Shown here: positions 1-64,000 of the stretch, in pieces | Position numbering within the stretch: position 1 is the first letter of the stretch | Layout of the letters: each line of letters opens with the position of its first letter | Assembly (NCBI GenBank): GCA_027490955.1 | Contig: JAIXXB010000032.1 | Location: 60,102 to 124,101, forward strand | From: Rhodobacter sp. | GTDB taxonomy: Bacteria > Pseudomonadota > Alphaproteobacteria > Rhodobacterales > Rhodobacteraceae | Length of the DNA stretch: 64,000 nt | Reading direction: 5' to 3' | Position numbers and translations under genes: made by a program | The notes under the pieces: generated by a model | Told to the model about the DNA's origin: nothing | The model's input: only the letters and a program-made list of their open reading frames with translations | Databases searched by the model: none

Positions 1-2
1 TG

Positions 3-317
3 CTGAACCCCCGCACGGGCGAAGTCTTGCGCGATGTCTTGCTTATCGCCAATCTGCAAGAGGGCGCAGCAAAACGCAGTGGCATCTCCTCTCGCAGCAC
101 GGGTGCCAGCGGCGGATCGGGGCCGTCGGGCGGTTCGGCTTCGGGCGGCGCTGGATCATCGAGCGATGACGACGACGACGACGATGATGATGATGACCGT
201 GACAATGAAGACGAGGATGACGACCGCGACGACGAGGACGATGATGCGGAGGATGACGATGACGACGACGACAGCGGCAAAGGCCGCGGTCGCGGTCGTG
301 GGGGCGATGATGACTGA
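3..317 (+). CDS. C-terminal part of a PepSY-like secreted protein with Gly/Ser linker and poly-Asp tail (5' end outside window)
   Basis: The frame from nt 3 reads LNPRTGEVLRD, matching VNRNTGEILRD in the paralog at 1663-2160. It is followed by a G/S linker and a D-rich tail ending DDDSGKGRGRGRGGDDD. Confidence 0.75.
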   Translation: MNPRTGEVLRDVLLIANLQEGAAKRSGISSRSTGASGGSGPSGGSASGGAGSSSDDDDDDDDDDDRDNEDEDDDRDDEDDDAEDDDDDDDSGKGRGRGRGGDDD

Positions 318-340
318 CCGATCTTTGCTTTGGGTGTGAT

Positions 341-880
341 GTGCGCAAACCGATCTTTATCGCAGTGATCTTGATCCTTCAGATTCTGTGCGCTTTGTTC
401 TTTGTGTCTGACATTCTTTCTGCATTCTTTGGGTTTTCCACCACGCCCTTGCCATGGGAAATTCGCGAAGTGATGGAAATCTTCGCGGCCTTTGGATTGG
501 TTGTTGGCGTGGTTTTGGGCGCTGTTTTGCTGCGTATCGCTACATCAGATCGCCGCCGCGCCGAATTGCAACTGCGCCGCGCCTCTAGCGCGTTTATGCA
601 GCTTTTGGCCGAAAGAATGGCCGAGTGGGGCCTAACCCCCGCCGAAAGGGACGTGGCCTTATTCGCAATCAAAGGCATGTCCACCGCCGAAATCGCTGCC
701 CTGCGCGCCACGTCCGAAGGGACGATCAAGGCGCAGACAAATGCGATTTACCGCAAAGCGGGCGTGACTGGCCGCGCGCAGTTGATCTCGCTTTTCATTG
801 ATGATCTGGTGGACAAAGATGCGGGCCTGCTGCCACAGGAACCTGCCAGCCCTTCGAAAGATGCCGCGGCCTTGGGATAA
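341..880 (+). CDS. Membrane-anchored LuxR-family HTH regulator (2 TM helices + LuxR HTH)
   Basis: Two hydrophobic N-terminal segments, then LTPAERDVALFAIKGMSTAEIAALRATSEGTIKAQTNAIYRK (LuxR HTH). No receiver domain. Confidence 0.85.
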   Translation: MRKPIFIAVILILQILCALFFVSDILSAFFGFSTTPLPWEIREVMEIFAAFGLVVGVVLGAVLLRIATSDRRRAELQLRRASSAFMQLLAERMAEWGLTPAERDVALFAIKGMSTAEIAALRATSEGTIKAQTNAIYRKAGVTGRAQLISLFIDDLVDKDAGLLPQEPASPSKDAAALG

Positions 881-1112
881 GGCGATCGCGCCTGACCACA
901 GATGATTTTTGCGATCTAAACCCCGACATCATCCTGCACCAACTTTCGTTGATAGCTGCGATTTTCCCGCAGGTTTTGCGCCATAAACCTTTGAGGTATT
1001 GCAATCAACCTTTGGCAGATAGATCAATTGCGAAAATATAGGAAGTTACGCAGGCCAAGGGCAAAAGACCTGTGGTGATGCCTTGGCGTTCAATTGCAAT
1101 GGAGTATGTAAA

Positions 1113-1556
1113 ATGAAAACCCCTGTACTGACGCGGACTGTTCTTTTGGGCGGCGCGTGCCTTTTGTCGGCGATGTGGATATCCAGCGCCAGCTTTGCCG
1201 AAGATGCCCAGCCTTTGCCCGACGATGCTGTCGTGGATGCGGTTGACAATGCTGTGGTGGATGCGGTTGTTGAAACCTTGCCCGAAGCAGATGACGAGGG
1301 CGAGGTTACATTGGCCGAACCCGTGTCAGATTTGGTAGATGAAGAAGCCGTTCTTGTCATCGACCTAGACGATGAATGGATTGCCGATGCGCTGGCATCG
1401 GGGCAACAGTTTGAAATTGGCGCAACGGATGGATCCTTTGTTATTGGCACAACGGATATGGGCGCGAATTCTGATGAGAGCTCTGCCCATCTGACGCAAG
1501 AAGAATGCTTGCGCATGTTCCCAGACCGCGCCGAACTCTGCGCGACCTTTGAATAA
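1113..1556 (+). CDS. Hypothetical secreted acidic protein
   Basis: GGAG RBS at 1101-1104 and ATG at 1113. Signal-peptide-like N-terminus (..ASFA|ED), very D/E-rich body, C-terminal Cys pair (ECLRMFPDRAELC). Confidence 0.7.
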   Translation: MKTPVLTRTVLLGGACLLSAMWISSASFAEDAQPLPDDAVVDAVDNAVVDAVVETLPEADDEGEVTLAEPVSDLVDEEAVLVIDLDDEWIADALASGQQFEIGATDGSFVIGTTDMGANSDESSAHLTQEECLRMFPDRAELCATFE

Positions 1557-1662
1557 GGTTTAACGTTATGGGCGCTGGCATATTCGCCTAAAGGTGGATT
1601 AAGCTTTCGGCATGTGGAATCGCGGCCAGTGCCCATATCTATTCTGCGATTGGGGGGGTGAA

Positions 1663-2160
1663 GTGAAATCAGTTATTGGGGGCCTCGTGCTGATCTTTGG
1701 CATGGCCAATGCGTCTTGGGCGCTGAGCACGGAAGAAAAATTTGTGGTCGGCTTACAGGCCCAAGGGTTCACAATTGTTGAACGCGAAAAAACCTTTTTT
1801 GGCCGCCTCAGGATCATTGCTGAAAACGAAAAAGTGCGCCGCGAGATTGTGGTCAATCGCAACACGGGCGAGATTTTGCGGGACTATTCGGTGCTGCTGA
1901 CCGATCTTGCAGATGTGCATAGCGGCAGCACTGCGGGGCAAACCGCGACGGCAGATCACACAAACGATCGCGACAGTGCCTATGCGCTGCCTGCGCCCGC
2001 TGGTGGCGTGGTGGCCGCCTTTGGGCCAACATCGACTGCTGATGTCTATGTGGTGGAAAAACGGCGGGGTGCGAGCGGTGATGTGGACGAAGTTGTGATC
2101 TTCATCTCACCCGTCGATGTGTCCACAGTTGATGCCGTGCCTGTTGAAACTGATGACTAG
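1663..2160 (+). CDS. Secreted PepSY-like protein (paralog of the gene ending at 317)
   Basis: GTG start at 1663, signal peptide (..ASWA|LS), PepSY-like core LQAQGFTIVEREKTFFGRLRIIAENEKVRREIVVNRNTGEILRD, low-complexity acidic tail. Confidence 0.7.
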   Translation: MKSVIGGLVLIFGMANASWALSTEEKFVVGLQAQGFTIVEREKTFFGRLRIIAENEKVRREIVVNRNTGEILRDYSVLLTDLADVHSGSTAGQTATADHTNDRDSAYALPAPAGGVVAAFGPTSTADVYVVEKRRGASGDVDEVVIFISPVDVSTVDAVPVETDD

Positions 2161-2704
2161 GGCAAGCGTCTTTTTGGCCCTGCTGCTGGCCCAAGCGATG
2201 TGCGCTGCTTTCTTTTCATCTGATTTGCTGATGTCTGCATTGGGCATTTCTACCGCGCCCCTGTCATGGACAATGCGCGAATTGATGGAACTGGGTGCGT
2301 TGATTGGCCTGTTTTTAGGCATGGTCTTTGGCGGCATTTTGGTCTGGCGCGCCTTTCGCGATCTGTCGCGGGCCGAGCAGCAATTGCAGCGCGCATCCAG
2401 CGCCTTTGTTGATTTGATGAACACAAGATTTGGCGAATGGAACCTGACAAGCGCCGAGAGGGATGTGGCCCTGCTTGCCATCAAGGGTTTGAACGTGCAA
2501 GAGATCGCGCAATTGCGCAACACCAGCGAAGGCACTGTCAAATCGCAAACTGCACAAATCTATCGCAAAGCCGAGGTAACAGGCCGCCCACAACTGCTCA
2601 GCCTGTTTATTGAAGATCTGCTGGGGGTCGAGCGCGCCGCGCCAGCGGCCAGTTCAGCCAATATGCCGTTTAGCCCGTCTTTTCTGCGCGTAGGGCGGAA
2701 ATAA
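2153..2704 (+). CDS. Membrane-anchored LuxR-family HTH regulator, second copy
   Basis: ATG at 2153 overlaps the upstream stop. Same architecture as 341-880, with shared PLxWxxRExME and LTxAERDVAL..IKG..EIA.LR.TSEGT.K.Q...IYRKA motifs. Confidence 0.85.
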   Translation: MTRASVFLALLLAQAMCAAFFSSDLLMSALGISTAPLSWTMRELMELGALIGLFLGMVFGGILVWRAFRDLSRAEQQLQRASSAFVDLMNTRFGEWNLTSAERDVALLAIKGLNVQEIAQLRNTSEGTVKSQTAQIYRKAEVTGRPQLLSLFIEDLLGVERAAPAASSANMPFSPSFLRVGRK

Positions 2705-2752
2705 TCCGCCAGATCTTGCACGCATGCCACGTGGCCGCGCATCGGCCAAGGG

Positions 2753-3139
2753 TCAGCGCGAAATCGCGTAACGCTGCAATATCTCCAGCGGGACAACCGC
2801 TAAAGTGGCGATATGCGTGGCGGCCAAATTGACCTGCGGGGCCGCGCCTTCCTCATGCGCTTGTAGGAACCGCGCCGCGCAAAGACACCAGCGATCCCCT
2901 GCCTTTAGCCCTGCAAAGCCATATTCGGGGCGCGGGGTGGACAGATCGTTGCCAAGGTATTTTGACAGGGCCAAAAACTCATCTGTCATGATCGCGCAGA
3001 CCGAATGCAAACCGCCATCCATATGGCCAGTGTTGCAGCAGCCATCGCGGAAATAGCCTGTCATAGGTGCGGTCGAGCAGGTTTCCAGCGCCCCGCCCAG
3101 CACGTTGGTCGAGGGAAACATCGCGTCAGAAATAGCCAT
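2753..3139 (-). CDS. DUF2237 family protein
   Basis: NVLGGALETCSTAPMTGYFRDGCC and GDRWCLCAARF motifs are typical of DUF2237. ATG overlaps the upstream TAA (TAATG). Confidence 0.85.
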   Translation of the reverse strand: MAISDAMFPSTNVLGGALETCSTAPMTGYFRDGCCNTGHMDGGLHSVCAIMTDEFLALSKYLGNDLSTPRPEYGFAGLKAGDRWCLCAARFLQAHEEGAAPQVNLAATHIATLAVVPLEILQRYAISR

Positions 3140-4047
3140 TAAAACACCTGTGAAAAGCGGGGGGGAAGGCGGTAAAGTTCTTTTGTGCGTCCGCCGCCCC
3201 AAAAGGCGACTTTGCCATCGTGTAAAAGTTGCTGGCCATCGATCATCTTGGCGCGAAATTCGGGCAGCGCGATGTCTTCGCGCACAGGAACGCCGCTGGC
3301 CAGCGCCTTGAAATTTTCCAAATCTTTTCCCCAAGCATGGCCCACATCTTTCGGGTCTTTCTCGCCTGTCATGATATCGCGCATTTCCCGCCGCCCCGCC
3401 AGCCTTGCGCAGGTGATATCATAGTCAAAAAAGCGCAGATGGATCAGGTAAAGATGTGGGTCAAGAACGCGGGGCAGATGGTTGTTGGCATGTCCACCGA
3501 TGGTAAAGGCGACATCGCGGCGCATCACGCAGGGCTTGGCGTAATTGGCATTGGCGCGAAAGACACGGCGGCGCGATAGGATGGTGGCATCGTCTGTGAT
3601 CGGGTCTGTTTCCACCTCGGGATTGTGAATCAGTTCTATCGCAAAGGGGCAGAGCGATTTGGGCACATCGCGCCCCTCATAGCGCCGCATGTAAGTGATC
3701 AGATCAGGGGCAATGTCGGGGTCGACCACCACCACCTCATCGACATCGCCTACAAAAAGCCAATTGTAATAGCGCAGCATGCCGCTGGCGAATTGGGAAA
3801 TAAAGGCCCAGCGGCGGCGGTCTAACCGAAACATCGTCGGGTCGCGTGGCAGGGTGATGATGTTGCACCCCGCGCCGATGCGGGCATGTTCGGCGTCACC
3901 CCCATGTGAAAGGATATACAGATGCTGGCGGCCAAATTGCGCGCCGTAATGGCGCACCCAGCGTTCGAGAAAAAAGTAATCCTGATAGGCCATCGTGATG
4001 GCCCCGCAGGGTACTTTGGTAGGGTCCATGATGCCGCGCTCTGCCAT
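3139..4047 (-). CDS. Glycosyltransferase family 2-like protein (Glyco_tranf_2_4 type)
   Basis: FLERWVRHYG, YILSHGGD, VGDVDE (DxD) and NYAKPC motifs. Paralog of 6581-7471. Confidence 0.75.
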   Translation of the reverse strand: MAERGIMDPTKVPCGAITMAYQDYFFLERWVRHYGAQFGRQHLYILSHGGDAEHARIGAGCNIITLPRDPTMFRLDRRRWAFISQFASGMLRYYNWLFVGDVDEVVVVDPDIAPDLITYMRRYEGRDVPKSLCPFAIELIHNPEVETDPITDDATILSRRRVFRANANYAKPCVMRRDVAFTIGGHANNHLPRVLDPHLYLIHLRFFDYDITCARLAGRREMRDIMTGEKDPKDVGHAWGKDLENFKALASGVPVREDIALPEFRAKMIDGQQLLHDGKVAFWGGGRTKELYRLPPRFSQVF

Positions 4048-4056
4048 GCCGCCCTT

Positions 4057-4704
4057 TTAGCGTGAAGAGAAGAACCCTTGCAACATCGCCGAAAACTGGG
4101 CGTTGTCATAGCTGCGCGGTGTCACGTCAAAGCGCACCATGCGCCCGCGCGTCTCGGCAATGGGAAACCAAGCCTCGGCCATAGAATACAGCGAATTTTC
4201 ACGGCCGACATAATCGTCCCACAGCACAGTTACGGGGCGGCGTGTGTTGAGGGCCGTGGCCAAAAAGCAGCCCAGCCGAAAGCGCCCGTCAATCAGCACA
4301 AGATCAGGGTCGATCCGGCCCGCCTCTTGCCAAAAGGCCATGGGATAGGCCCAATAGCGCCGCCAATCATTATGGTTGGCAGGCATGCCCCATTCGCGGG
4401 TTTTGCCGATATTGGCGTGGCGAATATCGATGCTCGGGCGCATGACACCCGCGCGCGTCAGCGTATCGATCAGATTTGCCGCCCATTTTGCGTCGCTTTC
4501 AATCGACACGATCGGCGCGCGAGAATGGCAGGCAGCATAGGCCGTAGATCCGCCCGATCCATATTCCAAAATCGCTTTGGCGCGGCGGTAATGGTCTTGC
4601 ACCCAATCCCTTTCCACCTGCGGCATCGACATTTCTGGCAAGGCTACGGCAGGGTCAGGTAGGGGCAAATCTGGCAAGGTCTTGGCTTTTGGGCGGCTGG
4701 CCAT
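4057..4704 (-). CDS. Putative class I SAM-dependent methyltransferase-fold protein
   Basis: ILEYGSGGST (motif I), IVSIESD, DLVLIDGRFR and LWDDY motifs. Start uncertain (4737 or 4704). Confidence 0.6.
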   Translation of the reverse strand: MASRPKAKTLPDLPLPDPAVALPEMSMPQVERDWVQDHYRRAKAILEYGSGGSTAYAACHSRAPIVSIESDAKWAANLIDTLTRAGVMRPSIDIRHANIGKTREWGMPANHNDWRRYWAYPMAFWQEAGRIDPDLVLIDGRFRLGCFLATALNTRRPVTVLWDDYVGRENSLYSMAEAWFPIAETRGRMVRFDVTPRSYDNAQFSAMLQGFFSSR

Positions 4705-4864
4705 GTCATTATCCTTGGGCGCAGGTCTTTTGGGCAAACTTTGCGCAAAAATCGCCCCCGCGCAACCATCTGTTTCTTAAAATGAAACAATTCCCTTTCT
4801 TGCAGCCAAAGACTATCTTGGGCAGAATAGAGACAGACCAGTGTATCGGGGTAAGGGGCAATTC

Positions 4865-5611
4865 GTGCTGACAATCGCGCAATCTGTGCCGAAAGCCTGC
4901 CTTTTGGGCGGCGAAGGGCAAAGTCTTGCGGCCGCAGTTTTGGCCAGTGGCGGGTTGTGGTTTTGCGCCCATACCGATGAGGTGCTGATCGATGGCGATG
5001 CAATCACAGGCTGGCGCGCCCGCGTGGGCACTCATGCATTGCGGCCAACTGTTCCCAATACGGGTGGAACAGTGTTTGATACCGCATGTCCAAGTTTTGT
5101 TTTGCAAACGGGTGTGCATTGCGGTTTCACCTTACCAAATGCGGTGAAAAAGCTGGGCCAATTTACCGCCGCTGTGATTTTTGCAGCCCCCGATGATGAT
5201 ATTCGCAGCCTGTTTGCCCTAAACACAGGCCCTGCAAATGAGATGATTTTTCTGTCCGAGGCAGAGGGCCAGATTTTTGCCAAGGATCGCGCAGGCGGCG
5301 TGGCCGTTTATTTGCCTAGCCCCCAGCACCGCAGTCGCCGCTGGCGTATGGCGATTTTGTCCTACACGGGGCGGCAATTGCACCTGTGGGCCGATGGTGC
5401 AAGCGCGGTTGGCACTGGCGTGGCCTTGGGGATGGATGGGCCTGCCGATATGTTTGTCGGATGCAGGTCGAACCGCGCAGGCCTGTCCAAAACGCTAGGT
5501 GCGGGCCGCATTCGTGATGTGCTTTTTTGGGATAAGCGCGCGCTGTTGGCCGAAGACAACAGCACTGAATTGGCTGCGCTGCACCGCTACTTCCGCTGGA
5601 CAACCGCATGA
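4865..5611 (+). CDS. Hypothetical protein, possible concanavalin A/LamG-like beta-sandwich
   Basis: Long ORF whose stop overlaps the next start (ATGA at 5608-5611). FTAAVIF, WRMAILSYTGRQLHLWADG and FVGCRS resemble a LamG-like strand pattern (inference). Start uncertain (4841 or 4865). Confidence 0.55.
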   Translation: MLTIAQSVPKACLLGGEGQSLAAAVLASGGLWFCAHTDEVLIDGDAITGWRARVGTHALRPTVPNTGGTVFDTACPSFVLQTGVHCGFTLPNAVKKLGQFTAAVIFAAPDDDIRSLFALNTGPANEMIFLSEAEGQIFAKDRAGGVAVYLPSPQHRSRRWRMAILSYTGRQLHLWADGASAVGTGVALGMDGPADMFVGCRSNRAGLSKTLGAGRIRDVLFWDKRALLAEDNSTELAALHRYFRWTTA

Positions 5612-6576
5612 GCGATGAAGTCCCCCTCAGCCTGCCGCCGCAGGTGCAACTGTCCAGCGCCGCGCCAGAGGGTCGGTTTTTGGTGTTGGGGCAAGGGGCG
5701 CTGGCAGGGGCGAACCTGTGGTATGAACCCAGCGCGGGTATCGGCCCCCATGGGCGCGATTTGATCATCAGCTTTGACAACCTTGCCACCATTGACGAAG
5801 GCTGGCCGCGCGGGCCTTGGGCCTATCGCCGCCTTGCGCCGATTGGGGCGGCGGTCTTGGGTGTGCAAAGCCATGGCAAAGATTGGTTTCGCTGCACGGG
5901 CGCGCCCGATATGTTGCGCACCCTTGCGGCGCAACATTTTTTCGACGGGTTCGCCAATATCGTGATGATCGGCGCATCCATGGGCGGGTTTGCTGCGCTG
6001 AACTTTGCCCCGCTTGTGCCGCGCGCGCGCGTGATTGCGCTGTCGGCGCAAACCTCTATGTCCAAACATATTGCGCCCTTTGAGGCGCGCTTTCCCTTTG
6101 CCGTGCGTAAATCGAACTGGGAGGCGCAGCCATTTTTGGATGCGGCCGCAGCTATTGCCTATATCCCTGCCGTGGCCCTGCTATATGATCCGTTCACGCC
6201 CGAGGATCGCGCCCATGCCGCCCGCATGGCCGCGCCCCATGTGCAGGCCATTCGCCTGAACCATGCCACGCACGAGGCCATCCGCGTGGTGATGAAGGCA
6301 GGTGCATTTCAGGGATTGGTGCAGGATATGCTGGCGCAAGGGCGCGTAACACCCGCCTTTTGGGCGCAGTATCGGGCGCGCAAATCTGTGCCAAAATGGC
6401 AAAAATCGCTGCTGTTTACTGCCCTAGAGCGGGGGCATTATCGCGGCGTTTTGCGCGGTGCAAATCAGGTTTTGGCCATGGGTTTGGAATCGGGCCTTGC
6501 CGAAGAGGAATTGGTCTTTGCCCGCCGCGCGCGGCGCGAGGCGCTGCGCCATTTGGATGCAAAGGCGGCGGAATAG
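5608..6576 (+). CDS. Alpha/beta-hydrolase-fold protein of a polysaccharide locus
   Basis: Nucleophile elbow IGASMGG, with DLIISFDNL, LLYDP and HATH motifs. Translationally coupled to the upstream gene. Confidence 0.7.
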   Translation: MSDEVPLSLPPQVQLSSAAPEGRFLVLGQGALAGANLWYEPSAGIGPHGRDLIISFDNLATIDEGWPRGPWAYRRLAPIGAAVLGVQSHGKDWFRCTGAPDMLRTLAAQHFFDGFANIVMIGASMGGFAALNFAPLVPRARVIALSAQTSMSKHIAPFEARFPFAVRKSNWEAQPFLDAAAAIAYIPAVALLYDPFTPEDRAHAARMAAPHVQAIRLNHATHEAIRVVMKAGAFQGLVQDMLAQGRVTPAFWAQYRARKSVPKWQKSLLFTALERGHYRGVLRGANQVLAMGLESGLAEEELVFARRARREALRHLDAKAAE

Positions 6577-6580
6577 GCAA

Positions 6581-7471
6581 ATGGACACAACCCGCGCAGC
6601 GATGATGGCAATGACAATGGTGGGCGGCGACCATTTCTTTTTGCGCCGCTGGGTCGAATATTATGGCCGCCAATTGGGGCGCGAGAATTGCTATGTCCTT
6701 TCACATGGCGGCGATCCCGAACACAAGAAAATCGCCGAAGGCTGCAATGTGATCTACCTGCCCTATGATCCCACGCGCGATTGCTTTAATCAGCGCCGCT
6801 GGCAAATGCTCTCGCGCCTCACGTCGGCATTTACCAGCTTTTACAATTGGGTTTTGGTGGGCGATGTGGATGAATTGGTGGTGGTCGATCCTGCCGTCTC
6901 GCCAAGCTTGCGCGATTATGTCGCCGCGATAAACCCTAAAGGTGGGCCAAAGGTGCTGACCCCCTTTGCCATTGAAATGGTTCATACGCCCGAGTCAGAG
7001 CCCGAAAAAATCAGCGATGATCGCAAAATCCTTTCGGTGCGGCGCAATTTTCGCCTGAATGCCAACTATGCAAAGCCCTGTATCACCGCAACGAATATAG
7101 ACATCGTTCCGGGCGGGCATTTTGCCAGCCATCCCCACCTGCATCTGGATCCGCATCTTTACCTGTTTCACCTGCGCTTTATCGATTACGATCTTTGCGC
7201 AGCCCGCCTTGCCACCCGCCGCGCCCAACGCGAAATTCAAAGCGGCGCTCTCGAGGAAGTTACCCGCGAAAAGACGGGCTGGGATACAGCTTGGGATACC
7301 TATATCAGCATCTGCAAACAAAAACCCATTCGCGAAGATGTCGAGTTTGCCGATTTTCGTGCCGAGATGAAGGCAGGCTGGCGCGTGAAGAAAGATGTGT
7401 ATTGGGCGCCAGGTGGCGCGCGGCCAAAGGGGCTGTATTCGCTGCCCCCGCGATTTGCAGAGGTGTTTTAG
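6581..7471 (+). CDS. Glycosyltransferase family 2-like protein (Glyco_tranf_2_4 type)
   Basis: FLRRWVEYYG, YVLSHGGD, VGDVDE, NYAKPC and DPHLYLFHLRF motifs. ATG 4 nt after the previous stop. Confidence 0.75.
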   Translation: MDTTRAAMMAMTMVGGDHFFLRRWVEYYGRQLGRENCYVLSHGGDPEHKKIAEGCNVIYLPYDPTRDCFNQRRWQMLSRLTSAFTSFYNWVLVGDVDELVVVDPAVSPSLRDYVAAINPKGGPKVLTPFAIEMVHTPESEPEKISDDRKILSVRRNFRLNANYAKPCITATNIDIVPGGHFASHPHLHLDPHLYLFHLRFIDYDLCAARLATRRAQREIQSGALEEVTREKTGWDTAWDTYISICKQKPIREDVEFADFRAEMKAGWRVKKDVYWAPGGARPKGLYSLPPRFAEVF

Positions 7472-8905
7472 ATGGCCGATCCCGCAAAAACAGGCGTGAT
7501 CATCCGCGCGGAAAATGGCGATGTGATTGGCTGGGATGACACGGGGCTGACGCTGCATCTGTCTGACCGCGTGATTGCCGATATCGCAGCGCGCCTTGAT
7601 TTGCCACAGGTTGCTGCGCCGCACGCCGCCCCTGATCTTGTGCCATTGGGCGATGATATCGACGCGTGGGATGTTCAGATGCGCGGCGACTGGCTGCATT
7701 TCACCGCCAATTTAGCGGGGGCTGACGGCACGCGCGGCTATATGCGCCACAAAGATGATGCGACAATATTGGCGGCAAGTCATCTGCCCGTCATGGGTAT
7801 CTTTGCGCTGGGCGGCGCGCGTGCGCAGCTTGGCCAACCACTGCACACGCGCTTTCCCTATCATCTGTTCGCCCCTGCCGATGATATTGGCGCAGCGGGC
7901 ATGGGCGGGCTGGGCGAGGCAATCTTTACCCCCAAACTTTTGCCCATCCGCGAGATGACGCATGAGGCGCTTTTGGCCGAAACTTTGCTGTCTTTGCGCA
8001 AATCGGCGGGGGCGGGGCTGCCCTTGTTTGTGCTGCGTGCGGAAACCGATCTGGCAGCCAGCGCCGCCGATTTGGGCAAAGGCGCGGCCATGGGAAATTT
8101 TGAAAAAGCCCTGCAAAACCATGCCGCCGCCGCCGCCCGCCTTGGCCGACCTGCCAAAGTTGCGGCTGTGTGTTTGGATTACTGCCTAGAGGATATCTTG
8201 GGCGATGCGGCTGCTTACCGCGATGGGATCATGGCCGTGATGGCGCAAATCACCCAATATCTGGGCCGCCTAGGTGCGCCGCGCCCCATTTTCCTTGCGG
8301 GGTTTGATTGCGGCACGCAAACCATCACAACAGGCGCGGCGCTAGAGGGGCAGTGGGAATTGTCATGGAACCATGGCGATCATCCGCTGGTCTGCACGGG
8401 GCCAAGCTATGCCTATGCGATCGACGACACGGGCCGCCTGACTGATATTGGCCAGCGGACAAAGGCCGAGATGTCGGCGCATGCCCTTTTGGCAAGCGAA
8501 AGCGGTGCGGGCTGGCTTTGCCCAACCATCCAATTGGCTGAACGGCAGGGCCAAGACATTCGCCTGATCTGCAGCGCGGCAGAGGGGTTGGTGATTGATA
8601 CATCCGACCCCTTTGATGCGGGCAAGCAGGCGGGCTTTCGGCTTGATGGTGCAACCAACGGCGCCCAAATCACCGCAGTCGAGATCGACGCAAAAGACAA
8701 GCGTGCGGTGATCTTGCGCTGTTCGGCCCGCCCCGAAGGTGAGGTGTTTGTCGCCTATGCCCATGGCGCAGTGCCGCGCGCGCGCGCGCATGACTATCCC
8801 GCCAATGCAGGGGCGCTGCGCGATGAATGGGCCGCGCAGGGCACGCATGGCACGCTGCACCGCTGGGCGCTGCCCGCCCGATTGCGCCTGACGGATGGCG
8901 GCTGA
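7472..8905 (+). CDS. Hypothetical protein, possible degenerate SGNH/SASA-like domain
   Basis: 477-aa ORF abutting both neighbours (starts directly after the upstream stop; TGATG overlap downstream). Block spacing resembles SGNH acetylesterases, but the catalytic residues are not present. Confidence 0.6.
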   Translation: MADPAKTGVIIRAENGDVIGWDDTGLTLHLSDRVIADIAARLDLPQVAAPHAAPDLVPLGDDIDAWDVQMRGDWLHFTANLAGADGTRGYMRHKDDATILAASHLPVMGIFALGGARAQLGQPLHTRFPYHLFAPADDIGAAGMGGLGEAIFTPKLLPIREMTHEALLAETLLSLRKSAGAGLPLFVLRAETDLAASAADLGKGAAMGNFEKALQNHAAAAARLGRPAKVAAVCLDYCLEDILGDAAAYRDGIMAVMAQITQYLGRLGAPRPIFLAGFDCGTQTITTGAALEGQWELSWNHGDHPLVCTGPSYAYAIDDTGRLTDIGQRTKAEMSAHALLASESGAGWLCPTIQLAERQGQDIRLICSAAEGLVIDTSDPFDAGKQAGFRLDGATNGAQITAVEIDAKDKRAVILRCSARPEGEVFVAYAHGAVPRARAHDYPANAGALRDEWAAQGTHGTLHRWALPARLRLTDGG

Positions 8906-11214
8906 TGGGCTTTGATGCGGCCAGCATTGCGCGCGACAATATCGCCGTAATTTGGGTGGATGACATGATTGATGTCTTCACATGGCGCCATGCCTTTGGC
9001 ATCCCAATTCTGACACCTAACCTTGATCGGCTGATGTCGGCGGGTGTACGCTTTGGCAATGCCTATGCCACAGTGCCGCTTTGCGCACCTTGCCGCGCCG
9101 AACTCGCCACAGGTCTGTCGCCCTTTCGCACTGGGCTGGTGGATTTAAACCGCTTTTGGCGGCAGGTGCTGCCACCGCAAAAGGCATGGGCCTATGACCT
9201 GCGCCGCGCGGGCTTTTATACCTTTACCACGGGCAAGGTCGATGCCACCTATCGCCCTATGCCCGAAAAATACCGCCGAGTGCTGTTTCACGAAGATGTG
9301 CCCTGCGCGGATAAAAATGGGCGCAGTCGCATCAAAGAATATCTTGACCGCGGCCCGGGGATTAAGGGCGTCAACCACCCCAATGATGATGGGGCGCAAG
9401 ACCATCTGTTCTATGATTACGATGTGGCACAAAACGCCATAGACCTGTTGCAGCGCGCTGACCCCAGCCGCAGGCATCTGATTCAACTGGGGTTCAAACA
9501 TCCGCATTACAATCTGGAATGCCCCGACCGCTTTTATCAAATGTATGACGCGGCAGCTATCCGTTGGCCCGAAATCGCAGCAGCCGAAGATTACTATGGC
9601 CCCCAGCAGGGCTTTGCCGTCTATGAGGCCGCCTATATCGCCAATGGCAATTGGACGCCTGAAAAAGCAGGCGATGAAGGCTGGCGGCAAGTGGTGCGTG
9701 CCTATTTTGCCGCCGTCAGCCATGTTGACCATGAAATCGGGCGGTTTTTGGATGCGCTTGCCGCATCGCCCTTGGGCGATAACACCACTGTGATTTTTCT
9801 GTCTGACAATGGCTTTAACCTTGGCAACCACGACAGCTTTCATAAAATGAGCCAATGGGACAGCGCAGCCCATGTGCCACTGGGTATTTATTCGCCGCGG
9901 ATGGGCGGGCAGGGGCGGGTGATTGATACCCCCGTATCCCTGCACAATTTCGCCAAAACTGTGATGCAACTGGCAGGCCTGCCGCCGCGCCCCGATTGGG
10001 TGTCAGGACAAAGCCTGCTGCCGCTGATCGATGCCAGCTTTGGGTCATATGATTACAGCAAATCGCCCGTCACGTCGGTTTTTGGCACGTTGTCAGTGCG
10101 CCCTTCGGTGGCGGGCTATCAGCAATATCGCTATTTCCGCTATCCCAATGGCGAGGAGCATATCTATGACATCGTCGCCGATCCGGGCGAGACGACGAAT
10201 CTTGTGGCCTCTGCCCCGCTCGAGTTTTTGCGCAGCGAATTGGTGCGCGGCGCGCTGGACTTGGGGCTGGATTTGCGCGGGTTTGAAAACCCCGCAGATG
10301 GGGTCAATGCGATGATGGCTGTTGACGGGTCGGTGGTGCTGGAAGGCACGCGCGGCGGTGACAGCTATTGGGCCTATGGCGCCGATGCCGAGAAAATCCG
10401 CGAGTCCAAAGACGGCGGCAATGACACGCTGTGGTATATGGGCGGGCCTGACAATTATGTGCTGCATTGCCCGATGAATGTGGAAAACATCCGCATTGCG
10501 ACAGTGGTCGCGCGGCACGAAACCAACCCAAAGGACGAAGGCCGCACCCTGCGCATCGTCGCCCATCCCGACAGCCCCATCCATTTTGAAACATCCGAGA
10601 GGGTTCTTGTGGATGTGCGCGGATCGCGCGGGGATGACGTGCTGATTGGCCCCAAATATGGCGGGGCTACATTTTACGGCGGGGATGGGGATGATCGCCT
10701 GATTGCCATCGCCAAACTTCCCACCGCGCGCCATGCGTTTTATGGCGGTGCGGGCAATGACCATCTGCAAGGCGGCGGCGGGCGTGATGTTCTGGATGGT
10801 GGCACAGGCGACGATACGATTTATGCAGGGGATGCGCGCAATGTGATCTTTGCAGGCCATGGCAATGATTGGATCGAAGGGGGGGATGGCTCTTCGGTCA
10901 TTCACACAGGGCCGGGCCGAAACCGCGTCAAGCTGGGCCGCGGTAATGACACGCTGCACATTGGCACAGGTGTTTCCCATGTTGCGGCAGCGGGCGGCAA
11001 CACCGTCTTTGTGCCTGCCTATGGCGGCGTGACGCTGGTGGATAAATGGGCGGCGGGGCAGGTCTATGATTTCAGCACTTGGCCTGCGCGCCCGCAGATG
11101 ACGCGACACGGCGATGTGGCCGAATTCACCTTGGGCCTGTCGATCTTGCGGGTGATGGGGGTGGCTGAAGGGGCAGATGTGATGGGGCAGGCCAAATGGG
11201 GCGAGGGCGGCTGA
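8905..11214 (+). CDS. Formylglycine-dependent sulfatase fused to C-terminal RTX (hemolysin-type Ca-binding) repeats
   Basis: VDDM metal motif, LCAPCRAELATG (CxPxR), TPNLDRL, SDNGFNLG and HVPL motifs. C-terminal GGxGxD nonapeptides (GGDGDD, GGAGND, GGGGRD, GGTGDD, AGHGND). No signal peptide. Confidence 0.85.
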   Translation: MGFDAASIARDNIAVIWVDDMIDVFTWRHAFGIPILTPNLDRLMSAGVRFGNAYATVPLCAPCRAELATGLSPFRTGLVDLNRFWRQVLPPQKAWAYDLRRAGFYTFTTGKVDATYRPMPEKYRRVLFHEDVPCADKNGRSRIKEYLDRGPGIKGVNHPNDDGAQDHLFYDYDVAQNAIDLLQRADPSRRHLIQLGFKHPHYNLECPDRFYQMYDAAAIRWPEIAAAEDYYGPQQGFAVYEAAYIANGNWTPEKAGDEGWRQVVRAYFAAVSHVDHEIGRFLDALAASPLGDNTTVIFLSDNGFNLGNHDSFHKMSQWDSAAHVPLGIYSPRMGGQGRVIDTPVSLHNFAKTVMQLAGLPPRPDWVSGQSLLPLIDASFGSYDYSKSPVTSVFGTLSVRPSVAGYQQYRYFRYPNGEEHIYDIVADPGETTNLVASAPLEFLRSELVRGALDLGLDLRGFENPADGVNAMMAVDGSVVLEGTRGGDSYWAYGADAEKIRESKDGGNDTLWYMGGPDNYVLHCPMNVENIRIATVVARHETNPKDEGRTLRIVAHPDSPIHFETSERVLVDVRGSRGDDVLIGPKYGGATFYGGDGDDRLIAIAKLPTARHAFYGGAGNDHLQGGGGRDVLDGGTGDDTIYAGDARNVIFAGHGNDWIEGGDGSSVIHTGPGRNRVKLGRGNDTLHIGTGVSHVAAAGGNTVFVPAYGGVTLVDKWAAGQVYDFSTWPARPQMTRHGDVAEFTLGLSILRVMGVAEGADVMGQAKWGEGG

Positions 11215-11576
11215 CCGCCTATTGTGTCACGCGCGGGCATAGTCGCGGCGCAACAGCCGCCAAATGTTTTGGCTCAGTTTTGCGGGCGCATATCCGCAAA
11301 GACAGTTTGGTTAACCCAGCGCGGTTCTGATCGGGCGACACCGCACCAGTCGGCTGGGTTTTGGAACATGGCGCGAAGTGGTAGCCCGATATCTTCGCAG
11401 CGAAAAGGCCCTTACCTGATTGAAGATCGCGAAGGTTTAAGGCGCGAAGAATGGGCGCAGATGATACCTTCGTCAGACAAGCCCAAACACTGGCATAAAG
11501 GCGTTAAGGGGTCAGGCGGGTGTCGCCCCCGCCCTTGGTGCTGCGATACGCGTATACAGCTGCGGCGTTGGGCGCG

Positions 11577-13844
11577 CTACCCACACTTACTATTGCCACA
11601 ACTGCCACAGGTCATGCACCCTTCGACCATGCGCAGATCAAGCGATCCGCAGGCATCGCAACTGGCGCGGGGGCCATCGCCCACGGCCATCGCCTGCGCC
11701 TTTGGATCAGATTTCAGGCCCAGCCCCTCGCCCGCGATAAAGCCAATGGCCACCAGATGCTGCTCGATCACCCCGCCGATCGCCGCCAGAATAGACGGGA
11801 TATAGGCCCCGTTCACCCAAGCCCCGCCGCGCGGATCGAACACAGCCTTCAGCTCTTCGACCACAAAAGACACATCGCCGCCACGACGAAACACGGCAGA
11901 GATCATCCGCGTCAGCGCGACTGTCCACGCAAAATGCTCCATGTTTTTGGAATTGATAAACACCTCAAACGGGCGGCGGCGGCCTGCGATGATGGTATCA
12001 TTGATGGTAATATACAGCGCATGTTCGTTCATCGGCCATTTCACCTTGTAGGTTGCGCCTTCCAATGCGGCGGGCCGTTCTAAAGGTTCAGACAGATAGA
12101 CTACTTCGCCCATCGGCGGGGCCTGCGGCGCTGGCGCAGCCTTGATGGTTTCGCTGACCGACAGCACAGAGCCCGTCACAGCATTGGGGCGGTAGGTGGT
12201 ACAGCCTTTGCAGCCCTGATCCCAAGCGGCCATATACACCTCGGCAAAATCATCAAAGCTGATGTCTTCGGGGCAATTGATGGTCTTGGAAATAGAACTG
12301 TCGATCCAGCGCTGGGCGGCTGCCTGCATCTTGACATGATCCAAGGGCGGCAGGGTTTGCGCGTTGACAAAATGATCTGGCAGCGGGGCATCGCCATGCA
12401 ATTCGCGCCACTTTGCCACGGCGTAATCAACGACCTCTTCTTCACTGCGCGAGCCGTCTTTTTGCAACACTTTGCGCGTGTAGGCATAGGCAAACACAGG
12501 TTCGATCCCAGAAGAGACATTGCCCGCATATAGGCTGATCGTGCCAGTGGGCGCGATGGATGTCAGCAGCGCGTTGCGAATACCATGGGTGCGGATCGCA
12601 TCGCGCACATCCGCATCCATGGCCCGCATTGTGCCCGAATCCAAATACTTATCCGCATCAAACAGCGGAAAAGCCCCTTTTTCGCGCGCCAAATCGACCG
12701 AGGCCAGATAGGCGCTGCGGGCGATGGCATGCATCCAGTCTTCGCATTGCTGTGCGGCCGCATCGCTGCCATAGCGCAGGCCCAGCATCAGCAGCGCATC
12801 TGCCAGCCCCGTCACCCCCAGCCCAATGCGCCGCTTGGCCTGCGCCTCGGCGGCCTGCTGGGGCAGAGGAAAGCGCGAGGCATCAACCACATTATCCATC
12901 ATCCGCACTGCTGTGCGCACAAGATCATCCAAGGCGGCTGTGTCCATTTTGGCGTCAGTCGTAAAGGCATCCTTTACCAGCACGGCCAAATTGATACTGC
13001 CCAAAAGGCAGGCACCATAGGGGGGCAGGGGCTGCTCGCCGCAAGGATTGGTTGCTGCGATGGTTTCAACGTAATTGAGATTATTCGCCGCATTGATGCG
13101 GTCGATGAAAATCACGCCTGGTTCGGCGAATTCATAGGTGTTGCGCATGATCTTATTCCACAGATCGCGCGCTTGCACTGTTTGATAGACGCGCCCGCCA
13201 TGGGTTAAATCCCATGGGCCATCGGCCTTGACAGCGTCCATAAACGGGTCGGTGACCAGCACCGAAAGGTTGAACATACGCAGGCGGGCAGGGTCGCGTT
13301 TCGCCTCGATGAAGGCTTCGATATCAGGGTGATCGCAGCGCAGCGTGGCCATCATCGCCCCGCGGCGGCTGCCCGCCGACATGATCGTGCGGCACATCGC
13401 ATCCCAAACATCCATGAATGACAAAGGGCCAGAGGCATCTGCGGCAACGCCCATCACGGCAGCACCGCGCGGGCGGATGGTGGAAAAATCATATCCAATC
13501 CCACCGCCTTGCTGCATGGTCAGCGCCGCCTCGCGCAGGGCATCGAAAATGCCGCCCATGCTGTCGGGGATCGTGCCCATCACAAAGCAGTTAAACAGCG
13601 TGACCGACCGCCCCGTGCCCGCCCCTGCCAAAATACGGCCTGCGGGCAAGTATTTGAACCCTTCTAGGGCCGCGTAAAACTTTTCCTCCCACGCAGCGGG
13701 GTCTTTTTCCACCGATGCCAAATCGCGCGCCACGCGCCGCCACGTGTCTTGCACTGTGGCATCAATCGGCGTGCCGCTTGCATCCTTTAGGCGGTATTTC
13801 ATATCCCAAATCTGGGCGGCAATCGGCGCGGAAAAGCTGGACAT
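11577..13844 (-). CDS. nrdJ: Adenosylcobalamin-dependent (class II) ribonucleotide reductase
   Basis: TLFNCFV, ATNPCGEQPL, SIAPTGTISL and KGCTTYR motifs, plus C-terminal Cys cluster CDAC..CMTCGSCGNSKC. Confidence 0.95.
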   Translation of the reverse strand: MSSFSAPIAAQIWDMKYRLKDASGTPIDATVQDTWRRVARDLASVEKDPAAWEEKFYAALEGFKYLPAGRILAGAGTGRSVTLFNCFVMGTIPDSMGGIFDALREAALTMQQGGGIGYDFSTIRPRGAAVMGVAADASGPLSFMDVWDAMCRTIMSAGSRRGAMMATLRCDHPDIEAFIEAKRDPARLRMFNLSVLVTDPFMDAVKADGPWDLTHGGRVYQTVQARDLWNKIMRNTYEFAEPGVIFIDRINAANNLNYVETIAATNPCGEQPLPPYGACLLGSINLAVLVKDAFTTDAKMDTAALDDLVRTAVRMMDNVVDASRFPLPQQAAEAQAKRRIGLGVTGLADALLMLGLRYGSDAAAQQCEDWMHAIARSAYLASVDLAREKGAFPLFDADKYLDSGTMRAMDADVRDAIRTHGIRNALLTSIAPTGTISLYAGNVSSGIEPVFAYAYTRKVLQKDGSRSEEEVVDYAVAKWRELHGDAPLPDHFVNAQTLPPLDHVKMQAAAQRWIDSSISKTINCPEDISFDDFAEVYMAAWDQGCKGCTTYRPNAVTGSVLSVSETIKAAPAPQAPPMGEVVYLSEPLERPAALEGATYKVKWPMNEHALYITINDTIIAGRRRPFEVFINSKNMEHFAWTVALTRMISAVFRRGGDVSFVVEELKAVFDPRGGAWVNGAYIPSILAAIGGVIEQHLVAIGFIAGEGLGLKSDPKAQAMAVGDGPRASCDACGSLDLRMVEGCMTCGSCGNSKCG

Positions 13845-13891
13845 CAGGCCCCCTTGGCAACAGCAGAACGTGGTGCGGAAATCTGGCAGAG

Positions 13892-13922
13892 GCACAAGAT
13901 AGCGGGGGATAACATATAGGGC
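13892..13922. promoter_or_regulatory. Candidate NrdR box(es) upstream of nrdJ
   Basis: GCACAAGATAGCGGGG and GGATAACATATAGGGC partially match the acaCwAtATaTwGtgt consensus. Their spacing (15 bp) is atypical. Confidence 0.35.
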
Positions 13923-13972
13923 AAGCCTTGTTGCCGCGACCAATCAGGCTATCATGCGTAGCAGAGGGAATA

Positions 13973-14401
13973 ATGAGCCATATAAATATCATCAAACTAT
14001 GTGTCGGCTGCGAAAGCATCGAAGATCTGTTGACGTGGCGCGCGGCCCACACCCATTTGTGGCCCAAAGGCACGAATGTTCACGTCACCCGCATGTTTCC
14101 AAAACGTGTGCACGAGGTGCTGTCGGGCGGCAGTCTGTATTGGATCATCAAGGGCGAGGTGCTGCTGCGCCAGCGCATCCTTGATTTGACCGAAATGCGC
14201 GGCAGTGATGGTATCTTGCGCTGCGGCATTGTGATGGATGAGGAGGTAATCCGCACCCATCCCACGCCGCGCCGCGCCTTTCAGGGCTGGCGATATCTCG
14301 AGGCCGCAGACAGCCCGCCCGATCTGCCCAAAGGCCGCGCAACCGAGGCCCCTTTGCCGCAAGATTTGGCCCGCGCCTTGGCGGAAATGGGCCTGCGCTA
14401 G
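13973..14401 (+). CDS. DUF1489 family protein
   Basis: IIKLCVG, HVTRMFPKR, GGSLYWIIKG and RAFQGWRYL motifs. Confidence 0.9.
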   Translation: MSHINIIKLCVGCESIEDLLTWRAAHTHLWPKGTNVHVTRMFPKRVHEVLSGGSLYWIIKGEVLLRQRILDLTEMRGSDGILRCGIVMDEEVIRTHPTPRRAFQGWRYLEAADSPPDLPKGRATEAPLPQDLARALAEMGLR

Positions 14402-14407
14402 GCCGCG

Positions 14408-15103
14408 CTACAGCCCCAGTTTGGCCAGCAGGGCCGCGCGCGCGCCGTCCAGCCCCGCCCAATCGGCGCGCAAGCTGGCGTAAAGCGTGGCTTGGCTTTG
14501 ATGGATCACGGCGTCTTGCAACACCTTAAGATGGTTGGCGCGCAGCGTCTCGCCCGAAGAGGTGATATCCGCAATCGCCTCGGCTGTGCCGTTTTTGACA
14601 GTGCCTTCGGTGGCACCTTGACTATCGACCAGTTGATAATCTGCCACGCCCTGCGCGGTAAGATACTCGCGCACCAGCCTGTGGTATTTGGTGGCAATGC
14701 GCAGGCGAAAGCCGTGGGCGGCGCGAAAGGCCGCAGCAGTGGCATCCAGATCGTCGATGGTTTCCACATCAATCCAGACCGCGGGCACGGCCAGAATCAA
14801 ATCGGCATGGCCAAACCCCATGGGGGCCAATTCTTGTGCCTGCATCTGCCATTCTGCCAGCTTATCGCGCAGCAAATCGCTGCCTGTCACACCGATATGA
14901 ATGCGTCCTGCGGCCAATTCACGCGGAATCTCGCCCGCTGACAGCAAGACCAGCTCTAACCCATCCATGCCCGAGACGGCCCCTGCATATTCGCGCGCCT
15001 CACCCGATTGGCGCATGGCAAGGCCGCGCGCACCAAACCAATCAAAGGTCTGCTCCATCAAGCGGCCCTTGGATGGAACGCCGATTTTCAACGATCTGCT
15101 CAT
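14408..15103 (-). CDS. hisG: ATP phosphoribosyltransferase, short form
   Basis: GVPSKGRL, RIATKY, GATE and ADITSSGETL motifs. Confidence 0.95.
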   Translation of the reverse strand: MSRSLKIGVPSKGRLMEQTFDWFGARGLAMRQSGEAREYAGAVSGMDGLELVLLSAGEIPRELAAGRIHIGVTGSDLLRDKLAEWQMQAQELAPMGFGHADLILAVPAVWIDVETIDDLDATAAAFRAAHGFRLRIATKYHRLVREYLTAQGVADYQLVDSQGATEGTVKNGTAEAIADITSSGETLRANHLKVLQDAVIHQSQATLYASLRADWAGLDGARAALLAKLGL

Positions 15104-16209
15104 AGCGCCCCCCGCAAGGCCGCCACCAAATGCGGGCGGATCACGCCTCCCACAGCAGGGATGGACCGCCCCCCGCCCAAGACTTGGGTCAGCGCGTCAT
15201 AGCGCCCGCCGCTGGCATAGGGCGGCAGGTCGGCCCCGCCCGTGAAGGCAAACACAAAGCCGTCGTAATATTCCATGGACGCACGGCCGAGGCTTGCCTC
15301 AAAGGGCAGGCGGGCCGTGTCAATGCCGCGCGCGCGCAGGGCAATCAGGCGCTGGGCAAAGCGGCGGGTTGCGCCATCAAGGCTCGGCATATGCTGCGCC
15401 ATCATTTGCAATTGGCTCAAGGCCGCATCGCAAGGCGCGGCCAGCGCCAGCAGGCTGGTGAGCAATTCGGCCTCTTGGGCGGGGATGGGCGGGGTTTTGG
15501 CATCTTGCAGCAGAGCCTGCGCGCGCGCGGCGATTTCAGCCGCACTGCGCAAACCGATCATCGGGGCGGCATCGGCGATTTGGGCAGCAATATCGCCGCG
15601 TGCCAATCTGTCCAGCAGCGCCACCCGCGCAGGGGGGGCAGGGCTGCGCGCGGCAAATCGGTTGAGCAGGGCCAGAAACCGCTGCGGTCGCCAAATGTGG
15701 CGCAACAGTGCCGCCTTGCGCGCGGGGGTGGTTGCCAGCCCCTGCACTGCGGCAAGCAGAATGCCCATATCACCTGTGACAGCGCGCAAAGGCAGGCCAT
15801 CCAGCGCGCCTGCAATCAGCGCAAAGACTTCGGCATCGGCGGCCTCGGGCGCAGTTCGGTCGAACACCTCGAAGCCGACTTGCAGATATTCAGGTGGCCG
15901 CGCGCCGCTGACATCGGCCAGATGATCTTGGGCGCGAAACACCTCGCCCATATAGCAATAACGCGCGGGATCAGCCCCGCCTTGCATATGCGCCTGCACC
16001 ACGGGCACAGTGAAATCAGGGCGCAGCATCATTTCGCCGCGCACAGGGTCATGGGTGACATAGGCGCGCGCGCGGATATCTTCGCCATATAGGTCCAGCA
16101 GCGTTTCAGCGGGCAGCAGAATGTCTGCATCCACAGGCTGCGCGCCTGCTGCCTGAAACAATGTGAACAGGCGGTCAGCCTCTAGACGGATGGCGGTTTT
16201 GGATACCAT
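15100..16209 (-). CDS. hisZ: ATP phosphoribosyltransferase regulatory subunit
   Basis: LRPDFTVP, EYLQVGFE, YYDGFVF and GGRYD motifs. Located between hisS and hisG. Confidence 0.92.
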   Translation of the reverse strand: MVSKTAIRLEADRLFTLFQAAGAQPVDADILLPAETLLDLYGEDIRARAYVTHDPVRGEMMLRPDFTVPVVQAHMQGGADPARYCYMGEVFRAQDHLADVSGARPPEYLQVGFEVFDRTAPEAADAEVFALIAGALDGLPLRAVTGDMGILLAAVQGLATTPARKAALLRHIWRPQRFLALLNRFAARSPAPPARVALLDRLARGDIAAQIADAAPMIGLRSAAEIAARAQALLQDAKTPPIPAQEAELLTSLLALAAPCDAALSQLQMMAQHMPSLDGATRRFAQRLIALRARGIDTARLPFEASLGRASMEYYDGFVFAFTGGADLPPYASGGRYDALTQVLGGGRSIPAVGGVIRPHLVAALRGAL

Positions 16210-16216
16210 GCGCGCG

Positions 16217-17752
16217 CTACTTTCCGCCACCCAGCATTTTTTGCACCGCCGCCACCAAATCAGTGCGCGGCACTTCCACCTGCGCGGGGCGACCTTTCCA
16301 TTCCTCTAACGTGGCATTTTGGGCGATCTGCGCGCCAAGGATCAGGTCTTTCAGAACGATTGTTCCTTTTGCTGCCTCATCCCCGCCTTGGATAACTGCA
16401 ATCGGGCTTGCCCGCTTGTCGGCGTATTTAAGTTGGTTGCCAAATTGCTTTGGGTTGCCAAGGTATACTTCCGCGCGGATGCCAGCGCTGCGCAACTCGC
16501 CCACCATGGCCATATAGTCCGCCATGCGCTCACGATCCATCACCGTCACAACCACCGGCCCCGCACTATCAACCGCCCCGCGCCCTTTTGCCGTAAGGGC
16601 AGCAAGCAGGCGGTCAACACCAATGGAAACGCCCGTTGCGGGCACAGCCTGCCCCGTAAAGCGTTTGACCAAATCGTCATAACGCCCGCCCCCCGCAACC
16701 GAACCAAACTGCCGCTTGCGCCCCTTTTCATCAAGGATTTCAAAGGTAAGCTCGGCCTCATATACAGGGCCTGTGTAATAGCCCAGCCCGCGCACAACGC
16801 CAGGATCAAGGATAATGCGGTCAGGGCCATAGCCTTGGGCTGCGAGAAGGGCGGCAATCTCGGAAAGTTCATTCACCCCTTCGGTGCCGATGGCTGAATG
16901 ACCAACAAGTTCGCGCAAACGCGCCAAGGTGGCAGGCCCTGTCTCGCGGCGGGCGGCGGTGAAACCCATCACAACATCCGCCTGCGCCTCACTGAGCCCC
17001 GCTCCTTTGGCGAAATCGCCGCTTTCATCTTTGCGCCCCGCGCCCAGCAGCGCGCGCACGCCTTCGGTCCCCAAACGATCAAACTTGTCAATTGCGCGCA
17101 GAACAATCCCGCGCTCTTCGGCGTGTTTGTCAGGGTCAAACGAGTCAAGCACCCCTGCCACCTCCATCACGCCGTTCAATACTTTACGATTGTTCACTTT
17201 GATGACGTAATCACCGCGATCAATGCCCGCTGCCTCCAGCGCATCGGCCAGCATGGCGCAAATCTCGGCGTCGGCTGCCACACTTGCCGCCCCTATTGTA
17301 TCGGCATCGCATTGGTAAAACTGGCGAAACCGCCCTGGCCCTGGTTTTTCATTGCGCCAAACGGGGCCAAAGGCATAGCGGCGATATGGCGTGGGCAAGT
17401 CGTTGCGATATTGGGCTGCGACACGCGCCAAAGGCGCGGTCAGATCATAGCGTAGGGCCAGCCAATCTGCGCCCTCTGCCTCATTTTCCTGCCAGCCGAA
17501 TACCCCTTCATTCGGACGATCCACATCGGGCAGAAACTTGCCCAAAGCCTCAACTGTTTCAACGGCGCTGGTCTCCAAAGGGTCAAAACCATAGCGATGA
17601 TAGACCGCCGTGATGGCCGCCAGCATATCGCGCCGCGCGGTCACCTCTGCCCCAAAATAATCGCGAAATCCGCGCGGGGTTTCGGCACGGGGGCGGCGCT
17701 CGGCCTTTGGTTTTTTCTGACCCGATTTTGCCCCCAAATTTTCGTCAGACAT
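16217..17752 (-). CDS. hisS: Histidine--tRNA ligase
   Basis: [36 protein letters not shown] and GGGRYD motifs. Confidence 0.97.
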
Positions 17753-17824
17753 GGCTTTGCCCTTTGGTTTTTGTTCAACCTGCTGTAGCGGATGGGGAAG
17801 GGCGGGGCAAGTAGCGGGGCGCGC

Positions 17825-18025
17825 ATGACCAATATCACAGCACTGGAAGAACGTATTGCGCATCTGATGCGTGCGGTCGATGATTTGTCGGATATTGTGG
17901 CCTCCCAAGGGCGCGAGATTGACCGCCTGACACGGCTGACAGAAATGCTGGCCCTGCGCGAGGCCGAGCGCGAACAAGAAGCTCTTGATGCGCCCGCCGT
18001 CAATCAGCGCCCGCCCCATTGGTGA
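17825..18025 (+). CDS. slyX: SlyX family protein
   Basis: [21 protein letters not shown] and the terminal PPHW motif. Confidence 0.9.
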
Positions 18026-18077
18026 TTTTGCGCGCCCGCGCCTTGTATGCGGGCAAGTGAGGGGCCACATTCCGCAT

Positions 18078-18836
18078 ATGAGCAAGCTGCCCACTGTTCC
18101 TAACCCCGACCTTGACCGCGCGATTGCCGAATTGGCCCGCGCTTATCGGCGCGCAAATGGCCCTGTGATTGGGCTGATGCAGCGCTTTGGCGGCACGCTG
18201 GAATCGCAGATGAACCGCCTGCCGCCGCAGGTTCGCGTGCAGATGGAACGGGCTATCGTGGCAGTGCTGATGCAGGCGCATTCTTTGGCAGGCCACAGTG
18301 AAAGGGGCCCGCAATTGGGCCGCACAGGGGTAATGGCCGCGGCCATGACCACGGGCGCCGCAGGCGGGGCAGGGGGGCTGGCCAGCTCGCTTGTGGAATT
18401 ACCCATCACCATCACGGTGTTTTTGCATGCCATCAGGGCAGAGGCCCGCAGCGCAGGTTTTGATCCCGACAGCGATGGTATCCGCGCCGCCTGCCTAGAG
18501 GTGTTTTCCGATGCCAGCCCTTTGCGCCAAGATGACGGCATGAACACCGCCTTTTTATCTGCCCGCCTTGCGCTGACGGGGCCTGCGGTGCATAAAATCA
18601 TCGCCACAGTCGCACCGCGCTTGGCATTGGTCTTGGGCCAAAAGCTGGCCGCGCAAACTGTGCCGATTTTGGGCGCGGCAACAGGGGCAGCGATCAATGC
18701 GGCCTATCTGTCCTATTACCGCGAAATCGCGCGCATCCGCTTTGCCTTGATGCGCCTTGCGCAAAGCCACGGCGGCGAGGCTGTAGCCAAAGCCTTCGAA
18801 TCCGCCTGCACACCCAAAATCACCAAGGCGCGCTGA
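18078..18836 (+). CDS. EcsC family protein
   Basis: [35 protein letters not shown] and RFALMRL patterns. Confidence 0.75.
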
Positions 18837-18840
18837 TGGT

Positions 18841-18912
18841 TTCTTCTTTTTCCAAGTATCCCGGGGGTGAACCTGTTTGCCCCTTTGCAAACAGGTGAGG
18901 GGGCTGGCCCCC
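18841..18912 (+). repeat. Interspersed structured repeat, copy A
   Basis: TTCTTCTTTTTCCAAGTATCCCGGGG leader, GTGA, hairpin ACCTGTTTGC/GCAAACAGGT, then GGGGGCTGGCCCCC hairpin. Confidence 0.85.
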
Positions 18913-18913
18913 T

Positions 18914-21160
18914 TTATGGCATGTGCTGCGCAAGCCAGTCGGCCAGCACGCCGCGCACAGTCTCGGCCCCATTTGCCCTTGCCGTATCAATCACCTTTTT
19001 CGCCGCGCCGATATCGACACTGCGCAGCACTTCTTTGACAGGGCCAATCGAGGCAGGCCGCATCGACAGGTTGCGTAACCCGATCGCGGCAAAGGCCAGC
19101 GCCTCTAGCGGGCGGCCAGCATCTTCGCCGCAAAAAGAAAGCCGCGTGTTCGATGCGGCGCAGCGCGCGATGATAAACTGCAAAAAGGTCAGGAAAGATG
19201 TGTTCAAGACATCATACCGCTTGCGCACGCGCTCATTCTCGCGGTCGGCGGCAAAGAAGAACTGCTTTAGGTCATTTCCGCCAATCGATATGAAATCAGC
19301 CATTTGGAAAAACGCATCGGGTGCATAGGCAAGGCTGGGCATTTCCAGCATCGCGCCAATTTCCAACTTGTCTGGCACGCCATGGCCCAAGGATTTTTCG
19401 CGGTGGATCTCGCGCAGCAGCAGGCTGCGCGCGGCCTGAAATTCGGCAAATTCGGCGACAAAGGGGAACATCACTTGCAAGGGCCGCCCTGCTGCTGCGC
19501 GGATCAGGGCCTGCAACTGCATCCGCAAAACGCCCGGTTTATCAAGACCCACGCGAATGGCGCGCCAGCCCATGGCGGGGTTCGGCTCGTCTTGTGGTTT
19601 CATATAGGGCAGCACTTTGTCACTGCCGATATCCAAGGTTCGAAATGCCACGGGCAGGCCTTTGGATGCCTCCATCACGCGGGAATACAGGGCAACCAAT
19701 TCTTCGCGGCGCGGCATTTGGCTGCGCACCAGAAATTGCAATTCGGTGCGAAACAGGCCCACACCTTCGGCGCCAGATCCAACCAGTGAAGGCAAATCTG
19801 CCATCAGCCCCGCATTCATCTGCAGGCCAATACGCACCCCGTCCCGCGTTGTCGCGGGCAGATCGCGCAGGCTGGCAAAGCGTTCTTGTGCCTTGGCCTG
19901 CATGGCGATTTTGTCACGGAATGACCGCGCCACAGTTTCCTCGGGGCGCAGATGGGCGATGCCCTGATCTCCGTCCACCAGAATCGGATCACCGTTCAGC
20001 GCCTCGGTCGTCACACGTTCGGCATGGATCACCATCGGAATGGCCAGCGCGCGCGCCACAATGGCGGCGTGACTGCCAACCGAGCCTTCTTCCAGCACCA
20101 CGCCTTTCAGCTTGCGGCCATATTCCAGCAGCTCGGCAGGGCCGATATTGCGCGCCACAAGGATGGGGTTTTCGGGCATGGCCGCGCCCGTATCGCTGCC
20201 TTGGCCCGTCAGAATGCGCAGCAGGCGATTGGACAAATCATCCAAATCATGCAGCCTCTCGCGCAGATATGCATCGGGCACGTTTTCCAGCCGCGCCCGC
20301 GCCGTGGCCTGTTCTTTGGCCACGGCCGCTTCGGCGGATAGGCCGCTTGCGATGTCTTCTTCCATCCGCCGCAACCAGCCGCGCGAATGGGCAAACATGC
20401 GATAGGCTTCCAGCACTTGCTTTTGCTCTTTGTCCAAAGACTCTGCCGCCAGCAGATCATCGACCGAAACGCGCAATTCTCCCACTGCGGCGCGGATACG
20501 TTCCAATTCATACAGCGGGTCATCGGCAACAGGGTTGGTGACAACCACCCGCGCCTCATGCAGCCAAACGCGCCCCTCTGCCGCGCCCTCTTGCCCTGTG
20601 CTGCCGCGAAACAGCACAGGCTGGGTGTGCAGCATCGCCATGCCCGTCCCCACGCCCGCAAAGGCGCCCAGTTCGGTCATTTCTGCCAGCACCATGGCGA
20701 CGACTTCCAGCGCGTCCACCTCGTCTTCGGAAAACTGGCGCGCGGTTTTGGATTGCACCACCAACACGCCCAAACGCTCGCCAACGCGCTGGATCGGCAC
20801 GCCAAGGAAGGACGAGTAAATCTCTTCACCCGTTTCGGGCATAAAGCGAAAGCCCTTTTCCGCAGGCGCATTCGCGGTGTTCACAGGCAGGCCCGTGCGG
20901 CCCACGCGGCCCACCAGCCCTTCGCCCAGCTTCATGCGGGTTTTGTGAACGGCCGTTTTCTTTAGCCCTTCGGTTGCGCAAAGTTCCAGCGTCTCGGCAT
21001 CGCGGAACAGATAGATCGAGCAGACCTCCGTCTCCATGGAATCGGCGATCAGATGGGTGATCTGATCCAGCCGATCCTGCCCTTTGGCCTTTGTCGCCAA
21101 GACATCCCGCAACCTGCGGAGGAGTTTTCGACTGTCACTGTCCGTGCGTTCTGCTGGCAT
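18914..21160 (-). CDS. ptsP: PEP-protein phosphotransferase EI-Ntr (GAF + EI domains)
   Basis: N-terminal GAF (EVCSIYL, LELCATEGL), phospho-His motif GSHAAIVARAL, GLFRTEL, RTLDIGSDK and SIGGNDLKQ. Confidence 0.95.
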   Translation of the reverse strand: MPAERTDSDSRKLLRRLRDVLATKAKGQDRLDQITHLIADSMETEVCSIYLFRDAETLELCATEGLKKTAVHKTRMKLGEGLVGRVGRTGLPVNTANAPAEKGFRFMPETGEEIYSSFLGVPIQRVGERLGVLVVQSKTARQFSEDEVDALEVVAMVLAEMTELGAFAGVGTGMAMLHTQPVLFRGSTGQEGAAEGRVWLHEARVVVTNPVADDPLYELERIRAAVGELRVSVDDLLAAESLDKEQKQVLEAYRMFAHSRGWLRRMEEDIASGLSAEAAVAKEQATARARLENVPDAYLRERLHDLDDLSNRLLRILTGQGSDTGAAMPENPILVARNIGPAELLEYGRKLKGVVLEEGSVGSHAAIVARALAIPMVIHAERVTTEALNGDPILVDGDQGIAHLRPEETVARSFRDKIAMQAKAQERFASLRDLPATTRDGVRIGLQMNAGLMADLPSLVGSGAEGVGLFRTELQFLVRSQMPRREELVALYSRVMEASKGLPVAFRTLDIGSDKVLPYMKPQDEPNPAMGWRAIRVGLDKPGVLRMQLQALIRAAAGRPLQVMFPFVAEFAEFQAARSLLLREIHREKSLGHGVPDKLEIGAMLEMPSLAYAPDAFFQMADFISIGGNDLKQFFFAADRENERVRKRYDVLNTSFLTFLQFIIARCAASNTRLSFCGEDAGRPLEALAFAAIGLRNLSMRPASIGPVKEVLRSVDIGAAKKVIDTARANGAETVRGVLADWLAQHMP

Positions 21161-21262
21161 GTTGCGCCCCTTGTTCGCGGCACTATAGGCCATAGTGCGC
21201 GAAAAGGGGAGTGGGGAAAGGCTGGTAAAGTTACCCAGCGCGTAAATGCCCGATGTGGGGCG

Positions 21263-22756
21263 CTATGGCGTGCGCGCCAAAATCGCGCGTGCCGTGCGGA
21301 TGGCCAGCGCGGCAATGGTCAAAGATGGGTTGGCCGCCCCTGATGTCGGCAGAACCGATGCATCGCAGATGATCAGATTGTCCAAATCATGGGCGCGGCA
21401 GGTGGTGTCGACCACGCTGTCATGGGGATTATGGCCCATGCGCGCCGTGCCGCATTGATGCGAGGGTGTGCGCTTTTCAAAGGTTTTGGTCAGAACAATG
21501 GGCCAGCCCATTTTGCGCAAAAGCGCCTTGAGTTTCGCGTTCAACGCCAGATGTGCCGCCCAATTGGTGCGTTGCCATTTCAGCATGATCTGCCCGTCTT
21601 TTAGCGTGACGCGGCTCTCGCGGCTGGGCAGGTCTTCGGACATGGTCATCAGATGCACGGAATGATCGGCAAGCCAAGTTGCCAACCACAGCGGCAGTTT
21701 GGTTTCTGCCGCCATAATCGGCCCCGTGATCCGCCCAAGCATTTGTACATTGCCAAGGGGCTCGCCCTTTGGCCCGCCCGTCAGGTACCAGTCATTCAGT
21801 TGGATCGTTTTTTCATAGACACTGCGGTTGCGGCGCAAGGGGTTCACCCCGATGATCGCGGTGATATTGTGGTTCATAAAGTTGCGCCCAACTTGGTCAG
21901 ACGAATTGGCCAGCCCATTGGGATGGTCTGCATTGGCCGACGACAGCAGCAGGGCCGCCGATTTCACAGCCCCCGCACAAAGGCAAACCAGCGGGGCAGA
22001 TATCATTTTTTCAGCGCCGTCATGGGTATAATGCACGCCCGTGATCTGCCGCCCCGATGCGGCCAGACGCGTGACCATTGCCCCCGTGATCAATGTGACA
22101 TTTGGGTGCTTCAATGCTGCGGCAAGGCCGATGGTTTCCGCGTCCATCTTGCCGCCGCGCGTATTGGGAAAGCCGTCAAATGTCACAGCCCCGCCCTGCA
22201 GCCACAGGTCAATATCCACCCCCAAGGGCAGGGCGCTGGGCGATAGGCCTTGGGCGCGCATCCTGTTCATCAGGTCAATCATATCAGGCTCATGCGGCAC
22301 GCTTGGGTGCGGGTAGGGGCCAGAATGGGGCGGCTCGGTTATGTCACCTGTCACATCGCCGCGCACCTGATACAGGGTTTCTGCGGCTTGATAATCAGGC
22401 TCAAACTCGGCGTAAGATATGGGCCAGCCAGGGGTGGTGCCTTCGATATGCTGAAGCGGGCTGAAATCCTCGGCGCGGTAGCGCATCAAGACTGCGCCGT
22501 AAAATTTCGAATTGCCGCCGGGGTGGTAATAGTTATTGGGCTGAAAAGTGCCGCCCGCCTCATCCAGCCAAACCTCGCGCGGGTTGAAATGCCCCGAAAA
22601 CACCGCCGCCCCATCGCGCGCCTCTGGGCAATCACGCAGGAAATCCCCGCGTTCGAGAATGACGATGGTCTTGCCCGATGGCGCAAGTTGCGCAGCCAAA
22701 GTCGCGCCGCCCATACCAGAGCCGATGATCAGGATGTCGGGTGCAGAAACAGACAT
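21263..22756 (-). CDS. GMC family FAD-dependent oxidoreductase
   Basis: IIGSGMGG dinucleotide-binding motif, GGNSKFYGA, HQCGTARMG and NPSLTIAALA. Confidence 0.88.
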   Translation of the reverse strand: MSVSAPDILIIGSGMGGATLAAQLAPSGKTIVILERGDFLRDCPEARDGAAVFSGHFNPREVWLDEAGGTFQPNNYYHPGGNSKFYGAVLMRYRAEDFSPLQHIEGTTPGWPISYAEFEPDYQAAETLYQVRGDVTGDITEPPHSGPYPHPSVPHEPDMIDLMNRMRAQGLSPSALPLGVDIDLWLQGGAVTFDGFPNTRGGKMDAETIGLAAALKHPNVTLITGAMVTRLAASGRQITGVHYTHDGAEKMISAPLVCLCAGAVKSAALLLSSANADHPNGLANSSDQVGRNFMNHNITAIIGVNPLRRNRSVYEKTIQLNDWYLTGGPKGEPLGNVQMLGRITGPIMAAETKLPLWLATWLADHSVHLMTMSEDLPSRESRVTLKDGQIMLKWQRTNWAAHLALNAKLKALLRKMGWPIVLTKTFEKRTPSHQCGTARMGHNPHDSVVDTTCRAHDLDNLIICDASVLPTSGAANPSLTIAALAIRTARAILARTP

Positions 22757-22826
22757 GGGGCCACCTTTCCTTTTGCCCCCACGCTAGCGCAGGCGGGCGT
22801 GGGCGCAAGAGCAACTGGCGGGGCTG

Positions 22827-24074
22827 CTAGGCTTTTTCCAGCCCAAACGCATCGTGCAGCGCCTGTACGGCCAATTCCATATATTTGCGGTCGATCAATA
22901 CGCTGATTTTAATCTCGGATGTGGCGATGACTTTGATATTCACATTCTCGCTTGCCAATGCCTTGAACATGGTCGCGGCCACGCCTGCGTGGCTGCGCAT
23001 CCCGATGCCCACCACGGATATTTTTGCCACATCGCTGTCAACGACCATATCATCATAGGTGATGCTGCCTGCGGCCTTTGCCTCGTCCATCGCGGCTTTG
23101 GCGCGGATGACTTGGTTCGTGGGGCAGGAAAAGGTCATGTCGGTAAAGGCACCATCGGCCCCACCTTCGGATATATTCTGCACGATCATATCCACATTCA
23201 CCCCTGCCTCGGCCAAGGGGCCAAAGATGGCAGCGGCGATGCCGGGGCGGTCGGCCACGCGCAGCAGGGTCAGTTTGGCCTCGTCGCGGGAATAGGCAAC
23301 GCCAGACACAACTTTCGATTCCATAATTTCATCCTCGTCGCAGACCAAGGTTCCAGAGTTTTCGTCGGTGTCCTCGAACGAGGATAGAACCCGCAGCCGC
23401 ACTTTGTAGCGCATGGCAAGTTCGACCGAGCGGGTTTGCAGCACTTTCGCGCCAAGAGAGGCAAGTTCGAGCATCTCTTCAAAGGCGATTTTGTCCAACT
23501 TGCGCGCTTTGTTCGTGATGCGGGGGTCGGTGGTATAAACGCCGTCTACGTCTGTGTAGATGTCGCAGCGCTCTGCGCCAAAGGCGGCCGCAAAGGCCAC
23601 GGCCGTGGTGTCAGACCCGCCACGGCCAAGCGTGGTGATGCGGCCTTCGGCCGAGACGCCTTGAAAACCTGCGACCACGGCCACTTTGAACCCTTCGGCA
23701 AATTTTGCGTCGATATTTTCCCGCGGAATCGAGATAAACCGCGCAGAGGCATGGGCAGAGGTGGTGTTGATTGGCACTTGCCAGCCCTGCCAAGACCGCG
23801 CGGGAATATCCATTTCCTGCAAGGTCAGCGCCATCAGCCCGGCAGTGACATTTTCGCCCGACGATACCACCGCGTCGTATTCGCGGGCATCATAAAGCGG
23901 CGAGGTGCCTTCGACCCAGCCCACCAATTCGTTCGTTTTGCCTGACATGGCCGAGACGATGACGATCACGTCATAGCCGCGTTCCACCTCGCGCTTGACC
24001 TTTTGCGCCGCGTTTTTGATGCGCGCCAAATCAGCCACCGAAGTGCCGCCGAATTTCATCACCAGAACAGGCAT
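22827..24074 (-). CDS. lysC: Aspartate kinase
   Basis: MKFGGTSV, TTLGRGGSDTTA and IYTDVDG motifs, with two ACT domains. Confidence 0.97.
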   Translation of the reverse strand: MPVLVMKFGGTSVADLARIKNAAQKVKREVERGYDVIVIVSAMSGKTNELVGWVEGTSPLYDAREYDAVVSSGENVTAGLMALTLQEMDIPARSWQGWQVPINTTSAHASARFISIPRENIDAKFAEGFKVAVVAGFQGVSAEGRITTLGRGGSDTTAVAFAAAFGAERCDIYTDVDGVYTTDPRITNKARKLDKIAFEEMLELASLGAKVLQTRSVELAMRYKVRLRVLSSFEDTDENSGTLVCDEDEIMESKVVSGVAYSRDEAKLTLLRVADRPGIAAAIFGPLAEAGVNVDMIVQNISEGGADGAFTDMTFSCPTNQVIRAKAAMDEAKAAGSITYDDMVVDSDVAKISVVGIGMRSHAGVAATMFKALASENVNIKVIATSEIKISVLIDRKYMELAVQALHDAFGLEKA

Positions 24075-24198
24075 TGGATGCTCCGCTTCAATCTGGCCGC
24101 GTCATAATGGGGCAGGGGCGGGGGTGCAAGCCCTGATGCGGCGGGTGGGCTGTGGGGGCGGAGCCTTCGGCGAGGATATTTGTGCCAAAGTGAAAGGG

Positions 24199-25461
24199 TT
24201 AAAGGGCGCGATGCCCAATATCGCGGCGATAAAACCCCTGCGGCCAATTGATCTGTTTTGCCATGTCATAGGCGCGGGCATGGGCCTGCGCTAGCGTGTC
24301 GCCGCGCGCGGTGATATTCAGAACCCGCCCGCCATTGGCCACGATTTGCCCGTCTTTTTCGGCTGTGCCTGCGTGAAAGACCATGTGGTGGCTGTCTTCG
24401 GGCAGGCGGTCTAGGCCGCCAATGGCGCTGCCCTTGCCATAGGTGGCAGGATAGCCATTTGCTGCCATGACCACAGTGATGGCGTGGTCATCGGCCCAGT
24501 TGAGATGGATTTTGTCCAAACTGCCGTTCGCGCAGGCGTGCATGGCATCCAGCGCTTGGCCGCCAAGGCGCATCATCAGCACTTGGGTTTCAGGATCACC
24601 AAAGCGCGCGTTATATTCTACAAGGCGCGGCGCGCCGCCTTCGATCATTAGCCCTGCATAAAGGACACCTTGATAGGGCACCCCGCGCCGCGCCATTTCG
24701 GCGATGGTGGGCAGGATGATTTTGTCCATCGCGATTTGGGCCACGGCATCTGTCAGAACGGGGGCGGGGGAATAGGCCCCCATGCCGCCGGTGTTTGGCC
24801 CCTTATCGCCATCAAAGGCGCGTTTGTGATCTTGCGCGCTGCCGATCGGCAGGGCGGTTTTGCCATCGGTCAGCACAAAGAAACTGGCCTCTTCGCCCGC
24901 CATGAATTCTTCGATCACCACTTCGGCCCCTGCTGCGCCAAGCGATCCGCCGAACATATCTTCGATGGCCGCCAGTGCCTGATCCAGCGTTTCGGCCACG
25001 ACCACGCCCTTGCCTGCGGCCAGACCATCGGCCTTGACCACAATCGGCGCGCCTTGCTGCGTGACATAGGCGCGGGCGGCGGCGGCATCGGTAAAGCGGG
25101 CATAGGCGGCGGTGGGGGCCGCGCAGGCATCGCAGATCTCTTTGGTAAAGGCTTTGGATGCCTCAAGCCGCGCGGCAGCTGCCGAAGGGCCAAAGGTCAA
25201 TATCCCCGCCGCCCGCGCGCGATCTGCCACGCCTGCGGCCAAGGGGCCTTCAGGGCCGATGATCAGAAAATCAATCGCCTCATCGGCGCAAAGCTGCACG
25301 ACTGCTTCGCCTGACAGAATGTCGATATCGGCCACTTCGGCGATTTGTGCGATGCCTGCATTGCCCGGGGCGACGATCAGGCGGTCAGTTTTGGGGTTTT
25401 GCAGCACCGCCCATGCAAGGGCATGTTCGCGCCCGCCCGAACCTAAAATCAGAATATTCAT
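24199..25461 (-). CDS. purD: Phosphoribosylamine--glycine ligase
   Basis: GSGGREHALA, VKADGLAAGKGV, GPNTGGMGAY and EYNARFGDPE motifs. Confidence 0.97.
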   Translation of the reverse strand: MNILILGSGGREHALAWAVLQNPKTDRLIVAPGNAGIAQIAEVADIDILSGEAVVQLCADEAIDFLIIGPEGPLAAGVADRARAAGILTFGPSAAAARLEASKAFTKEICDACAAPTAAYARFTDAAAARAYVTQQGAPIVVKADGLAAGKGVVVAETLDQALAAIEDMFGGSLGAAGAEVVIEEFMAGEEASFFVLTDGKTALPIGSAQDHKRAFDGDKGPNTGGMGAYSPAPVLTDAVAQIAMDKIILPTIAEMARRGVPYQGVLYAGLMIEGGAPRLVEYNARFGDPETQVLMMRLGGQALDAMHACANGSLDKIHLNWADDHAITVVMAANGYPATYGKGSAIGGLDRLPEDSHHMVFHAGTAEKDGQIVANGGRVLNITARGDTLAQAHARAYDMAKQINWPQGFYRRDIGHRAL

Positions 25462-25530
25462 CGCATGCCCCCGCTTGGCCTTTGGATGGGCGCGTCATAA
25501 GGTGGGGGGGCGTATCCTGCAAGGTGATCT

Positions 25531-27105
25531 ATGGATTTACTGGACGACAGCCCCACCCCCAGCGGCAATAAGCCCGAATTCACCGTGTCCGAATTGTCGG
25601 GGGCGGTCAAACGGGTGATTGAAGGCGAGTTTGGGCTGGTGCGGGTGCGCGGCGAAGTGGGCCGCGTATCGCGCCCCGCGTCTGGCCATGTGTATTTTGC
25701 ACTGAAGGATGACCGCGCCAGTTTGGATGCCGTAACTTGGAAAGGGCAGCTGTCCAAGATGCAGGTTCGGCCAGAGGAGGGGATGGAAGTGGTGGCCACG
25801 GGCCGCATGACCACTTTTCCCGGCCAATCCAAATATCAGCTGATCGTCGAAGATATGGCCCCCGCAGGGGCAGGCGCGCTGATGGCGATGTTGGAAAAGC
25901 GCAAGGCAATGTTGGCAGCGGAAGGGCTGTTTGACGCGGCGCGCAAGCGGCCCATCCCCTATTTGCCGCAGGTCATCGGCGTGGTCACCTCGCCCTCTGG
26001 TGCGGTGATCCGCGATATTCTGCACCGCCTGAGGGATCGTTTTCCGCGCCATGTCTTGATTTGGCCTGTAGCCGTGCAGGGGCAATCTTGCGCGGGCGAG
26101 GTGGCGGCGGCCATCGCGGGCTTTAACGCGCTGCCCGCAGGCGGCCCGATCCCGCGCCCTGATGTGATCATTGTCGCCCGCGGCGGCGGCAGTTTGGAAG
26201 ATCTGTGGGGCTTTAACGAGGAAATCGTGGTGCGGGCTGCGGCGGGCAGTTTGATCCCGCTGATCTCGGCTGTTGGGCATGAAACCGATACCACGCTGAT
26301 CGATTATGCTGCCGATTTGCGCGCGCCCACGCCGACAGCGGCGGCAGAATTGGCAGTGCCCGTGCGCGTAGATTTGCTGGCTGCGACGGATGGAATGGGC
26401 GCGCGCATGTCGCGGGCACTGGCGCAGGGCATGGGTGCGCGCGGCCAACGCTTGCGCGATTTGGCGCGCGCTTTGCCGCGGGCAGAGCGGCTATTAGAAG
26501 GGCCACGGCAGGGTTTTGATGCCAAAGTTCTGCGGTTGGGCGGTGCGCTGGGCTTGATGGTGGCCAATAAGGCGGGGGCCTATGGGCGCGTGGCCACAAG
26601 GCTGCGCGGTGATGCGCTGCGCGCGTTGGTGCTGCGCAAAGCAGGGATGCTGCGCGAGATGTCAGCGCGGCTGGAGGGCAGGGTCAATTCAGATGCAGAT
26701 CGGCGCAAAATGCACCTGCACTTGCAATCTGCCCGCCTGCCAAATGCGCTGTCGCGCCTTCTGGCGGATGCAGGGCGCAGAAATTCGGACGCGCGCAGCA
26801 AACTTGCGGGGCTAGAGTCGCGGCTGCATGCGGCCCCGCCTGTGCAATTTGCGCGGCTTCAGCAGCGGCTAGATGGGTTAGAGCGGATGCGCGCCACCTT
26901 GGGCCCAACCGAGACGCTGGCGCGCGGCTTTGCGATTGTGCGGGTCGATGGGCGCGTGGTGACCAAGGCTGCGGATGCGCAAAATGCGGCCGCACTGGAC
27001 ATTCAATTCGCCGATGGCCATGCGCAGATCGCACCCGCGGGCGAGGGGCCAAAGCCCGCGCCAAAACCGACCAAGCCAATCATAGGGCAGGGAAGTTTGT
27101 TTTGA
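25531..27105 (+). CDS. xseA: Exodeoxyribonuclease VII large subunit
   Basis: SGHVYFALKD, VARGGGSLEDLWGFN and SAVGHETD..APTPTAAAE motifs. Confidence 0.96.
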   Translation: MDLLDDSPTPSGNKPEFTVSELSGAVKRVIEGEFGLVRVRGEVGRVSRPASGHVYFALKDDRASLDAVTWKGQLSKMQVRPEEGMEVVATGRMTTFPGQSKYQLIVEDMAPAGAGALMAMLEKRKAMLAAEGLFDAARKRPIPYLPQVIGVVTSPSGAVIRDILHRLRDRFPRHVLIWPVAVQGQSCAGEVAAAIAGFNALPAGGPIPRPDVIIVARGGGSLEDLWGFNEEIVVRAAAGSLIPLISAVGHETDTTLIDYAADLRAPTPTAAAELAVPVRVDLLAATDGMGARMSRALAQGMGARGQRLRDLARALPRAERLLEGPRQGFDAKVLRLGGALGLMVANKAGAYGRVATRLRGDALRALVLRKAGMLREMSARLEGRVNSDADRRKMHLHLQSARLPNALSRLLADAGRRNSDARSKLAGLESRLHAAPPVQFARLQQRLDGLERMRATLGPTETLARGFAIVRVDGRVVTKAADAQNAAALDIQFADGHAQIAPAGEGPKPAPKPTKPIIGQGSLF

Positions 27106-27437
27106 CACCGCATGAGGATTTCAAAATCTTGCTCACGGATTGGATGATCAAGACCGTGGCCCGCCATGCGCCCGATGCAGGCCACCGCCCCATGTATGGG
27201 GGCCTTGTGTTTGAACGGGCATTGGGTGTGCCGAAAACCTGCGTTTGCGGGATTTATGCCTATAGCGAGCATATCGGTTTAGAATTTACCCATGGCGCGG
27301 CGCTGGCCGACCCGATGGGCGTGCTGGAAGGCGCAGGCAAGTACCGCCGCCACATCAAACTGCGCAGCATGGGTGATATCTTGGCCAAGGATATAGAAGG
27401 CTATGTTGCGCAAGCCTTTGCAGTGCAGGCGCGTTAG
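27102..27437 (+). CDS. DUF1801 (YdhG-like) domain protein
   Basis: MYGG..F, CGIYAYSEHIGLEF..GA.L.DP..VLEG.GK.RRHIK pattern. Confidence 0.7.
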   Translation: MTPHEDFKILLTDWMIKTVARHAPDAGHRPMYGGLVFERALGVPKTCVCGIYAYSEHIGLEFTHGAALADPMGVLEGAGKYRRHIKLRSMGDILAKDIEGYVAQAFAVQAR

Positions 27438-28471
27438 GCGGATAGCCACGGCTTCAGATGCGGGCGGATGGCGCGTTTCCAAAGCGGGGGGAACAGCGCG
27501 ATGGTGCAGGCAAGGGGCAGCGGCCAAGGCAGGCGCGGGGCATCGGCTGTATTTGGCAGGCGCAGCGCGGGATAGGGGCGGTTTGGATGCGCGTGATGAT
27601 CCGAATGGCGCGGCGCGCCGACCATCATCGCGCTGGAATACCAATGCGGCGCATTCCATGAATGGCGGTTTTGCACGGGCTCGTATTTGCCATTTGGCAG
27701 TTTCGCGCGCAGCAGGCCGTAATGTTGCACATAATCAGATAGCATCAGTTGCGCGGTGGCCGACAGCGACAAAATCGCCCAAAGCGCCAGCCCCATTGGC
27801 CCGCCAAGGGCGAAGGCCGCTGCCAAACTGACAGCCGAAATCGCGACATAAAGAACGTAAGGGTGCAAAGCCTGCACCCCTGCTTTGCGCGCGCGCAGAT
27901 CGTTTTCGGCCTGCAGGCCGCGCACAAAACTTCCCCCCCATGCGCGCAAGAAGAACGCATAGAACCCCTCGCCCGACCGCGCGGTGTTTGGGTCTTGCGG
28001 GGTTGCGGCATGGATGTGATGCACAAGGCGGTGCGCCGATGTGTGGTGTCCAAATAACATAATGGAAAACATCACCGCCCCCAGCCAAAACAGTGGGCGA
28101 TTGGCGCGGTGGATCAATTCATGCGCAGCGGGGTTGCTGATTTGCCCCAGCCACAGCGATGCGCCAAGGGCGAGGGCCATCTTTTCTATGGGCGGCGCGG
28201 GCCCTGCCAGATGCGCAATCAGCACAGGCAGCAGCACAATATGCAGCCCCGCCAGCGCAACCAGCAGCCCGTCTGCAGCGGGAAACTCGGCCCCTTCGGG
28301 GGCATTTCCCATAAAGCGCGCGCCAAAGCGATCCATCATGGCGGCAAAAAGGGTAATGGCCACAAAGCCCGCCCATGCCAGCGCGCCGCCCCATAGCATC
28401 CCCATCGCCAAAAGCGCAGGGGGCAGCAGGGCGGCAAAGGCAAACAGCCAAAGGGGCATAGCACGCGACAT
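27434..28471 (-). CDS. alkB: Alkane 1-monooxygenase-like membrane di-iron enzyme
   Basis: His boxes AHELIH, HRLVHH, DYVQHYGL and RHSDHHAHP, plus multiple TM segments. Confidence 0.88.
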   Translation of the reverse strand: MSRAMPLWLFAFAALLPPALLAMGMLWGGALAWAGFVAITLFAAMMDRFGARFMGNAPEGAEFPAADGLLVALAGLHIVLLPVLIAHLAGPAPPIEKMALALGASLWLGQISNPAAHELIHRANRPLFWLGAVMFSIMLFGHHTSAHRLVHHIHAATPQDPNTARSGEGFYAFFLRAWGGSFVRGLQAENDLRARKAGVQALHPYVLYVAISAVSLAAAFALGGPMGLALWAILSLSATAQLMLSDYVQHYGLLRAKLPNGKYEPVQNRHSWNAPHWYSSAMMVGAPRHSDHHAHPNRPYPALRLPNTADAPRLPWPLPLACTIALFPPLWKRAIRPHLKPWLSA

Positions 28472-28608
28472 TGTGCGATTTTAGCACAGGCGCCGCGCAA
28501 TGCCAGCGCGGCATAATGCGCGCAAAAGCGCCTGCCATATTGCCCTTGGCCCCGCGATTGACTAGCTAGGGGGCAGCGCGGCGGTTGTGCCGCTGATCGG
28601 GAAAAACC

Positions 28609-29565
28609 ATGTCTTTTTTCAACAAACTGCGCGAGAGGCTGACGCGGTCTTCGGGCAAAATCGGCGCGGGGTTGGACGGGCTTGTGCCTGCCGATAAGGG
28701 CTTGATCGGCGGCCTCTTTGGCGGCGAAGCGCGTGCGCCTTTTGATGATGCGATGCTCGAGTCGTTGGAAGATTTGCTGATCTCGGCGGATATGGGGCCA
28801 GATACAGCCGCCCGCGTGGCGGCAAATGTGGCCGCAGGGCGGATGGGCAAGCGCGTCTCGTCCAGCGAATTGCGCGGGTATCTGGCAGATGAAATTACCC
28901 GCATCATGACGCCCATCGCGCGGCCCATGCCAGTTTATGCAAAGCGCCCGCAAGTGGTGTTGGTTGTGGGCGTGAACGGGTCAGGCAAAACCACGACCAT
29001 TGGCAAGCTGGCCAGCCAGTTCAAAGCGGCGGGCAAATCGGTGGTTATTGCGGCAGGCGATACGTTTCGCGCCGCTGCGGTTGAACAGTTGCAGGTATGG
29101 GGCACGCGCGCAGCTGTGCCCGTTCTGACCGCGCCCGAAGGGTCTGACCCTGCATCGCTGGCCTTTTCCGCGATGGAGCGTGCCGAGGCGGATGGCGCAG
29201 ACCTTTTGCTGATTGACACGGCAGGACGTTTGCAAAACCGCGCCGATTTGATGGAAGAATTGGCCAAAATCGTGCGGGTGATCCGCAAAAAAGACCCCTC
29301 TGCGCCCCATAACACCCTGTTGGTGCTGGATGCCAGCACGGGGCAAAACGCCCTGTCACAGGTTGAGATTTTTCGCAAAATCGCTGATGTGTCGGGCTTG
29401 ATAATGACCAAGCTGGATGGCAGCGCCAAGGGCGGCGTTCTGGTGTCTTTGGCCGATAAGTTTGGCCTGCCGATTCATGCCATTGGCGTGGGCGAGCAGA
29501 TTGATGATCTATCCCCTTTTGATCCCGAAGATTTCGCCCGCGCGCTGACAGGATTGGATCGGTAA
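28609..29565 (+). CDS. ftsY: Signal recognition particle receptor
   Basis: GVNGSGKTTTIGKLA, DTFRAAA, DTAGRL and TKLDGSAKGG motifs. Confidence 0.97.
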   Translation: MSFFNKLRERLTRSSGKIGAGLDGLVPADKGLIGGLFGGEARAPFDDAMLESLEDLLISADMGPDTAARVAANVAAGRMGKRVSSSELRGYLADEITRIMTPIARPMPVYAKRPQVVLVVGVNGSGKTTTIGKLASQFKAAGKSVVIAAGDTFRAAAVEQLQVWGTRAAVPVLTAPEGSDPASLAFSAMERAEADGADLLLIDTAGRLQNRADLMEELAKIVRVIRKKDPSAPHNTLLVLDASTGQNALSQVEIFRKIADVSGLIMTKLDGSAKGGVLVSLADKFGLPIHAIGVGEQIDDLSPFDPEDFARALTGLDR

Positions 29566-29568
29566 TTC

Positions 29569-30468
29569 ATGTCGGCATGGCTGATCTCGCTGGAAGGCAG
29601 CCCAGCGGGGCAACATTTGGCCATGGCGCTGGCGCTGATGGCGGCGGTGCTGCATGCGCTGTTTGGTGCGTTGCAAAAGGGGCGATTTGACCCATGGGTC
29701 ACGCGCGGGGCGATTGATGCCCATTACGGGCTGATCGCGGCCCCTATTGCGCTGTTTGTCGTGCCTTGGCCCGAGCCGTTTATGTGGCCGATTTTTGCAG
29801 GGATGGTGCTTATTCACATCGCCTATAAGGTGCTGCAAGCTATGGCCTATACGCGGGGGGCCTATACTGTGGTCTATCCTGTGGTGCGCGGCACGGGGCC
29901 TTTGGTGACGGTGCTGATTGCGGGCGTTGTCTTTGCCGAGGTTTACGCCCCGCTGCAATGGGCGGGGGTGCTGCTGTTGTCGGGCGGGATTTTGGGGCTG
30001 GCGGCCTATAACTTGCGCTTTTTGCAAGTGGGGCGCGAGACGCTTATCCCCGCCCTTGGCTTTGCGCTGGCCACGGGGGTGATGGTGGCGGCCTACACGA
30101 CCTATGACGCATGGGGCATTCGCGCGACGTCAGACCCGTTCACCTTTTTGGCGTGGTTCTTCTTTTTGGATGGCATCATCATGCCCCTCGCTGTGGCACA
30201 TCGCATCCGCACTGTGCCGCGCAGCGCTTGGCCTGCGCTGGTGCGTTTGGGATTTGGCGGGGCGATTGTTGCCTTTTTCAGTTTTGGCGCAGTGATGCTG
30301 GCCACAAGGCTGGACAAAGTGGGCGAGGCGGCCGTGCTGCGCGAGACCTCGACTGTATTTGCCGCCCTGATCGGCTGGGCGGTGCTGGGCGAAAAAGTGG
30401 GGCTTGCCCGCGCGGGCCTTATGGCGTTGATTGCCCTTGGCGCGGTGGTGATGGAATTTGGAGGCTGA
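29569..30468 (+). CDS. DMT/EamA family transporter
   Basis: About 10 TM segments with VYPVVRGTGP and LRETSTVFAA motifs. Confidence 0.88.
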   Translation: MSAWLISLEGSPAGQHLAMALALMAAVLHALFGALQKGRFDPWVTRGAIDAHYGLIAAPIALFVVPWPEPFMWPIFAGMVLIHIAYKVLQAMAYTRGAYTVVYPVVRGTGPLVTVLIAGVVFAEVYAPLQWAGVLLLSGGILGLAAYNLRFLQVGRETLIPALGFALATGVMVAAYTTYDAWGIRATSDPFTFLAWFFFLDGIIMPLAVAHRIRTVPRSAWPALVRLGFGGAIVAFFSFGAVMLATRLDKVGEAAVLRETSTVFAALIGWAVLGEKVGLARAGLMALIALGAVVMEFGG

Positions 30469-30469
30469 C

Positions 30470-31075
30470 ATGAAAAAGCGAGAGTTGAACCCCTTTGTCA
30501 AAATGGCCTTCGAACTTGGCCCGCTGATTGCGTTTTTCATCGCTTTTGGGCGGATGAAGGACAATACCTATACGTTTTTTGGCACGGAATATTCGGGTTT
30601 CATCACTGTAACTGCTGCGTTTATTGTGCTGATGCTTGTGACGACAACGTTGCAATGGGCGCTGACAGGCACGCTGTCGAAAATGCAAATCGTCTCGCTG
30701 GTGCTGGTTGTCATCATGGGGGGGCTGACAGTTTACCTCAATGACGAGCATTTCATCAAAATGAAGCCCACGCTGCTGTTTGGCTTTTTTGGGGTGGTGC
30801 TGGGTGTCGGGCTTTTGCGCGGGCAGTCATATTTGCGCAATGTGATGGATGCAGCCCTGCCCTTGCAGCCAGAAGGGTGGATGATCTTGACGCGCAGATT
30901 GGCGCTGTTTTTCATCGCGCTGGCTGTGGCCAATGAATTGATCTGGCGCTTTGGCACTACCGAGGCATGGGTGTTTTTCAAAACCTTTGGCGACACCATG
31001 GCGCTGCTGGCCTTTTTTGCCAGCCAATATCCGCTGCTGGTGAAATACAGCACCGAAGATGCGGAAAAACCCTAG
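30470..31075 (+). CDS. yciB: Inner membrane-spanning protein YciB (septation protein A/IspZ)
   Basis: ELGPLIAFF, FIKMKPT and WVFFKTFG motifs. Confidence 0.9.
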   Translation: MKKRELNPFVKMAFELGPLIAFFIAFGRMKDNTYTFFGTEYSGFITVTAAFIVLMLVTTTLQWALTGTLSKMQIVSLVLVVIMGGLTVYLNDEHFIKMKPTLLFGFFGVVLGVGLLRGQSYLRNVMDAALPLQPEGWMILTRRLALFFIALAVANELIWRFGTTEAWVFFKTFGDTMALLAFFASQYPLLVKYSTEDAEKP

Positions 31076-32004
31076 CCCATTTGGGCAAATCGCCATGGGG
31101 CAAGGGTGCTCCAGCGTTGGGTTTGGGCGCTGGGCAGGGCGGCGGCAAGGGCCTGCACATCAAGGCTGCCATTAAGCAGCGCGCGATACAGTCCAAAAAT
31201 ACCAGGGCGGATATAGGGCGACCAATGGCAGATGCGCGCGGGTGGGCTGGGCAGGGCAAAGCCGAATCTTGCCAGCGTGGCCAAACTTTGCGGCGCATCC
31301 AGTTGAAGGTTGATCCAATTGGGCAGGCTGCACCCCAAACCCTGCCCAATCGCCGTATCACGGCCAAAGGCTATGCCCCATTCGTAAATGGCATCAAACA
31401 GATCATTTTCGCGGGTGGTGACATTGATGATTTGCGCGCTTTGGCCTGCGGGCGTGCGCATGGCGCGCAGGGCAGGTTGGCGCGTCTCGGCGGCGGCCAG
31501 CAAAATCAGACGGCCCAAGTGGCCCGCTTTGGCATGGTGCAGACTGGCCAGTGCTGCCCGCGCGCCCAGCGAATGACCAATGATATCAAGACGGCGGCGC
31601 GGATCCAGTTCGGCAATCGCAGCGGCCAGTTGCGCCAGTGCCGCGCCTGCCTGCGCGGCTCTGCGGTTGACTTGGCCCAAAGTGCCGCGCGCAGGCCAGC
31701 CAAAGCCAATCGCCAATCCGCCTGCCCCGCCCAGCCCCAAATGGCGCGGCCACGAGACAAGGGTTTTGTCACGCCGTTTGGCCATTTCGGCCTTTGGCTC
31801 TAGGGCAAAGATATGGCCAAAGGGGCAATGCTGTCCTGCATCGGGGGCAAAGCGATAGCCATGTACCATCGCCACCACAGGCGCGGTTGGGTGCAGCCGC
31901 GCTAAGCGCGCAGCCAAAGCGCCGCGATCCAAATCCAGCCGCCCATCTTTTCCCATGCGCAGGGTAAAGGGCGGCTCGGCAGGATGTGCAAGGCTGTGTG
32001 GCAT
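31072..32004 (-). CDS. Alpha/beta hydrolase (DUF900/DUF726-like)
   Basis: MVHGYRF, GFGWPA and IIGHSLGAR nucleophile elbow. Start uncertain. Confidence 0.7.
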   Translation of the reverse strand: MPHSLAHPAEPPFTLRMGKDGRLDLDRGALAARLARLHPTAPVVAMVHGYRFAPDAGQHCPFGHIFALEPKAEMAKRRDKTLVSWPRHLGLGGAGGLAIGFGWPARGTLGQVNRRAAQAGAALAQLAAAIAELDPRRRLDIIGHSLGARAALASLHHAKAGHLGRLILLAAAETRQPALRAMRTPAGQSAQIINVTTRENDLFDAIYEWGIAFGRDTAIGQGLGCSLPNWINLQLDAPQSLATLARFGFALPSPPARICHWSPYIRPGIFGLYRALLNGSLDVQALAAALPSAQTQRWSTLAPWRFAQMG

Positions 32005-32160
32005 GTGCGCCCTCGGGTTATGCCAGACACCCTTAATGCTGCGATGCAACATTGGCGTGACGCGCGAATGACGAATTTGTAAATTCGCGCAAGCCTGCCT
32101 TGCCCGGCCCGCCCCAATCTGGGTGGTTGACCAATCCTCCCCCAAGGGCTAATAGCCACG

Positions 32161-32213
32161 CGTGGCGCTTTGTTACCAGATTGCGGGCCACGTTAAACAT
32201 TCCGCTAAAAGGG
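32161..32213 (+). ncRNA. SAM-II (SAM_alpha) riboswitch aptamer upstream of metZ
   Basis: P1 CGTGG/CCACG, loop GCTTTG, TTGC, TTAAAC and 3' GCTAAAAGGG match the SAM-II consensus. It lies directly upstream of a methionine biosynthesis gene. Confidence 0.85.
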
Positions 32214-32224
32214 TTAGGGTTATT

Positions 32225-32259
32225 GCCCCGAAGCCCGTTGGTTTCGGGGTTTTTTATTT
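32225..32259 (+). terminator. Intrinsic terminator in the metZ leader (expression platform)
   Basis: GCCCCGAAGC / GTTTCGGGGT stem followed by TTTTTATTT, 16 nt before the metZ ATG. Confidence 0.8.
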
Positions 32260-32275
32260 GGTCTAGGGGGCCGAT

Positions 32276-33466
32276 ATGTCGAAGGATTGGAAAACGCGCA
32301 CAAGTCTGGTGCATGAGGGCAGCCGCCGCAGCCAGTACGGCGAGATGGCCGAAGCGATTTTTCTGACCCAAGGCTTTGTTTACCCCGATGCTGAAACCGC
32401 CGAGGCGCGGTTTATTGCGGCAGGGGAGGATGAGTTCATCTATGCCCGTTATGGCAACCCCACCACCCGCATGTTCGAGGAACGTATCGCCGCCCTAGAA
32501 GGCTGCGAAGATGCTTTCGCCACGGCCAGCGGCATGGCCGCCGTGTCGGGCGTGCTGACCTCGATGCTGCGCGCTGGCGATCATGTGGTGTCCTCGCGCG
32601 CATTGTTTGGATCGTGCCATTACGTGCTGGACGAGGTGCTGCGCCGTTATGGGGTAGAGGTCACATTTGTAGATGGCGCAAATCTGGACGAATGGCGCAG
32701 CGCGGTGCGGGCAGGCACGAAGGCGGTGTTTTTTGAATCGATGTCGAACCCGACTTTGGAATTGGTCGATATTCGCGCCGTGTCTGAAATCGCCCATGCT
32801 GTTGGGGCAGTGGTGATTGTCGACAATGTTTTTTCCACTCCCATTTTCAGCCGCGCGGTTGATCAGGGTGCGGATGTGGTGGTGTATTCCACAACCAAAC
32901 ATATCGACGGGCAGGGCCGCGCCTTGGGCGGTGTTATCTGCGGCACGCGCGAGTTTATCCGCAAAACAGTCGAGCCTTATATGAAACATACAGGCGGTGC
33001 GATGAGCCCGTTCACCTCTTGGATCATGCTCAATGGTATGGTCACGCTGGATCTGCGCTGCCGCGCTATGGCCGCCAGTGCGGAAACTATCGCCCGCGCG
33101 CTGGAAGGTGATTCGCGCATAAATTTCGTGCGCTTTCCCACATTGCCCAGCCATCCCCAACATGCGCTGGCGATGGCGCAGATGGGCGGGGCAGGTGGCA
33201 CGCTGGTGACATTTGATCTAAAGGGCGGCAAAGAAGCGGCCTTTGCCTTTTGTAATGCGTTGAAGATCATCAAGATTTCCAACAATCTTGGCGATGCAAA
33301 ATCGATTGCCACCCATCCTGCGACCACCACCCATTCGCGACTGACACCTGAACAAAAGGATGTGATGGGAATCACCTTAGGGTTGATTCGCCTGTCAGTT
33401 GGTTTAGAAGATGTAGATGATCTGATCGCGGATCTTCATGGCGCGCTTGCTGCGATTTCTGTGTGA
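32276..33466 (+). CDS. metZ: O-succinylhomoserine sulfhydrylase
   Basis: YARYGNPT, ASGMAAV, YSTTKHIDGQGR (PLP lysine) and SNNLGDAKS motifs. Confidence 0.93.
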   Translation: MSKDWKTRTSLVHEGSRRSQYGEMAEAIFLTQGFVYPDAETAEARFIAAGEDEFIYARYGNPTTRMFEERIAALEGCEDAFATASGMAAVSGVLTSMLRAGDHVVSSRALFGSCHYVLDEVLRRYGVEVTFVDGANLDEWRSAVRAGTKAVFFESMSNPTLELVDIRAVSEIAHAVGAVVIVDNVFSTPIFSRAVDQGADVVVYSTTKHIDGQGRALGGVICGTREFIRKTVEPYMKHTGGAMSPFTSWIMLNGMVTLDLRCRAMAASAETIARALEGDSRINFVRFPTLPSHPQHALAMAQMGGAGGTLVTFDLKGGKEAAFAFCNALKIIKISNNLGDAKSIATHPATTTHSRLTPEQKDVMGITLGLIRLSVGLEDVDDLIADLHGALAAISV

Positions 33467-33589
33467 AACATTGTCGTTTTGATGTGATCTGATCAGGGAA
33501 TTTCTGCGTATACTCTGCACATCGGTTGAAAGCGTCGTCTTACGATTTATACCACGGCATACAACCATAGGCTGTATTGGGGGATCACT

Positions 33590-34678
33590 GTGAATATTCA
33601 TTTCTCGGATGCGGGGCTTGCACCCAGCACAGACGAGGCTGCTGCTGCGTTGGCTGTATTGCGCACTTGGGCTGCACGCGCATCTGAAGCCGAGATTGCC
33701 GCGCTCGATCAGGGCGCGCTGGCTTTGGTTGGGGGTGGCTACCCTGTGTTGTCGCGCGATTACCCAGACGATTTTGCCGTGACAAACGACTATAAGGACA
33801 GCTTGCCTGATCTGCAAAACGGCCCCTCCAGCCTGATCCGTGGGGCCAAACAATTGATCCAGCATGTCGGAATTTCCAATTTCCGCCTGCCACTGCGCTA
33901 CAAAACAAAACTGGGTGCGCCTGTGCTGCTGGAAACATCGGTCACGGGCACAGTCAGCCTTGAGGCCGAGAAAAAAGGCATCAACATGTCGCGGATCATG
34001 CGGTCTTTTTATGCCCATTCAGAGGCCGAGTTTTCCTTTGGCGTGATTGAGGCGGCGCTGGATGACTATCTGCGCGATCTGGGCAGTTTTGATGCGCGTA
34101 TTCAGATGCGCCTGTCCTATCCGCTGCAGGTTCCCAGCCTGCGCTCGGGCCTGAAAGGATGGCAGTATTACGATATCGCGCTGGAATTGGTCGAAGTGGC
34201 AGGCGTGCGTAAGCGTTTGATGCATCTGGATTTTGTCTATTCCAGCACCTGCCCTTGCAGTTTGGAATTGTCCGAGCATGCGCGGATGACGCGGGGGCAA
34301 CTGGCCACGCCGCACAGCCAGCGGTCGGTGGCGCGGATTTCGGTGGAAATGGCGGCGGGTTCGGTTTTGTGGTTTGAAGACCTGATCGAAATTGCCCGCG
34401 CCGCTGTGCCGACCGAGACGCAGGTGATGGTCAAGCGCGAGGATGAGCAGGCCTTTGCCGAATTGAACGCCGCCAATCCGATCTTCGTAGAAGATGCGGT
34501 GCGCAGTTTCTGCGCCGCCCTGCAAGCCGATGATCGCATTGGGGATTTTCGCATTGTGGCCAGCCATCAAGAAAGCCTGCACAGCCATGATGCCGTCTCG
34601 GTTCTCACGCAGGGGCCGACCTTTGCGCAGACATCGCTTGACCCGCGTTTGTTCGCAAGCCTGTATCACGTAGGCTAA
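33590..34678 (+). CDS. folE2: GTP cyclohydrolase I type 2
   Basis: KGINMSR, STCPCS, TPHSQRS, FVEDAVR and HQESLHSHDA motifs. Confidence 0.93.
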   Translation: MNIHFSDAGLAPSTDEAAAALAVLRTWAARASEAEIAALDQGALALVGGGYPVLSRDYPDDFAVTNDYKDSLPDLQNGPSSLIRGAKQLIQHVGISNFRLPLRYKTKLGAPVLLETSVTGTVSLEAEKKGINMSRIMRSFYAHSEAEFSFGVIEAALDDYLRDLGSFDARIQMRLSYPLQVPSLRSGLKGWQYYDIALELVEVAGVRKRLMHLDFVYSSTCPCSLELSEHARMTRGQLATPHSQRSVARISVEMAAGSVLWFEDLIEIARAAVPTETQVMVKREDEQAFAELNAANPIFVEDAVRSFCAALQADDRIGDFRIVASHQESLHSHDAVSVLTQGPTFAQTSLDPRLFASLYHVG

Positions 34679-34694
34679 GATACCCCCCAAAACC

Positions 34695-34731
34695 AAAGCG
34701 GCGCGCAGATCATTCTGCGCGCCGTTTTTTT
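34695..34731. terminator. Intrinsic terminator after folE2 (possibly bidirectional)
   Basis: AAAGCGGCGCGCAGA-TCAT-TCTGCGCGCCGTTTTTTT between convergent genes. Confidence 0.85.
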
Positions 34732-34824
34732 GGGTCTGCCCGCTGCCCGCCCCGTATTGCCGGCGTATGGCAGGCGTATGTTATGCGTCCTGCATCCGTC
34801 GGGACAGACTGTCGGGACGACGGA

Positions 34825-36645
34825 TTAGGGCCAGCAGGCCACCTGCACTGTCATCCCGCTGACCATGGCATTGAGCGCGTCTGGGGAAAGGGCCGCCGTG
34901 TCCGCTGAAGCTGTGGTTGGGGCTGGGGCCACCTTCGCCTCGGCCAGCAAAGGCGCAAGGCTGGCCATGTCGCGGGCCAGCGCAGTGCCTGCGGGCAGGG
35001 TTTTACCGCCCATCGCTGTGCCAAAGATCATGCCCATCAGCGCGCCCTGATCATTCACCACGGGGCCGCCCAGATCATGGGCCGTCACATTGGCGGCAAT
35101 GGTTATCAGCCCCACCTCGCCGCTTGGCCCGCCAAGGGCCTGCACCTCGCCAAAGGTCAGCACAGGGGCAGGCAGGCCTTTGGGCAAAGAATAGCCCGCC
35201 AGCAGCACATTGGCCCCCACGTCCACAGGCACGCTGGCGGCATATCCCACGGCCAAGGGCGATGCAGGGGTCAGCGGGCGCAACACTGCCGCGCCAAGCG
35301 CTGCGCTGCGCGCCACAACTTCGGCATCGACTGTGTGATCAAGGGTGATTTTCGTGCAGCTTTCCACAACATCTGCCTGCGTCAGCACCATGCCATTGGC
35401 ATCAACATAAATGCCCGAGGCTACGACTTTCGGCGCTTTCACCGCCATCCCTGCCAAGACACCCGATTTGATCGTATCATCTAGTGGCACAAGACCGGGA
35501 TCTAACACCTGATCGCCTGTGCTGCGGAACGTGCTGGCAAGGGTTGCTTTGATGCGCTGCGCAATGTCTGCCTGCGCAGGTTCCCACACCAAAAGATAAC
35601 CTTTGATCGCGCCCTTGCTGGTTTTTGCCGTGGCGAATGACGCGATGCTGCCCGAGGCGGCGTTGATGGTAAACTCGGTGTCTTGCAGGCTGCGTTCGCC
35701 CGCGGCGGGAACCACCTCGAGTGTTTGCAGCAAATCGTAAAGCCCTGCCAGAGTATCGGCATCACCGGGTTCAGAAATCAGCAACAGGCGCAGTTTTGAT
35801 CCGTCTTTCGCGGTGTAATGCACAAAGGGCGGTTCGTAATGGTCAAAGGCCAGCATGGCCGCAGGCAAGGAAAACTCGATACCTGCCTCGCCTTCGGTGG
35901 TGGGGGTAAAGCCAAATTCGGCCTCGTCAGCCTTGTGGTTGGTGACCAAAGTGTTGCGCTGAAGGCTGGTCAAAACGCCTGTCGGCTCGTATCCCATGGC
36001 GGTTTGCCATGCCGCCATAGAGGCGCGGGTGCCGCGACCGATGCTGCCATCGAGCGGGCCTTCGTAATAGCCATACCATTGCAAAGATTCCTGCAACTCG
36101 GCTTTCTCATCGCGCGAAAGGGCTGCTTCGCTGGCCTGTGCCTGATCGATCGTCTCATCGATGGGGGCGGCGGGCGCGGGGCTGGCTTCGGGGGTTTGTT
36201 CGGCCACAGGTTCTGCCACAGCTTCGGCTGCGGGATCGCTGGGCGGCGTGGCCGCAGCCTCTGCCGCACCGGGCGTGGCTGCGGGTGCAGCAGCGGCGGC
36301 GGCACCAACGGGCCAAAACTGCGCGCCGTGATCGGTGCCATCGGTGATAAAGGCATCGCGCGGGATTTGCCCCGAGGCCTTGAGGCTGGCCATTTTGCCT
36401 GCCGCCTCGGCGGGGGAATAGGGGCCTAGGGCCAGCAAATACCATTTGGAGCCAAGGCGAAAGCCAGATACCGAACCCAAAGCGCCGCTATAGGCACGGG
36501 CGCGCTCTTCGGCGCTGGCAAGGTCTGGCAGCGCCTCTAGCTGAATCCATGCAGGGCCTTCTTGCGCATTTGCTGGTGCGACACCGCCAAACCCCACCAA
36601 TGCCAGCGCCAGACACGCTGCCCAAATGCCCCGTAATCCTGCCAT
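34825..36645 (-). CDS. Secreted SPOR-like + peptidoglycan-binding + trypsin-fold protein (catalytic triad absent)
   Basis: Signal peptide, SPOR-like segment (WIQLEAL..GPY), P/A linker, PG_binding_1 motif (LQESL..YGYY..GPLDGSIGRGTRASMAAWQ) and a C-terminal trypsin-like domain. Confidence 0.75.
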   Translation of the reverse strand: MAGLRGIWAACLALALVGFGGVAPANAQEGPAWIQLEALPDLASAEERARAYSGALGSVSGFRLGSKWYLLALGPYSPAEAAGKMASLKASGQIPRDAFITDGTDHGAQFWPVGAAAAAAPAATPGAAEAAATPPSDPAAEAVAEPVAEQTPEASPAPAAPIDETIDQAQASEAALSRDEKAELQESLQWYGYYEGPLDGSIGRGTRASMAAWQTAMGYEPTGVLTSLQRNTLVTNHKADEAEFGFTPTTEGEAGIEFSLPAAMLAFDHYEPPFVHYTAKDGSKLRLLLISEPGDADTLAGLYDLLQTLEVVPAAGERSLQDTEFTINAASGSIASFATAKTSKGAIKGYLLVWEPAQADIAQRIKATLASTFRSTGDQVLDPGLVPLDDTIKSGVLAGMAVKAPKVVASGIYVDANGMVLTQADVVESCTKITLDHTVDAEVVARSAALGAAVLRPLTPASPLAVGYAASVPVDVGANVLLAGYSLPKGLPAPVLTFGEVQALGGPSGEVGLITIAANVTAHDLGGPVVNDQGALMGMIFGTAMGGKTLPAGTALARDMASLAPLLAEAKVAPAPTTASADTAALSPDALNAMVSGMTVQVACWP

Positions 36646-36820
36646 ATTATACCCTTTTGTCTTTGCAATGCTGCGAATCTAAATAAGCTTAACGATGCTA
36701 TGCGCCGATGCACGCAGATAATGCAAGCCTGCAGGCAAATTGCCGCAAAATTGCTATGGCGCATTGACCCTTTGGCGCGGCTTGCCTATGCAATGCCAAA
36801 CTTTCACAAGGGTGATCCCG

Positions 36821-37759
36821 ATGGCCGTCTTCAGCAGTGCCCCCCGCAGTTTTCAAGAGATTATTCTGCGCCTGCAATCCTATTGGGCCGAGCAAGGCTG
36901 CGCCATTTTGCAGCCCTATGATATGGAAGTGGGCGCTGGCACTTTTCACCCTGCGACAACATTGCGCAGCTTGGGCTCAAAGGCATGGGCTGCCGCCTAT
37001 GTGCAGCCATCACGCCGCCCAACAGATGGGCGCTATGGCGAAAACCCCAACCGCCTGCAGCATTATTACCAATATCAGGTGATCATCAAACCATCCCCGC
37101 CCAATATGCAAGACTTGTATTTAGGCTCGCTTGCCGCGATTGGGATTGATGCCAGCCTGCATGACATCCGCTTTGTCGAGGATGATTGGGAAAGCCCGAC
37201 CCTTGGGGCATGGGGTTTGGGCTGGGAAGTGTGGTGCGACGGGATGGAAGTGTCGCAGTTCACCTATTTTCAGCAGGTCGGCGGGCATGATTGCAAACCT
37301 GTCTCGGGCGAGTTGACCTATGGGCTAGAGCGCCTTGCCATGTATGTTTTGGGCGCAGAGCATGTGATGGATATGCCCTTTAACGCGCCAGATGCGCCTA
37401 TTCCGCTGACCTATGGCGATATCTTCCGCCAGACCGAGGAAGAATATTCGCGCCATAATTTCGACGGGGCCGATACAGCGCAGCTTTTGCGCCATTTCGA
37501 AGATGCCGAGGCCGAATGCCAGCGCTTGCTGGATGCGCCGCCGCTGGATCCCAAAACAGGAAAGACCATCATCATGGCGCATCCCGCCTATGACCAAACC
37601 ATCAAGGCCAGCCATTTGTTTAATTTGTTGGATGCGCGCGGCGTGATTTCGGTGACCGAGCGTCAGGCCTATATTGGCCGCGTGCGGGCCTTGGCCAAGA
37701 AATGCGCCGATGCGTTCCGTTTGACGGATGCGGGCAAAGATGCCGAGGTTGCCCTTTGA
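36821..37759 (+). CDS. glyQ: Glycine--tRNA ligase alpha subunit
   Basis: [27 protein letters not shown] and ELTYGLERL motifs. Confidence 0.97.
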
Positions 37760-38304
37760 ATGCGGGAAAGTTCATTGCAGGTGGCATCGTGCTGATCGGG
37801 GTGGCCGCGGGCATTTCCATGTATTGGCTGCAGGAATATGCCTATTACCAGCCCGCCCAATTCGCCAGCGGGCAAGAGATTTTGCTTACCCCCATCGAAT
37901 CTGGCGTGCCAGAGCCGATCTTGGTTGACACGATCCAAGGCATTGATTCCGCCAGCGTGCCGATGAAATTCCGCGCCTGTTTCACCACGCCAATGACCCT
38001 TGCGATGCTGACCGAAACCTATGTCGCCTATAAAGGTGCCGTGCCACTGACGGCCCCGTCATGGTTTGATTGTTTTGACGCAAATGCCATTGGCGAGGCG
38101 CTGGAAGAGGGCAAGGCGCTGGCCTTTTTGTCGCAATCGCAAATCGCCCCGCAGATCGACCGCGTTGTCGCCGTGTTTCCAGATGGGCGCGCCTATGCGT
38201 GGCACCAAATCGCCCCCGATACCGCCAATGCCTATACAGGGGCTGCGCCTGCTGCGCCTGCCGCGCCTCAGCCGCCCGCCCAAACGCCGAATAAGGTAGA
38301 GTGA
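37756..38304 (+). CDS. Conserved membrane-anchored hypothetical protein (DUF6446-like)
   Basis: N-terminal [25 protein letters not shown] and [18 protein letters not shown]. Coupled between glyQ and glyS. Confidence 0.7.
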
Positions 38305-38305
38305 T

Positions 38306-40390
38306 ATGGCCGACCTTTTGATCGAGTTGTTTTCCGAAGAAATCCCCGCGCGGATGCAAGCGCGCGCGCGCGAAGATTTGAAAACCCTTATCACCAACGG
38401 GCTTGTCGAGGCAGGGTTGACCTATGCCTCGGCAGGGGCCTTTTCCACCCCGCGCCGCCTGACATTGGCTGTCGAAGGACTGTCGGCCCAGTCCAGCCCC
38501 ACGCGCGAAGAACGCAAAGGCCCCGCCACCACGGCCCCAGATGCCGCCATCGAAGGGTTTTTGCGCGCCACAGGGCTGACAAAAGACCAGCTTGACATCC
38601 GCGATGACAAAAAGGGCCAAACTTATTTTGCCGTCATCACCAAACCCGGCCGCCCAGCCGCCACCATCATCGCCGAGGTGCTAGAATCCACCATCCGCAG
38701 CTTTCCATGGCCCAAATCCATGCGCTGGGGGGCAGGAACCCTGCGCTGGGTGCGCCCTTTGCACACGATCTTGTGCCTTTTGTCCGATGAGGCAGGGGCC
38801 GAGGTTGTCCCTGTGTCGGTAGACGGCATCGCGTCGGGCAACATCACGCGCGGCCACCGCTTTCTTGCGCCCGATCCCTTTGCTGTGACAGGGTTTGACG
38901 ATTATGCCGCCAAACTCAAACGCGCCTATGTCGTGCTGGACAGCGCCGAGCGCGAAGCCGCCATTTGGCAAGGCGCGCAAAACCTTGCCTTTGCGGCGGG
39001 GATGGAGGCGGTGGAAGACCGCGCTTTGCTGACCGAAGTGGCGGGCCTTGTCGAATGGCCCACGCCCTTGATGGGGCGCATTGATGACAGCTTCCTGCAC
39101 CTGCCGCCCGAAGTGCTGCAAACATCCATGCGCGAGCATCAAAAGTTCTTTTCGGCCCGCAATCCCAAAACGGGGCGGATCGAGGGATTCATCACTGTGG
39201 CCAATACCCAACCCGCCGATGGCGGCGCGGTGATTTTGAAGGGCAACCAAAAGGTGCTGACCGCGCGCCTGTCTGACGCGCGGTTCTTCTGGGAGAATGA
39301 TCTGCGCGTCGCCAAGGCGGGCATGGGTGAATGGCTGGACGCCCTCGACACTGTCACCTTCCACAACAAACTGGGCAGCCAGCGCGCGCGCATTGACCGC
39401 ATTGCCGCACTGGCCCGCGAAATTGCGGGGGTGGTGGGTGCAGACGCCGAGGTGGCCGAAAAAGCCGCCCGTCTGGCCAAGGCCGATTTGCGCTCGAGCA
39501 TGGTGGGCGAGTTCCCCGAATTGCAGGGCGTGATGGGGCGCTATTATGCGCTGGCCGCTGGCGAGGATGAAGCCGTGGCAAATGCCGCGCGCGATCACTA
39601 CTCGCCATTAGGTCCCAATGATGCCGTGCCAACCGAACCCGTCTCGGCCGCCGTGGCGCTGGCCGATAAGATCGACACGCTGACAGGGTTTTGGGCGATT
39701 GACGAAAAACCCACGGGCAGCAAAGACCCCTTCGCCTTGCGCCGCGCGGCGTTGGGGGTGATTAGGTTGGTGCTGGGGAATCGGGTGCGCACAAATCTAA
39801 CCACTGGCGCATTGCGATTTGCTGCGGACTTGATCGGGCCAATCGAAAATTCCTTTGCAGATGTAAACGACCTCCTCTCCTTCTTCCACGACCGGCTTAA
39901 AGTCTTCCTCAAAGACCAAGGCATCCGCCCCGATATCATCGAGGCCTGCCTTGCCATGCCGAACAATGACGACCTCACCCTACTGGTCAAACGGGCCGAG
40001 GCTTTGGCCGCTTTCCTCAAAACCGAAGATGGCACGAACCTTTTGCAAGGGGCCAAACGCGCGGCGAATATCTTGGCGCAGGCCGAGGCGAAGGATGGCG
40101 TCGAATACTCCTTCGGCGCAGATATCAAATTCGCAGAAACGGACAGCGAACGCGCCCTTTTCGCCGCCCTCGACACTGCGCAGGCCAAAATCGCCCCCGC
40201 CATGCAGGCCGAAGATTTCGCCGCCGCCATGTCGGCCATGGCCGCCCTGCGCGCGCCCATCGATGCCTTCTTCACCGATGTGCAGGTCAATGCCGACAGC
40301 GAGATTCTGCGCCGCAACCGCCTGAACCTGCTGCACCGCATCCGCGCCCTTTGCGCAGGCGTGGCAGATTTCTCAAAACTCGAAGGCTAA
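38306..40390 (+). CDS. glyS: Glycine--tRNA ligase beta subunit
   Basis: LIELFSEEIP, TPRRL, PKSMRW, RLSDARFF and GSKDPFALRR motifs. Confidence 0.97.
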   Translation: MADLLIELFSEEIPARMQARAREDLKTLITNGLVEAGLTYASAGAFSTPRRLTLAVEGLSAQSSPTREERKGPATTAPDAAIEGFLRATGLTKDQLDIRDDKKGQTYFAVITKPGRPAATIIAEVLESTIRSFPWPKSMRWGAGTLRWVRPLHTILCLLSDEAGAEVVPVSVDGIASGNITRGHRFLAPDPFAVTGFDDYAAKLKRAYVVLDSAEREAAIWQGAQNLAFAAGMEAVEDRALLTEVAGLVEWPTPLMGRIDDSFLHLPPEVLQTSMREHQKFFSARNPKTGRIEGFITVANTQPADGGAVILKGNQKVLTARLSDARFFWENDLRVAKAGMGEWLDALDTVTFHNKLGSQRARIDRIAALAREIAGVVGADAEVAEKAARLAKADLRSSMVGEFPELQGVMGRYYALAAGEDEAVANAARDHYSPLGPNDAVPTEPVSAAVALADKIDTLTGFWAIDEKPTGSKDPFALRRAALGVIRLVLGNRVRTNLTTGALRFAADLIGPIENSFADVNDLLSFFHDRLKVFLKDQGIRPDIIEACLAMPNNDDLTLLVKRAEALAAFLKTEDGTNLLQGAKRAANILAQAEAKDGVEYSFGADIKFAETDSERALFAALDTAQAKIAPAMQAEDFAAAMSAMAALRAPIDAFFTDVQVNADSEILRRNRLNLLHRIRALCAGVADFSKLEG

Positions 40391-40479
40391 GGTAAAATTA
40401 CGCTTCGCGCGCCCGCGCCCAAGGGCCACCGCAGGCGCGCAGGCTTTCAGGATAAGGGTGAAAAGACAGACGGCCTTGC

Positions 40480-40554
40480 TTCTTCTTTTCTCAAATATCC
40501 CACGGGGGTAGGCTTGCGAGCCTGCTCGCAAGCGCGGGGGTGTGAAACCCCCGC
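40480..40554 (+). repeat. Interspersed structured repeat, copy B
   Basis: TTCTTCTTTTCTCAAATATCCCACGGGG leader, GTAG, hairpin GCTTGCGAGC/GCTCGCAAGC, then GCGGGGGT..ACCCCCGC hairpin. Confidence 0.85.
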
Positions 40555-40693
40555 TTTTGCCCGTGCCGCCCAAACCGCAGGGGGGGGTGTAAAGCCGCGT
40601 CATCTGCCCGCATGGGCGGTCTAAACCCTTGCACCAATCGCCCCCCCGTGTATGCTGCACCTGCAAAACCTTTGCCGCCGCAGAAAGATACAC

Positions 40694-43240
40694 GTGCCCG
40701 AATATACCGAGATCACGCCAAGCGCGCCCATATTGACGCTTGCCCATGGCTGGCGGGCGAAATGCTTGCAGCGGATGGTGCGCATCGGCATGCCTGTGCC
40801 AAAATCCATCGCCTTGCCCGCCGCCACAATCCGCGCGATTGCATCGGGGCAGATGGTCGATACGGGGGGCGTTTTGGCCAATTTTGGCGATGATGCGCTG
40901 GTGTCCGTGCGGTGCAGCCCCGTCAACCCCGATTGGGGCGGGCCTGCCACGGTGCTGAACATCGGCATGAATGCGCAGCGCCATGCAGGGCTGATCAAAA
41001 CCCACGGCCAAGCGGCGGCGGATGCGCTGTATCTGCGCTTTATCCAAAGCTATGCCACCCATGTGGCCCGCCTTGACCCTGATATGTTTGCGGCCAGCAC
41101 CCCCAGCAGCGCCGCGCTGAAAGAGGCGCTGGCGCAATACGAGCGCGAGATGGAGGCCCCTTTCCCCGAAACCGCCACGCAGCAATTGTCCGAAGTGCTG
41201 CGATCTATGGCCCGCGCGTGGGAAGGCACCACGGCCCGCCTTTTGCGCCAAGCCAAGGGCGCCCCGCCCGAGGCTCCGCTGGGCCTGATCGTGCAAGAAA
41301 TGGCCCAAGGCATTGGGCAGGGCATTTCCGGCACGGGGGTTATTCAATTTGTCGATCCCGTGACGGGCGAGGCGCAGATCACGGGCCGATATCTCAGCCA
41401 AAGCCAGCGCTTTGATGCCAAAGCGGGGGAAGAGGCGATGTATCTGACCCATGATCCGCGCGGCCCATCTTTGCAAGATATTGCGCCGCAGATTTTCGCA
41501 CAGTTGCTGCAGCATGGGCAAACAGGGCGCACCAAATTGCGCGAAGAGATGATGATTGAATTCACCATCGAAGATGGCAAATTGGCCGTGCTGGATGCGG
41601 TGAAAACCCAGCGTTCTGCCCGTGCGGGGCTGAAAATTGCCGTGGCCTTGGCCGATGACGGAATCATCAGCAAACAAGAGGCGGTGCTGCGGGTCGAGCC
41701 GCGCGCGCTGTCAGAACTTTTGCACCCGCAGGTCGATCTGCGCAGCCCGCGCGATGTGTTGGCCAAGGGGATTGCCGCCAGCCCTGGCGCTGCGGTGGGC
41801 AAGATTGTGTTTTCCTCGCAGGCCGCGCAGGCCAGCGCCGCGCGGGGCGAGGCCTGTATATTGGTGCGCCGCGAAACTGCGCCCGAAGATATTCGCGGCA
41901 TGAACTCGGCCGCGGCCATTGTCACCGAACGCGGCGGCGTGACATCACATGCCGCCGTGATTGCGCGCGGCCTTGGCCTGCCTTGCGTGGTGGGGGCATC
42001 TATTCGCGTCGATGGTCGCGACAGAAAGATCACCGCAGGCGATCGCACCTTGTCCGAAGGCGATATCATCACTGTCGATGGCAGCACGGGCGAGGTGCTG
42101 GCAGGGGCGGCTGATATGTTGGCCCCCGCTTTGGATGATGGGTTCCAGCGCCTGCTGGCATGGGCGGATGAGTTTCGCGATATTGGCATTCGCGCCAATG
42201 CCGACACCCCATCTGATGCCGCCACGGCGCGCCAGTTTCAGGCCCAAGGCATCGGGCTGTGCCGCACCGAACATATGTTCTTTGACGAAGACCGCCTTGT
42301 GGTGATGCGCGAGATGATCTTTGCCGATACCTCGGCCGACCGCGCGGCAGCCCTTGCGCGGCTTTTGCCAATGCAGCGCGCCGATTTCGTGCAATTGTTC
42401 GAAATCATGGCGGGCCTGCCCGTGTGCATCCGCCTGTTTGACCCGCCATTACACGAATTTCTGCCCCATTCGCGCGAAGGTCTGCGCGAACTCGCCGAAG
42501 CCTTGGACAAGCCCCTATCAGATGTCACCCGCAGGGCCGAGGCTTTGTCCGAGTTTAACCCGATGCTGGGCATGCGCGGTGTGCGTTTGGGGGTGGTGTT
42601 GCCCGAAATCTACGCCATGCAAGTGCAGGCGATTTTTGAAGCCACTGTCGATCTGGCGCAAAAAGGCACCCCCGTTGTGCCCGAAATCATGATCCCGCTG
42701 GTCTCGGCGCGGCGCGAGGTGGAACTGGTCAAATCCCATATCGACACGATCGCCGCCAAAGTGCGCAGCAAATCGGGGATCAATTTTGACTTTAAACTAG
42801 GTGTGATGGTCGAAACCCCAAGGGCGGCGCTGCGCGCGGGCGATATCGCCCAACATGCCAGCTTTTTGTCCTTTGGCACCAATGACCTGACGCAAATGAC
42901 CTATGGTCTGTCGCGCGATGATGCGGGGCGGTTTATGAATACCTATGTCCAACAGGGGGTTTTCCCCGAAGACCCGTTTCATATTTTGGATGTAGATGGG
43001 GTGGGCGAGTTGTTGCATATCGGCGCGCAGCGCGGCCGCGCGACGCGCGCTGATCTGACCTTATCGATCTGCGGCGAACATGGCGGCAACCCCGAATCAA
43101 TCGATTTTTGCCGCAAGGCGGGCTTTGATTACGTCTCTTGCAGCCCTTATCGCGTTCCGCTTGCAAGGCTGGCCTCAGCACACCTTGCCCTGCTGGATCG
43201 CGGCGACTTTTCGACAATGCGTTACATTCCAAAAGTTTAG
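40694..43240 (+). CDS. ppdK: Pyruvate phosphate dikinase-like PEP-utilising protein with divergent N-terminal domain
   Basis: GGVTSHAAV phospho-His motif, GLCRTEHMF, GMRGVR, SFGTNDLTQ and ICGEHGG. Start uncertain (40652 or 40694). Confidence 0.85.
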   Translation: MPEYTEITPSAPILTLAHGWRAKCLQRMVRIGMPVPKSIALPAATIRAIASGQMVDTGGVLANFGDDALVSVRCSPVNPDWGGPATVLNIGMNAQRHAGLIKTHGQAAADALYLRFIQSYATHVARLDPDMFAASTPSSAALKEALAQYEREMEAPFPETATQQLSEVLRSMARAWEGTTARLLRQAKGAPPEAPLGLIVQEMAQGIGQGISGTGVIQFVDPVTGEAQITGRYLSQSQRFDAKAGEEAMYLTHDPRGPSLQDIAPQIFAQLLQHGQTGRTKLREEMMIEFTIEDGKLAVLDAVKTQRSARAGLKIAVALADDGIISKQEAVLRVEPRALSELLHPQVDLRSPRDVLAKGIAASPGAAVGKIVFSSQAAQASAARGEACILVRRETAPEDIRGMNSAAAIVTERGGVTSHAAVIARGLGLPCVVGASIRVDGRDRKITAGDRTLSEGDIITVDGSTGEVLAGAADMLAPALDDGFQRLLAWADEFRDIGIRANADTPSDAATARQFQAQGIGLCRTEHMFFDEDRLVVMREMIFADTSADRAAALARLLPMQRADFVQLFEIMAGLPVCIRLFDPPLHEFLPHSREGLRELAEALDKPLSDVTRRAEALSEFNPMLGMRGVRLGVVLPEIYAMQVQAIFEATVDLAQKGTPVVPEIMIPLVSARREVELVKSHIDTIAAKVRSKSGINFDFKLGVMVETPRAALRAGDIAQHASFLSFGTNDLTQMTYGLSRDDAGRFMNTYVQQGVFPEDPFHILDVDGVGELLHIGAQRGRATRADLTLSICGEHGGNPESIDFCRKAGFDYVSCSPYRVPLARLASAHLALLDRGDFSTMRYIPKV

Positions 43241-43412
43241 CCCGAATTGGCGGATTCCTGCCCAAAACCATGGGCGAGAATCCGCCTAAATTCGCGCCGT
43301 TTTGAAAACCTGACCCCCGATAGATGGATTGTTAACCACCTGTGCGGTAGCCCGACCAAGTGCCGCGCGGGCTTGCCCGCAGGTGCGATGAAACAAGTGG
43401 GATATACCCTAG

Positions 43413-44093
43413 ATGAAAATGCACCAAATCTGGATAGCAGCGGCAATGGCGCTGCTTGTTCAAAGTGGGGCCACCTTTGCTGAGGTTCAGCTCAGCACCT
43501 CGAACGACCCAAATGCCGCCCTCAGCGCCTCGTTCGGCGCGCTTCTTGGGGCAGAGAAATCCACCCATGACGCGCTGTCCGAGGCCGAGAAAGTGGCCCT
43601 TGCCAATGGCCCCGAAGCGGTCAAATTGTTTGGCGGCAAGAAAAGCGCCGAAATCGAATACACAGCCGCATGGCTGATGGCGCAGCCCGAACCTTCGAAA
43701 AAGATGCAAAACGACCCCGAGTTTGCCTGCCTGAAAGAGGCGCTTTATTTCGAATCGCGTGGCGAAGACGTGAAAGGCCAGTTTGCCGTGGCCGAAGTGA
43801 TCTTGAACCGCGTTGACAACCCCGCCTATCCAAAAACAGTCTGCGGTGTGGTTGCACAGGGCAATTCGCAATCTTGCCAGTTTTCCTATAACTGCGATGG
43901 CAAGGCCGAGGTGATGCATGAAGCAGGTTCCGAGGAATTGGCCGCACGTATCGCCGCCTTGATGTTGCAAGGCGCACCGCGCGTCTTGACCGATGGGGCG
44001 ACCCATTTCCACACCACGGCCGTGAACCCGCGCTGGTCGCGCGTCTATGAACAAACCGCCAGCATCGGCAGGCATCTGTTCTATCGCAAGTAA
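43413..44093 (+). CDS. Cell wall hydrolase (SleB/Hydrolase_2 family)
   Basis: Signal peptide, CLKEALYFESRGE, AVAEVILNRV, CQFSYNCDG, GATHFH and IGRHLFY motifs. Confidence 0.92.
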   Translation: MKMHQIWIAAAMALLVQSGATFAEVQLSTSNDPNAALSASFGALLGAEKSTHDALSEAEKVALANGPEAVKLFGGKKSAEIEYTAAWLMAQPEPSKKMQNDPEFACLKEALYFESRGEDVKGQFAVAEVILNRVDNPAYPKTVCGVVAQGNSQSCQFSYNCDGKAEVMHEAGSEELAARIAALMLQGAPRVLTDGATHFHTTAVNPRWSRVYEQTASIGRHLFYRK

Positions 44094-44165
44094 ATCGGGG
44101 GCCAATAATCCCCGCCAAATGTCGCCGCCCTTGCGGCATGCGTCTAAATTTGGCACATAAGACAC

Positions 44166-44196
44166 GGGGCAGGCATTAGTCTGCCCCTATTCTTTT
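44166..44196 (+). terminator. Probable intrinsic terminator
   Basis: GGGGCAG/CTGCCCC stem followed by TATTCTTTT. Confidence 0.6.
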
Positions 44197-44227
44197 GCCC
44201 CTTTGGGCCTTTTCTGGGGATCGGCCC

Positions 44228-45154
44228 ATGAGCACCGACATCTCGCTGGCCTTTGCCCATCCTATCGCGCGCAGCGAAGCCTCGGCTACGGCGGATCCGC
44301 GCGACCGCATTTCGCTGCGCGATTACATCGTGGATGTTGACATTGGCGCGTTTCAACAAGAGCGCGGTCACACCCAGCGCGTGATGTTCAACATCGTGGT
44401 CGAAGTGCGCCCTGCGCCGCAGCCGCTGAATGATGATGTAGACCGAATCCTGTCCTATGATCGGCTGACCGAAGCGATTGCGGCAGAACTGGCGGCAGAG
44501 CGTTTGAACCTGCTGGAAACCTTGGCCGAACGGCTGGCGGCGCGGATTTTGACCGAACCGCAAGCCATGCGCGCCTTTGTGCGGATCGAAAAGCTGGATA
44601 TTGGCCCCTATAAACTGGGGGTGGAAATTGTCCGCTCGCGCGCGGAAGTCGCGGTGAAAGTGGTGGGCAGCGATGGGCACGAAGCCTCGGTGCATCCTGT
44701 TGTGGCCTTTTTGGACAATCGCGCCATTGCCTCGCCCGATCTGCCGCGCCTTTTGGATGGGTTGCAATCGCATGGTCTGCCTGTGATTTTGACAGTGGGC
44801 CTGCCCGATGTGCCGCGCCCGCAAACGGGCCATGGCCCCACACAGCGCCGTGTCGATTTGCTGGCGATAGAGCAGAACGCATGGGTGCTGGCGGCGCGGG
44901 ATGCGCGCTGCGTGGTCGTGGCCACGCGCACGGAAATTGACTGGGCAATCAAGCGCGGGCAAATGATTGTCTGGGCCCCCAGCAAGCTGGTGCTGGATGC
45001 GGTTGATGGCCCGCAAACCCGCGCGCCTTTGCATTTGGCGCTGTGGCTGGCCGAACAGATGGCCGCCGATCGGCTGATCGTGCATGGCGATGCCAATTCG
45101 GGCATAGGCGCGCTGCCCGCAGGATCGCACGTTACTGTTGTTACAGCCGCGTGA
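44228..45154 (+). CDS. folB: Dihydroneopterin aldolase with C-terminal extension
   Basis: DIGAFQQE..QRV.FNI, LSYD and LNLLETLAE FolB motifs, followed by a ~160-aa extra domain. Upstream of folP. Confidence 0.88.
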   Translation: MSTDISLAFAHPIARSEASATADPRDRISLRDYIVDVDIGAFQQERGHTQRVMFNIVVEVRPAPQPLNDDVDRILSYDRLTEAIAAELAAERLNLLETLAERLAARILTEPQAMRAFVRIEKLDIGPYKLGVEIVRSRAEVAVKVVGSDGHEASVHPVVAFLDNRAIASPDLPRLLDGLQSHGLPVILTVGLPDVPRPQTGHGPTQRRVDLLAIEQNAWVLAARDARCVVVATRTEIDWAIKRGQMIVWAPSKLVLDAVDGPQTRAPLHLALWLAEQMAADRLIVHGDANSGIGALPAGSHVTVVTAA

Positions 45155-45200
45155 GGCGCGCCCACTTGCATTGGGCGCAGCGCCTATACTACCAAGACTT

Positions 45201-46211
45201 ATGGAATACCTGCGCCCCATCCCCCAGTTTGATCCCGCCCGCCCCGCGGATGCGCTGCCTTTGGCGGGGGGCTTGGGCTGGTTCGCCCAAGTCGAGGTGA
45301 TCACGCGCCATCAGCCAGCGCGGATTATGGCCGCGTCTGATCTGCCCCTTGCCGATGCGCAGCGCCTGTCTGCGCCGCGGCCCCATTTCGCGGGCCTGTC
45401 GCTGGATCGCCCGCGCGTGATGGGGATTTTGAACATCACGCCTGATAGCTTTTCGGACGGCGGGCTGTTTTTGGCCCCAGAGGCCGCGCTGATGCAGGCG
45501 CGGCGGATGGCGGCGGCGGCCGATATCATTGACATTGGCGGCGAATCCACCCGCCCTGGCGCGGCCGAGGTCGCAGCCGAAGAAGAAGTGCAGCGCACCG
45601 CCCCTGTGATTGCGGCGCTGCGGGCAGGGGGGCTGGATGGCCCAATCTCGATTGACACGCGCAAAGCGGCGGTTGCGCAGGCGGCCTTTGCCGCGGGGGC
45701 CAGCATTTTGAACGATGTCACCGCCTTGCAATATGACCCTGCTATGGCGGGGATGGCCGCGGCGGCGCAAAGCCCTGTGATTTTGATGCACTCGATCAAA
45801 ACCCCTGCAACGATGCAGGATGATCCGCAATATGACGATGTGCTGCTGGACGTCTATGATGCCCTTGCAGCGCGCATCGAGGCAGCGGCGGCGCAGGGCA
45901 TTGCCCGCGCGCGCATCGCCATTGATCCCGGGATCGGATTTGGCAAAACGCTGGCGCATAATTTGGCCCTGCTTGCGCGGTTATCGCTGTTTCACAATCT
46001 TGGCGTGCCTGTCTTGCTGGGCGCCTCGCGCAAGCGATTTATCGGCACGATTGCCCGCCAAGACGAGGCCGCGCGCCGCATGCCGGGCAGTTTGGCCGTG
46101 GCGCTGGCGGGGGCGGCGCAGGGGGTGCAGATGATCCGCGTGCATGATGTAGATGAAACGCGCCAAGCGCTAACGCTTTGGGCTGCGGCAACCATGGGAT
46201 ATGAGATATGA
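45201..46211 (+). CDS. folP: Dihydropteroate synthase
   Basis: [45 protein letters not shown] and RVHDV motifs. Confidence 0.96.
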
Positions 46212-47551
46212 GCGCAAAGCTTTTTGGCACGGATGGCGTGCGCGGTCGGGCCAACCAATATCCGATGACGGCGGAAATGGCGCTGAAATTGGGGGCGGCG
46301 GCGGGGCGGTATTTTCGCCGCTCGGGCATGGCTGCGCATCGGGTCGTCATTGGCAAAGATACGCGCCTGTCGGGCTATATGCTGGAAAATGCGCTGACTG
46401 CGGGGCTGACATCGACAGGGATGAACGTGCTGCTGCTGGGCCCCGTGCCAACCCCTGCCGTGGGGTTTTTGACGCGCTCGATGCGGGCCGATTTGGGGGT
46501 GATGATTTCGGCCAGCCATAACCCTGCCGATGACAATGGGATCAAGTTTTTCGGCCCTGATGGGTTTAAACTGTCAGACGCCGCCGAGGCCGAGATTGCC
46601 GCCATGATCGCGGGCGATATTGAACTGGCCGATGCCGCCGATATTGGCCGCGCCAAGCGGATTGACGATGCGATGGGCCGCTATGTGGAATATGCCAAAA
46701 CCACCTTCCCGCAGGGGCTGCGGCTGGATGGGCTGAAAGTGGTGATCGATTGCGCCAATGGCGCGGCCTATAAGGCGGCCCCGCTGGTTTTGTGGGAATT
46801 GGGGGCCGAGGTGATCTCGGTCGGCGTTGGCCCAAATGGGCGCAATATCAACGATCGCTGCGGGTCGACCTATACGCAAACAGCGGCCGAGGCGGTGGTG
46901 GCCCACGGCGCGCATGTGGGTATTTCGCTGGATGGCGATGCCGACCGCGTGATGATTTTGGACGAAACCGGCACAGTGGCGGATGGCGATCAGATCATGG
47001 CGCTGATGGCCTCGTCTTGGGCCGCAGAGGGGCGGCTGCGCGGGCAGACGCTGGTGGCAACAGTGATGTCCAATTTGGGGCTAGAGAGGCATTTGCGCGG
47101 GCAGAACATCGCGCTTTTGCGCACGGCGGTGGGTGACCGCTATGTGGTCGAAGCCATGCGCAAGGGCGGGTTCAATCTGGGCGGCGAACAATCGGGCCAT
47201 ATCGTGATGACCGATTACGCCACCACGGGGGATGGGCTGATTGCAGGCTTGCAGTTTCTGGCGGAAATCGCCCGCACGGGGGCCGCGGCCAGTAGCTTGG
47301 TGCGCCAGTTTGACACTGTGCCGCAGATGCTGAAAAATGTGCGCTTTGCCTTGGGCAAAAAGCCGCTAGAGGCCGATGCCGTTCGAGCGGTCATCGCCGC
47401 CAATGAGGCGCGGATTGAAGGAAAGGGCCGTATCCTGATCCGCAAATCCGGCACGGAACCCCTGATCCGCGTGATGGCGGAATGCGAAGATGCGGGGCTG
47501 CTGGCGGAAGTTGTGGGCGATATCGTCGCGGCGGTTGAGGCGGCGGTTTAG
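46208..47551 (+). CDS. glmM: Phosphoglucosamine mutase
   Basis: [28 protein letters not shown] and RKSGTEP motifs. Confidence 0.97.
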
Positions 47552-47608
47552 GGGGCTTTGCGCCCCCTCGCTGCGCTCACCCCCGCAGGATATTTCTAAA
47601 AAGAAGAA
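47551..47608 (-). repeat. Interspersed structured repeat, copy C
   Basis: Reverse strand reads TTCTTCTTTTTAGAAATATCCTGCGGGG-GTGA-GCGCAGC-GAGGGGGCGCAAAGCCCCC. Confidence 0.85.
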
Positions 47609-47629
47609 GTGCAATTTTAATCAAATTGT

Positions 47630-47687
47630 TTCTTCTTTTTACAAGTATCCTGGGGGTGAGGCCAGAGGCCGAGGGGGCGACGCCCCC
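47630..47687 (+). repeat. Interspersed structured repeat, copy D
   Basis: TTCTTCTTTTTACAAGTATCCTGGGG-GTGA-GGCCAGAGGCC-GAGGGGGCGACGCCCCC. Confidence 0.85.
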
Positions 47688-47712
47688 TTTTGGCGGTGGG
47701 TAGGGGCGCGGC

Positions 47713-48483
47713 TTATGGTTTTTCCGCAAAGCGGTAATCACCCGGATAGGCCAAATCGCCGTGATGGGTGATGCGCGCGGCCTCATAGGCCCAGATTTCC
47801 CCCGCGCAGCCCGAAATCCAGCGGCGGCAAAAACTGGTGTCTTCGCCATGCATCACCGCGCCGCCACGCCCGCGCAGATGGCTGAAAAAGTCGTGAAAAT
47901 CGGCTTCGGGATAGCCCGGCCCGTTGAACCCCGGCACAGGCACAGCAATGCCTGATGCGACCATCTTTTCAGGAACCGCGCGTTTGAGCAGCATGAACCC
48001 CGTGCCAGCGCCTGCCACCTTGCGAAACCCATCGCGGCGCACCAATGGCCAAGGCTCGCCCACCTCGTAAACACCGGGGATGTTATAGCGCATGGTCTCG
48101 GCCATCAGGGCGGCGGTTGACGCGCGCTGATCTTCGGGTTTGGACGCCTCACGCTCGACCGCGGCGCGGAAGGCGGCCCATGGCATACGGCGCTGCGGAT
48201 AGGGGGCGACAGTAAATTCGGCATCAAAGTCGAGGAGTTTGAAGAATAAGTCAGGCTCAAAACTCATGTCACTGTCCAAAAGCAGCGCATGGCTGAACTG
48301 GGTTTTGGCCAGAAACACCGACATGAGGTAATTGCGCGAAATCACCAAATCCGACCATTCATAGGTGCGCAGGGCAAAGGGAATGCCGCGCCGCTGCAAC
48401 GCCTGCGTCAGGCCCAAAAGGGCGTGAACACAAGGCGTATCAATATGCCCGCCTGTGGGCATAAGAATGAGTAGGGTTGTCAT
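47713..48483 (-). CDS. Stand-alone GT-A fold glycosyltransferase-like protein
   Basis: SDLVISRN, LLLDSDM (DxD), AGTGFMLLKR and GEDTSFCRRW motifs. Confidence 0.65.
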   Translation of the reverse strand: MTTLLILMPTGGHIDTPCVHALLGLTQALQRRGIPFALRTYEWSDLVISRNYLMSVFLAKTQFSHALLLDSDMSFEPDLFFKLLDFDAEFTVAPYPQRRMPWAAFRAAVEREASKPEDQRASTAALMAETMRYNIPGVYEVGEPWPLVRRDGFRKVAGAGTGFMLLKRAVPEKMVASGIAVPVPGFNGPGYPEADFHDFFSHLRGRGGAVMHGEDTSFCRRWISGCAGEIWAYEAARITHHGDLAYPGDYRFAEKP

Positions 48484-48571
48484 AGCCGCCTCCGTTTCGC
48501 GGCAAGGTGGCAGGGGCAAGGCGAGGGGTCAAGGGGGGGTGGCACGCAAAAGGGGGGCATGGGGGGGCAAG

Positions 48572-48600
48572 CAAAAGGGCCGAAGGTTTCCCCTCGGCCC
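48572..48600 (-). terminator. Intrinsic terminator of ilvC
   Basis: Reverse strand reads GGGCCGAGG-GGAAA-CCTTCGGCCC-TTTTGC. Confidence 0.75.
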
Positions 48601-48640
48601 CCATCGCTTGCTGCGCTGCGCGCAGCCTATCACAAAACCC

Positions 48641-49693
<1,053 letters not shown>

Positions 49694-49790
49694 TCATAGG
49701 GGTTTACGCGGCAAAAGCGGTGCAAAATTTGACAGAACCTTCGAAAAGCTGTAATCATCATTCACAATTCAGAAATATTGTGAAAATTTC

Positions 49791-50249
49791 ATGCAGCTTG
49801 ATGAAACAGATCGGCGGATCCTGCGCCATTATCTAGATGGCCCTGCGCAGGATCGCGCCGCGCTGGCCGCCAAGGCGGGGGTGACGGGGGCAACCCTGTG
49901 GCGGCGCTTGGACAGGTTGCAGGCCGCGGGGCTGATTGGCCGCGCCCGCGCGCGCATCAATTGGCGGAAACTGGGCTATGAGGTTGAGGTGTCTTTGCGC
50001 TTTACGCTGGATAAAACCAACCCGCGCGCCTTTGACGAGTTTATCGCAGCGGCGCGGCGCGTGCCCGAAGTCGTGGCGATTGAAACCTTTTTGGGCCGCG
50101 TGGATGTGCGGCTGAATGTGATTGCGCGCGATATGGGCGATTACCAGCAGATTTACCGCGCGCATATTCTGACCTTGCCGCATATCGCTGATATCGAAGC
50201 GCTGATGCTGATCTCGACCATCAAAGACAGCGAGGGGCTGCCACTGTGA
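49791..50249 (+). CDS. Lrp/AsnC family transcriptional regulator
   Basis: N-terminal HTH (LDETDRRIL..LWRRLDRL) and AsnC ligand domain. Divergent from ilvC. Confidence 0.9.
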   Translation: MQLDETDRRILRHYLDGPAQDRAALAAKAGVTGATLWRRLDRLQAAGLIGRARARINWRKLGYEVEVSLRFTLDKTNPRAFDEFIAAARRVPEVVAIETFLGRVDVRLNVIARDMGDYQQIYRAHILTLPHIADIEALMLISTIKDSEGLPL

Positions 50250-50259
50250 CGCGCGCGAC

Positions 50260-50715
50260 ATGACCGAGATGGACGATACAGACCGCGCCATTTTGCGCGC
50301 GCTGGCGGCGGATGCCTTGGCCAATGCGGGCGAGATTGGCCGCGCCTTGGGCCTGTCGCAACCCAGCGCATGGCGGCGGATCAAGCGGCTGAGTGATGCA
50401 GGTGTGATCGATGGGGCGCATGTGCCTGCCGATCGTGCAGGGCTTGGCTTTGGCGTGACGGTGTTTTTGGGCATCAAGCTGGCCACCAAAGGCGCTATCC
50501 GATTAGAAGAGTTTGAGCGCGCCGTCATCGCCATTCCCGAAGTGCAGGTGGTGCAGCATGTGCTGGGCCTGTTTGATTACCGCCTGCGCGTGGTGGCCCG
50601 TGATATTGCCGATTTCGAACGGGTGTTGCGCCGCCGTATCATGGTGCTGCCCGCTGTGGGGCAGGTCGAGGCGAATGTGCTGCTGACGGAAGAGCGCCGC
50701 GATGGGCCGATCTAA
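50260..50715 (+). CDS. Lrp/AsnC family transcriptional regulator
   Basis: MDDTDRAIL..LSQPSAWRRIKRL HTH and VLGLFDY motif. Confidence 0.9.
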   Translation: MTEMDDTDRAILRALAADALANAGEIGRALGLSQPSAWRRIKRLSDAGVIDGAHVPADRAGLGFGVTVFLGIKLATKGAIRLEEFERAVIAIPEVQVVQHVLGLFDYRLRVVARDIADFERVLRRRIMVLPAVGQVEANVLLTEERRDGPI

Positions 50716-50795
50716 GCCCGCTTTATATGGTCGCAAATAGACCTGACTTTGCGCAGCCGCCTGCCTATCTTGCCGCACAATGCAGGAGCGCGGCG

Positions 50796-51905
50796 ATGAA
50801 AATCAGCAAATTGGAAACCTTTGGCAATGATTTTGTGGGTTTTGTCCGTGTGACCACCGACACGGGCGATACGGGCTGGGGCCAGTTGTCCACCTATAAT
50901 GCCGATATCACGACCGAGGTATTCCACCGCCAAGTCGCGCGGCATGTGATGGGGCGCTCGGCCCTTGATATCGCCGATCTGCTGGCATGGGTCTATGAGC
51001 GCGAGCATAAGTTTCAAGGCAGCTATTTGCGCCGCGCCCAGACGGGGCTGGATACGGCGCTGTGGGATTTGCACGGCAAATTGGCGGGCAAACCTGTGGT
51101 GGAACTCTTGGGCGGAACTCCGGGAAAACTGCGCGCCTATGCCTCGAGTATGAAGCGCGATATCACCCCCGCCGATGAGGCCGCGCGCTTTGTGCATCTG
51201 CGCGATACCTATGGTTTTGATGCGTTCAAATGGCGCGTGGGGGCCGAATGCGGGCGCGATGGCGATGAATGGGAGGGGCGCACGGCCGAAGTGGTGCCTG
51301 TCGTGTCAAAAGCGCTGGGCGAGGGGATTGCCAAACTGGTCGATGGCAATTCGTGCTATTCGCCCGCAAAGGCCATAGAAATTGGCAAAATGCTGCAAGA
51401 TAACGGGATTTCCCATTTCGAGGAACCCTGCCCCTATTGGGAGATGGAGCAAACAGCGCAGGTGCGCGCGGCCCTTGATTTGGACGTGACGGGCGGCGAG
51501 CAGGATTGCGAATTGCAAATCTGGGCGCGGATGTTTGATCTGGGCGCGGTGGATGTGGCCCAGCCTGATGTGATGTATATGGGCGGGATCACCCGCACCT
51601 TGCAGGTCTGCGAGATGGCCGCAGCATATGGATTGCCCGTAACCCCCCATGCCGCCAACCTGTCGCTGGTGACCATGTGCACGATGCATCTTTTGAAAGC
51701 CATTCCAAATGCGGGCAAATATCTAGAATTCTCGATCGAGGGGCTGGATTACTACCCGTGGCAAGAGGGGTTGTTTTTGGGCAATCCCTATCGCATCGAA
51801 GATGGCTGCGCGATTGTGCCAGAGGGGCCGGGCTGGGGCGTAGAAATAAACCCCGCGTGGCTGGATCGCGCCCAATATCGCGCTACGACACTAGAGCAAG
51901 TATAA
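50796..51905 (+). CDS. Mandelate racemase/muconate lactonizing enzyme (enolase superfamily) protein
   Basis: LDTALWDLHGK, FKWRVG, metal ligands VDGN/FEEP/GGEQ and VTPH. Confidence 0.88.
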   Translation: MKISKLETFGNDFVGFVRVTTDTGDTGWGQLSTYNADITTEVFHRQVARHVMGRSALDIADLLAWVYEREHKFQGSYLRRAQTGLDTALWDLHGKLAGKPVVELLGGTPGKLRAYASSMKRDITPADEAARFVHLRDTYGFDAFKWRVGAECGRDGDEWEGRTAEVVPVVSKALGEGIAKLVDGNSCYSPAKAIEIGKMLQDNGISHFEEPCPYWEMEQTAQVRAALDLDVTGGEQDCELQIWARMFDLGAVDVAQPDVMYMGGITRTLQVCEMAAAYGLPVTPHAANLSLVTMCTMHLLKAIPNAGKYLEFSIEGLDYYPWQEGLFLGNPYRIEDGCAIVPEGPGWGVEINPAWLDRAQYRATTLEQV

Positions 51906-51939
51906 CACACGCCAAATTATCGTTTTGCAGGAGAGCCCA

Positions 51940-53070
51940 ATGATATTGCCCCATGCCCATATTGACGAAGGTGGTTTGCAAGAATTCTCGGTGGTCTTTA
52001 CCGACCGATCGCTGAACCATATGTCCGCCCGATTTGGCGCTGCCATGCGCGAGATTTCTGCGCTGCTGAAACAGGTCTACAACGCCGATGCGCTGGCGCT
52101 GATTCCAGGTGGCGGCAGTTACGGGATGGAGGCTGTGGCGCGCCAATTTGGCCAAGGGCGCAATTTGGTGGTGCGCAATGGCTGGTTTTCCTATCGCTGG
52201 AGCCAGATTTTTGACGCCTGCCAGATGGGTCAGACGGATGTGGTGATGGCGCAGCGGTCGGGCAATTCGGACATCTCGCCCTATGCCCCGCCGCCGATTG
52301 AAACTGTAATCAACCGCATCCGCGAGACGCGCCCGCAGGCGGTTTTTGCCCCGCATGTCGAAACCAGCGCCGGGATTATCCTGCCCGATGCCTATATCGC
52401 GGCCATGGCGGCGGCGGCGCATGAGGTGGGCGCGCTGATGGTGCTGGATTGCATCGCATCGGGCTGCATTTGGGTAGACATGGCCGCCCTTGGCGTGGAT
52501 GTGCTGATTTCGGCCCCGCAAAAGGGCTGGTCGGCCAGCCCTTCGGCGGGCGTTGTGATGCTGTCCGCCCTCGCCGAGGCGCGGCTGGGCGAGACGACTT
52601 CAAACAGCTTTGCCATCGATCTGAAGAAATGGCGCGCGATTATGGCCACCTTCGAAGGCGGCGGGCATGCCTATCATGCCACGATGCCAACCGATGCGAT
52701 TATGGGCTTTCACGCGGCGATTTTGGAAACGCAGGCGATGGGCTTTGCCGCGGCAAAGGCCGCGCAGCAGGAATTGGGCCGTTTGGTGCGCGAGGATTTG
52801 GCCGCGCGCGGCGTGGTTTCGGTGGCGGCCCAAGGCTATGGCGCGCCGGGGGTGGTGGTCAGTTACACCAGCGATCCCAATATCCAAAACGGCAGTGCAT
52901 TCCGCGCGCTGGGCCTGCAAATTGCTGCGGGTGTGCCATTGCAGGTGGGCGAAGGCGAGGGGTTCCGCACCTTCCGTCTGGGCCTGTTCGGGCTGGACAA
53001 ATTGGTGGATCCTGCCGCCACTATGGCGCGGCTGACCCCTGCTTTGGATAAAGTGCTGTCTTCGCGCTAA
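51940..53070 (+). CDS. Class V aminotransferase (alanine/serine-glyoxylate type)
   Basis: PHVETSAG, LDCIASG and SAPQKGWS (PLP lysine) motifs. Confidence 0.88.
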   Translation: MILPHAHIDEGGLQEFSVVFTDRSLNHMSARFGAAMREISALLKQVYNADALALIPGGGSYGMEAVARQFGQGRNLVVRNGWFSYRWSQIFDACQMGQTDVVMAQRSGNSDISPYAPPPIETVINRIRETRPQAVFAPHVETSAGIILPDAYIAAMAAAAHEVGALMVLDCIASGCIWVDMAALGVDVLISAPQKGWSASPSAGVVMLSALAEARLGETTSNSFAIDLKKWRAIMATFEGGGHAYHATMPTDAIMGFHAAILETQAMGFAAAKAAQQELGRLVREDLAARGVVSVAAQGYGAPGVVVSYTSDPNIQNGSAFRALGLQIAAGVPLQVGEGEGFRTFRLGLFGLDKLVDPAATMARLTPALDKVLSSR

Positions 53071-54278
53071 GGCGAAGGCGAACGCATACCCAGCCCCGCC
53101 TTCATCACGGCATGGCGCAGGGGGGTGATGCCGTGCAACAGGTTCAGCCCGAATTTGCGCAAATCGCGCAGGGGCTGGGCCGTGGCCATCGAGGCGCGGT
53201 TCAGCGCGTCGATGCCTAGCACGCGGGCGACCACCTCGGCGTGGCGCTTGCGGTGATAGGCGGCCAGCATCACCGCGTCGCCCAGACCTTCGCGGCGGGC
53301 TTGGGCCAATTCCAAAAGGGCTGCAATATCGGCCAGTGACATGTTCAGCCCCTGCGCGCCAATGGGCGGCACAACATGGGCGGCTTCGGCAATCAGGGCG
53401 ATGCGCTGGGCTGACATGGCGCGGGCAAATTGCCCCATCATCGGCCATGCGCTGCGGGCAGAGATAACCGACAGCGCCCCCAAGACCCCCGCAGAACGGA
53501 TATTTGCCTGCGCCTCGAATGCGGCACTGTCCAAGGCCATCAGACGGGCGGCTTCGTCCTGACGCTCCATCCAGACGACCGAACTTGCGGGGCGGTTGTT
53601 TTGATCTTGCAAAGGCACCAGCGTAAAGGGGCCGCCTGTGCGGTGTATCTCGGTCGAAATGTCGTTATGCGGGATGTCGTGATTGACGGCAAAGACAATG
53701 GCCTTTTGCGCATAGGAAAGTGTTTTCACCCCAATCCCTGCCGCCGCGCGCAGGGCAGAGGCGCGCCCATCGGCGGCAATGGCAAGGCGGGTATGCAGCG
53801 CCTCGCCGCCCGAGAGGCGGATGGTGGCCTTGTCTTCGCGGGTGATCAGGGCTGTGCAGGATTGGCCCTGAACAAAGCGGATATTGGGCAGTTCGGCCAA
53901 GCGCGCCATCATCTCGCGCCGCAGCAGCCAATTGGGCAGGTTATAGCCAAAGGGCGCATCGGAAATGTCAGAGGCTACAAAGTCGCGGGTCAGGCGGGGG
54001 GTAGGCTCTGCGCCGCCCGCATCGATGATGCGCATCACCGCCAAGGGCGCGGCATAGGGGGCAAGGCGCGCCCAAAGGCCCGCCGCCTGCAACACATTCA
54101 CCGACGGCATCAAAAAGGCAGTGGTGCGCAGATCGGCCCCTGCGGCGCGGGCATCGGTCACGGGGGGGGTGGGTTCGACCAATGTCACGGAAAACCCCGC
54201 CGTTCCAAAGGCACAGGCCGCAGCCAGCCCTGCCACCCCGCCCCCTGAAATCACAATATCGCTGCTGATCTGCGCCAT
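53067..54278 (-). CDS. UbiH/UbiF-family FAD-dependent hydroxylase
   Basis: ISGGGVAG, AADGRASALR, EAAHVVPPIGAQGLN and Y...R motifs. Confidence 0.88.
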   Translation of the reverse strand: MAQISSDIVISGGGVAGLAAACAFGTAGFSVTLVEPTPPVTDARAAGADLRTTAFLMPSVNVLQAAGLWARLAPYAAPLAVMRIIDAGGAEPTPRLTRDFVASDISDAPFGYNLPNWLLRREMMARLAELPNIRFVQGQSCTALITREDKATIRLSGGEALHTRLAIAADGRASALRAAAGIGVKTLSYAQKAIVFAVNHDIPHNDISTEIHRTGGPFTLVPLQDQNNRPASSVVWMERQDEAARLMALDSAAFEAQANIRSAGVLGALSVISARSAWPMMGQFARAMSAQRIALIAEAAHVVPPIGAQGLNMSLADIAALLELAQARREGLGDAVMLAAYHRKRHAEVVARVLGIDALNRASMATAQPLRDLRKFGLNLLHGITPLRHAVMKAGLGMRSPSP

Positions 54279-54350
54279 GGATTGCCCCCGCTTTGCCCCC
54301 TTATACGCCAAGGCGCAGGCAAAGGCGAAGGGGCAAAGCGCCGCGCCCGC

Positions 54351-54998
54351 CTAGGCCACAAGCTGGCCCAAAAAGGCAGTCAAATCTTCGTGGTGGTGGT
54401 GGATATGCCGCGCTTTCAAGGGCTTGGGCGAGATATAGACACAGGCCATGCCCATCTGGTGCGGGGCGGCCAGATTGCGCGCATCATCTTCGAACATGGC
54501 AGCGCGGGTGGGGTCTAGCCCGTCTTGGGCGAAAATGCTTTCAAAGGCCGCCCGTTCGGGTTTGGGGCGAAAGCCTGCATGCTCAACGCCGTAAACCTTG
54601 TCGAAAATGCCGCCCAAGCCGCGCGCGGCCAGCACTTTTTCGGCATAGGGGGCGCAGGCGTTGGTGTAGACAATTTTGCGCCCTGCCAGCGCGCGCAAAT
54701 GGCCCGCCAAGACAGGATCGCGCGGCAGCACGGAAAAGTCGATGTCATGCACATCTGTCAAATAGGGTGTAGGATCGATATTATGTTCGCGCATCAGCCC
54801 TGCAAGGGTGGTGCCATAGGTATCCCAATAATGCTGGCGCAGACGGTTGGCCTCGGCCTTGCCGATGTTCAGCGCGCGCATGACCCATGCGGTCATCCGC
54901 ACCTCGATCTGATCGAACAGGCGGTAGCGGGGCGGATAAAGGGTGTTGTCCAGATCGAACACCCATGTGGTGACATGTGCGAAATGTTGTTTCATCAT
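54351..54998 (-). CDS. Pyrimidine 5'-nucleotidase (HAD superfamily)
   Basis: FDLDNTLYP, YTNA, PKP and MFEDDARNL motifs. Confidence 0.9.
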   Translation of the reverse strand: MMKQHFAHVTTWVFDLDNTLYPPRYRLFDQIEVRMTAWVMRALNIGKAEANRLRQHYWDTYGTTLAGLMREHNIDPTPYLTDVHDIDFSVLPRDPVLAGHLRALAGRKIVYTNACAPYAEKVLAARGLGGIFDKVYGVEHAGFRPKPERAAFESIFAQDGLDPTRAAMFEDDARNLAAPHQMGMACVYISPKPLKARHIHHHHEDLTAFLGQLVA

Positions 54999-55048
54999 GG
55001 CCCTAGCATGCCAGTGCGGGGGTGGGGGGGCAAGGGATGGGTTGAATT

Positions 55049-55726
55049 TTGCCCCATGGCGCGGTTAGGGTGCACCAAGCGGAGGATAAGTTGCAAAAAG
55101 ACGCCTATACCTTGATTCTCGAGGCCATCGAGTCTGGCGATTTTGGTCCAGGGGCGCGGCTGGTGGAAAGCGAACTTGCCGAAAGGATTGGCCTGTCGCG
55201 CACCCCTGTGCGCGAGGCGCTGCAACGTCTGGAAACGCAAGGGATGCTGACGCGCGATGGGCGGTCTTTGATTGTGGCCAGCCTAGATCATACGCAACTG
55301 GCCGAGCTATACACCGTGCGCGCCGAGCTTGAGGGGCTGGCCGCCAAACTGGCCGCGCGCCATGCCACCGATGAAGAGATTTCGGTTTTGCGCCGCATGG
55401 TGCAAGATGACCGCGCGCTGCTGGGCGGCGATCCGCGCCTGCTGAGCCGCGCGAATAAGCGGTTTCACCGCCTGATCCACCTTGCGTCGCACAACCGCTT
55501 TTTGGTGCAGCAATTGGATTTGGTGCACCGATCTATGGCGCTGATGGCGACCACGTCTTTTGCTGCCGCAGGGCGCGATGAGGTTGCGCTGGGCGAACAT
55601 TCGGCCATTGTCGAGGCGATTGCCGCCCGCGATGGCGAGGGTGCCTTTGCTGCGCTGCGCGGGCATATTTCCAAAGCCTATGAGACGCGCTTGCGGGTGG
55701 ATGCGGGCGAGTTGAAGACGCGCTAG
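55049..55726 (+). CDS. GntR family regulator (FCD domain)
   Basis: LVESELAERIGLSRTPVREAL HTH and FH..I..ASHN FCD motif. Start uncertain. Confidence 0.9.
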   Translation: MPHGAVRVHQAEDKLQKDAYTLILEAIESGDFGPGARLVESELAERIGLSRTPVREALQRLETQGMLTRDGRSLIVASLDHTQLAELYTVRAELEGLAAKLAARHATDEEISVLRRMVQDDRALLGGDPRLLSRANKRFHRLIHLASHNRFLVQQLDLVHRSMALMATTSFAAAGRDEVALGEHSAIVEAIAARDGEGAFAALRGHISKAYETRLRVDAGELKTR

Positions 55727-55746
55727 GTGCGCCATCAAGGGCGGGC

Positions 55747-55820
55747 AGGGGCCTATGCGGCCCCTACGAGGGTTTGCGGGGCAAACCCTCTACCCCGCAG
55801 GATATTTGGGAAAAGAAGAA
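55747..55820 (-). repeat. Interspersed structured repeat, copy E
   Basis: Reverse strand reads TTCTTCTTTTCCCAAATATCCTGCGGG-GTAG-AGGGTTTGC/GCAAACCCT-C-GTAG-GGGCC..GGCCCC. Confidence 0.85.
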
Positions 55821-55855
55821 GGGCGCGCGCATGGGTTAACGCGGCATGGTCTGCG

Positions 55856-57817
55856 CTAATCGTCAAACAGGCCATGGGCGGTTTTGTCCCAGTAAAACGG
55901 CTTGGTCAGCACTTCGTAGACGGCTTTGTAGGCGGCAAGGCTGGCCAGTAGGTTATAGGCCATCATCGTGGGCAGCCACAGCGGGTTGATGCGGTGGCCT
56001 GCGCGGGCAAGGCCGATGTAAGAGGTCAGCAGCATGGCTGCTTCGGCCAATAGGCCAAGACCCAAGGTGGTTTGCACGGGCAAGGGCAGGTTCACAGACA
56101 AAGGATGGCTGGCCACAAGCGGCAGCAGCCATAGGGCAGTGATGAAAGGGGCCAGCAGCGCCTGAAGCACTGTTCCTGCAAACATCATCTGCATGCCGAA
56201 AAACCGCCATGGCCCCAAATCGCGCAACAGCGCGGCAGGGCGGCGCATATGGTTGGCATAGGTCATGATATAGCCTTTGATCCAGCGCGAGCGTTGCTTG
56301 ATCCAAGGCACTGCGCGGCAGTTCGCCTCTTCATAAGTGGTGCTGTCAAGCAGCTGCATGTCATAGCCGCGCCGCACCAGTCTTAGGCCCAGATCAGCAT
56401 CTTCGGTGACGTTATGGGCATCCCACCCGCCAAGATCGCGGATGATATGGCTGCGAAAGAACAAGGTTGTACCGCCCAAGGGAAGGGCAAAGCCCATGCG
56501 CGCGAAACCCGGAAGCACAACGCGCCACCATGCGGCATATTCGATCGTGAAACAGCGCGCGAGCCAGTTGTGCTGGGGGTTGTAATAATCCAGCCGCCCT
56601 TGCAGGCAGGCAAGGCGCGCACCGCCTGCGGCAAATCCCTGCGCCACGGCGCGCAATTGGCCCGCCTCGGGCGCATCTTCGGCATCATAAACGCCGATGA
56701 TTTGGCCTTTGCAGTGATCCAGCCCATAGTTCAGCGCGCGCGGTTTGGTGCGGATCGTGCCTGTGGGCACAGGCAGCACCCGCATCCATGGCGGCAAGGT
56801 GATGCTGGCAAGTGCCGTGGCTGTGGCGCGGTCATTATCTTCGATCAGAAAGATCACCTCTTGCGCTGTGCTGGGGTAATCCAACCTTTCCAGCCGCCGA
56901 ATGAGGCGGGCGACGATACGGCTTTCGCAAAAGAGGGGCACGAGAAGCGAGATAAAGGGCAGGCTCGTATCTGAAGGCACAAGGTGCAGGTGGTGGGGCG
57001 GGCTGGGCAGGGGTTGCGCGCCTGCGGGCGGCGCGGGCAGGGGCTGCGGCCGCATCTGCGTGGGTGGGGCAGGCGGCGCAGGGCGGCGCAGCGCCGCCAA
57101 AAGCGCCGCCAATTTCAGCAGGGTTTGGCCATAAGATAAGGCCAGTGCAAGGCTCAGCAGGGCCAGCGCGGCCATGCTGGGTGCGGCGATCACGCCAGCG
57201 CCCACCAGCGCCGCAAAGGCGCATAGCGGGGCATAGGTGCGGCGGGGCGAGAAATTGCGGCAGCTGTCGGTTTCGGGCAGCAGCGTTTCGGCGCGGCGGG
57301 CAAGGGCCGTGCCTGCACGCGCCAGCACCTGCGCCGCAATCACGCGCCGCGGGGCAAGGGCCAGCACAAGCGCGCCAAACAGGGGGGTGAGGCGGGCGCG
57401 CAGCGCGGGGAAATCTTCGGGATAGGCGCAGACGATGACTGTCTTTGCGCCGATCCTGCGCCAAGGCAGCCAATGCTCGGCAAGGCAGCTTGCCGCATCG
57501 ATGCGCGCGATCAGGGCCGTGTCCACGGGGTGGCGCGTGAAATCGGCCACGCCCACCGCCCAATGCGCGGCCAGCGCGGCATAGGCCTCCTCCTCGTCCA
57601 TCAGACCGCGCGTCATCAGATGATCCACCAGATGGATTTGCGGGGTTTTCAGGGCGGCAAGCAGGGTCGGAGCAGAAATGCGCCCCGCGCGCAGCAGGGC
57701 AAGGCCGAAGGCGCAGCTGGCATGGTCAGCGAGATGCGGGCGATTGCGCCCCCTGCCATCTGGCACGGCGCGGGCATTCAGGCGGGCAATGGGGCGCAGC
57801 GAGGCGAGAGACATCAC
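55856..57817 (-). CDS. Processive GT2 glycosyltransferase with N-terminal MshEN/GspE-N-like domain (NfrB-like architecture)
   Basis: TKPRALN, YDAED, TED and QRSRW motifs plus TM helices. N-terminal FGLALLRAGRI..L..AL / LVDHL..RGLM repeats. AAGGAG RBS. Confidence 0.85.
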   Translation of the reverse strand: MMSLASLRPIARLNARAVPDGRGRNRPHLADHASCAFGLALLRAGRISAPTLLAALKTPQIHLVDHLMTRGLMDEEEAYAALAAHWAVGVADFTRHPVDTALIARIDAASCLAEHWLPWRRIGAKTVIVCAYPEDFPALRARLTPLFGALVLALAPRRVIAAQVLARAGTALARRAETLLPETDSCRNFSPRRTYAPLCAFAALVGAGVIAAPSMAALALLSLALALSYGQTLLKLAALLAALRRPAPPAPPTQMRPQPLPAPPAGAQPLPSPPHHLHLVPSDTSLPFISLLVPLFCESRIVARLIRRLERLDYPSTAQEVIFLIEDNDRATATALASITLPPWMRVLPVPTGTIRTKPRALNYGLDHCKGQIIGVYDAEDAPEAGQLRAVAQGFAAGGARLACLQGRLDYYNPQHNWLARCFTIEYAAWWRVVLPGFARMGFALPLGGTTLFFRSHIIRDLGGWDAHNVTEDADLGLRLVRRGYDMQLLDSTTYEEANCRAVPWIKQRSRWIKGYIMTYANHMRRPAALLRDLGPWRFFGMQMMFAGTVLQALLAPFITALWLLPLVASHPLSVNLPLPVQTTLGLGLLAEAAMLLTSYIGLARAGHRINPLWLPTMMAYNLLASLAAYKAVYEVLTKPFYWDKTAHGLFDD

Positions 57818-57857
57818 GGCTCCTTGGCGGAATATGTCCAGCCTAGGGGGCCAAGGG

Positions 57858-57884
57858 TTAAGACAGGGTTAACGACCCCTTAAC
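57858..57884. promoter_or_regulatory. Two overlapping CtrA boxes (TTAA-N7-TTAAC)
   Basis: TTAA at 57858, 57869 and 57880 (11-bp phasing): TTAA-GACAGGG-TTAA-CGACCCC-TTAAC. The consensus is met on both strands, ~40-65 nt upstream of the GT2 start. Confidence 0.75.
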
Positions 57885-57950
57885 AAACCCTATAAACTTT
57901 GCTGAATCTACTTTGCTGTATGTCGGGCCGCAGCCATGTGCTGTGCCTGC

Positions 57951-58093
57951 AATCATGCCGCTACGCGGTGCGTTTAATCATGCCGCTACGCGGTGCCTTT
58001 AATCATGCCGCTGCGCGGTGCGTTTGGCTATGCCGCTGCGCGGTGCCTTTAATCATGCCGCTACGCGGTGCGTTTTATCATGCCGCTACGCGG
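57951..58093. repeat. 25-bp tandem repeat (5 full units + partial unit formed by the carA 3' end)
   Basis: Consensus AATCATGCCGCT(A/G)CGCGGTGC(G/C)TTT with units at 57951, 57976, 58001, 58026, 58051 and a partial unit at 58076. No spacers. Confidence 0.95.
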
Positions 58094-59253
58094 CGGGCGC
58101 GCATCGCATCGGCAAAGCGGGTAAAAAGATAGACGCTGTCCTGTGGGCCAGGGCTGGCCTCGGGGTGGTATTGCACGGAAAACACGGGCCTATTCACCAT
58201 GGCGATGCCGCAATTCGATCCGTCAAACAACGAGACATGGGTTTCCATCACATCTTTTGGCAAAGATTGACTATCCACAGTAAAGCCGTGGTTCATCGAG
58301 GTGATTTCAACCTTGCCCGTGGTGATATCTTTCACAGGATGGTTTGCGCCGTGATGGCCATGGTTCATTTTCACTGTGCGCCCGCCAAGGGCGAGTGCCA
58401 GCATCTGATGGCCCAAGCAAATGCCAAACACGGGCAGATTGGCGGCCAAAACGCCCTGAATCATCGGCACGGCATAGGCCCCTGTGGCCGCAGGATCGCC
58501 CGGCCCGTTGGACAGAAACACGCCTTCGGGGTTCAGCGCAAGCACATCTTCGGCGGTGGCAGTGGCAGGCAGAACGGTGACATCGCAGCCTGCCGAGGCA
58601 AGGCAGCGCAGAATATTGCGTTTCGCGCCGTAATCAATGGCGACCACGCGCAGCCCATCGCCCGAATGCTGATCTTGGCGGCGGCTGTAACCTTCGGGCC
58701 AAGCCCAGCGCATTTCGTCCCACTTATAACTTTGCGCGCAGGTGACATCGCGGGCAAGGTCTAGCCCCTCTAGCCCCTTCCACGCGCGCGCGCGCGCCAC
58801 CAGCGCGCCCACGTCAAAATTGCCCGCAGGGTCATGGGCAAGGCAGACATGTGGCGCGCCTTGCTGGCGAATGGCGCGGGTCAGGCGGCGGGTGTCGATG
58901 CCGCCAATCCCGATGCGGCCGCGCCGCCCCATCCATGTTTGCAAATCGGACGTGGCACGCCAATTGGACGGCTGCGTTGGATCCCATTTCACCACCATGC
59001 CAGCGGCCACGGGGATGGCGGTTTCGTCATCTTCATCGGTCACGCCCGTATTGCCGATATGGGGAAAGGTGAAGGTGACGACTTGGCCCGCATAAGACGG
59101 GTCGGTCATAATTTCCTGATAGCCCGTCATTGCGGTGTTGAACACCAGTTCCGCCACCACCTCGCCCGTGGCCCCAAAGCCGTGGCCATAAAACACCGAA
59201 CCATCGGACAGCGCGATGCAGGCGGTGGGTTTTTGGCTGGGGGCATGTGGCAT
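58078..59253 (-). CDS. carA: Carbamoyl-phosphate synthase small subunit
   Basis: FNTAMTGYQE, SNGPGDP, GICLGHQ, GHHGANHPV and QYHPEASPGP motifs. Confidence 0.97.
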   Translation of the reverse strand: MPHAPSQKPTACIALSDGSVFYGHGFGATGEVVAELVFNTAMTGYQEIMTDPSYAGQVVTFTFPHIGNTGVTDEDDETAIPVAAGMVVKWDPTQPSNWRATSDLQTWMGRRGRIGIGGIDTRRLTRAIRQQGAPHVCLAHDPAGNFDVGALVARARAWKGLEGLDLARDVTCAQSYKWDEMRWAWPEGYSRRQDQHSGDGLRVVAIDYGAKRNILRCLASAGCDVTVLPATATAEDVLALNPEGVFLSNGPGDPAATGAYAVPMIQGVLAANLPVFGICLGHQMLALALGGRTVKMNHGHHGANHPVKDITTGKVEITSMNHGFTVDSQSLPKDVMETHVSLFDGSNCGIAMVNRPVFSVQYHPEASPGPQDSVYLFTRFADAMRARRVAA

Positions 59254-59433
59254 GGCATTCCTCCGTAAGGGGGCGGCAAAATTTGGCGGACACTATGGCG
59301 CAGCGCGCGCAGGGTCAAGGGTGCGCGCGAAAAGGAAAGCATAACGAAATCAGAGGGTTGAAATTTTCGCCCGATGTTGCGCGCATGGGCGCGGGGCGGT
59401 ATAAGGAAGGCGCATAATGAAAGGGCATATCCG

Positions 59434-59892
59434 ATGAGCCTGCGCGAGCAATTGCAGACCCAGATCAAAGAGGCGATGAAGGCCAAGGCGGCAGACCGCT
59501 TGTCGGCGCTGCGGATGATCAATGCCGCGATCAAAGACCGCGAAATTGCGGGCAGGTCAGAGGCGGGCGTGGTGGAAGTGACCGATGCCGATATTCTGGC
59601 GCTGATGGGCAAGATGGTGAAACAGCGTCAGGAAAGCGCGCGGGCCTATACTGATGGCGGGCGGGCGGAACTCGCCGCGAAAGAGACGGCCGAAATTGCC
59701 GTGATCGAAGAGTTTTTGCCGCGCCAGTTGTCGGCGGCCGAGGTAGAGGCCGCGATTGCAGCCGCCATTGCCGAGGCGGGGGCGACATCTATTCGCGATA
59801 TGGGCAAGGTTATGGCGGTGCTGAAGGGGAAATATACGGGCCAGATGGACTTTGGCGCGGCGGGGGCGGTGCTCAAGGGGAAGTTGGGGTGA
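59434..59892 (+). CDS. GatB/YqeY domain protein
   Basis: AMKAK..RL..LR.I..AIK, KQRQES..Y..GGR.EL..KE..E and DMGKVM motifs. Confidence 0.9.
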   Translation: MSLREQLQTQIKEAMKAKAADRLSALRMINAAIKDREIAGRSEAGVVEVTDADILALMGKMVKQRQESARAYTDGGRAELAAKETAEIAVIEEFLPRQLSAAEVEAAIAAAIAEAGATSIRDMGKVMAVLKGKYTGQMDFGAAGAVLKGKLG

Positions 59893-59912
59893 GGGGCGGC
59901 GGGCTTGCCCGC

Positions 59913-60127
59913 AAAAACGCTCCAGTGGAGCGTTTTTAGCCCCGAACGCGCGAGCACGCTTGCGAGCGCTGGGTGTGGATGGCGAAACCTATCCATGCAG
60001 CAGACAGGCGAATGGGTGCACAATCTGACCGCGACCGACACGCTGGGGCACTTGGGGCGCGGCCCTGACGCGCCCGCCCCAGGGGGGCGGGTCGGGCGCG
60101 GTCAGATTTGCTTTGGGCAAATCTGAC
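59913..60127. repeat. Cluster of palindromes and inverted repeats between convergent genes
   Basis: AAAAACGCTCCA-G-TGGAGCGTTTTT (59913-59937); 18-bp inverted repeat 60022-60039 / 60091-60108 with one mismatch; GTCAGATTTGC/GCAAATCTGAC (60101-60127). Confidence 0.75.
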
Positions 60128-60163
60128 GAGACTTGGTTGCAGATGTCCCGAAATTGAAAACCC

Positions 60164-61183
60164 TTACCCCCGCTGATACATCCCCTCATAAATCGGAACC
60201 AGCGTGCTTGTCTCAAACAACGAACTCACGCTCGTCCCGTTCCAGATATTCAAAATCGCCTGCGCGAACATCGGCGCTGTTGGCACGATGCGGATGTTTT
60301 TGCAGGCTTTCACGGCATCGGTCGGGGCAATCGAATCTGTAATCACCAGCGATTTCATCACGGATTTGGTGATGCGTTCCACCGCGGGACCAGACAGCAC
60401 GCCGTGGGTGATGTAGCTGTGCACTTCGCTTGCGCCGTTTTCCATCAGCACTTCGGCCGCTTTGCACAGCGTGCCTGCGGTGTCGCAAATATCGTCCACG
60501 ATGATGCATTTCTTGCCTGCGACCGTGCCGATCACCGTCATTTCGGCCACTTCGCCCGCCTTTTCGCGGCGCTTGTCCACAATTGACAGCGGCGCGTTGA
60601 TCCGCTTGGCGAGTTCGCGCGCCCGCGCCACCCCGCCCACATCGGGCGAGACGATCATGATATCGTCCATCGCGCCTTTGAAATGATGCTCGATATCCAG
60701 CGCAAACACGGGGCTGGCGTATAGGTTATCCACGGGAATATCGAAAAACCCCTGAATCTGCGCGGCATGCAAATCCAGCGTCAGCACGCGGTCAATGCCG
60801 CCTTGGGCGATCATATTGGCGACGAGTTTTGCGGTGATGGGGGTGCGCGCCTTGGCCCTGCGATCTTGGCGGGCATAGCCGAAATAGGGGATAACAGCGG
60901 TGATACGATCGGCGGACGAGCGGCGCAGCGCGTCCGCCATAATCAGCAGTTCCATCAGGTTATCATTGGCGGGGTTCGATGTGGGCTGGATGATATACAT
61001 ATCCTCGCCGCGCACGTTTTCGTACACTTCCACGAAAATCTCTTGATCGTTAAAGCGTTCCACCCGCGCGTCCACAAGGTTTACCTGCATGCCGCGATGC
61101 ATCGACATGCGCCGCGCAATCGATGTGGCAAGGGGAAGGTTGGCATTGCCCGAGATCAGTTTCGGTTCGGTCATGGCTGGCAT
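60164..61183 (-). CDS. prs: Ribose-phosphate pyrophosphokinase
   Basis: [34 protein letters not shown] and [10 protein letters not shown] motifs. Confidence 0.97.
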
Positions 61184-61289
61184 ATCTTTCCCATCGTTTG
61201 GAATGGATGCAGGATTCGGGGTGCGGAACCCTAGGCGTTGACACCGCTTAGCACTGGGTTAGGGTCTTGGAAAGATAGGGGCGTGCAGG

Positions 61290-61904
61290 ATGCGGGTTGA
61301 ATACTATTTTTCAGTGAACTCGCCATATGTGTATATCGGCAGTCTGCGCGTGGCGCAGATGGCGGCGCAGATGGGGGCAGATTGGCGCTATCGGCCGCTG
61401 CATTTTTCGGCGCTGGCGGCAAGGATGGGTTCTGTTGCCATGGTGGATGCAGACCCTGCGCGGCGGGCCTATGTGGCGCAAGACCTTGCGCGCCAAGCGG
61501 CCAAGGCGGGGCTTGCGATGCTGCAGGCGCCGCCGTTTTTCCCTGCCAATTCTGCGCCTGCCTCTTATGCGATTATTGCCGCCCAAGCGGCGCAAGATCG
61601 GGGCGCGGCGGGCGATTTGCATGGGTTGGTGGCAGGCATATGCGCGGCTGTGTGGCGCGAGGGCCGCGATATTGCCGATGGCGAGGTGATTGGCGCGCTT
61701 ATGGCACAGGCGGGGTTTGACCCTGCCATTGCAGATCGCGGCATGTTCATGGCGGCAGATGAATATGCCCGCAATGTGGAAGATGCCGTATCGGCGGGCG
61801 TCTTTGGCACGCCGTTCATCGTGGAGGGGGCGGCAAAGTTTTGGGGCCAAGATCGGCTAGAAGATGCGGCGCAGCATTTGGGCCTGAAACTGGGCGCGTT
61901 ATGA
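61290..61904 (+). CDS. 2-hydroxychromene-2-carboxylate isomerase / DsbA-family protein
   Basis: YYFSVNSPYVYIG, GVFGTPF and FWGQDRL motifs. Confidence 0.85.
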   Translation: MRVEYYFSVNSPYVYIGSLRVAQMAAQMGADWRYRPLHFSALAARMGSVAMVDADPARRAYVAQDLARQAAKAGLAMLQAPPFFPANSAPASYAIIAAQAAQDRGAAGDLHGLVAGICAAVWREGRDIADGEVIGALMAQAGFDPAIADRGMFMAADEYARNVEDAVSAGVFGTPFIVEGAAKFWGQDRLEDAAQHLGLKLGAL

Positions 61905-62671
61905 AGCGGCAGGTTTTGGCCTTGCATCCCAGCCTTGCCCATGGTGGGGCCTTTGCCGCGCTGGGCGCGATGCTGCCCGACGTGGCCCTGACTGCCCCAG
62001 ATATGATGGGGCATGGGCGCGCGGCACCTTGGGATGGGCATAGCGATCTGCACAGCGCCTGCACGCGCGATGCGATTGGTTGGGCTGAAGGCCTGATGCG
62101 GGGCGGCGGCGGGCCCATCGACATCATCGGCCATTCCTTTGGTGGCACTGTGGCGCTGCGGCTGGCACTCGAGCGGCCCGAATTGCTGCGCAGCATGGTT
62201 TTGGTGGAACCTGTGCTGTTTGCGGCGGCCCGCGCTGATGGGGCCCCAGAATATCGCGCCTATGCGGCAGAGCATATGCTGTTCGAAACGCTGATGCAGA
62301 CGGGCGATTTGGATGGGGCGGCGGCGGCCTTTTACGCGCTGTGGGGCGATGGTCAGGCCTTTGGCAGCCTACCCGCCGCCACCCGCGCCTATATCCGCCA
62401 TCGCTTGCCCTTGGTGGGGGCGCAAACGGGTGCGCTGGTGGGCGATAGCGGCGGGATCATGGGCTATTTGCGGCTGGAGTCTTGCCCCATACCCACGCTG
62501 CTGCTGCGCGGCGCGCAAAGCCCGCCCATCATTGCCGCGATTGACCGCGCCTTGGCTGCGCGCCTGCCCAATACACGCCAGCATATTGTGGCGGGGGCGG
62601 CGCATATGCTGCCCATCACCCATGCCAGCGCCACGGCGGCAGCCATCATGGGCTTTTGGCAAAGCCTTTAG
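61901..62671 (+). CDS. Alpha/beta hydrolase
   Basis: APDMMGHG, IGHSFGG, LVEPV and HMLPITH motifs. ATGA overlap with the upstream gene. Confidence 0.85.
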   Translation: MKRQVLALHPSLAHGGAFAALGAMLPDVALTAPDMMGHGRAAPWDGHSDLHSACTRDAIGWAEGLMRGGGGPIDIIGHSFGGTVALRLALERPELLRSMVLVEPVLFAAARADGAPEYRAYAAEHMLFETLMQTGDLDGAAAAFYALWGDGQAFGSLPAATRAYIRHRLPLVGAQTGALVGDSGGIMGYLRLESCPIPTLLLRGAQSPPIIAAIDRALAARLPNTRQHIVAGAAHMLPITHASATAAAIMGFWQSL

Positions 62672-62854
62672 CGCATCTGCCCACATCTCGCTTTTCGCAC
62701 GGAACTTTCCCATCGGAAACAGAGCGCGGCGATTTTCGCGCGGTTGTGGTCGCAAATGCGTCGCCAAAATGTCGCAGGCCAGTCTACCTGTTTTTCCAAA
62801 CGGGCGGCCCCAATCTGCCCGAGGTGCGACTTAGGGAAGATCAGGGAGAAGATC

Positions 62855-64000
62855 ATGGCCGTTAAGACCGATATCGAGATTGCGCGCGAGGCGAAGAAAA
62901 AACCGATTATGGAGATCGGGGCGCGCTTGGGCATTCCGTCTGAACATCTGCTGCCCTATGGCCATGACAAGGCCAAGGTTGGGCAAGAGTTTATCAAATC
63001 GCTGTCTGGCAAGCCTGATGGCAAGCTGATCCTTGTCACCGCGATCAACCCCACCCCTGCGGGCGAGGGCAAGACCACCACCACAGTGGGTCTGGGCGAT
63101 GGTCTGAACCGCATTGGCAAAAAGGCGGTCGTTTGTATCCGCGAGGCCTCGCTGGGGCCTAACTTTGGCATGAAGGGTGGCGCGGCAGGTGGCGGCTATG
63201 CGCAAGTCGTGCCGATGGAGGAAATGAACCTGCATTTCACGGGTGATTTCCATGCCATCACCTCGGCCCATAACCTGCTATCCGCGATGATCGACAACCA
63301 CATCTATTGGGGCAATGATCTGGACATTGACGAGCGCCGCATCGTGTGGCGCCGCGTGATGGATATGAATGACCGCGCGCTGCGTGATATTGTGGTCAGC
63401 CTTGGCGGCGTGTCCAACGGCTTCCCGCGCCAGACGGGCTTTGACATTACTGTGGCTTCCGAAGTGATGGCCATTTTGTGCCTGTCGAATGATTTGGCCG
63501 ATTTGCAAAAGCGTTTGGGCGATATTGTGATCGGCTATACCCGCGCGAAAACGCCTGTGTATTGCCGCGATATCAAGGCAGATGGCGCAATGACCGTGCT
63601 GCTGAAAGACGCGATGCAGCCCAATCTTGTGCAAACGCTGGAAAACAACCCCGCCTTCGTGCATGGCGGCCCATTTGCCAATATCGCCCATGGCTGCAAT
63701 TCGGTCATCGCGACCAAAACCGCGCTGAAACTGGGCGAATATGTGGTGACCGAAGCGGGCTTTGGCGCGGACTTGGGCGCGGAAAAGTTCTTTGACATCA
63801 AATGCCGCAAGGCAGGGCTAAAGCCTGCCGCAGCCGTGATCGTGGCCACTGTGCGCGCGATGAAGATGAACGGCGGCGTTGCCAAGGCTGATTTGGGCGC
63901 GGAAAATGTGGATGCGGTCAAGAAAGGCTGCCCAAACCTTGGCCGCCATATCGGCAATGTCAAAAGTTTCGGTGTGCCAGTTGTCGTGGCGATCAACCAT
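62855..64000 (+). CDS. fhs: Formate--tetrahydrofolate ligase (runs off the window end; absent from the ORF track)
   Basis: Translated by eye from ATG 62855: [53 protein letters not shown]. Confidence 0.95.

What the first reader, a model, noticed from the sequence alone, without database searches (positions are those of the whole stretch)
3..2704. Duplicated module: secreted PepSY-like acidic protein plus membrane-tethered LuxR regulator
Seen in the sequence: two successive pairs of a PepSY-like protein (shared NxxTGE.LRD core, acidic tail) followed by a 2-TM LuxR-HTH protein that has no receiver or autoinducer-binding domain. A third secreted acidic protein sits between the pairs, and the second pair overlaps by 8 nt. 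Inference: a kinase-independent transmembrane signalling system in which the exported acidic partner senses a cue (possibly a cation) and acts on the short periplasmic loop of the LuxR protein. The paralogous pair could give two specificities or heterodimers.
Basis: partly seen in the sequence, partly recalled or inferred. Interest (0 to 1): 0.65.

Follow-up and report, generated by a model that had tools for sequence, protein, structure and literature searches.

The report
PepSY partners with membrane-anchored LuxR regulators
The window holds two copies of a conserved but unstudied gene module in which exported PepSY proteins with long acidic tails sit in front of a tiny membrane-embedded LuxR-type gene regulator; it is probably a kinase-free relative of the PepSY-plus-sensor systems recently described in Vibrio and Pseudomonas.

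Summary
The order is trpB, exported acidic protein, PepSY0, PepSYA, LuxRA, exported acidic protein, PepSYB, LuxRB. The genome also has a third LuxR paralog, which lies behind a small PepSY and a cytochrome b561.

- **Regulators:** both are about 180 aa, with a 2-TM hairpin, a loop of about 8 aa, one long helix and a GerE HTH. They have no receiver or autoinducer domain.
- **PepSY proteins:** PepSYA and PepSYB miss Pfam, but a profile comparison places them in PepSY_2 (98.6%).
- **Linkage:** a PepSY gene lies directly upstream in 79 of 79 close loci and in 30 of 45 loci from random genome samples. Counting cytochrome b561 as well gives 37 of 45.
- **Pairing:** the A and B pairs co-diverged.
- **Operator:** a palindrome, TAAAC-N4-GTTTA, precedes the operon in 56 of 68 loci. 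It changes to TAAGC-N4-GCTTA exactly where the recognition helix changes, so autoregulation is likely.
- **Sensor face:** it carries D24, W39 and R42-E-x-x-E46, the Fe(II)-sensing motif of BqsS.

Still inferred: PepSY–regulator contact and a cation cue.

Closest known are DbfQ-DbfRS and BqsPQ-BqsRS. This is a new variant of a known kind. Other agents in this scan have already noted the same operon elsewhere.

The parts
3..317 (+). PepSYA, 3' two thirds of the gene. The full gene is G000:C33:59909-60418 and begins 193 nt before the window. It encodes an exported PepSY_2-like domain plus a disordered poly-Asp/Glu tail ending GKGRGRGRGGDDD.
   Evidence: ORF. Orthologs lie directly upstream of the LuxR gene in 79 of 79 loci. 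Family profile against bona fide PF13670 proteins: hhalign 98.65%, E=4.9e-16. No direct Pfam hit.
341..880 (+). LuxRA, a membrane-embedded one-component regulator of 179 aa: TM1, short outer loop, TM2 continuing into a long cytoplasmic helix, then a GerE/LuxR HTH.
   Evidence: GerE E=1.7e-7. Hydropathy. AF2 model pLDDT 88 with helices 3-30, 39-95, 100-110, 115-121, 126-140 and 145-163. 5458 homologs, named only 'LuxR/CsgD family'.
347..535 (+). LuxRA 2-TM hairpin (residues 3-65). The outer loop is residues 31-38 (GFSTTPLP, nt 431-454). D24 sits in TM1 (nt 410-412).
   Evidence: D24 and E46 are near-invariant or invariant across the family. The module is found only in about 175-aa LuxR proteins among 1.84 billion representatives.
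455..478 (+). LuxRA W39-E-I-R42-E43-V-M-E46: a conserved Trp plus an RExxE motif at the periplasmic end of TM2.
   Evidence: RExxE in 94 of 107 and W39 in 105 of 107 regulators that lie next to tailed PepSY genes. Cytochrome b-linked relatives have H42-x-x-x-E46 in 20 of 21.
632..793 (+). LuxRA GerE-type HTH (residues 98-151). The recognition helix carries K130, N134 and R138.
   Evidence: Pfam. PDB profile hits to VraR and GerE DNA-binding domains. K130 goes with the TAAAC operator in 89 cases and never with TAAGC. R130 goes with TAAGC in 8 cases and never with TAAAC.
1113..1556 (+). Acid1, an exported acidic protein of 147 aa with a terminal C-x10-C. It is the probable positional equivalent of the exported acidic protein that opens the B-type operon in other genomes.
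   Evidence: Signal peptide and composition. Only 5 sequence homologs in 5.8 billion proteins. An exported acidic protein precedes PepSYB in 9 of the 13 other two-module genomes, 6 of them ending in a C-x10-C pair. hhalign reaches only the signal-peptide region (E=3e-5).
1663..2160 (+). PepSYB, an exported PepSY_2-like protein of 165 aa (GTG start; the ORF opens at 1612) with a disordered, mildly acidic tail.
   Evidence: AF2: helix 23-33 plus four strands 37-78 at pLDDT above 94, tail below 65. Profile homology to PF13670. No direct Pfam hit.
2153..2704 (+). LuxRB, paralog of LuxRA (183 aa) with the same architecture. RExxE is at nt 2276-2290 and GerE HTH at nt 2441-2602. The start overlaps the PepSYB stop by 8 nt.
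   Evidence: 54% identity to LuxRA. GerE E=9e-8. Sequence read.

Best explanation
The window carries two paralogous copies of a conserved, autoregulated envelope-signalling operon. A third, older-looking copy lies elsewhere in the genome.

**Anatomy**
- Each operon ends in a small LuxR/GerE-type regulator that stays in the inner membrane. It is N-in and C-in, with a 2-TM hairpin and only about 8-14 residues facing the periplasm. A long helix connects the hairpin to the HTH.
- Each operon begins with one or two exported PepSY_2-type proteins that carry long disordered tails, mostly poly-Asp/Glu.

**Shown here**
- The architecture.
- The PepSY homology.
- The strict gene linkage.
- Co-divergence of the A and B pairs.
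- A conserved palindrome upstream of the operon whose half-site changes together with the regulator's recognition helix.

**Inferred**
1. The regulator binds that palindrome as a dimer and controls its own operon, so the PepSY proteins are at least part of the output.
2. The PepSY protein encoded next to the regulator also docks on its outer face (loop, W39, RExxE) and sets its activity. This would parallel DbfQ acting on the kinase DbfS, but without kinase or phosphotransfer.
3. The cue is most likely a periplasmic cation. Fe(II) or Fe(III) comes first, and Ca2+ or other metals are possible. It would be bound by the RExxE/D24 site and/or the polyanionic tails.
4. The A and B copies give two specificities.
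For: - **Architecture:**
- **PepSY homology:** PepSY0 scores 23.9 bits on PF13670 against a cutoff of 24.3. The A/B family profile against bona fide PF13670 proteins gives 98.65%, E=4.9e-16. The AF2 model shows an alpha+beta4 core.
- **Linkage:** 79 of 79 close loci. In random samples, 30 of 45 full-length members have a PepSY directly upstream and 37 of 45 have PepSY and/or cytochrome b561. All 4 PepSY genes in the genome are next to its 3 TM-LuxR genes.
- **Operon structure:** a 23-nt gap and an 8-nt overlap.
- **Co-divergence:** 17 of 17 B-type LuxR proteins have B-type PepSY partners (Fisher 8e-11). Partner-swap rho is 0.64 against a null of 0.03+-0.10, with 0 of 2000 swaps reaching it.
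- **Operator:** TAAAC-N4-GTTTA occurs in 56 of 68 loci, against at most 3 in shuffles, with a variable spacer and a fixed position. The only exact site in the 2.96-Mb genome lies 183 nt upstream of PepSY0. The third module's promoter carries TAAGC-N4-GCTTA, as do distant triads.
- **Helix and half-site covariation:** K130 with TAAAC 89 to 0, and R130 with TAAGC 8 to 0. One cytochrome b triad (L116) has the K-N-R helix and a TAAAC site.
- **Sensor face:** RExxE in 94 of 107, W39 in 105 of 107, D24 and E46 family-wide.
- **Literature:** RExxE is required for Fe(II) sensing by BqsS (PMC4358008). DbfQ binds DbfS, and two PepSY genes precede the Bqs system (PMC12714742). PepSY proteins can bind metals (lanpepsy, PMC9988556; UipA as cited in PMC12714742).
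Against: - There is no direct evidence of PepSY-regulator contact. No multimer prediction was possible.
- The periplasm-facing part of the regulator is very small (loop of about 8 aa), unlike the folded sensor domain that DbfQ binds.
- The motif-to-partner association (RExxE with tailed PepSY, H42 with cytochrome b) rests on only 3-6 independent evolutionary transitions and is not significant after phylogenetic correction.
- RExxE is a short motif, so the resemblance to BqsS may be coincidental. The TM module shows no detectable homology to kinase sensor regions.
- No operator was found for the B module in this genome.
- 8 of 45 family members have neither PepSY nor cytochrome b nearby.
- PDB fold search of the PepSYB model was inconclusive.
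Confidence: 0.55

Rival explanations
1. Cargo only. The TM-LuxR senses the cue by itself, through the intramembrane or interface D24/R42/E43/E46 site. The PepSY and acidic proteins are purely its regulated products, for example periplasmic polyanionic metal buffers, with no feedback on the regulator.
For: The operator lies upstream of the PepSY genes and is the only exact site in the genome, which suggests a regulon of one operon. The regulator's exposed loop is tiny. 8 of 45 members lack any PepSY or cytochrome b neighbour yet keep D24 and E46. The tails look like chelators.
Against: In the only studied PepSY-sensor system, the PepSY protein is both co-transcribed with the sensor and a direct modulator of it (PMC12714742). 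PepSY type and regulator type stay strictly paired after duplication. The outer-face motif differs by partner type, although that association is weak statistically.
Confidence: 0.25
2. Redox or haem-linked sensing. The family's primary partner is the di-haem cytochrome b561, and the TM hairpin reads that protein's state within the membrane. In the window's A and B modules the cytochrome gene has been lost, so the regulators work with a cytochrome encoded elsewhere or have been repurposed.
For: 13 of 45 sampled members are PepSY - cytochrome b561 - LuxR triads and 7 more have cytochrome b561 alone, including members outside the class. One locus has a dihaem cytochrome c / DUF1924 / cytochrome b561 cluster. 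A conserved His42 is specific to the cytochrome b-linked forms. This genome has one such triad.
Against: The A and B forms replace His42 by Arg and add W39 and E43. The genome's only cytochrome b561 of this type already has its own dedicated regulator and its own operator variant. This does not explain the tailed PepSY duplication.
Confidence: 0.12
3. Proteolytic release. PepSY, named as a peptidase-inhibitory propeptide domain, controls a periplasmic protease that cleaves the regulator and frees the HTH, as in anti-sigma or RIP pathways.
For: This rests only on the historical PepSY link to M4 peptidase propeptides (Yeats et al. 2004, as cited in PMC12714742) and on the membrane tether.
Against: No protease gene is conserved in the neighbourhood. 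An 8-aa loop is a poor site-1 substrate. Neither the studied PepSY-sensor case (DbfQ, PMC12714742) nor the metal-binding PepSY protein lanpepsy (PMC9988556) has been linked to a protease.
Confidence: 0.04
4. No functional link. The adjacency is inherited synteny in a conserved trpB-to-DUF2237 region, and the palindrome belongs to another regulator.
For: The cluster sits at the same chromosomal place in many Rhodobacterales, so close relatives are not independent observations.
Against: The linkage recurs in different genomic contexts, in distant families and in other classes. It also holds in the second and third copies within one genome. The operator half-site tracks the LuxR recognition helix.
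Confidence: 0.03

Closest known systems
DbfQ-DbfS-DbfR of Vibrio cholerae (PMC12714742)
   Same: A small Sec-exported PepSY protein is encoded immediately upstream of, and co-transcribed with, the membrane sensor it modulates. Such modules are widespread, and some have two PepSY genes.
   Different: Here there is no histidine kinase and no response regulator. The membrane protein is itself the DNA-binding regulator. It has no folded periplasmic sensor domain, only a loop of about 8 aa. The PepSY proteins also carry 40-190-aa polyanionic tails that DbfQ is not described as having.
BqsP/BqsQ (PA2659/PA2658) - BqsRS of Pseudomonas aeruginosa (PMC4358008, PMC12714742)
   Same: Two PepSY genes come first, then the sensor. 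The sensor is a two-pass membrane protein with an RExxE motif just after TM1, which is required for Fe(II) sensing. LuxRA and LuxRB have R42-E-x-x-E46 in the equivalent place. Only the proximal PepSY is predicted to bind the sensor.
   Different: The output is phosphorelay in Bqs and direct DNA binding here. No sequence homology between the TM modules was detected. Metal specificity is untested here.
ToxR/CadC-type transmembrane transcription regulators (PMC10269533)
   Same: One-component regulators that bind DNA while anchored in the inner membrane. Some are controlled by a periplasmic partner.
   Different: Those have an N-terminal winged-helix domain, one TM helix and a periplasmic sensor domain. 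This family has an N-terminal 2-TM hairpin, no periplasmic domain and a C-terminal GerE HTH. LuxR/GerE types are not mentioned in that survey.
Metal-binding PepSY proteins: lanpepsy (PMC9988556) and UipA (cited in PMC12714742)
   Same: Exported PepSY-domain proteins that bind metal cations through acidic residues.
   Different: Those are not known to partner a LuxR regulator. Binding here is only inferred from composition.
NCBIfam NF047608, LIC13292 family transcriptional regulator (Leptospira)
   Same: This is the best NCBIfam hit. The profile has a similar length (166 positions), and the match covers the juxtamembrane helix and the HTH.
   Different: Scores are 65.9 and 58.9 bits against a cutoff of 200, and the N-terminal TM part does not match. 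It is not a member. No paper mentions the family.

Membership tests
LuxR/FixJ/NarL-type HTH (Pfam GerE, PF00196) | C-terminal four-helix GerE DNA-binding domain above the Pfam threshold | tested here: met
   LuxRA 31.2 bits and LuxRB 32.1 bits against a cutoff of 23.5. 83 of 83 family members hit. PDB profile hits to VraR and GerE.
LuxR-type quorum-sensing receptors | N-terminal autoinducer-binding domain (PF03472) | tested here: not met
   No such hit in either protein or in any of 83 relatives. The N-terminus is a 2-TM hairpin.
NarL/FixJ response regulators | Receiver domain (PF00072) with a phospho-acceptor Asp, and a cognate kinase | tested here: not met
   No receiver hit. No HK or RR gene among the neighbours.
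PepSY_2 (PF13670) | Sequence match to the family profile at or above the gathering score | tested here: inconclusive
   PepSY0 scores 23.9 bits against 24.3 (E=4e-5). PepSYA and PepSYB give no hit. 12 of 93 orthologs hit at E<=0.01. Against bona fide PF13670 proteins the profile-profile comparison gives 98.65%, E=4.9e-16. They are homologous but divergent.
PepSY_2 (PF13670) | PepSY fold: one helix packed on a four-stranded antiparallel sheet | tested here: inconclusive
   The AF2 model has helix 23-33 and strands 37-43, 49-54, 58-64 and 71-78 at pLDDT above 94. Foldseek against PDB gave no significant hit. YpeB (5boi) came only at rank 22, E=0.39.
DbfQRS-like PepSY + two-component modules | Small exported PepSY protein encoded within four genes of the sensor | tested here: met
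   The PepSY gene lies directly upstream on the same strand, with a 23-nt gap or an 8-nt overlap.
DbfQRS-like PepSY + two-component modules | The partner is a histidine kinase / response regulator pair | tested here: not met
   The partner is a one-component TM-LuxR. No HK or RR lies nearby.
DbfQRS-like PepSY + two-component modules | Direct binding of the PepSY protein to the sensor's periplasmic part | not testable with these tools
   No multimer prediction is on offer. There is only indirect support from co-divergence.
BqsS/PmrB-type (R/H)ExxE iron sensors | (R/H)ExxE motif exposed at the periplasmic face and needed for the metal response | tested here: inconclusive
   The motif is present and conserved (94 of 107), at the first turns of TM2 in the model. 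Exposure and function are untested. No homology to kinase sensors was found.
NF047608, LIC13292 family | Score at or above the 200-bit cutoff | tested here: not met
   65.9 and 58.9 bits.

The most novel reading that the evidence does not exclude
The module is a self-contained, kinase-free periplasmic metal circuit. The polyanionic PepSY 'antenna' proteins and the D24/RExxE site of a 2-TM LuxR regulator would share or hand over a cation, with Fe(II) or Fe(III) most likely, and the regulator would then set the amount of antenna protein made. Its older form (PepSY + di-haem cytochrome b561 + regulator with His42) would be a split analogue of PepSY-TM ferric reductases, with transcription coupled to the redox state of the bound metal or haem. 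Duplication into A and B modules would give two metal specificities in one cell.
Probability: 0.2. Interest if true: 0.8.

Novelty: new variant of a known kind. Interest (0 to 1): 0.6.

Why it matters
PepSY proteins are among the commonest unexplained exported proteins in bacteria. Only in 2025 was one shown to control a membrane sensor (PMC12714742).

This family would extend that principle from two-component kinases to a direct membrane-to-DNA regulator, and it would be the smallest such system so far: about 175 aa with no periplasmic domain.

The family is common. It occurs in 15 of 20 sampled genomes of the window's family and forms 473 clusters at 50% identity. Public records annotate it only as 'LuxR/CsgD family' plus hypothetical proteins.

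The report gives concrete handles for experiments:
- a predicted operator,
- three recognition-helix positions that track the operator half-site,
- five candidate sensor residues.

It also links the module to a cytochrome b561, which could connect metal or redox chemistry at the membrane to transcription in abundant aquatic Rhodobacterales.

Tried and rejected
- **Direct Pfam and NCBIfam scans of PepSYA and PepSYB.** No hits. This was resolved only by profile-profile comparison.
- **Foldseek of the PepSYB model against PDB.** No significant match. Profile search of PDB sequences gave nothing relevant.
- **Homology of the TM module to kinase sensor regions.** A profile search of 1.84 billion representatives found only about 175-aa LuxR proteins. 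Of five over-long hits checked, one proved to be a fusion artefact (P0166, AtuA domains); P0138 had no Pfam domain and three had only GerE (one also a PUCC hit).
- **Phylogenetically corrected test of sensor motif against partner type.** Only 3-6 independent contrasts, so no power.
- **Operator for the B module in this genome.** No TAAAC-type palindrome with up to 2 mismatches lies upstream of Acid1 or PepSYB. Only a 16-nt direct repeat containing TAAAC half-sites was found.
- **Acid0 and Acid1 as paralogs.** Rejected. Acid0 against the B-operon acidic family gave no similarity.
- **Rfam scan of the cluster.** Nothing.
- **Promoter and terminator scan.** At background level.
- **IQ-TREE on 108 pairs.** It did not finish, so FastTree was used.
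- **Flanking-gene clustering by longest ORFs.** Spoiled by spurious antisense ORFs in this GC-rich DNA. It was replaced by one annotated neighbourhood.
- **Literature.** No paper in the library joins PepSY with a membrane LuxR regulator.


Full report
**1. What is there**

The window is G000:C33:60102-124101, from a member of the Rhodobacter family. Its closest public relatives are Pseudorhodobacter and Cypionkella. I read 12 kb upstream of the window as locus L004 (window position = L004 position minus 12000). The finding turns out to be the right-hand two thirds of a larger same-strand cluster that follows trpB:

| Gene | Coordinates | Notes |
|---|---|---|
| Acid0 | L004 10219-10755 | exported, D+E 39 against K+R 5 |
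| PepSY0 | L004 11209-11712 | 167 aa |
| PepSYA | L004 11808-12317 = window up to 317 | |
| LuxRA | window 341-880 | |
| Acid1 | window 1113-1556 | |
| PepSYB | window 1663-2160 | |
| LuxRB | window 2153-2704 | |

A DUF2237 gene converges from the minus strand.

- All five non-regulator proteins have ordinary Sec-type signal peptides ending in AxA-like sites. I read these by eye, because no signal-peptide tool was available.
- LuxRA and LuxRB are 54% identical. PepSYA and PepSYB are 30% identical.

**2. The regulators**

- Both have only a GerE HTH in Pfam. The same is true of all 83 aligned relatives, with no receiver and no autoinducer domain.
- The AF2 model of LuxRA (pLDDT 88) shows helix 3-30, a loop at 31-38, and one long helix 39-95. 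The long helix is TM2 running on into the cytoplasm. The four GerE helices follow.
- Charges are MRKP at the N-terminus and RRR..RR after TM2. This fits an N-in, C-in topology with only GFSTTPLP and the first turns of helix 2 facing out.
- D24 in TM1 and E46 in TM2 are near-invariant across the whole family.
- A profile of the TM part alone, searched against 1.84 billion representative proteins, found 473 clusters. Essentially all have the same about 175-aa LuxR architecture, and none is fused to a kinase. The hairpin is therefore a dedicated module of this family.

**3. The PepSY proteins**

- PepSY0 falls just below the Pfam PepSY_2 cutoff (23.9 against 24.3 bits). PepSYA and PepSYB give no hit, and public records leave their orthologs unannotated.
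- An alignment of 93 A/B-type orthologs matches an alignment of nine small proteins that pass PF13670, at 98.65% probability and E=4.9e-16.
- The AF2 model of PepSYB has one helix and four strands at pLDDT above 94, followed by a disordered tail. The PDB fold search was not significant, so the fold test is inconclusive and the profile result carries the assignment.
- Tail composition:
  - PepSY0-type tails have a median length of 83 aa and are 45% Asp+Glu.
  - A-type tails have a median of 72 aa, with 30% Asp+Glu and 37% Gly+Ser.
  - Some tails are His-rich.
  - B-type tails in other genomes are not acidic.

**4. Linkage**

A genome-collection scan found at least 573 loci, and the 80 best were fetched.

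- A PepSYA-type gene lies directly upstream on the same strand in 79 of the 79 loci that have upstream DNA. A PepSY0-type gene lies before it in most. A second B-type pair occurs in about 15.
- These loci are close relatives, so I also drew random genomes. About 14 of 401 genomes sampled evenly across the class have a full-length member. In a phylum-level draw, 15 of 20 genomes of the window's own family have one, as do a few genomes outside the class.
- Among the 45 full-length regulators in those 50 loci:

| Neighbourhood | Count |
|---|---|
| PepSY gene directly upstream | 30 |
| of which small PepSY (PF13670) - cytochrome b561 (PF01292) - regulator triads (Pfam check) | 13 |
| cytochrome b561 alone | 7 |
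| neither | 8 |

- The window's own genome has such a triad on contig C39. It has no other PepSY gene and no other cytochrome b561 of this type.

**5. Cognate pairs**

- On FastTree trees of 108 regulator-PepSY pairs, all 17 regulators nearer to LuxRB than to LuxRA have PepSY partners nearer to PepSYB (Fisher 8e-11).
- In the 14 genomes with two pairs, swapping partners within genomes destroys the match between the two distance matrices. Observed rho is 0.64 against a null of 0.03+-0.10, with 0 of 2000 swaps reaching it.
- The pair was therefore duplicated and kept as a unit. This is consistent with specific pairing, but it does not prove contact.

**6. Operator**

- Upstream of PepSY0, the inverted repeat TAAAC-N4-GTTTA occurs in 56 of 68 loci, against at most 3 in shuffles. 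It sits at a fixed distance with a variable spacer, which is the signature of a protein site.
- The 2.96-Mb genome has exactly one such site, at C33:59127 (L004 11026), 183 nt before the PepSY0 start.
- The C39 triad instead has TAAGC-N4-GCTTA about 100 nt before its PepSY gene, as do seven triads from distant families.
- The half-site tracks the recognition helix:

| Helix residue 130 | TAAAC sites | TAAGC sites |
|---|---|---|
| K130 (mostly K-N-R at 130/134/138) | 89 | 0 |
| R130 | 0 | 8 |

- One triad (L116) has the K-N-R helix and a TAAAC site. The operator therefore follows the regulator, not the gene content.
- I conclude that the regulators very probably bind these palindromes and control their own operons. 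This makes the PepSY proteins at least part of the output.
- In genomes with both modules, the order is trpB, a TAAAC site, an exported acidic protein that mostly ends in C-x10-C, PepSYB, LuxRB, a second TAAAC site, PepSY0, PepSYA, LuxRA.
- Acid1 is the likely positional equivalent of that acidic protein. The evidence is the same C-x10-C spacing by eye and hhalign similarity in the signal-peptide region only (E=3e-5). It has only five sequence homologs.
- In this genome the B module lies after the A module, and I found no operator for it.

**7. The sensor face and the cue**

- Regulators next to tailed PepSY genes have W39 (105 of 107) and R42-E43-x-x-E46 (94 of 107). Those next to cytochrome b561 have H42-x-x-x-E46 (20 of 21).
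- RExxE just after TM1 of a two-pass membrane sensor is the motif that BqsS needs to sense Fe(II). HExxE serves PmrB for Fe(III) (PMC4358008).
- The Bqs system is preceded by two PepSY genes, and only the proximal one is predicted to bind the sensor (PMC12714742).
- PepSY proteins that bind lanthanides or uranium and iron are known (PMC9988556; UipA as cited in PMC12714742).
- These facts, together with the Asp/Glu/His tails, make a cation the best guess for the cue, with iron first.
- The caveats are serious:
  - The motif is short.
  - No homology to kinase sensors was found.
  - The association of motif with partner type rests on few evolutionary events and fails a corrected test for lack of power.

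**8. Known or new**

- The closest studied system is DbfQ-DbfS-DbfR, where an exported PepSY protein binds the kinase's sensor domain (PMC12714742).
- A survey of transmembrane transcription regulators does not mention LuxR/GerE types, and no paper in the library joins PepSY with a membrane LuxR protein.
- The best NCBIfam model, LIC13292, is far below its cutoff.
- I rate this a new variant of a known kind: the PepSY-partner principle applied to a one-component, kinase-free, membrane-embedded LuxR regulator.
- Other agents of this scan reported the same operon in other genomes and reached similar readings. Those are unchecked AI notes and not independent evidence. I looked them up after my own analysis of linkage and closest known system; the sequence look-up also came after the operator analysis.
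- New here are the duplicated A/B modules and their co-divergence, the cytochrome b561 triads as a family-wide alternative form, the RExxE against HxxxE split, and the covariation of helix and half-site.

**9. Verdict**

Linkage and kinase independence are shown. PepSY as input, the cation cue and heterodimers are inferred.
- My confidence in the combined model is 0.55. The main rival, at 0.25, is that the PepSY proteins are only cargo.

Noticed in passing
G000:C39:24791-26216 (minus strand; locus L085 4034-5459), outside the window: Third paralogous module of the same genome: small PepSY (86 aa, PF13670 34 bits), cytochrome b561 (PF01292), then TM-LuxR (162 aa). The genes overlap or abut. A TAAGC-N4-GCTTA palindrome at C39:26317 lies about 100 nt upstream of the PepSY start.
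   Followed up: yes
G000:C33:59127-59140 (= L004 11026-11039, 974 nt before the window start): The only exact TAAAC-N4-GTTTA palindrome in the 2.96-Mb assembly, 183 nt upstream of PepSY0. A weaker site with 2 mismatches lies 47 nt downstream of it (L004 11073).
   Followed up: yes
window 907-922 and 974-989: A 16-nt direct repeat (TTTTGCGATCTAAACC / TTTTGCGCCATAAACC, 81% identical, 67 nt apart) in the LuxRA-Acid1 intergenic region. Each copy holds one TAAAC half-site. ATTGCAAT and TCAATTGC also each occur twice at 998-1100. These could be the unrecognised control region of the B module.
   Followed up: partly
window 170-317 versus G000:C33:59666-59813: The DNA encoding the acidic tails of PepSYA and PepSY0 is 75% identical, and both tails end in the same GKGRGRGRGGDDD. 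The PepSY cores are much more diverged. This suggests tail exchange or parallel repeat expansion.
   Followed up: no
window 2753-3334 (minus strand): A DUF2237 gene (PF09996, E=4e-51) converges on LuxRB with 48 nt between the two stop codons. Only residues 77-190 of the 193-aa ORF match the family, so the real start is probably further in. The Tabrizicola ortholog is 122 aa. The order trpB, module, DUF2237 is conserved there.
   Followed up: partly
L097 1800-4477 (genome G261): A family member lies behind a cytochrome b561-dihaem cytochrome c fusion, DUF1924 and a dihaem cytochrome c (DHC) instead of a PepSY gene. This is another redox-protein partner for the same regulator family.
   Followed up: partly
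L109 2938-5053 (genome G540): Two PepSY-regulator modules lie tail to tail. The two regulator genes converge and end 2 nt apart.
   Followed up: no
L099 4939-5415 and L100 4691-5086 (genomes G150, G297): In a distant family the partner PepSY tails are His/Asp-rich (for example ...DHDSGHDSGDDDGHDGHDDD), and the regulator has W39 with I-E-x-x-E. This composition is typical of transition-metal binding.
   Followed up: no
G000:C1:125903 and G000:C41:37808: Two further exact TAAGC-N4-GCTTA palindromes in the genome (3 found, 1.7 expected by chance). They may be extra targets of the C39 regulator or may be chance matches.
   Followed up: no

What the first reader, a model, noticed from the sequence alone, without database searches (positions are those of the whole stretch)
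3139..11214. Divergent, tightly coupled putative glycan-modification locus of mostly uncharacterised genes
Seen in the sequence: a left arm (methyltransferase-fold, GT2-like, DUF2237) and a right arm (LamG-like, alpha/beta hydrolase, GT2-like, SGNH-like, sulfatase-RTX). Stops and starts overlap or abut (ATGA at 5608, 4-nt gap at 6576/6581, 7471/7472, TGATG at 8903-8907). No wzx/wzy/wzm or sugar-nucleotide genes are present. Inference: a stand-alone tailoring cassette that glycosylates, O-methylates, (de)acylates and desulfates a surface or environmental glycan. I do not recognise this combination as a described pathway.
Basis: partly seen in the sequence, partly recalled or inferred. Interest (0 to 1): 0.7.

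Follow-up and report, generated by a model that had tools for sequence, protein, structure and literature searches.

The report
Conserved secreted-sulfatase glycan-editing gene cassette
The reported genes are a real, co-inherited cassette of the Rhodobacter family: a secreted calcium-binding sulfatase with two unnamed partner proteins and a changing set of sugar-adding and sugar-trimming enzymes, which most likely builds and edits a sulfated cell-surface sugar structure that nobody has characterised.

Summary

Corrections and additions:
- The DUF2237 gene lies just outside the stated range and is not part of the conserved unit.
- The two glycosyltransferases (GTs) are 47%-identical paralogs.
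- The 'SGNH-like' protein (here called Unk477, 477 aa) has the esterase fold of phage tail fibres but no catalytic serine.

Across 77 related loci and whole-genome samples of Paracoccaceae, the right arm is strongly co-conserved, even where gene order is rearranged. It consists of a LamG-like protein, an alpha/beta hydrolase (ABH), GT-B, Unk477 and the sulfatase-RTX.

Three cassette architectures exist. The invariant nucleus is Unk477 (or its C-terminal half) plus a Cys-type sulfatase with RTX repeats, joined by the LamG protein in types I and II. GTs, methyltransferases and hydrolases vary. The window carries a reduced type I cassette that has lost the usual GSCFA gene and its GDS(H)-motif partner.

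One relative has a carbohydrate sulfotransferase inside the operon. Two distant variants have a formylglycine-generating enzyme (FGE) next to the sulfatase.

Best reading (about 0.5): soluble GTs and a methyltransferase-like protein assemble a glycoconjugate without a dedicated flippase, as in LOS outer-core loci. The type I-secreted sulfatase and its lectin-like partners then edit it outside the cell. The target and the chemistry are untested.

Verdict: an uncharacterised new variant of a known kind. Interest is moderate.

The parts
2753..3139 (-). DUF2237 protein (128 aa). Its start overlaps the GT-A stop by 1 nt. It is a neighbour, not a core member.
   Evidence: Pfam PF09996, 1.2e-51. Found next to GT-A only in Cypionkella-level relatives. 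Junction CATTA at 3137-3141.
3139..4047 (-). GT-A: soluble GT-A-fold glycosyltransferase (302 aa) and paralog of GT-B.
   Evidence: Glyco_tranf_2_4 at 31.6 bits, cut-off 27.5. 47% identical to GT-B. Invariant DVDE (DxD) motif. Orthologs lie 2-18 kb from the right arm in relatives.
4057..4704 (-). SAM-methyltransferase-like protein of the 3cvo family, about 215 aa from ATG 4704 (the ORF is open to TTG 4737).
   Evidence: Profile hit to PDB 3cvo, 'methyltransferase-like protein of unknown function', 6.3e-65. Invariant ILEYGxGGST and IDGRFR motifs. Facultative partner.
4800..4828 (+). Promoter-like element in the 160-bp divergent intergenic region: TTGCAG, 17 nt, CAGAAT, about 36 nt upstream of the LamG start.
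   Evidence: Sequence read. The same CTTGC-N16/17-GCA(A/G)(G/A)AT pattern sits directly upstream of LamG in most related loci, even where another gene precedes it. Function is inferred. The generic scan did not list it.
4865..5611 (+). LamG/concanavalin-A-like beta-sandwich protein (248 aa from GTG 4865; alternative start GTG 4841), with no signal peptide.
   Evidence: No Pfam hit. AF2 pLDDT 91.2. Foldseek hits to agrin, laminin and neurexin LG domains and the trans-sialidase lectin domain, E about 1e-7. Present in type I and type II cassettes.
5608..6576 (+). Alpha/beta-hydrolase (322 aa) with a conserved Ser-Asp-His set.
   Evidence: Abhydrolase_6 at 8e-4, below the cut-off. Invariant G-A-S124-M-G, D194 and H222 in 26 orthologs. 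Fused to the Unk477 C-terminal half in type III cassettes.
6581..7471 (+). GT-B: soluble GT-A-fold glycosyltransferase (296 aa).
   Evidence: Glyco_tranf_2_4 at 37.9 bits, cut-off 27.5. 214 relatives, named only 'glycosyltransferase family 2' or hypothetical, all Rhodobacter-type. Absent from type II cassette genomes.
7472..8905 (+). Unk477: orphan protein with a phage-tail-fibre-esterase-like fold (SGNH/CE20-like core plus beta-sandwiches). It lacks the canonical serine nucleophile.
   Evidence: No Pfam or NCBIfam hit. AF2 pLDDT 87. Foldseek: cyanopodophage Pan3 tailspike 1.8e-18, XAC1771 CE20 esterase 2.5e-9, SIAE. Foldseek also hits viral esterases and tail fibres. Weak hit to phrog_4201 tail fibre, 2.6e-6. 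The block-I position is an invariant GGAR. Family: 310 representatives in 1.84 billion proteins.
8905..11214 (+). Cys-type (formylglycine) S1 sulfatase fused to C-terminal RTX repeats (769 aa). Predicted type I secretion substrate.
   Evidence: Pfam Sulfatase 6.3e-38 and HemolysinCabind 1.1e-13. CAPCRAELATG motif conserved in all orthologs. Nearest solved structures are choline sulfatases and carbohydrate sulfatases at about 1e-33. It is the most conserved cassette protein, 64-94% identity. A PrtD-type T1SS ABC transporter lies elsewhere in the genome.
11245..11273 (+). Two overlapping terminator-like hairpins just after the sulfatase stop.
   Evidence: Consensus scan only. The number of such sites in the region is not above the shuffled expectation.

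Best explanation
The window carries a reduced 'type I' copy of a Paracoccaceae-specific cassette.

Invariant nucleus. The nucleus is a secreted, Ca2+-binding, Cys/formylglycine-type sulfatase with a C-terminal RTX/type I secretion module. It comes with two dedicated partners: a LamG lectin-fold protein, and Unk477, a protein with the fold of phage tail-fibre carbohydrate esterases.

Variable shell. Around the nucleus sit soluble GT-A glycosyltransferases (here the paralogs GT-A and GT-B), a SAM-methyltransferase-like protein and a Ser-Asp-His alpha/beta hydrolase.

Proposed mechanism (inferred). The soluble GTs and the methyltransferase-like protein extend and decorate a glycoconjugate at the cytoplasmic face. 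They need no dedicated flippase or polymerase, as in lipooligosaccharide (LOS) outer-core loci. The glycan is sulfated by sulfotransferases encoded inside the cassette in one relative and elsewhere in this genome. After export, the RTX-sulfatase removes sulfate esters at the cell surface. It may be guided or assisted by the lectin-like LamG and tail-fibre-like Unk477 proteins and by the hydrolase. Together this would edit a surface glycan that phage-type receptor-binding domains also recognise.

Shown: gene content, folds, motifs, translational coupling, co-conservation, and the three architectures.
Inferred: the substrate, the location of the partner proteins, and every enzymatic step.
For: 1. 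Overlapping or abutting stops and starts across the five right-arm genes.
2. LamG, ABH, GT-B, Unk477 and the sulfatase-RTX co-occur in nearly all of 77 loci. This includes Roseobacter, Tateyamaria, Frigidibacter and Pseudaestuariivita, where the gene order is shuffled.
3. The loci are flanked by unrelated housekeeping genes, as in R. calidifons.
4. A type II architecture (GT2_4::MT, Unk477, LamG, sulfatase-RTX, GT32-like) occurs in six other genera, with no ABH and no GT-A/B.
5. A type III architecture has an ABH::Unk477-C fusion next to a sulfatase-RTX, together with GT25, GT2_4/GT92, methyltransferases and PAP2. The fusion is Rosetta-stone evidence that links the hydrolase to Unk477.
6. A Sulfotransfer_2 gene (PF03567, 4.5e-12) is translationally coupled within the operon of L050.
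7. A distant GT relative lies next to a Sulfotransfer_2 gene in L085.
8. This genome encodes PF03567 sulfotransferases on C2 (2e-33, next to a Branch/GT14 gene) and on C34.
9. A canonical FGE lies beside the type III sulfatase in two genera. The Cys motif is kept in 64 of 64 sulfatases. The sulfatase is therefore a working FGly enzyme.
10. The GT families seen across the variants (PF13704, PF01755, PF04488) are also among those listed for the flippase-less A. baumannii LOS outer-core locus (PMC10327509).
11. Unk477 matches phage tailspike and tail-fibre esterases by fold and by PHROG.
12. T1SS machinery is present in the genome.
Against: - No experiment or expression data exist.
- None of LamG, ABH, Unk477 or the GTs has a signal peptide (sequences). 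An extracellular role for the partner proteins would need non-classical export.
- Unk477 lacks the SGNH serine and may not be catalytic.
- A sulfotransferase lies inside the cassette in only 1 of about 80 loci.
- No LPS-core (waa) or capsule-export genes were seen next to any cassette examined.
- This genome has neither FGE nor an anaerobic sulfatase-maturing enzyme (anSME), so how the sulfatase matures here is unexplained.
Confidence: 0.5

Rival explanations
1. Protein-glycosylation island. The soluble GTs, the methyltransferase-like protein and the hydrolases modify the RTX-sulfatase itself, or other RTX cargo, in the cytoplasm before type I secretion. LamG and Unk477 would act as substrate-recognition or chaperone factors.
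For: All the enzymes look cytoplasmic, and no lipid-carrier, flippase or polymerase gene is present. A conserved cargo gene with variable GT/MT sets resembles flagellin glycosylation islands (own knowledge). The sulfatase-RTX is the most conserved and always the last gene. The genome holds many RTX proteins. In one relative a giant RTX protein lies next to the cassette.
Against: No glycosylated T1SS cargo of this kind is documented in the literature searched. No obvious Ser/Thr-rich or sequon-rich acceptor region is visible in the sulfatase. This reading does not explain the in-operon sulfotransferase or the phage-tail-fibre fold of Unk477.
Confidence: 0.17
2. Nutrient-scavenging exo-enzyme operon. 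The secreted sulfatase, with a lectin-like protein and esterase-like proteins, strips sulfate and acyl groups from environmental (for example algal) sulfated polysaccharides or organosulfates. The GTs would be co-located for unrelated reasons.
For: The nearest solved relatives are choline sulfatases, ulvan sulfatases and carrageenan sulfatases. The carriers are aquatic Rhodobacter-type bacteria. The fold matches are carbohydrate esterases.
Against: GT-B sits between ABH and Unk477 with gaps of 4 nt and 0 nt. GTs flank the nucleus in all three architectures. No glycoside hydrolase, transporter or sulfur-starvation regulator is conserved in the cassettes. The partner proteins lack signal peptides.
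Confidence: 0.15
3. LamG, the N-terminal half of Unk477 and/or ABH form an FGE-independent maturation or secretion-competence system for the Cys-type sulfatase.
For: This genome has two Cys-type sulfatases but no FGE and no anSME. In the one-genome-per-genus sample only 1 of 11 cassette genera has a strong FGE hit, against 104 of 190 others (Fisher p = 0.004). Type III cassettes lack LamG and the Unk477 N-terminal half, and two of them have FGE adjacent. Unk477 has two invariant cysteines.
Against: 19 of 30 further type I genomes do carry an FGE-family gene, so the anticorrelation is not general and is probably phylogenetic. The BetC-like sulfatase in the same genome also lacks a known maturase, which points to a general unknown route. 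There is no fold similarity to FGE.
Confidence: 0.05
4. Chance neighbourhood: unrelated genes that are merely packed tightly.
For: The left arm is only loosely linked. DUF2237 shows that 1-nt overlaps occur here without conserved linkage.
Against: The five right-arm genes stay together across more than 10 genera and through rearrangements. Fusion proteins and alternative architectures keep the same partners.
Confidence: 0.03

Closest known systems
Type I-secreted, RTX-bearing polysaccharide-tailoring enzymes (Azotobacter AlgE mannuronan C5-epimerases; Rhizobium PlyA/PlyB glycanases). Recalled from own knowledge, not tested here.
   Same: A catalytic carbohydrate-active domain is fused to C-terminal Ca2+-binding nonapeptide repeats. 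There is no N-terminal signal peptide. The T1SS is encoded elsewhere. The enzyme is presumed to act on a polymer after export.
   Different: The catalytic domain here is an S1 formylglycine sulfatase. No RTX-sulfatase turned up in the literature searches. It is locked to two orphan partner proteins and to soluble GTs rather than to an EPS export locus.
Lipooligosaccharide outer-core loci (e.g. Acinetobacter baumannii OCL, PMC10327509; Neisseria/Haemophilus lgt loci, own knowledge)
   Same: Sets of soluble GT-A glycosyltransferases of the PF13704, PF01755 (GT25) and PF04488 (GT32-like) families, with no wzx, wzy or ABC exporter. Gene content varies between lineages.
   Different: No waa or lipid A genes are adjacent. 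The cassette contains a secreted sulfatase, a LamG protein, a tail-fibre-like protein and an alpha/beta hydrolase, none of which those loci have. The acceptor is unknown.
Phage tailspike and tail-fibre SGNH carbohydrate esterases (Salmonella phage ViI adhesin, cyanopodophage Pan3 tailspike 9vyh) and CE20/SIAE esterases
   Same: The Unk477 model aligns to them: Foldseek 1.8e-18 to 9vyh, 2.5e-9 to XAC1771, viral hits, and phrog_4201.
   Different: Unk477 is a chromosomal, non-phage protein with no head-binding or trimerisation module identified. The block-I serine is replaced by an invariant GGAR. There are no sequence-level phage homologs in GenBank phages or IMG/VR.
Choline sulfatase BetC and carbohydrate S1 sulfatases (PDB 6fny, 6hr5, 6pt4)
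   Same: S1 sulfatase fold, CxPxR Cys motif and metal-binding residues.
   Different: Only about 28-30% identity. It carries about 300 extra C-terminal residues with RTX repeats. It scores far below the NCBIfam equivalog cut-offs: 179 bits against 481 for arylsulfatase, and 157 against 433 for choline sulfatase.

Membership tests
S1 (formylglycine-dependent) sulfatases | Sulfatase domain (PF00884) | tested here: met
   6.3e-38, 131 bits against a cut-off of 25. PDB relatives at 1.8e-33.
S1 (formylglycine-dependent) sulfatases | C/S-x-P-x-R-x4-TG signature carrying the residue converted to formylglycine | tested here: met
   CAPCRAELATG in the window protein. The Cys motif is kept in 64 of 64 cassette sulfatases.
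S1 (formylglycine-dependent) sulfatases | A known maturase (FGE or anSME) available in the same genome | tested here: not met
   No PF03781 hit and no TIGR03942 hit in the 95%-complete genome. FGE is present in 19 of 30 other carriers and adjacent in two type III cassettes.
S1 (formylglycine-dependent) sulfatases | Sulfate-ester hydrolysis | not testable with these tools
   Needs an enzyme assay.
RTX / type I secretion substrates | C-terminal GGxGxD nonapeptide repeats | tested here: met
   HemolysinCabind 1.1e-13 at residues 639-673 of the 795-aa ORF queried, i.e. about 613-647 of the 769-aa protein. Four GGxGxD matches.
RTX / type I secretion substrates | T1SS ABC transporter encoded in the genome | tested here: met
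   PrtD-type ABC at C29:50789-52399, 635 bits against a cut-off of 510, plus three HlyB-like genes. They are not linked to the cassette.
RTX / type I secretion substrates | Actual secretion | not testable with these tools
   Needs an exoproteome analysis.
GT-A fold glycosyltransferases, Glyco_tranf_2_4 (PF13704) / GT92-like | Pfam match above the gathering score | tested here: met
   GT-A 31.6 bits and GT-B 37.9 bits against a cut-off of 27.5. No NCBIfam model matches and there is no PDB sequence relative.
GT-A fold glycosyltransferases, Glyco_tranf_2_4 (PF13704) / GT92-like | DxD metal/nucleotide-sugar motif | tested here: met
   G-D-V-D-E is invariant in 14 sequences of both paralog groups.
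SGNH / CE20 / SASA carbohydrate esterases (for Unk477) | SGNH-type alpha/beta/alpha fold | tested here: met
   Foldseek hits to 7kmm, 8f9p, 9h4u and 9ega at 1e-6 to 1e-9.
SGNH / CE20 / SASA carbohydrate esterases (for Unk477) | Block I serine nucleophile (GDS / GQSN) | tested here: not met
   After strand 107-113 the sequence is an invariant G114-G115-(A)-R117. No conserved Ser, Thr or Cys is there in 28 orthologs.
SGNH / CE20 / SASA carbohydrate esterases (for Unk477) | Block V Asp-x-x-His | tested here: inconclusive
   Only a nearly invariant H304, preceded by a variable D/E/R. No structural superposition was available.
LamG / concanavalin A-like lectin fold | Jelly-roll beta-sandwich matching LG domains | tested here: met
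   pLDDT 91. 453 PDB matches at E <= 1e-3, led by agrin, laminin and neurexin LG domains. No Pfam hit.
Alpha/beta hydrolases | Nucleophile elbow G-x-S-x-G plus acid and His | tested here: met
   Invariant GASMG (S124), D194 and H222. The Pfam Abhydrolase_6 hit is below its cut-off, 20.5 against 26.3 bits.
Class I SAM-dependent methyltransferases | Rossmann-like MT fold with Gly-rich motif I | tested here: met
   6.3e-65 to PDB 3cvo, 'methyltransferase-like protein of unknown function'. Invariant EYGxGGST. Activity is unknown even for the solved homolog.
LOS outer-core-type assembly loci | Several soluble GT-A GTs with no wzx, wzy or ABC exporter | tested here: met
   The GT families match entries in the GT-family table of PMC10327509.
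LOS outer-core-type assembly loci | Linkage to lipid A/core (waa) genes, or a demonstrated LOS acceptor | tested here: not met
   No such neighbours in any locus examined. Only a PAP2 gene in one type III locus.

The most novel reading that the evidence does not exclude
The cassette is a dedicated cytoplasmic glycosylation system for type I-secreted cargo. Soluble GTs, with methyl and acyl tailoring, decorate the RTX-sulfatase before export. LamG and the tail-fibre-like protein act as cargo-recognition factors. That would be a new class of bacterial protein glycosylation tied to T1SS. A second unexcluded novel reading: the sulfatase trio is an extracellular 'sulfation-code' editor of the cell's own phage-receptor glycan.
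Probability: 0.15. Interest if true: 0.8.

Novelty: new variant of a known kind. Interest (0 to 1): 0.5.

Why it matters
Sulfated glycoconjugates and their turnover are well studied in animals and algae but hardly at all in free-living bacteria.

This cassette would be a compact, genetically tractable system in which a bacterium both makes and extracellularly desulfates a surface glycan. It uses an RTX-fused sulfatase, an architecture for which the literature searches found no description.

Three orphan protein families would gain a context: Unk477, the LamG-like protein, and the GT-A/B subfamily. Of these, Unk477 was checked directly and is annotated only as 'hypothetical'. Named GT-B relatives carry only the generic label 'glycosyltransferase family 2'.

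Unk477 shares its fold with phage tail-fibre esterases. That similarity suggests the edited structure could be a phage receptor. If so, the cassette bears on phage-host dynamics in abundant aquatic Rhodobacter-type bacteria.

This genome has two Cys-type sulfatases and no known maturase. That touches the old open question of a third sulfatase-maturation route.

Tried and rejected
1. DUF2237 and the LuxR genes as members. Rejected: they are adjacent only in the closest relatives.

2. MTfold as a core member. Rejected: the family is widespread (65 of 201 genera) and is missing from 5 of 11 cassette genera.

3. Cassette proteins as a replacement for FGE. A family sample suggested anticorrelation (p = 0.004). 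However, 19 of 30 further carriers have an FGE-family gene. Not supported.

4. Sequence-level phage homologs. tblastn of Unk477 and GT-B against 50,697 GenBank phages found nothing. The IMG/VR scan found nothing for Unk477 and one distant GT. The phage link rests only on fold and a weak PHROG hit.

5. The Y245 family as an antisense shadow of MTfold. Rejected: both occur side by side in L006.

6. A sulfotransferase-like ORF at C8:94526-95434. It sits inside the nuo operon, so it was not taken as a glycan enzyme.

7. PDB sequence-profile searches for Unk477, LamG, the GTs and ABH gave nothing useful.

8. My first two ORF callers (longest ORF, GC3) mis-called genes in these GC-rich loci. I used gene calls from the look-up of encoding contigs and tblastn instead.

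There is therefore no expression or co-transcription evidence.

10. Literature searches for an RTX-sulfatase, GSCFA, 3cvo and PF13704 found no functional study of this system.

11. One search was an empty script.

Full report

Yes. The ORF list and a direct reading of the junctions confirm every coordinate.

On the plus strand:
- ATGA at 5608-5611 (the LamG stop overlaps the ABH start).
- TAG-GCAA-ATG at 6574-6583 (a 4-nt gap before GT-B).
- TAGATG at 7469-7474 (GT-B abuts the next gene).
- TGATG at 8903-8907 (overlap with the sulfatase start).

On the minus strand:
- The methyltransferase-like gene ends 9 nt before GT-A starts.
- The GT-A stop overlaps the DUF2237 start by one base (CATTA, 3137-3141).

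No wzx, wzy, wzm or sugar-nucleotide gene lies between 2.7 and 11.3 kb. The flanks are LuxR-type regulators upstream and class II ribonucleotide reductase, DUF1489, HisG and HisZ-like genes downstream.

**2. What each gene is**

| Gene | Window coordinates | Evidence |
|---|---|---|
| DUF2237 | 2753-3139 (-) | Pfam 1e-51 |
| GT-A, GT-B | 3139-4047 (-), 6581-7471 (+) | Glyco_tranf_2_4 above cut-off; 47% identical paralogs; invariant DVDE motif |
| Sulfatase-RTX | 8905-11214 (+) | Sulfatase 6e-38 and RTX repeats 1e-13; CAPCR formylglycine signature |
| MTfold | 4057-4704 (-) | No Pfam hit; ortholog profile matches PDB 3cvo, 'methyltransferase-like protein of unknown function', 6e-65 |
| LamG-like | 4865-5611 (+) | No Pfam hit; AF2 pLDDT 91; matches laminin-G, agrin and neurexin domains |
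| Unk477 | 7472-8905 (+) | AF2 pLDDT 87; Foldseek and PHROG hits listed below |
| ABH | 5608-6576 (+) | Only sub-threshold Pfam hits; invariant GASMG serine, Asp and His |

The sulfatase's nearest solved relatives are choline and carbohydrate sulfatases. It scores far below the NCBIfam equivalog cut-offs.

Its best structural matches are:
- a cyanopodophage tailspike (1.8e-18), CE20 carbohydrate acetylesterases and sialic acid esterase;
- among viral models, tail-fibre esterases, a Rhodobacter phage RcapNL protein and the Salmonella ViI adhesin;
- a weak PHROG tail-fibre hit.

At the SGNH block-I position all 28 Unk477 orthologs read GGAR, with no serine. Unk477 is therefore either a non-canonical enzyme or a binding module.

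**3. Is it a unit?**

A scan of one genome per species fetched 77 loci from Cypionkella, Tabrizicola, Rhodobacter, Frigidibacter, Albidovulum, Roseobacter, Tateyamaria and Pseudaestuariivita.

- tblastn with the window proteins shows LamG, ABH, GT-B, Unk477 and the sulfatase-RTX together in essentially every locus long enough to hold them. This includes genera where the order and strands are shuffled.
- The sulfatase is the most conserved member (64-94% identity).
- In cultured Rhodobacter calidifons the unit sits between cytochrome bc1/DinB and TerC/chorismate synthase genes. It is an island, not part of a larger polysaccharide locus.
- A promoter-like CTTGC-N16/17-GCAAGAT element lies directly upstream of LamG in most loci. 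In the window it is TTGCAG-17-CAGAAT at 4800-4828.
- DUF2237 and LuxR are neighbours only in the nearest relatives.
- The 3cvo-like methyltransferase family is widespread (65 of 201 genera). It is present in only 6 of 11 cassette-bearing genera, so it is a facultative partner.

**4. The window holds a reduced variant**

Most loci carry two more genes upstream of LamG:
- a GSCFA-family SGNH protein, a family with no known function (PMC9487903);
- a protein of about 245 aa with an FGDSH block-I motif.

Both are absent from this genome and from its closest relatives L001-L004. Here GT-A and the methyltransferase-like gene sit divergently in their place.

Other recurrent partners are unlinked in this genome:
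- A GT32-like protein (270 aa in relatives) and a GT2_4::methyltransferase fusion (591 aa in relatives) sit in this genome as a two-gene unit among housekeeping genes on C39.
- A Rhamno_transf-like gene is on C4.
- A third distant GT paralog is on C42.
- A methyltransferase paralog is on C17.

**5. Three architectures reveal the nucleus**

I sampled one genome for each of 201 genera of the family. Full-length Unk477 occurs in 11 of them. A C-terminal-half-only match inside longer ORFs occurs in about 6 more.

| Type | Where | Gene content |
|---|---|---|
| I | The window and the 77 fetched loci | LamG, ABH, GT-B, Unk477, sulfatase-RTX; usually also GSCFA and the 245-aa partner; GT-A nearby or up to 18 kb away |
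| II | Six genera | GT2_4::MT, Unk477, LamG, sulfatase-RTX (62-71% identical to the window's), GT32-like. No ABH and no GT-A/B; the GT-A/B profile finds no close relative in those genomes |
| III | Four genera | A 720-850-aa protein with an ABH-like N-terminal domain fused to the C-terminal half of Unk477, next to a more distant sulfatase-RTX (about 28% identity). Accompanied by GT25, GT2_4/GT92, methyltransferase and PAP2 genes |

The invariant nucleus is therefore the RTX-sulfatase plus the Unk477 module, with LamG in types I and II. The glycosyltransferases, methyltransferases and hydrolases form a variable shell.

The ABH::Unk477 fusion is Rosetta-stone evidence that those two proteins work together.

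Unk477 is a narrow family:
- 274 clusters, those named all called 'hypothetical';
- 310 representatives among 1.84 billion proteins, many of them long fusions carrying only its C-terminal half.

**6. Evidence on chemistry**

All 64 cassette sulfatases keep the cysteine motif: CAPCRAE in types I and II, CGPSR in type III.

In two type III cassettes a canonical FGE is encoded next to the sulfatase. This argues that these are working formylglycine enzymes.

In an uncultured Roseobacter (L050) the operon reads GT-B, ABH, FkbM methyltransferase, Sulfotransfer_2 (PF03567, 4.5e-12), GT32-like, with overlapping stops and starts. That is a direct link between the cassette's glycosyltransferases and sulfation. 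It is the only locus with this gene.

A distant GT relative in an IMG/VR contig also lies beside a Sulfotransfer_2 gene.

The window's genome encodes two PF03567 sulfotransferases:
- C2:58879-59847, 2e-33, divergent from a Branch/GT14+DUF5928 gene;
- C34:83448-84273.

PF03567 hit none of the 14 control genomes. The genome also has a PrtD-type T1SS ABC transporter and three HlyB-like transporters.

The GT families found across the variants are PF13704, PF01755 and PF04488-like. All three families also appear in the GT table of the flippase-less LOS outer-core locus of A. baumannii (PMC10327509). This fits assembly by soluble GTs on a lipid-linked acceptor that needs no dedicated flippase.

**7. 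Most likely mechanism (inferred, confidence about 0.5)**

- Soluble GTs and methyltransferase-like proteins build and decorate a glycoconjugate at the cytoplasmic face.
- The glycan is sulfated by sulfotransferases encoded in or outside the cassette.
- After export, the type I-secreted, Ca2+-stabilised sulfatase removes sulfate at the surface, assisted by the lectin-fold LamG protein, the tail-fibre-like Unk477 and the Ser-hydrolase.
- The result is editing of a surface structure of the kind phage receptor-binding proteins recognise.

Weak points:
- None of the partner proteins has a signal peptide.
- Unk477 lacks a nucleophile.
- The acceptor is unknown.

**8. Rivals**

- **Protein-glycosylation island for the RTX cargo (0.17).** It fits the cytoplasmic look of all the enzymes and the pattern of a conserved cargo with variable GTs. 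It does not explain the in-operon sulfotransferase or the tail-fibre fold.
- **Scavenging exo-sulfatase operon (0.15).** It fits the sulfatase relatives and the aquatic hosts. It does not fit the embedded GTs or the lack of hydrolases and transporters.
- **Cassette-encoded, FGE-independent maturation (0.05).** It was suggested by the absence of FGE and anSME here and by 1 of 11 against 104 of 190 in the genus sample (p = 0.004). It was undercut when 19 of 30 further carriers proved to have an FGE-family gene. The BetC-like Cys sulfatase on C2 shares the same unexplained lack of a maturase.
- **Chance neighbourhood.** Excluded for the right arm.

**9. Relation to earlier notes**

A previous agent studied the seven-gene Tabrizicola-like version (e1-4296986). 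It reached a similar 'sulfatase-centred surface-glycan tailoring' reading, with a prophage tail-fibre link.

My work agrees on the core. It adds:
- the three architectures;
- the fusion evidence;
- the in-operon sulfotransferase;
- FGE adjacency in two type III cassettes;
- the missing serine in Unk477.

I could confirm the phage link only at the level of fold and PHROG, not by sequence search of phage collections.

**10. Verdict**

This is an uncharacterised, lineage-specific cassette, best described as a new variant of known kinds: T1SS-exported polysaccharide-tailoring enzymes combined with LOS-type soluble-GT loci. Interest is 0.5. The co-conservation is solid, there are several orphan families, and the hypothesis is testable in cultured non-pathogens. 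No mechanism is demonstrated.

Noticed in passing
G000 genome: window 8905-11214 and C2:43372-44394: The genome (95% complete) has two Cys-type sulfatases: the RTX-sulfatase (CAPCR) and a BetC-like choline sulfatase (CAPAR). It has neither FGE (PF03781) nor anSME (TIGR03942). How they mature is unexplained.
   Followed up: partly
L050:12542-13291 (uncultured Roseobacter sp. CANKZM010000005.1): A Sulfotransfer_2 gene (PF03567, 4.5e-12) sits inside the cassette operon between an FkbM methyltransferase and the GT32-like gene, with a 4-nt overlap. It is unique among about 80 loci.
   Followed up: yes
L087:7193-7936 (-) and L089:13158-14159 (+): Canonical FGE genes lie next to the ABH::Unk477-C fusion and the sulfatase-RTX in two divergent ('type III') cassettes of other Paracoccaceae genera.
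   Followed up: partly
G000 C2:57317-59847: A divergent pair: a Branch/GT14 + DUF5928 protein (525 aa) and a Sulfotransfer_2 protein (2e-33). It is a eukaryote-like glycan sulfation module, unlinked to the cassette. A second PF03567 gene is at C34:83448-84273.
   Followed up: partly
G000 C8:94526-95434 (-): A sulfotransferase-like ORF (weak Sulfotransfer_3 and Sulfotransfer_1 hits, GxxKxGTTW and RDP motifs) is inserted in the NADH dehydrogenase (nuo) operon between nuoC and nuoD.
   Followed up: no
window 4770-4800: An AT-rich stretch, TTCTTAAAATGAAACAATTCC, in the divergent intergenic region is conserved in the closest relatives (L001-L004, L006). It resembles a half CtrA-type TTAA-N7 site. 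It may be a regulator binding site.
   Followed up: no
L006:8241-9020; L057, L058 and L062 (Unk477); G022:C2:110255-111778: Some relatives have an in-frame stop in LamG or Unk477. This could be sequencing error or decay of the cassette in single lineages.
   Followed up: no
L083:13825-20897: In one marine relative a giant RTX protein (more than 4460 aa) starts immediately downstream of the cassette.
   Followed up: no
L082:14584-20613; G000 C31:12019-17976: In one relative the cassette is followed by inositol-monophosphatase-like, cytidylyltransferase, GT2, NTP-transferase, epimerase and GT4 genes. Their homologs form a separate cluster on contig C31 of this genome.
   Followed up: no
window 3-2704: Duplicated membrane-tethered LuxR-type regulators lie upstream (GerE hit at 341-880; paralog at 2117-2704; a third copy on C39). 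They are already the subject of another first-stage note.
   Followed up: no

What the first reader, a model, noticed from the sequence alone, without database searches (positions are those of the whole stretch)
8905..11214. Sulfatase fused to RTX repeats: candidate type I-secreted extracellular sulfatase
Seen in the sequence: an intact CxPxR (CAPCR) formylglycine motif, no N-terminal signal peptide, and C-terminal GGxGxD repeats followed by a short tail. Established: RTX repeats mark T1SS substrates, and Cys-to-FGly conversion requires a cytoplasmic maturase acting before folding. Inference: the enzyme is matured in the cytoplasm and exported in one step to act on sulfated glycans outside the cell, which is unusual because most bacterial sulfatases use Sec, Tat or lipoprotein routes.
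Basis: partly seen in the sequence, partly recalled or inferred. Interest (0 to 1): 0.65.

Follow-up and report, generated by a model that had tools for sequence, protein, structure and literature searches.

The report
Leaderless sulfatase fused to RTX repeats
The gene is a real, well-conserved sulfatase with a calcium-binding RTX tail and is probably exported by type I secretion; this design is already catalogued, but this genome and most relatives with the gene lack any known enzyme to activate the sulfatase's catalytic cysteine.

Summary
Observation confirmed. ORF 8905-11214 (+, 769 aa) has no leader. It carries an S1 sulfatase domain (Pfam E 6e-38), an intact CAPCR motif (nt 9082-9096), about 8-10 RTX nonapeptides (residues 573-690) and a 79-aa tail.

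It belongs to a tight orthogroup (over 120 clusters at 70% identity or more, all about 770 aa) in Paracoccaceae/Rhodobacteraceae. A wider set of leaderless sulfatase-RTX proteins occurs in Alphaproteobacteria and one cyanobacterium. The design is not new: SulfAtlas curators describe a 775-aa Rhodobacterales S1_7 sulfatase with hemolysin-type regions, and Linhartova 2010 lists a predicted RTX sulfatase.

Type I export is plausible. The genome has a PrtD-type ABC protein, an HlyD partner, TolC and at least 20 RTX ORFs. A 37%-identical paralogue elsewhere sits beside a T1SS pair.

The step "matured by a cytoplasmic maturase" is not supported. Neither FGE nor anSME is found here, and only 2 of 9 ortholog-carrying genomes have either one. 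This orthogroup alone has an invariant second Cys (CAPCR) and Asp in place of the His that contacts formylglycine.

The gene always travels with an SGNH-esterase-like and a laminin-G-like protein, next to glycosyltransferases. That suggests work on a glycan, possibly the cell's own. Moderate interest.

The parts
8905..11214 (+). Sulfatase-RTX gene, 769 aa (P0001)
   Evidence: Open frame; Pfam Sulfatase, SGSH_C and HemolysinCabind; over 120 orthologue clusters at 70% identity or more, all about 770 aa
8932..10242 (+). S1 sulfatase catalytic domain (residues 10-446)
   Evidence: Aligns to choline sulfatase 6fny over residues 7-436, E 1.8e-33. D19, D20, C60, R64, K111, H201, D301, N302 and K314 are invariant in 121 sequences; N82 in 120 of 121
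9082..9096 (+). CAPCR formylglycine signature (C60-R64), with an orthogroup-specific second Cys (C63)
   Evidence: The wider clade has CxPSR
9232..9243 (+). GKVD: K111 is kept; D113 replaces the His that contacts formylglycine (His104 of S. meliloti BetC)
   Evidence: Residue roles are from PMC5870055
10243..10620 (+). Linker region of about 125 aa with no family match and degenerate Gly/Asp-rich turns
   Evidence: No Pfam hit; conserved in orthologues
10621..10974 (+). RTX block of about 8-10 GGxGxD nonapeptides (residues 573-690)
   Evidence: Matches the CyaA RTX domain in the PDB
10975..11214 (+). C-terminal 79 aa: a cap-like V-D-K-W..G..Y-D-F-S motif plus a variable tail, the presumed type I secretion signal
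   Evidence: It lacks the D-F-I-L type ending of most other RTX ORFs in this genome
7472..8905 (+). Translationally coupled 477-aa partner (P0123) with an SGNH/sialate-O-acetylesterase-like fold. No invariant Ser and no leader
   Evidence: AF2 pLDDT 81. Foldseek: 9vyh phage tailspike 1e-17, 7kmm XAC1771 acetylesterase 6e-10, 8f9p SIAE 1e-7. Co-located with the sulfatase in all 10 loci examined
4841..5611 (+). Partner of about 250 aa (P0124) with a laminin-G/concanavalin-A-like beta-sandwich fold
   Evidence: AF2 pLDDT 88.5. Foldseek: agrin and laminin LG domains 1e-7, and lectin domains of GH54 and trans-sialidase. Present in all 10 loci
5608..6576 (+). 322-aa alpha/beta-hydrolase-like protein, found only in the window and L011
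   Evidence: Weak Abhydrolase_6 hit, E 8e-4; 55% identical in L011
6458..7471 (+). GT2_4-type glycosyltransferase. The true start is probably near 6580, since the orthologue is 296 aa
   Evidence: PF13704, E 2.4e-9; 76% identical to the L011 gene
3139..4047 (-). Divergently oriented paralogue of the GT2_4 glycosyltransferase
   Evidence: PF13704, E 2.4e-7; 47% identical to 6458-7471

Best explanation
The gene encodes a leaderless, Cys-type S1 sulfatase; SulfAtlas places a near-identical architecture in subfamily S1_7. Its C-terminal RTX beta-roll and tail most likely direct one-step export through a PrtD/HlyD/TolC type I system. Under this model the RTX block would fold on binding extracellular Ca2+, leaving the enzyme outside the cell or on its surface (inferred). 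There it would remove sulfate from a glycan or glycoconjugate (inferred). It would work together with two genes that always accompany it, an SGNH-esterase-like protein and a laminin-G-like lectin-fold protein, and with neighbouring glycosyltransferases (association shown, roles inferred). The catalytic Cys60 cannot be converted by FGE or anSME here, because neither is encoded. Conversion must use an unidentified route, as in E. coli, or the enzyme works with reduced efficiency or altered chemistry. The orthogroup-specific changes (second Cys in CAPCR; Asp for the formylglycine-contacting His) may be tied to this.
For: Domain architecture and motif. Ten of 11 BetC catalytic positions are kept and invariant in 121 orthologues (roles from PMC5870055). 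No leader in any orthologue. T1SS parts in the genome: a PrtD-type ABC protein at 635 bits against a 510 cut-off, with an adjacent HlyD_3 protein, TolC at 249 bits against 225, and at least 20 other RTX ORFs. A 37%-identical 1090-aa sulfatase-RTX paralogue (L030) lies directly beside a PrtD/HlyD pair. The trio of SGNH-like, LamG-like and sulfatase genes is conserved in 10 of 10 loci from different genera, next to GT2_4, GT92, GT61 and DXD glycosyltransferases, with folds. FGE and anSME are absent. An unidentified Cys-type maturation route in E. coli, and multiple-turnover activity of unmodified BetC, are documented in PMC6189696.
Against: No experimental evidence of secretion or activity was found for any family member (literature). 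The extreme C-terminus is poorly conserved and lacks the acidic-plus-hydrophobic ending (DFIL-like) of most other RTX ORFs in this genome. No T1SS genes lie within 10 kb in the window, in 9 orthologous loci, or in 10 other RTX-type loci. The partner proteins and glycosyltransferases have no export signals, which fits poorly with an extracellular site of action. His104 of BetC, worth about 10^3-fold in kcat/KM, is Asp here. No sulfotransferase or polysaccharide exporter was seen in the cluster.
Confidence: 0.5

Rival explanations
1. Same fold, different chemistry. The orthogroup is an alkaline-phosphatase-superfamily hydrolase whose preferred substrate is not a sulfate monoester (for example a phosphodiester or phosphonate monoester), or it uses unmodified Cys60 rather than formylglycine as the nucleophile.
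For: Invariant Asp113 replaces the formylglycine-contacting His, and an invariant second Cys lies in the motif, only in this orthogroup. Orthologue carriers mostly lack FGE: 1 of 9 against 80 of 142 other genomes, Fisher p = 0.012, not corrected for phylogeny. All NCBIfam sulfatase equivalog scores are far below cut-off, 180 against 481 and 157 against 433. Unmodified BetC and BcPMH still turn over, and phosphonate monoester hydrolases share the CxPxR motif (PMC6189696; PMC5870055).
Against: K111, N82, the H201/K314 general-acid pair and the metal ligands typical of sulfatases are all retained. The same genome keeps a canonical Cys-type BetC (CAPAR, GKMH) that also has no FGE, so lack of FGE is not specific to this protein. 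SulfAtlas curators accept a matching architecture as S1_7.
Confidence: 0.2
2. Not exported. The enzyme acts inside the cell, or stays cell-associated, together with its leaderless partners and cytoplasmic glycosyltransferases on an intracellular glycoconjugate precursor. The RTX block would then serve as a Ca2+-dependent structural or regulatory module.
For: All conserved neighbours lack signal peptides and transmembrane segments. The start codon is translationally coupled to the upstream gene. The C-terminus is unlike those of the genome's other RTX proteins. T1SS genes are not linked in most loci.
Against: By general knowledge, RTX beta-rolls need millimolar Ca2+ to fold and are found almost only in T1SS substrates (review PMC3034196). 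One paralogue is linked to a T1SS pair. RTX genes are commonly unlinked from their transporters.
Confidence: 0.15
3. Foraging enzyme. It is secreted to strip sulfate from environmental algal or host polysaccharides for carbon or sulfur, independently of its neighbours.
For: The sulfatase domain is 35-40% identical to sulfatases of Planctomycetota, Verrucomicrobiota and Bacteroidota, groups generally regarded as polysaccharide degraders. The closest solved structures include ulvan-, carrageenan- and glycosaminoglycan-active sulfatases.
Against: No glycoside hydrolases, lyases, TonB receptors or sugar transporters lie in the cluster; the neighbours are glycosyltransferases. The genome has only two sulfatase genes, unlike sulfated-glycan specialists. 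The gene is in only 9 of 151 genera of the family.
Confidence: 0.1

Closest known systems
SulfAtlas S1_7 sulfatase with hemolysin-type calcium-binding regions (UniProt A0A086XT05_9RHOB, 775 aa; PMC9825549)
   Same: A Rhodobacterales protein of about 775 aa with a complete S1 sulfatase module followed by hemolysin-type Ca-binding repeats. This is the same architecture, size and taxon as the orthogroup here.
   Different: It is a database entry only, with no function, secretion or maturation data. I could not retrieve its sequence, so orthology is likely but unverified. My PDB comparison does not separate S1_7 (6hhm 113 bits, IDS 85 bits) from S1_12 (119 bits) or S1_25 (110 bits).
Choline-O-sulfatase BetC of Sinorhizobium meliloti (S1_12; PDB 6FNY)
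   Same: It is the best solved-structure match by sequence (E 1.8e-33 over residues 7-436). It is also cytoplasmic and leaderless, Cys-type, and shares the metal ligands, Lys, and the His/Lys general-acid pair.
   Different: Identity is only about 29%. There is no Choline_sulf_C domain, and the TIGR03417 score is 157 against a cut-off of 433. His104 is Asp, and the motif is CAPCR rather than CAPAR. BetC has no RTX tail. The genome has its own true BetC elsewhere.
RTX-tailed polysaccharide-modifying enzymes exported by type I systems: AlgE mannuronan C5-epimerases of Azotobacter, and PlyA/PlyB and ExsH glycanases of rhizobia exported by PrsDE (from general knowledge)
   Same: An N-terminal carbohydrate-active catalytic module plus C-terminal RTX repeats, no leader, and export by a PrtD-class ABC transporter to act on the cell's own exopolysaccharide.
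   Different: The catalytic module here is a sulfatase that normally needs a post-translational formylglycine. No exopolysaccharide synthesis or export genes are evident beside it.
Serralysin- and lipase-type RTX enzymes (PrtDEF, AprDEF and LipBCD substrates)
   Same: An enzyme followed by a short RTX block and a C-terminal signal. Weak NCBIfam hits to serralysin, ZapA and polyurethane esterase RTX regions.
   Different: Those substrates end in an acidic residue followed by hydrophobic residues. This protein does not, while most other RTX ORFs in the genome do.

Membership tests
S1 formylglycine-dependent sulfatases (Pfam PF00884; SulfAtlas S1) | Sulfatase/alkaline-phosphatase fold domain | tested here: met
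   PF00884 E 5.8e-38, 131 bits against a cut-off of 25; 78 PDB sulfatase sequences at E below 1e-5
S1 formylglycine-dependent sulfatases (Pfam PF00884; SulfAtlas S1) | C/S-x-P/A-x-R signature at the nucleophile position | tested here: met
   CAPCR at residues 60-64, aligned to CAPAR of BetC; invariant in 121 of 121
S1 formylglycine-dependent sulfatases (Pfam PF00884; SulfAtlas S1) | Full catalytic set: metal ligands, Lys and His near the nucleophile, and the His/Lys general-acid pair | tested here: inconclusive
   D19/D20, D301/N302, K111, N82, H201 and K314 are present and invariant, but the His equivalent to BetC His104 is Asp113 in 121 of 121
S1 formylglycine-dependent sulfatases (Pfam PF00884; SulfAtlas S1) | Cys60 is actually converted to formylglycine | not testable with these tools
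   This needs mass spectrometry. No FGE or anSME gene is present in the genome
SulfAtlas subfamily S1_7 | Score above threshold with the S1_7 HMM and agreeing BLAST neighbours | not testable with these tools
   SulfAtlas HMMs are not available. Curators assigned a 775-aa Rhodobacterales sulfatase with hemolysin-type regions to S1_7 with a score of 248.5, below their usual 300. PDB hits do not discriminate between subfamilies
Choline sulfatase BetC (TIGR03417; S1_12) | Equivalog HMM score above cut-off, plus the Choline_sulf_C domain | tested here: not met
   157 bits against a cut-off of 433. No PF12411 hit. The true BetC is at G000 C2
RTX proteins / type I secretion substrates | Tandem GGxGxDxUx nonapeptides in the C-terminal part | tested here: met
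   PF00353 E 1.1e-13, 51 bits against a cut-off of 23; repeats listed
RTX proteins / type I secretion substrates | No N-terminal signal peptide, and an uncleaved C-terminal tail after the repeats | tested here: met
   (N-terminus); 79-aa tail
RTX proteins / type I secretion substrates | A cognate ABC transporter, membrane-fusion protein and TolC are encoded | tested here: met
   C29 PrtD-type ABC plus HlyD; TolC at C1. They are not linked to the gene
RTX proteins / type I secretion substrates | Demonstrated T1SS-dependent export | not testable with these tools
   No proteomic or genetic data were found.

The most novel reading that the evidence does not exclude
The orthogroup is a sulfatase lineage that has become independent of both known maturases. 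Either formylglycine is made by an unknown route, or the enzyme uses the thiol directly. The unknown route could be the elusive 'third system' or self- or extracellular oxidation helped by the invariant Cys60/Cys63 pair in CAPCR. In either case Asp113 would replace the His that normally handles the formylglycine hydrate. A 3-Mb genome with two Cys-type sulfatases and no FGE or anSME would then be a compact place to look for that system.
Probability: 0.12. Interest if true: 0.8.

Novelty: new member of a known kind. Interest (0 to 1): 0.4.

Why it matters
Sulfatases need a rare post-translational formylglycine, whereas type I secretion exports unfolded proteins straight from the cytoplasm. A sulfatase that uses this route shows how the two constraints can be reconciled. 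This family does so in genomes without any known maturase. That bears on the open question of the third, unidentified Cys-type maturation system, first shown in E. coli by Benjdia et al. 2007 (as cited in PMC6189696). The conserved module of sulfatase, esterase-like and lectin-like genes with glycosyltransferases may also mark an undescribed sulfated or acylated surface glycan in freshwater and marine Rhodobacterales. The architecture itself, however, is already catalogued and is common in Alphaproteobacteria.

Tried and rejected
1. I asked whether the translationally coupled upstream gene (477 aa) or the 250-aa gene is a new maturase. Sequence searches found nothing. The AF2 models resemble SGNH/sialate-O-acetylesterases with a phage tailspike, and laminin-G lectin folds. 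There is no oxidase, copper-site or radical-SAM feature, so I rejected this as unlikely.

2. I asked whether a weak or hidden FGE is present. A relaxed search (E up to 10) found only a 14-bit fragment in a frame with two stops. It also found partial 23-26-bit hits in three relatives, far from the sulfatase.

3. I tested whether T1SS or FGE linkage is a general rule. A first profile was too divergent to scan with. A second scan found no ABC/HlyD pair or FGE within 10 kb of the 10 RTX-type loci that yielded a readable ORF. T1SS linkage was seen only in L030. FGE lies close only to paralogues with weak or no RTX match (G116, G028, L095, L113).

4. ORF 11224-11805 downstream has no homologues in other loci and overlaps the end of nrdJ, so I treated it as spurious.

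5. Promoter and terminator scans gave counts at background level.

6. Literature searches for an experimentally studied RTX sulfatase or exoproteome detection found none.

Full report
**The object**

The window carries an open frame at 8827/8905-11214 on the + strand. The ATG at 8905 overlaps the TGA of the upstream ORF (7472-8905) by one base. It gives a 769-aa product, which matches the orthologues (729-819 aa, median 770).

Pfam finds these domains:
- Sulfatase, residues 29-358, E 5.8e-38.
- SGSH_C, residues 307-446.
- HemolysinCabind, E 1.1e-13.

CAPCR sits at residues 60-64, nt 9082-9096. About 8-10 nonapeptides of the GGxGxD type run from residue 573 to 690, and 79 residues follow them. 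The N-terminus (MGFDAASIARDNIAVIWVDD) runs straight into the first strand of the sulfatase fold. It has no hydrophobic core and no twin arginine. All orthologues examined begin the same way.

**The family**

More than 120 clusters at 70% identity or more were found. All are about 770 aa and all carry the RTX block. They come from Tabrizicola, Rhodobacter, Cypionkella, Yoonia, Roseovarius, Rhodophyticola, Roseibacterium, Gymnodinialimonas and Halocynthiibacter, and are annotated only as "sulfatase-like hydrolase/transferase".

In a sample of one genome per genus of the bacterial family, full-length orthologues occur in 9 of 151 genomes.

An exhaustive search of 50%-identity representatives shows a much wider set of leaderless sulfatase-plus-RTX proteins. 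They are 680-1500 aa long and 26-41% identical in the catalytic domain. Named examples include Enterovirga, Qipengyuania, Planktomarina, Oceanicella, Amaricoccus, Paracoccus and the cyanobacterium Xenococcus.

The catalytic domain alone is 35-40% identical to ordinary-length sulfatases (no RTX tail) of Planctomycetota, Verrucomicrobiota, Acidobacteriota and Bacteroidota.

**Active site**

The best solved relative is S. meliloti choline sulfatase (6fny, E 1.8e-33). Its catalytic residues are defined in PMC5870055:
- Asp14, Asp296 and His297 bind the metal.
- Cys54/fGly54 is the nucleophile, contacted by His104.
- Lys102 and Asn75 contact the sulfate.
- His201 and Lys309 form the general-acid pair.

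In the window protein the equivalents are D19/D20, D301/N302, C60, K111, N82 (offset by one position), H201 and K314. All are invariant or nearly so across 121 orthologues.

The exception is His104, which is Asp113 in 121 of 121 sequences. The wider RTX-sulfatase clade keeps a His (GK[VI]FH) and the usual C-x-P-S-R. Only this orthogroup has GKVD and C-A-P-C-R, with an invariant second Cys. H104A costs BetC about 10^3-fold in kcat/KM, so the change is unlikely to be neutral.

NCBIfam equivalog models for arylsulfatase and choline sulfatase score far below their cut-offs (180 against 481; 157 against 433). The protein is therefore not a member of either named enzyme family.

**Secretion**

The genome (2.96 Mb, 95% complete) encodes these parts of a type I system:
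- A PrtD-type ABC exporter above the NCBIfam cut-off, with an adjacent HlyD-family protein.
- A TolC above cut-off.
- At least 20 other RTX-repeat ORFs.

In another genus, a 1090-aa sulfatase-RTX paralogue (37% identical, strong RTX signal) lies directly beside a PrtD/HlyD pair. These facts make type I export the most likely fate.

Three caveats apply:
- No transporter is linked to the gene here, in nine orthologous loci, or in ten other RTX-type loci.
- The extreme C-terminus is the least conserved part of the protein.
- The C-terminus lacks the acidic-plus-hydrophobic ending (DFIL-like) of most other RTX ORFs in this genome, although a typical cap-like V-D-x-W..G..Y-D-F-S motif is present.

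No experimental report of a secreted RTX sulfatase was found.

The genome has no FGE domain (PF03781) and no anSME (TIGR03942). A relaxed search gives only a 14-bit fragment in a broken frame.

Among the nine orthologue-carrying genomes, several of them 99-100% complete:
- Only one has a convincing FGE domain (E 1e-29), and its sulfatase copy is split between two reading frames with an internal stop.
- Only one has an anSME.

In the other 142 genomes, 80 have an FGE domain at E of 1e-10 or better. Fisher's exact test gives p = 0.012. This is not corrected for shared ancestry.

By contrast, the three other RTX-bearing sulfatases examined in the same family (G144, G009, G116) sit in genomes that do have FGE. 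G116, and also G028 (a paralogue with no RTX match), have FGE within 2.5-4 kb.

The window's genome also keeps a canonical Cys-type BetC (CAPAR, GKMH, Choline_sulf_C). The lack of a maturase is therefore a property of the organism and not only of this gene.

Two documented precedents leave the matter open:
- E. coli converts Cys-type sulfatases by machinery that is still unidentified.
- Unmodified BetC is a slow but multiple-turnover enzyme (PMC6189696).

**Neighbourhood**

The gene is the last in a tightly packed + strand run:
- 4841-5611, about 250 aa.
- 5608-6576, alpha/beta-hydrolase-like.
- About 6580-7471, GT2_4 glycosyltransferase.
- 7472-8905, 477 aa.

A divergent GT2_4 paralogue lies at 3139-4047.

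Across ten loci from ten genera, the 470-aa gene, the 250-aa gene and the sulfatase are always together and co-oriented. Around them lie GT2_4/GT92, GT61 and DXD-type glycosyltransferase genes. In this genome two of those glycosyltransferase genes lie on another contig.

Sequence methods find nothing for the two partners. Structure prediction was more informative:
- The 477-aa protein (pLDDT 81) resembles a cyanophage tailspike, the Xanthomonas XAC1771 carbohydrate acetylesterase, sialic-acid esterase and NanS. Its family has no invariant serine.
- The 250-aa protein (pLDDT 88.5) is a laminin-G/concanavalin-A-like sandwich.

Neither looks like an oxidase or a radical-SAM enzyme, so I do not think either is a hidden maturase. 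Neither has an export signal. That fits poorly with a purely extracellular pathway and remains unexplained.

**Prior knowledge and verdict**

- Linhartova et al. 2010 list one predicted RTX sulfatase.
- The SulfAtlas 2022 paper describes a 775-residue Rhodobacterales sequence with a complete S1_7 module plus hemolysin-type calcium-binding regions. The curators accepted it as S1_7 although its HMM score (248.5) was below their usual 300.

This is almost certainly the same kind of protein, although I could not fetch that sequence to prove orthology.

The fusion is therefore real, conserved and probably a type I substrate, but it is already catalogued and not rare.

What is new here is the comparative result. 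This orthogroup lives almost exclusively in genomes without FGE or anSME. It carries two invariant, orthogroup-specific active-site changes. It is locked to an esterase-like and a lectin-like partner within a glycosyltransferase neighbourhood.

I give 0.5 to the exported-sulfatase model, 0.2 to altered chemistry, 0.15 to a non-exported role and 0.1 to pure foraging.

Noticed in passing
G000 contig C2:43372-44394 (L014:5343-6869): A canonical Cys-type choline sulfatase BetC (CAPAR, GKMH, Choline_sulf_C domain) is encoded in the same genome, which lacks FGE and anSME. The organism keeps two Cys-type sulfatases without a known maturase.
   Followed up: partly
window 7472-8905: The 477-aa protein has a whole-chain fold match to a cyanopodophage tailspike (9vyh, E 1e-17, TM 0.61) and to SGNH-type carbohydrate acetylesterases. 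Its family has no invariant serine, so the usual nucleophile seems absent.
   Followed up: partly
L012:13979-14788 and homologues (G000 C39:135491-136291): A 269-aa protein with a weak DXD glycosyltransferase signature is unusually conserved (73-88% identity across genera). It accompanies the sulfatase cluster in most genera but sits on another contig in this genome, next to a 611-aa GT2_4/GT92-like gene.
   Followed up: partly
G027 contig C75:911-2976: The only orthologue carrier with a convincing FGE domain has its sulfatase-RTX gene split between two reading frames with an internal TGA. This is either a pseudogene or an assembly error in an 85%-complete, 390-contig assembly.
   Followed up: no
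G000, many contigs (e.g. C25:16224-23357, C39:101686-107187, C2:4466-11362): At least 20 RTX-repeat ORFs of up to about 2400 aa are present. Most end in an acidic residue followed by hydrophobic residues (DFIL, DFFVF, NFIFG), unlike the sulfatase.
   Followed up: partly
window 4057-4737 (-): A 226-aa ORF with no family match lies between the divergent GT2_4 gene and the operon start. It has a 37%-identical paralogue on contig C17, so it is probably a real gene.
   Followed up: no
L095 and L113 (Aliiroseovarius conchicola; a Rhodobacterales MAG): Paralogous sulfatases with CGPSR and 0-1 regex RTX-like repeats have an FGE gene within about 2-3 kb. This is the canonical sulfatase-FGE pairing that the window's orthogroup lacks.
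   Followed up: partly
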